Source: a virus
IMG/VR virus record: IMGVR_UViG_3300013934_000002
Coordinates: 1 to 6,805 of that record
Length of the DNA: 6,805 bases
Reading direction: 5' to 3' (one strand)
Shown: piece by piece, positions 1-6,805 of the stretch
Position numbering within the stretch: position 1 is the first letter of the stretch
Layout: each line of letters begins with the position of its first letter
The notes under the pieces: model-generated
The model's database searches: none
What the model was told of the DNA's origin: nothing
The model's input: only the letters and a program-made list of their open reading frames with translations
Position numbers and translations under genes: made by a program

Positions 1-3806: not shown

Positions 3807-5093
3807 ATGGCTCGTTGTTTTCGTTATGGTCTCTTCGTTCTGGCTGCTGTTCTATACAGCGTCCAAGTAAGTGCGGCACGTCAGGTAATCCCTGAGCCCG
3901 GTGAAGTTCAACGCGCATGGGTTCCAGGTGCTGGCCCTACTTCTTTTGTCGATTCCAGGGACTGGAACGCCACAGTTAGCACTCAGAGTGGCTCACGTGT
4001 TCAGCTTCCTGTTAATGGCAAGCGTTCATACGGCTGGCCAAAATGGGCCGGCGCAGCAAAGCAATTTGTGAAGAAGTCGCCTCAGCAGGCCGCTGCCGCT
4101 GCAGGTTTGGCTGGTGTTTTTGCTGCTGTCGATTGGGTCATGGATCAAGGGCAATTCAAGCGTCCCGGTGATGGCGGGGTTTGTTATCACGCCTATTACG
4201 GCGGCACGGGTATGGCTACCGCTTGTGAGTATGAATCTGCCGGAGATGCATGCCGTGCGCTCTACAGCATGAGCGGCATTAGCCATAAGGGGGCTGGCGC
4301 ACTTTCTGGGGGCTCATGTTATTACCATCACCTCACCAATGTGCCTTCGCTTGTTCAGTCTGGATACTGGAAAGAAGTAAATCCCGACCCTTCTACGCAG
4401 CCCCGTGTTCCCGTTACCGATTCCGAGATCGATAATCTCATCGATGGTATTACTGATCCTAACGTAGCGGCAGAGTCAGCCCCTTTCATTGAGCAGAATC
4501 TGCCCGGTTCGTTCGACTACCCCGATGGATTCGAATTTTCCGGCCCTCAGTCCGTTGACTTGCCGGGCGTAGTAACGACTAAAACGGACCCAGCCACTGG
4601 CAACACGACCACTACGGAAGTTCTTCCATCTGTGCAGTTCGAATATGGAACCAACCCGTGGTCGATTACGCCTACCGATAAGACAACGAAGAACACATAT
4701 GAGAATGGCCAAAAGACCCAGACCGAAGAGTCCGTTTCCACTGATCCCGTAAATAGTGGCGGTGTTTCTGTACAGCCAAAGCCTGTCGAAATTCCAACCG
4801 ATTGCGACTTTATGCCAACGGTCTGCAAGTTCATTGATTGGGTGAAGGAACCGTTTACCGAAGAGACTCCTGATTTTTCTGACCTTATTGAAGATGAGGA
4901 CTTTTCAGAGTCCATAACCATTTCAGGCAATGCAACTTGTCCAGCTCCTACCATGATCGAGACCAATCTTGGCTCTTTCGAATTTAGCTGGCAACCTGCT
5001 TGCACTTGGGCGGGAATGATTAAGCCGCTTGTTATCATTGCTGCGCTAATTGCAGCCATTTATATCAGTCTCGGCGTAGCGAGGTCGGAATAA
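3807..5093 (+). CDS. gIII: gpIII-like adsorption/minor coat protein (428 aa)
   Basis: There is a signal peptide MARCFRYGLFVLAAVLYSVQVSA/AR, a Cys-containing N-terminal domain and a Thr-rich linker (TTKTDPATGNTTTTE). The C-terminal block C..FEFS..C plus the TM anchor MIKPLVIIAALIAAIYISLGV resembles the gpIII C-terminus. GGGAG lies 8 nt upstream of the ATG. Confidence 0.85.
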   Translation: MARCFRYGLFVLAAVLYSVQVSAARQVIPEPGEVQRAWVPGAGPTSFVDSRDWNATVSTQSGSRVQLPVNGKRSYGWPKWAGAAKQFVKKSPQQAAAAAGLAGVFAAVDWVMDQGQFKRPGDGGVCYHAYYGGTGMATACEYESAGDACRALYSMSGISHKGAGALSGGSCYYHHLTNVPSLVQSGYWKEVNPDPSTQPRVPVTDSEIDNLIDGITDPNVAAESAPFIEQNLPGSFDYPDGFEFSGPQSVDLPGVVTTKTDPATGNTTTTEVLPSVQFEYGTNPWSITPTDKTTKNTYENGQKTQTEESVSTDPVNSGGVSVQPKPVEIPTDCDFMPTVCKFIDWVKEPFTEETPDFSDLIEDEDFSESITISGNATCPAPTMIETNLGSFEFSWQPACTWAGMIKPLVIIAALIAAIYISLGVARSE

Positions 5094-5374
5094 TGCCTGC
5101 GATACTTGTAACCATCGGCGTCTACATAATCTCCAGCGTCATCGCTAAGATATTCGTCGCCCTTGGTATCGGCGTTTTTACTTACTACGGACTGCTCTCG
5201 CTCGTTGAGCGACTTGTACAGCAGGTGCAACTTGCTTTTGGCGGTCTTCCGGGGCAAGTAACTCAAGTGCTTAGCATCGCCGGAATTCCTGAGGCACTTT
5301 CTATCGTCTGTAGCGCTTTCCTCACTCGCGCCTCTATCCAGGCTATTCAAACTTTCTTCGGGTCTCGCATATGA
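5093..5374 (+). CDS. gVI: gpVI-like minor coat protein (93 aa, multi-TM)
   Basis: It is coupled by TAATG to gIII and by ATGA to gI. It is a hydrophobic protein; GLPGQVTQVLSIAGIPEALSIV resembles the Ff gpVI QLPSDFVQGVQLILPSNALP region (recalled). Confidence 0.8.
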   Translation: MPAILVTIGVYIISSVIAKIFVALGIGVFTYYGLLSLVERLVQQVQLAFGGLPGQVTQVLSIAGIPEALSIVCSAFLTRASIQAIQTFFGSRI

Positions 5375-6396
5375 TCACCCTTATCACAGCTGTTCCAGGT
5401 AGCGGAAAAACTCTTTACTGCATTGGTTTGATCCTCAAGGCAGTCGAGGAGGGCAGACCCGTCTATTCCAACATCGCCGGCCTCAAAATCCCTCAGTGCC
5501 ACCCAGCTCCTGATGACTGGCGAGACACTCCCGAGGGTTCGCTCGTCGTCTACGATGAGGCTCAGCAGCCTCACCTATACCCATCCACCGCCCACCGTGG
5601 CGAGGTCAAGGATGAGCGTCTACGCCAGATGGAAGTCCACCGCCACACTGGACATGACCTTGTGTTCGTCAGCCAGTCTCCCAGCTTCCTGCATCACCAC
5701 ATCCGCAAGCTGGCCGGCGAGCACATCCACCTTTATCGCGCCTTCGGCGCCAAGATCGTCACGAAGTACACTTGGCAGCACACCGTCGACTCCCCCAACG
5801 ATCGAGGGGAGCAGGGCAGAGCTGACAGCGTTCCATGGAAGTTTCCCAAGGAGCATTTCCAGTACTACCAGTCGGCCACCATCCACACACACAAGTTCAA
5901 GATGCCAAAGAAGCTGGCGGCGCTCCTGCTGCTCATCGTCGCTGTTGCTGGCCTTGTCGTCTGGAACGCTGCAACCAATGAGAGCAGTCTGCTGACCGGC
6001 TCAGGTGCTGACATTCATCAACCTGTTGCCTCTGCAATGGCAGCGCCTTCTGAGCCCAGTGGTGTACGCGCAGCGGCCACCACGGGCCAGAAGAAAGCGC
6101 TGCCAGCTACGACAACCCTCTATGACTGGTCAGAAACCGAGACGGCCAAGCCTGTTGCCGGCTGCATTTACAACGCGACCCGCTGCCAGTGCTTCGACGC
6201 TTCCGGTTCGCTCTACGCGATGGCTCATGCACAATGCCTGTCCGTGGCATCGAACATGCTGCCGCGATCCATCAACGTAGGAGGTTCTAGCCGTGGGTCT
6301 TCAAGACAGGGAATGGTTTCAGGAGAGTCGCAACAATCGCTCATCGGCGCGAATCCATTCGCCGAGGCAGCAACCCCGGCGCCGGGGGTTCTTTAG
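5371..6396 (+). CDS. gI: Zot-like / gpI assembly ATPase (341 aa)
   Basis: It has Walker A AVPGSGKT at residues 7-14, Walker B LVVYDEAQ, a central TM segment LAALLLLIVAVAGLVVW, and a periplasmic C-x-C..C tail (TRCQCFDASGSLYAMAHAQC). Confidence 0.9.
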   Translation: MITLITAVPGSGKTLYCIGLILKAVEEGRPVYSNIAGLKIPQCHPAPDDWRDTPEGSLVVYDEAQQPHLYPSTAHRGEVKDERLRQMEVHRHTGHDLVFVSQSPSFLHHHIRKLAGEHIHLYRAFGAKIVTKYTWQHTVDSPNDRGEQGRADSVPWKFPKEHFQYYQSATIHTHKFKMPKKLAALLLLIVAVAGLVVWNAATNESSLLTGSGADIHQPVASAMAAPSEPSGVRAAATTGQKKALPATTTLYDWSETETAKPVAGCIYNATRCQCFDASGSLYAMAHAQCLSVASNMLPRSINVGGSSRGSSRQGMVSGESQQSLIGANPFAEAATPAPGVL

Positions 6397-6490
6397 TCAC
6401 TTTGTCGTGCTCGTCCTGGGCATTGTGATCGGCATGGTCGTTGCCGATCTGCACTGGCTCGACATGCTGCGGCAGCAGCTCCCGTTCTGA
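6293..6490 (+). CDS. 65-aa bitopic membrane protein (basic N-terminus, one TM), overlapping the gI 3' end out of frame
   Basis: A GTG start has AGGAGG (6279-6284) 8 nt upstream. The non-overlapping part (6397-6490) has very high GC3 in this frame. The TM segment is FFSHFVVLVLGIVIGMVVA. Confidence 0.6.
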   Translation: MGLQDREWFQESRNNRSSARIHSPRQQPRRRGFFSHFVVLVLGIVIGMVVADLHWLDMLRQQLPF

Positions 6491-6496
6491 TGGGGC

Positions 6497-6524
6497 GCTT
6501 CGCATAATGGAGATTATGAAATGA
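6497..6524 (+). other. dif-like site a: GCTTCGCATAA-TGGAGA-TTATGAAATGA (11+6+11)
   Basis: The XerC arm is identical to that of site b and lies within the 17-nt perfect direct repeat GGCGCTTCGCATAATGG (6494-6510 and 6679-6695). The centre matches TGTATA at 4/6. The XerD arm keeps only the inner TTATG. Confidence 0.6.
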
Positions 6525-6679
6525 TCCTGACTTACGAGCTGGTCGATAACCCCGGCTACGAGTACGAAGACGAAGTTCAGACCCAGTACGATGCGTGTGT
6601 AAGGCTTCAGTCAATCGAACCGTTTTGTGTTTGGTGGCAACTGACGGATGGCTCTGGTGAGCTTGTCATGTCGTCTTAG
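6521..6679 (+). CDS. 52-aa strongly acidic protein MILTYELVDNPGYEYEDEVQTQYDACVRLQSIEPFCVWWQLTDGSGELVMSS
   Basis: It is below the ORF-track cutoff. GGAG lies 8 nt upstream of the ATG, and GC3 is about 62% by hand count (higher in the first half). There are 10 D/E residues against 1 R. The ORF exactly fills the interval between dif-like sites a and b. Confidence 0.5.
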   Translation: MILTYELVDNPGYEYEDEVQTQYDACVRLQSIEPFCVWWQLTDGSGELVMSS

Positions 6680-6775
6680 GCGCTTCGCATAATGGGTAAC
6701 GTTACGTTTAATCGCGTCGGGAAGATGGTCAGCGGTCCCGGCGCGATTTAATGTAACGTTGATTATGCGCTGCGC
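6680..6775 (+). other. ~96-nt imperfect hairpin formed by two inverted dif-like sites (candidate ssDNA attP); truncated copy at 1-93
   Basis: 6680-6722 pairs with 6736-6775. By hand I count 34 Watson-Crick pairs, 2 G.T pairs, 1 T.T mismatch, a 2x2 internal loop, a GGGT-versus-G bulge and a 13-nt apical loop (6723-6735). CGCATAAT (6686-6693) pairs with ATTATGCG (6762-6769). Confidence 0.75.
6682..6712 (+). other. dif-like site b: GCTTCGCATAA-TGGGTAACG-TTACGTTTAAT (9-nt centre); partial copy at 1-30
   Basis: The XerC-type arm contains TTCGCATAA, as in the Pseudomonas/Xanthomonas-type dif recalled as GATTCGCATAA TGTATA TTATGTTAAAT. The XerD-like arm matches TTATGTTAAAT at 9/11 but lies after a 9-nt spacer instead of 6. 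Confidence 0.6.
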
Positions 6776-6805
6776 TATCGAACTCGAACCCTATGCCATC
6801 AAGAC
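6683..6805. repeat. Right copy of the exact 123-bp terminal overlap (= 1-123)
   Basis: Identical to 1-123. It contains second copies of dif-like sites b and c and the first 41 nt of the 83-313 CDS (ATG at 6765). Confidence 0.97.

Follow-up and report, generated by a model that had tools for sequence, protein, structure and literature searches.

The 185-bp interval at positions 6508-6692 of the 6,805-nucleotide stretch of DNA analysed here (the window) is probably a promoterless single-gene mini-IMEX cassette that is moved by host XerC. Its junctions, read by comparison with related sequences, place it at the border between the XerC arm and the central region of the phage's Xer attachment site, where its insertion appears to have duplicated the XerC arm. 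The same comparisons among phages, prophages and a plasmid-like element show the cassette's borders, targets, polarity, arrays and horizontal spread.

The carrier phage and the 185-bp unit

The window is a complete circular inovirus genome of 6682 bp with a terminal overlap, since its bases 1-123 are identical to 6683-6805; the overlap was not visible to the first-pass annotation. The phage is filamentous and belongs to the Stutzerimonas (P. stutzeri) group; metagenomic Inoviridae are its closest kin in GenBank, and prophage copies of its relatives are found in Stutzerimonas kunmingensis and S. stutzeri genomes, S. kunmingensis BUN14 (L015) being one such lysogen. The GenBank phage search yielded no close relatives: blackswan219-1 and silverpheasant213 are distant, lack the cassette and were set aside as too divergent to serve as matched empty alleles. 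The features referred to below are the following.

1611-2948: G2P-type replication protein (PF05144, E 4e-49)
3807-5093: pIII-like protein
5371-6396, + strand: Zot-family assembly ATPase (Pfam PF05707, E 3.8e-21)
6293-6490, + strand: 65-aa membrane-type ORF, the last backbone gene upstream of the cassette
6494-6510, + strand: copy 1 of the direct repeat, GGCGCTTCGCATAATGG
6497-6507, + strand: putative XerC-binding arm a, GCTTCGCATAA, non-coding, the left cassette border
6508-6513, + strand: central region of site a, TGGAGA, also the Shine-Dalgarno sequence for the cassette ORF
6514-6524, + strand: XerD-like arm of site a, TTATGAAATGA, degenerate, comprising the spacer and ATG of the ORF
6521-6679, + strand: cassette ORF (ORF52), 52 aa, acidic
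6679-6695, + strand: copy 2 of the direct repeat
6682-6692, + strand: XerC arm b, the top-strand XerC arm of the hairpin attP, present in attR of lysogens
6508-6692, + strand: putative 185-bp mobile unit, from TGGAGA through the end of arm b, as delimited by filled/empty comparisons
6680-6775, + strand: predicted attP(+) hairpin of CTX-phage type, two inverted dif-like half-sites that would pair in the single-stranded genome

The first-pass annotation had drawn attention to a 17-nt perfect direct repeat with a period of 185 bp, and both copies lie where it placed them; because the genome is circular, with 1-123 equal to 6683-6805, the second copy spans the artificial end of the window. The repeat has two matches in the window at up to two mismatches and none in 200 dinucleotide-preserving shuffles, and the motif CGCATAA-N6-TTA, for which 0.24 occurrences would be expected, is found three times in the window, two of these being one site that the terminal overlap repeats. 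The interval does contain a single sense ORF, as had been noted, with its ATG (6521-6523) inside the XerD-like arm and its TAG (6677-6679) ending 2 nt before arm b. The ORF lies on the same strand as the Zot ATPase gene. Arm a directly follows the stop codon of the 65-aa ORF, and in two other loci (L001 and L060) a homolog of that ORF is followed directly by a single XerC arm and the hairpin. The content of the unit is thus one 52-aa ORF, which has no family in Pfam or PHROG, and one XerC arm; it encodes no recombinase. Its period is 185 bp in 33 loci; four loci have 186 bp and two have 187 bp.

Filled and empty alleles

It had been suggested that the segment might be gained or lost as a unit, and that related phages and prophages should then differ by exactly one period. 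Scanned for the start of the hairpin, IMG/VR yielded both phages that have ORF52 and phages that lack it, and the interval is not invariant among relatives: presence or absence of exactly one 185-bp period, in matched backbones, is seen in three independent phage backbones and in one ParA plasmid-like element. Empty phage alleles keep a single XerC arm. Two of them, L062 and L052, read cacctgtggtgatccattcagaTGGGGCGCTTCGCATAATGGGTAACG at this point, and in the filled L057 and L032 the same flank is followed by the cassette and then by a second arm. L062 is 93–99% identical to L057 and 91–99% identical to L032 along the genome, and the sole gap in these comparisons is 185 bp, with a 17-nt overlap. 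Two further flank types occur in both states (L064 empty, L020 and L036 filled; L055 empty, L024, L037 and L050 filled). Across the L062 pairs and the pair of L079 and L008 described next, the overlap is 12–17 nt and the gap 185 bp.

The plasmid-like element supplies a comparison in a very different setting. Four independent contigs (L008-L011) carry the cassette after a ParA-96aa-76aa operon, and three contigs (L079-L081) have the ParA operon without ORF52. With slashes marking the borders, the empty site of L079 reads TAG followed by CCGGCTTTCGCATAA/CACCCA/TTATGTTAAAT, that of L080 and L081 reads CTTTCATTCGCATAA/TACCCA/TTATGTTAAAT, and the filled site reads CCGGGTTTCGCATAG/TGGAGA and TTATGAAATGA, then the ORF, then TCTTAGGCGTTTCGCATAA/CACCCA/TTATGTTAAAT, the cassette-type right arm being TAGGCGTTTCGCATAA before /CACCCA/TTATGTTAAAT. 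Between L079 and L008 the identity is 97% on one side of the cassette and 93% on the other, the flanks overlapping by 12 nt around a gap of 185 bp, and the cassette splits a canonical 28-bp XerC-central-XerD site at the border of XerC arm and central region. Comparison of these two contigs shows the crossover point, and the first base of the mobile unit falls at the start of TGGAGA (6508). The left arm of the filled site is the recipient's own and the right arm, which follows TCTTAG, is of the cassette type, as is predicted by single-site integration on the XerC side. In the window, likewise, arm a appears to be the recipient's own arm and arm b to have arrived with the cassette. The copy in the plasmid-like element is 94.6% identical to that of the window, and its protein (P0001, 96%) is the closest of all to the window's. 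The element's ParA gene resembles those of Pseudomonas and Azotobacter (Pseudomonadaceae) plasmids; PLSDB contained no match to the cassette, and in the Azotobacter plasmid whose ParA is nearest, no Xer site follows the par genes. Typical assembler k-mer sizes exceed 10–13 nt, so an assembly chimera is an unlikely source of the filled contigs, since the sequence shared at the junction is only 10–13 nt long and the arrangement was assembled four times. Xer-site insertion with hybrid junctions and regeneration of the target is therefore seen in the plasmid-like site as well as in phage attP sites and in 14 lysogens (below).

Of the identities that the first-pass annotation offered for the segment, that of a miniature IMEX agrees with the one-period gain and loss and with the Xer-site borders, and that of a pdif-like module does not agree with arms that are direct repeats. 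A different explanation of the same alleles is that the unit is gained and lost whole but not by Xer, the 13–17-nt repeats being mere short homology: slippage or template switching that does not need RecA would remove the unit, and short-homology recombination between co-resident replicons would add it. Each filled/empty pair does fit a crossover anywhere in the shared arm, and since the crossover lies inside a shared 10–17-nt sequence, Xer catalysis and short-homology recombination would give identical products. We nevertheless consider this explanation unlikely, since the unit is bordered on either side by a XerC-binding arm and each kind of target is a Xer site, and homology-driven insertion at a single-copy 10-nt match in an unrelated replicon is improbable. 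Movement by host XerC remains our preferred reading, and evidence bearing on the choice also comes from the conservation of the sites, from lysogens and from a second cassette.

Conservation of site a

Among 37 unique cassettes, conservation is 0.966 in arm a, 0.995 in the central region and 0.941 in arm b, and it falls to 0.48 in the flank just upstream of arm a. Homology between phages begins at arm a in every case, and TGGAGA is invariant apart from a single TGGAGG. Arm a is more highly conserved than the third codon positions of the cassette ORF (0.751), and this conservation is not due to translation, because the arm is non-coding and lies outside the ribosome-binding region. Site a is thus conserved beyond what the Shine-Dalgarno sequence and start codon require (0.97 versus 0.75 for the arm and third positions), and arm a is held more strictly than mere homology for short-homology recombination would require.

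The right half of the site behaves differently. Site a had been described as a regular 11+6+11 site, and that description holds for its XerC arm, which is canonical, but not for its XerD arm, where only TTA is invariant and a 1-nt indel occurs. In the window 6 of the 11 bases match TTATGTTAAAT; other versions are TTACGAAATGA, TTACGCAAATGA (one nt longer), TTACGGAATGA, TTACCGAATGA, TTACAAATTGA and TTAAGAAAATGA, so that alleles begin TTATG-, TTACG-, TTACC-, TTACA- or TTAAG-, several of them with one extra base before the ATG. This arm appears to behave like a spacer between Shine-Dalgarno sequence and ATG. XerD binding at site a is doubtful given such poor conservation, and site a is best described as a left-armed site (XerC arm plus central region), because of the invariance of TTA alone and the indel. 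The lack of conservation in the XerD-like arm is also what one would expect if the repeats served only as short homology, as is the non-homology between the central regions of donor and target. Counted from the XerC side, TGGAGA shares 2 nt with TGTATA, 1 with TCTATA, 3 with the hairpin's TGGGTA and none with CACCCA. Such weak pairing, 1–2 nt with dif and none with CACCCA, counts against Xer movement; known XerC-first reactions require a few paired bases in the central region.

Lysogen junctions and the hairpin attP

The predicted attP hairpin is long and imperfect, with a DNA fold of -35.4 kcal/mol (z = -7.4), and its stem differs, with compensating changes, in L003 and L007. Pairing of arm a with the bottom arm of the hairpin was considered as an alternative and rejected: the minimum-free-energy fold of 6480-6790 uses arm b. 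All 14 lysogens have the hairpin remainder at attL and ORF52, arm b and dif at attR. The attL of these lysogens consists of the chromosomal XerC arm joined to the rest of the hairpin (L005 2690-2790, L003 3333-3428), and the right ends of the prophages read TCTTAG, then GCG, one of C, T or G and TTCGCATAA, then /TCTATA/ or /TGTATA/ and TTATGTTAAAT, which is a canonical dif. CTX-type anatomy of attL and attR is seen in L003, L005, L007 and L027, and tandem prophage junctions in L007, L018, L032 and L035. What looks like a tandem prophage in L005 stems from a partial duplication whose junction is not of Xer type, and it was dropped as evidence. CTX phage integrates as a single strand by XerC exchange, with the same junction anatomy (PMC4246890). 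The carrier phage is thus, by its junctions, a CTX-type IMEX whose folded single strand integrates at the Stutzerimonas dif via arm b, and the XerC-side crossover is the one that this phage family uses at all 14 lysogen junctions. Because the exchange takes place at arm b, the cassette comes to lie at the far right of the prophage, with site a on one side and the regenerated dif on the other.

The lysogens also bear on the proposal, made in the first-pass annotation, that the phage carries a duplex-type attP at site a in addition to the hairpin. If site a were such a second attachment site for the whole phage, a VGJ-type duplex attP used by the replicative form, the cassette would be only its by-product. 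Site a does have a canonical XerC arm and a central region that starts with TG(G), like the top arm of the hairpin, and a cointegrate formed through site a could have been one of the cassette's routes to new backbones; sites of the VGJ type are known (PMC4246890). Yet every one of the 14 lysogens was integrated via arm b of the hairpin and none has a chromosomal arm joined to TGGAGA, many close relatives without site a still lysogenise (as the attL of L067 and L053 shows), and the insertion in the plasmid-like element would be left unexplained. The proposal thus finds no support in these lysogens, and we regard it as quite improbable.

Returning to the cassette as a unit moved by XerC, we found no lone cassette at a chromosomal dif (homolog loci and lysogens), no array of two ORF52 copies among the cassette loci, and no circle junction, in which arm b would abut TGGAGA with nothing else, among the contigs recovered. 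All 14 lysogens keep site a and the true dif 185 bp apart. Recombination between the two must be rare at best, since the lysogens stably retain both, and this stability beside dif is a further observation that suits short-homology recombination.

Horizontal spread and a second cassette

The cassette is present behind at least 23 unrelated left-flank clusters. That of the window is 95–98% identical to the cassettes of L019, L020, L021, L022, L015 and L005, and the upstream 400 nt of these same loci align with the window only at chance level (~50%); conversely, L042 shares its backbone with the window (81–90%) and has a cassette that is only 77% identical. The similarity between the window and L022 extends from GGCGCTTCGCATAA of arm a to CGCATAATGG of arm b, and the hairpins differ beyond it. 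The carriers are very different inoviruses, with Zot proteins of 305, 341, 397, 407, 412, 425 or 434 aa and differing replication proteins. The variable base of arm b (GCG followed by C, T or G, then TT) showed no consistent association with cassette allele or hairpin type.

A prophage in L027, collinear with the window at ~93.7% identity, carries an additional 243 bp with a 48-aa ORF between the 65-aa ORF and site a, inserted exactly at the border of arm a and TGGAGA. The region reads arm/TGGGCA and TCATGTCGCTG, the 48-aa ORF, GGATTAG and GCGCTTCGCATAA/TGGAGA, ORF52, arm/TCTATA and TTATGTTAAAT, that is, in order, arm, 243 bp, arm, 185 bp, arm, dif. The 48-aa ORF ends with a TAG that abuts the arm, as ORF52 does, and the window represents the empty allele for the 243-bp unit. 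This second cassette identifies the border of arm a and TGGAGA as a place at which units are gained or lost, and shows that arrays form. An unrelated cassette with the same architecture and the same border is also more than a short-homology account leads one to expect.

The spread of the cassette can be set against the simplest possibility, that ORF52 is a vertically inherited terminal accessory gene whose ribosome-binding site merely resembles a dif half-site, the polymorphism being the outcome of repeated precise deletions. TGGAGA-N8-ATG is a good Shine-Dalgarno sequence and start, free-standing 55–57-aa homologs exist in other phages, and in three loci (L075, L076 and L012) ORF52 follows Zot without a left XerC arm, the Zot stop in L076 and L012 reading CTCTGGTAA/TGGAGATTAC. 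Vertical inheritance does not account, however, for nearly identical cassettes behind backbones that cannot be aligned, for a divergent cassette in the same backbone, for a copy inside a plasmid-like Xer site whose empty allele is known, or for an 11-nt XerC arm that is conserved outside the ribosome-binding region. We therefore disfavour this possibility and think it very improbable. Within the reading of a mobile cassette, the three loci without a left arm indicate that the gene also exists as an ordinary terminal gene. Theirs may be the ancestral arrangement, and one illegitimate exchange at TAA/TGGAGA in an ancestor would have made the first arm-bounded copy.

The ORF52 product and its expression

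Protein searches found ORF52 homologs that are 73–98% identical in about 45 loci, and a scan of JGI metagenome proteins gave 7 loci and nothing new. In nearly all loci the gene lies after the last backbone gene of an inovirus. Conservation at codon positions 1, 2 and 3 (0.89, 0.93 and 0.75) indicates that ORF52 is a translated gene. An AF2 model has a beta-beta-alpha-beta-beta fold (pLDDT 70); the best Foldseek matches in the PDB, the anti-CRISPR AcrIF9 and the T4 antitoxin Dmd, are non-significant (E 0.055–0.3). The free-standing relatives mentioned above are P0013, P0014, P0017 and P0019, one of which sits among small early-type ORFs in a 61-kb phage contig; four repeat-rich top HMMER representative matches (P0010, P0012, P0015 and P0016) were dismissed as spurious, being proteins of low complexity or with unrelated domains. 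The product is likely to be a small acidic phage accessory protein. A gene selected for mobility among phages is a candidate for a host-interaction or anti-defence function, and of these an anti-defence role can be offered only as a weak guess.

No promoter-like site was found in 6100-6805, and ORF52 always points in the direction of the upstream operon, in phage and plasmid-like contexts alike. Expression by read-through from the Zot or par operon is therefore likely.

A possible mechanism of movement

From the junction anatomy we infer that cassette movement is catalysed by Xer. Host XerC, with XerD bound, would occasionally join strands of site a or arm b to those of a second Xer site in a reciprocal exchange; this partner could be a phage attP, the resolution site of a plasmid or the dif at a prophage end. 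By one route the 185-bp unit would be excised as a circle and then re-inserted; by another, the replicative form of the phage and the target would form a cointegrate at site a, to be resolved at arm b. Either way, resolution of the Holliday junction would follow the pattern of VGJ-type IMEXs. A length of 185 bp is short for synapsis and circle formation, and the cointegrate route is the more plausible because it avoids so tiny a circle. A cassette inserted at the dif of a prophage end could then enter virions through rolling-circle production across tandem prophages.

More broadly, Stutzerimonas inoviruses and plasmids may harbour an integrase-free XerCD cassette system, in which units composed of a promoterless ORF and a left-armed site (185 and 243 bp) are captured serially on the XerC side of resident Xer sites, expressed by read-through and spread in virions. 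This is a more tentative proposition than movement of the 185-bp unit itself, and we would put it a little short of an even chance. Were it true, no mobile element that relies on a host recombinase would be known to be smaller than the 185-bp unit, at once an integron analogue without an integrase and the smallest known IMEX, and dif-integrating phages would have a defined cargo slot, that of ctxAB in CTX phage, filled by site-specific capture. The unit is also a tiny and easily synthesised substrate with which the need for a XerD arm, the need for central homology and the minimum distance between sites could be examined.

Comparison with known systems

Known Xer-exploiting elements are whole phages, satellites, genomic islands of several kb, or the dif modules of Acinetobacter with their inverted sites, and we found no report of a sub-kb, directly repeated Xer cassette in the searchable literature. 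The dif modules occur in Acinetobacter plasmids, with sites that alternate in orientation (C/D-D/C), and their mechanism is still debated. Like these pdif/dif modules, the cassette is small, is bounded by XerC/XerD sites, occurs in varied plasmid contexts and in arrays, and would owe its movement to host Xer. It differs in that its sites are direct repeats with the XerC arm alone duplicated, and the units here (185–243 bp) contain a single promoterless ORF and belong to inoviruses of Stutzerimonas.

The resemblance to integron cassettes lies in the promoterless single ORF with one recombination site, in the single orientation downstream of an expressed operon, and in the tandem array of L027. 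Integron cassettes are read from Pc, and the present units have no attC, IntI or attI; they carry a Xer half-site instead, on which the housekeeping XerCD presumably acts. No integrase gene was found in the window or among the prophage genes called in L005 and L006.

TLC phage uses a XerD-first exchange driven by the XafT factor. The cassette resembles it in having an attachment site without a bona fide XerD arm (PMC4246890), and 17-bp 'left-armed' dif-like attP sites have been reported in some Vibrio IMEXs (PMC12715192). In contrast to TLC phage, the junctions here are on the XerC side, and ORF52 has no similarity to any Pfam family.

The carrier, for its part, is like CTX phage in its hairpin attP, its XerC-side junctions and its tandem prophages, and the cassette fills the slot between zot and attP where ctxAB sits. 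We know of no second Xer site that bounds ctxAB, nor is ctxAB known to us to move as a Xer cassette. The terminal genes of Vibrio CTX+ prophages are rstR and ctxB (PMC12715192).

The cassette itself resembles a VGJ-type IMEX pared down to a single gene: it has no recombinase of its own, its one duplex site recalls dif in having a good XerC arm, its crossover is at the border of XerC arm and central region, and once inserted it has a Xer site on either side, in direct repeat, of which one is a functional dif. VGJ-type IMEXs have a duplex attP of ~29 bp and use a reversible, XerC-only exchange, and VGJ phage, at 7.5 kb, replicates and packages itself. Integration and excision by XerC-only exchange are documented for this type, and DNA that lies between a VGJ-type site and dif is co-excised (PMC4246890). 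Unlike VGJ, the cassette is only 185 bp long, has a single ORF of 52 codons and lacks any function in replication or morphogenesis. Other IMEXs and a plasmid-like element carry it, a start codon overlaps its degenerate XerD arm, and its targets are not limited to the chromosomal dif but extend to a phage attP and a plasmid site.

Cargo in the slot between Zot and attP

The slot between the gene for the assembly ATPase Zot and attP is a general position for cargo, and ORF52, the 52-aa ORF of the 185-bp cassette, is one of several small genes found there. In L027, a close relative, the ORF52 cassette stands in tandem with the following element:

L027 6790-7032, second arm-bounded cassette of 243 bp, with a basic 48-aa ORF (MKVKRSRYANAERLRH...)

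An ORF 67% identical to this 48-aa ORF lies after Zot in L083, without a left XerC arm. The slot holds small Cys-rich ORFs in other loci: MADLDLDRDELGSCEWCG... in L059 (~2650-2845), again with no left arm, and MLMQLLRHTRCEHCG... in L055 (~4270-4380) and L024, where the final TAG is directly 5' of the arm. ORF52 itself also occurs without the left XerC arm. L075 (1329-1460) reads Zot TGA-tcgct-ATG; at the left junctions of L076 and L012 the sequence at the Zot stop is ...CTCTGGTAA|TGGAGATTAC, possibly a pseudo-site and the ancestral state.

XerC arms and gene ends

A conserved ORF begins inside the complement of a XerC arm:

Window 83-313, ORF of 76-78 aa (phrog_13909), ATG in the XerC-arm complement at 82-93 (=6764-6775)

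Its start ATG is part of that arm's bottom-strand complement (TTATGCGCTGCGC), as it is in L001, L002, L003 and L005; thus both XerC-type phage arms overlap or abut gene ends. In the filled allele of L008, a ParA plasmid-like element (1266-1280), the left arm ends in CATAG, which replaces CATAA. The changed base adjoins the presumed XerC cleavage point, and the change could have immobilised the cassette or could be the scar of an exchange.

The window is a complete, circular inovirus genome of 6682 bp, its positions 1-123 perfectly repeating 6683-6805 as a 123-nt terminal redundancy; as written, the cassette region crosses the artificial junction of the circle.

Duplication of the L005 prophage

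L005 carries a rearranged prophage of the same phage that is present in single copy in L016:

L005 3973-10152 and 10153-16333, partial tandem duplication of the prophage

The duplication junction, GTCATGT|TACACCCCC, lies within ORF52, and the resulting fusion is 82 aa long (protein P0002); the junction has TGT microhomology and adjoins the inverted repeat GGGGGTGCTGTTACACCCCC. It is not a Xer junction. The duplication may be an event related to the replication origin.

Other repeats and the pIII-like protein

Two further repeat types lie in the window:

890-899, 953-962 and 6696-6705 (=14-23), 10-nt palindrome GTAACGTTAC
1579-1667, CATGCATGCATGCA-type direct (D5) and inverted (I9) repeats, at the replication gene start, between divergent ORFs

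The divergent regulatory region has two palindrome copies and the attP hairpin one, in its top arm; with at most one mismatch, GTAACGTTAC has 5 matches in the window against 0.10 expected. It may be a repressor operator common to the regulatory region and attP, and the CATGCATGCATGCA-type repeats may be origin or regulatory elements. Finally, the C-terminal part of the pIII-like protein (window 3807-5093) weakly matches Neisseria TspB (PF05616, E 1.3e-4).

Follow-up and report, generated by a model that had tools for sequence, protein, structure and literature searches.

Gene content and relatives

The window, by which is meant the whole 6,805-nucleotide stretch of viral DNA that was analysed, ends as it begins, with positions 1-123 identical to 6683-6805, so that the genome is circular with a length of 6682 bp and carries an assembly overlap at its ends. 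Judged from its genes the source is an inovirus, that is a filamentous phage, with a replication initiator and an assembly ATPase (Table 1), further matches on the + strand in Pfam to a G5P-like protein and a DUF2523 (gpVI-like) protein, and an open reading frame (ORF) of 46 amino acids that is recognised as coat-like by PHROGs. In known inoviruses it is the coding (+) strand that is packaged. The initiator had been described from an earlier reading of this DNA as an Ff-like gpII and the genome as lacking an integrase, both of which hold, with PF05144 and PF05155 found together in the initiator and no integrase or other recombinase found among the 17 distinct ORFs in either the Pfam or the PHROGs scan. 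Neither scan gave a function for orf52, orf65, orf218 or orf101, and a divergent ORF of 184 amino acids, considered as a candidate repressor, could not be called as such; it matches families of unknown function only.

When the complete window was searched by megablast no named phage matched; the hits were partial and came from Pseudomonas-associated inoviruses, namely an inovirus from the cloaca of a black swan (25% coverage) and small pieces of P. aeruginosa inoviruses. Relatives, referred to below by L numbers, were fetched with the Zot protein as the query, which gave 25 viral contigs and 4 genomic loci. The closest integrated relative is L002, with 85% of the window covered at 84-94% identity. 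The exact phage of the window was not found integrated, and the evidence on junctions given below comes from its relatives. The nearest genomic relatives belong to Pseudomonas, Ectopseudomonas and Halopseudomonas, from which the host is judged to be a member of the 'Pseudomonas-group'.

Table 1 Features of the window, with positions counted from its first nucleotide
Feature	Position	Strand	Basis or remarks
gpII-type replication initiator	1611..2948	+	Pfam PF05144 (4e-49) plus PF05155; defines + as the coding (virion-sense) strand
Zot/gpI assembly ATPase	5371..6396	+	Pfam; query for fetching relatives
Site A, third, direct copy of the XerC arm, GGCGCTTCGCATAATGG	6494..6510	+	Repeat search; identical to 6679-6695; left border of cassette
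185-bp cassette with orf52 (6521-6679), XerC-arm repeats at both ends	6508..6692	+	Missing in close relatives
Complete attP(+) hairpin, two inverted dif-like sites and distal stem-loop	6680..6775	+	Fold, covariation, strand asymmetry
Predicted XerC-binding arm of the 5' site (site B), GCTTCGCATAA	6682..6692	+	Junctions of integrated relatives
Centre of site B, 9 nt, TGGGTAACG	6693..6701	+	Fold; GGG 6694-6696 bulged; first T invariant
XerD-like arm of site B, TTACGTTTAAT	6702..6712	+	9/11 matches to TTATGTTAAAT
Distal stem-loop, 33 nt	6713..6745	+	Fold; stem 6713-6722/6736-6745, loop 6723-6735
Inverted 3' site (site C)	6746..6773	-	GCAGCGCATAA (6773-6763), TCAACG (6762-6757), TTACATTAAAT (6756-6746)

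A hairpin made of two inverted dif-like sites

The two dif-like sites are inverted with respect to each other and have unequal centres, 9 nt in site B and 6 nt in site C. When 6670-6785 was folded with DNA parameters, 6680-6722 paired with 6736-6775 through 37 pairs, 34 of them Watson-Crick and 3 G.T, closed by an apical loop of 13 nt. Apart from this loop, the unpaired positions are the one-sided GGG bulge in the centre of site B, two nucleotides on each limb of the outer XerC arm, which form a 2x2 internal loop (6684-6685 and 6770-6771), and a T.T mismatch in the stem (6709 and 6749). The minimum free energy of -34.6 kcal/mol compares with -16.7 +/- 2.4 kcal/mol in 200 dinucleotide shuffles, none of which folded as well (z = -7.5). 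The core of the XerC arm, CGCATAAT, occurs in 5 copies in the window against an expectation of 0.17, a number that none of 200 shuffles reached. As the ends of the window overlap, the hairpin is present twice (1-93 and 6683-6775).

The hairpin had been proposed in the first-pass annotation, which also suggested that it be folded with DNA parameters, and the fold reproduces it. The coordinates and sequences given there for both sites (6682-6712 and the reverse complement of 6746-6773) are exact, and the 34 Watson-Crick pairs, the 13-nt loop and the limits of the pairing stand; the count of two G.T pairs is one too few, because the T.G pair beside the bulge had been placed inside the bulge. The label 'forked' fits poorly, the hairpin being simple and unbranched with a bulge on one side.

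Conservation of the folded strand

To compare the hairpin between phages, attP was rebuilt for 12 relatives, with the XerC arm taken from attR and the remainder from attL, and then aligned. RNAalifold gives 31 pairs for these 12 diverged hairpins, 14 of which have compensatory double changes. The proportion of paired cells is 92.2%, compared with 81.0% in column shuffles and 29-46% in controls with a slid register, and none of 500 shuffles matched the alignment on any of five measures. The changes are not spread evenly along the hairpin; the stem of the XerC arm never varies and the covariation sits in the stem of the XerD arm and in the distal stem, with CGCATAAT invariant in 12/12 hairpins and the invariant blocks being the cores of the XerC arm on both limbs.

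It is apparent that the two strands are not equivalent. The + strand fold is more stable than that of the - strand in 12/12 hairpins, and in the same 12 there are 44 G.T pairs on the + strand against 2 on the - strand, with A.C in one cell only of the consensus-structure alignment. A symmetric inverted repeat acting as duplex would not show such a strand asymmetry; the asymmetry in G.T pairs, taken alone, fits + strand DNA and + sense RNA equally.

The spacing of the two sites also differs consistently. The centre of site B is 8-13 nt in 14/14 hairpins, with the surplus forming a bulge of 2-6 nt right after the first base of the centre, and the centre of site C is 6-8 nt, being 6 nt in 11/14. 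If site B is read in a 6-bp register its XerD arm matches at just 2-4 of 11 positions across the 14 hairpins. Site C has the canonical 6-bp spacing, with TCAACG at its centre compared with TCTATA in dif, and is used by no junction, these last two features being the grounds for doubting that it could serve as a duplex substrate. The XerD-like arms of several relatives have only 7/11 matches to the consensus.

Spread of the hairpin in viral contigs

Viral contigs were scanned with a pattern consisting of the XerC arm, a gap of 7-12 nt, TTAYG, a gap of 35-65 nt, YRTAR, 5 nt and ATTATGCG, which found at least 120 matching stretches of DNA, nearly all of them 4-10 kb, with at least 115 distinct hairpins. 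The asymmetry in spacing is built into this pattern, whereas the results on strand and stability are not. Among the matches listed, 121 of 130 hits have the site with the long centre on the 5' side when read along the ORF-rich strand, the ORF-rich (+) strand is the more stable one in 112 of 115 hairpins, and G.T pairs number 419 on the + strand against 38 on the - strand. From their sequences these phages apparently form a large new group of members of a known design. In the literature, of which the coverage was incomplete, no account was found of such hairpins in phages of the Pseudomonas group, which amounts to absence of evidence.

A second conserved element lies at the 5' border of the apical loop, where it meets the distal stem and where GGAAGAT at 6720-6726 fits a conserved G-G-A-n-A-A-T. 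Among the matches listed, 63 of 84 distinct distal segments carry this motif, compared with an expectation of 3.8. Two candidate functions for the motif are speculative, as by eye it does not fit the consensus of the Xanthomonas packaging signal, GGX(A/-)CCG(C/T)G, and no acceptable -35 hexamer is seen at a distance of 16-18 nt if it is taken to be a -10 element.

Integration junctions and target site

In integrated relatives the right-hand junction, attR, consists of the phage XerC arm followed by TCTATA-TTATGTTAAAT and then by DNA that is not phage (L002, L003, L004, L009, L017), with TGTATA-TTATGTTAAAT taking the same place in L027, L028 and L036, and an XerD arm that is 1-2 outer bases off the consensus (TTATGTTAAGT or TTATGTTAAAG) in L012, L013, L019 and L034. 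In the left-hand junction, attL, the XerC arm of the host is joined to the phage centre of 9-10 nt, after which come the XerD-like arm, the loop and the inverted site, an arrangement seen in L002, L008, L017, L027, L028, L034 and L036. These loci come from varied sources, with L027 a metagenome-assembled genome of Pseudomonas sp., L028 the chromosome of Ectopseudomonas mendocina, L034 an NCBI assembly and L036 an ENA metagenome scaffold that was retrieved with the orf52 protein.

The switch from phage to host dif homology falls within TTCGCATAAT, an interval of 10-11 nt at the border between the XerC arm and the centre of the 5' site, which includes the XerC cleavage position, equivalent to 6692/6693 in the window. 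The putative point of XerC cleavage and crossover in the phage of the window is between 6692 and 6693. Without exception the crossover lies at the 5' site with its long centre and never at the 3' site with its canonical spacing. This is the outcome that a folded virion strand would predict; with the - strand folded, or with duplex DNA, the 3' site should be preferred.

The target itself can be seen both occupied and empty. Three different phage variants (L002, L008, L017) are found at one host locus, with left flanks that are 96-99% identical, and a search with a pattern joining the same left flank directly to a full dif found the unoccupied attB in three metagenome contigs (L031-L033; 207, 741 and 898 kb), where the left flank runs without a break into GAGTTCGCATAA-TCTATA-TTATGTTAAAT and on into the right flank, with 95-99% identity to the flanks of the L002 prophage. 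One phage has been found in both states, integrated in L034 and as the contig L035, which has the same gene set and ends that overlap at the XerC arm. Integrated copies may also lie in arrays; L028 is a tandem array of two copies identical at 6209 of 6215 positions, L036 is also tandem, and L009 is a mixed array with a different inovirus upstream. Such arrays would be needed for rolling-circle production of phage from the prophage.

A proposed route of integration

The most fitting account of this locus, and one that we regard as highly probable, is that an integrase-less phage ('IMEX') is integrated by the XerC/XerD of its host in the manner of CTXphi, with the folded + strand as the form that is integrated. 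The account rests on what is observed, namely a hairpin whose pairing covaries and is specific to one strand, the junctions, the unoccupied dif and the arrays. From these we infer that XerC/XerD bind the site, that ssDNA is the substrate, that XerC is the only catalyst, that replication resolves the junction and that integration is irreversible, and the dif junctions point to a dependence on host XerCD.

In the + strand, either as packaged or as produced by rolling-circle replication, 6680-6775 would fold so that the inverted dif-like half-regions pair, giving a double-stranded mimic of dif with the XerC arm at the base and the XerD-like arm above it. Site C would supply the bottom strand of the folded site and so keep the canonical spacing of 6 nt, with three additional bases bulging from the top strand just 3' of the position of cleavage. 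XerC would then cut the top strand at 6692/6693, between ATAA and T, and swap it with the top strand of chromosomal dif. The second exchange, by XerD, would not be completed because the two centres share their first 1-2 bases only, and it would be left to replication to convert the single-strand joint to a prophage. The left end of this prophage would be a dead hybrid in which the XerC arm of the host precedes the 9-nt centre and the inverted partner is locked in duplex DNA, and the right end would be a regenerated, functional dif that could take further elements, giving rise to tandem and mixed arrays.

A CTXphi-like reading was already offered in the first-pass annotation, which looked for its confirmation to hybrid dif sites at the prophage junctions and to compensatory changes between the arms. 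Relatives do lie at canonical dif with hybrid junctions, the same locus being found empty as well, and the arms are compensated to an extent equalled by none of the shuffles; together with the pairing of the + strand and an anatomy and polarity that are those of CTXphi, this supports the reading. Its idea that a central bubble restricts the exchange departs from the CTXphi literature, in which missing homology on the XerD side of the centre, and not the bubble as such, blocks the second exchange (PMC4246890).

Alternative readings

Part of the evidence could be accommodated without any folding of the DNA. Site B alone might serve as a duplex attP of the VGJ type in the double-stranded replicative form, with XerC joining it to dif and the hairpin irrelevant, and an XerC-first exchange of this kind would give identical attL and attR sequences. 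Duplex-type sites do exist in the wider group, as a distant Halopseudomonas relative (L030, L022) has a direct repeat of 21 bp without an inverted site. Against this, the spacer of site B is 8-13 bp with no XerD-like arm in the 6-bp register, whereas the published centres are 6 bp in dif and 5-7 bp in attP2, and the 12-bp centre of attP1 is described as not suited to Xer-mediated integration (PMC4246890). Every hairpin-type relative has a covarying inverted partner, the pairing is selected on one strand only, and site C, for all its canonical spacing, is never the crossover site, all of which make the use of site B as a duplex unlikely.

Folding on the + strand is likewise required of packaging signals and complementary-strand origins, and the hairpin might mainly be one of these with the dif-like arms secondary. 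The distal stem-loop is fixed in size (33 nt in 66 of 115, among the matches listed) and keeps G-G-A-n-A-A-T at its stem/loop border while the stem covaries, which the XerCD model does not need, and integrative inoviruses of Xanthomonas have short GC-rich hairpins as their packaging signals (bioRxiv 10.1101/2023.12.30.573655). Yet the blocks that are invariant are the XerC-arm cores on both limbs, the crossover maps at the base of the hairpin, such a sole function would leave the junctions unexplained, and the loop motif, compared by eye, resembles neither the Xanthomonas consensus nor a -10 element with a -35-like hexamer at 16-18 nt; this reading is very unlikely, although the distal stem-loop may have such a role in addition. 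Selection might also act on RNA, the hairpin being a terminator or a stabiliser of the 3' end of a long + strand operon, in keeping with its position directly after the last + strand ORF (stop codon 6677-6679) and with the strand asymmetry, as G.U pairs are good in RNA. There is, however, no run of T after the stem, a scan for terminators and promoters gave nothing at the hairpin, and Rfam gave no match at the gathering threshold, for which reason the terminator was dropped; nor would an RNA element explain dif-like arms on both limbs or the point of crossover, and we consider it to be extremely improbable. Integration of the folded + strand by XerC/XerD is the reading carried forward here.

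Comparison with known systems

The attP(+) of CTXphi is the site with which the hairpin is best compared, and was reportedly described as a folded single-strand site by Val et al. in 2005. In CTXphi attP1 is AGTGCGTATTA-TGTGGCGCGGCA-TTATGTTGAGG and attP2 is AATGCGTATTA-TACGCCA-TTATGTTACGG, the two sites lying about 90 bp from each other and folding into a hairpin of some 150 nt. XerC is the sole catalyst of the exchange, which replication then completes; duplex DNA masks the site and so makes integration irreversible, and RS1, Ypfphi and CUS-1phi are listed as relatives (PMC3089051, PMC4246890, PMC9226527). When the attP of CTXphi is folded with the tool used for the window, it has a stem formed by the XerC arms, a bulge of 5 nt in the 5' limb, a single mismatch in the stem of the XerD arms and a distal part that is branched. 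Read in the ctxB sense, attP1 with its 12-nt centre is the 5' site. Anatomy and polarity match those of the window. Both have two inverted dif-like sites, a fold on the + strand and a bulge just 3' of the XerC cleavage point, and in both it is the 5' site that has the long centre (12 nt in CTXphi and 9 nt in the window) and the 3' site that has the short one (5-7 nt and 6 nt, respectively). CTXphi and the group to which the window belongs further share crossover at the XerC arm of the 5' site, regeneration of dif on the right, dif arrays and the lack of an integrase. Even the variants of the XerD arm found in CTXphi, TTATGTTGAGG and TTATGTTACGG, recur in the relatives L006 and L011 as TTATGTTGAGC and TTATGTTACGC, and in the relative L018 TTATGTTGAGC pairs with CTATGTTACGC.

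There are also differences. The hairpin of the window is compact and unbranched, at 96 nt with 33 nt between the sites, unlike CTXphi with its branched distal part and about 90-100 nt between the sites, and its centre is almost fully paired save for the 3-nt bulge. Its XerC arm TTCGCATAA is of the Pseudomonas/Xanthomonas type, as opposed to GCGTATTA in CTXphi, and its initiator is of the Ff gpII type (PF05144/PF05155) where CTXphi has rstA and rstB, a distinction drawn from annotation only. No CTXphi record was among the megablast hits of the window, which gives no sign of relatedness to Affertcholeramvirus, the CTXphi lineage. Ypfphi of Yersinia pestis and CUS-1phi of E. coli K1 are listed as relatives of the CTX type with an attP suited to single-strand integration at dif (PMC3089051; PMC4246890, Table 1); compared from the literature only, they are unlike the window in having enterobacterial hosts and another dif arm sequence.

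The use of host XerCD with dif as the target and without an integrase is shared with VGJphi and the Xanthomonas phages phiLf, Cf1c and XacF1, and in VGJphi the first exchange is also by XerC with the junction resolved by replication, as is proposed here. Each of these four phages has only one dif-like site, used as duplex (29 bp in VGJphi), and integrates reversibly, whereas the window has two inverted sites. A single duplex attP with a centre matching dif on the XerC side, which would mark a phage of the VGJ type, was not found in the window, where the centre of the recombining site is 9 nt and the inverted partner obligatory. The TLC type, which is XerD-first and driven by the activation factor XafT (DUF3653), does not fit either, as the Pfam scan found no DUF3653 and the crossover is on the XerC side. 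A more distant likeness is to the attC sites of integrons, which are also folded single-strand sites where unpaired or extrahelical bases mark the strand and replication resolves a single exchange (PMC4792948). They use the IntI recombinase and have no dif-like arms, so the resemblance is one of function and the window is not a member of that family.

What has been found is a set of new examples of a trick known since 2005, and no new mechanism. To our knowledge, single-strand Xer integration has been demonstrated for CTXphi only and has been inferred for a few enterobacterial prophages. The mechanism had already been extended beyond Vibrio to CUS-1phi and Ypfphi (PMC3089051). The same design is now seen in a large and diverse set of small inoviruses, with the nearest genomic relatives of the window in a lineage (Pseudomonas, Ectopseudomonas, Halopseudomonas) of which the best-known filamentous phages are the Pf phages, reported in P. 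aeruginosa to use integrases of their own (PMC7549136). The hairpins provide a natural mutagenesis series of what is kept, namely the CGCATAAT stem on both limbs, the first T of the centre, the 2-6-nt bulge on the strand that is exchanged, a spacing opposite it that is mostly 6 nt and a distal clamp of about 33 nt, and also of the parts that vary freely. They further give a simple rule for placing the borders of prophages at dif, where automatic tools merge neighbouring elements.

Cassettes and other features of the attP region

In some of these phages the last core gene is separated from the working XerC arm by a single-gene cassette, or by two, each flanked by direct repeats of the XerC arm and inserted precisely where the XerC arm meets the centre. 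Three kinds have been found, 185 bp with orf52 (the window), 243 bp with orf73 (L002) and 456 bp with orf100 (L007, L015), and in close relatives without a cassette the same XerC arm is directly followed by dif or by the centre of the hairpin. The orf52 protein is found in 7 database clusters only, and in those examined it is the last gene beside attR in inovirus backbones that are otherwise unrelated, with the cassette common to at least three such backbones. Site A, at the left border of the cassette of the window, was considered as a duplex attP in its own right, having a XerC arm and a 6-nt centre followed by TTATGAAATGA, and was rejected; the last of these matches at only 6/11, no junction lies there, and the supposed XerD arm overlaps the Shine-Dalgarno sequence and start codon of orf52, so that site A is better read as a cassette border.

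It is a tentative suggestion, and one we hold to be rather doubtful, that the attP region is more than an attachment site, being also a Xer-based point of gene capture with a second function in the distal stem-loop. The arrangement of the cassettes suggests that they could be mini-circles inserted by XerC, or genes captured from dif arrays by rolling-circle read-through, and if this is true such capture would be an integron-like economy run on the recombinases of the host. The G-G-A-n-A-A-T motif may mark a second signal that depends on ssDNA, whether for packaging, for priming of the complementary strand or for binding of a phage regulator.

Two further observations concern the sharing of sequence around the hairpin. 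In L135 a 94-nt part of the hairpin (window 1-94) is 100% identical to that of the window in a phage that otherwise shares about 11% of it, from which it appears that attachment modules move between phages. The operator-like palindrome GTAACGTTAC is present in the hairpin of the window, and the regulatory intergenic region has two more copies at a distance of 63 nt from each other (0.1 expected). Its association with the hairpin probably reflects the linkage of adjacent modules, with exceptions both ways, and was not counted as functional evidence; among the matches listed, 29 hits have GTAACGTTAC in the hairpin, 24 of them with further copies in the same contig, and 7 of the 116 hits that are without it in the hairpin carry copies elsewhere.

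Gene cassettes beside the attachment site

The first and last 123 nt of the window (1-123 and 6683-6805) are 100% identical, and the window is a circular genome of 6682 bp whose ends overlap through assembly. It is because of this overlap that the hairpin and the beginning of the next ORF are present twice. Directly before the hairpin lies a single-gene cassette, which is missing in three close relatives (L003, L004 and L017), and two further cassette types are found at the same position in other relatives, with two cassettes lying one after another in L002. The product of orf52, the gene of the window cassette, has no match in Pfam or PHROG. The same gene is also the final gene, adjoining the right prophage junction attR, in the unrelated inovirus backbones L034/L035, L036 and L037.

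Cassettes beside the attachment site of the window phage and its relatives
Cassette	Content	Location	Borders
185 bp	orf52, acidic 52-aa ORF (window 6521-6679)	within window 6494-6692	identical 17-nt XerC-arm repeats
243 bp	73-aa ORF	L002 6792-7035	XerC-arm repeats
456 bp	100-aa ORF	L007 6699-7155; L015 6114-6570	XerC-arm repeats

Apparent exchange and variation of the attachment module

The attachment module itself appears to have been swapped between phages, as judged from a viral contig (L135) in which the aligned 94 nt of hairpin (6063-6156) are 100% identical to window 1-94, with only ~750 nt in common between the two outside the hairpin. The 10-nt palindrome GTAACGTTAC is found three times in the window against 0.1 expected, with one copy (6696-6705) within the centre and XerD arm of the hairpin and the other two (890-899 and 953-962) placed 63 nt apart in an operator-like arrangement, with the + strand genes on one side and a divergently oriented ORF of 184 aa on the other. 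Across phages there is a strong co-occurrence, with 24 of the 29 pattern matches that have GTAACGTTAC in the hairpin also carrying it elsewhere on their contig, compared to 7 of the 116 without a hairpin copy, although this may reflect linkage of adjacent modules alone.

In the distal part of the hairpin the apical loop retains the motif G-G-A-n-A-A-T at its 5' edge (GGAAGAT in the window, 6720-6726) while the distal stem covaries among the viral contigs from the hairpin pattern scan (L038-L157). The motif is found in 63 of 84 distinct distal segments compared to 3.8 in shuffles, and the distal stem-loop is 33 nt long in 66 of the 115 hairpins among the matches listed; neither the conservation of the motif nor this length is accounted for by the XerCD model. 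A more distant relative in Halopseudomonas formosensis, with a Zot that is 52% identical (L030 5450 and 12566; L022 6200), has the direct 21-bp repeat CAGTAGTTCGCATAAGGTATA on both flanks without an inverted partner, so that this group of phages contains attachment sites of both the duplex and the hairpin type.

Arrays and possible additional insertions at dif

Elements can also lie side by side at dif, as L009 is a mixed array in which a different inovirus (1-4528), with DUF2523 and Zot (3101-4237) and terminating in its own XerC arm, is directly upstream of a window-type prophage. To the right of dif, the host flanks of L009 (from ~11380) and L017 (from ~8610) match the empty-site contigs for just 47-53 nt and then diverge into sequence common to both, which suggests a further insertion adjoining dif. 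Additional dif-like fragments occur outside the left junction attL in two loci, with an inverted TTCGCATAA-TGTGAG-TTATGTTTAAC ~80 nt upstream and just outside attL in L027 (4420-4460), and TTCGCACATAA...TTATGTTAAGG immediately upstream of attL in L028 (100-143); these may be relics of earlier elements.

L036 holds a tandem prophage in which ~1.3 kb is missing from the second copy, namely the hairpin together with the next two ORFs. The two copies meet at about 10150, in the 3'-terminal part of orf52, so their junction is not of the Xer type, and the duplication could be an illegitimate or rolling-circle event, or a misassembly.
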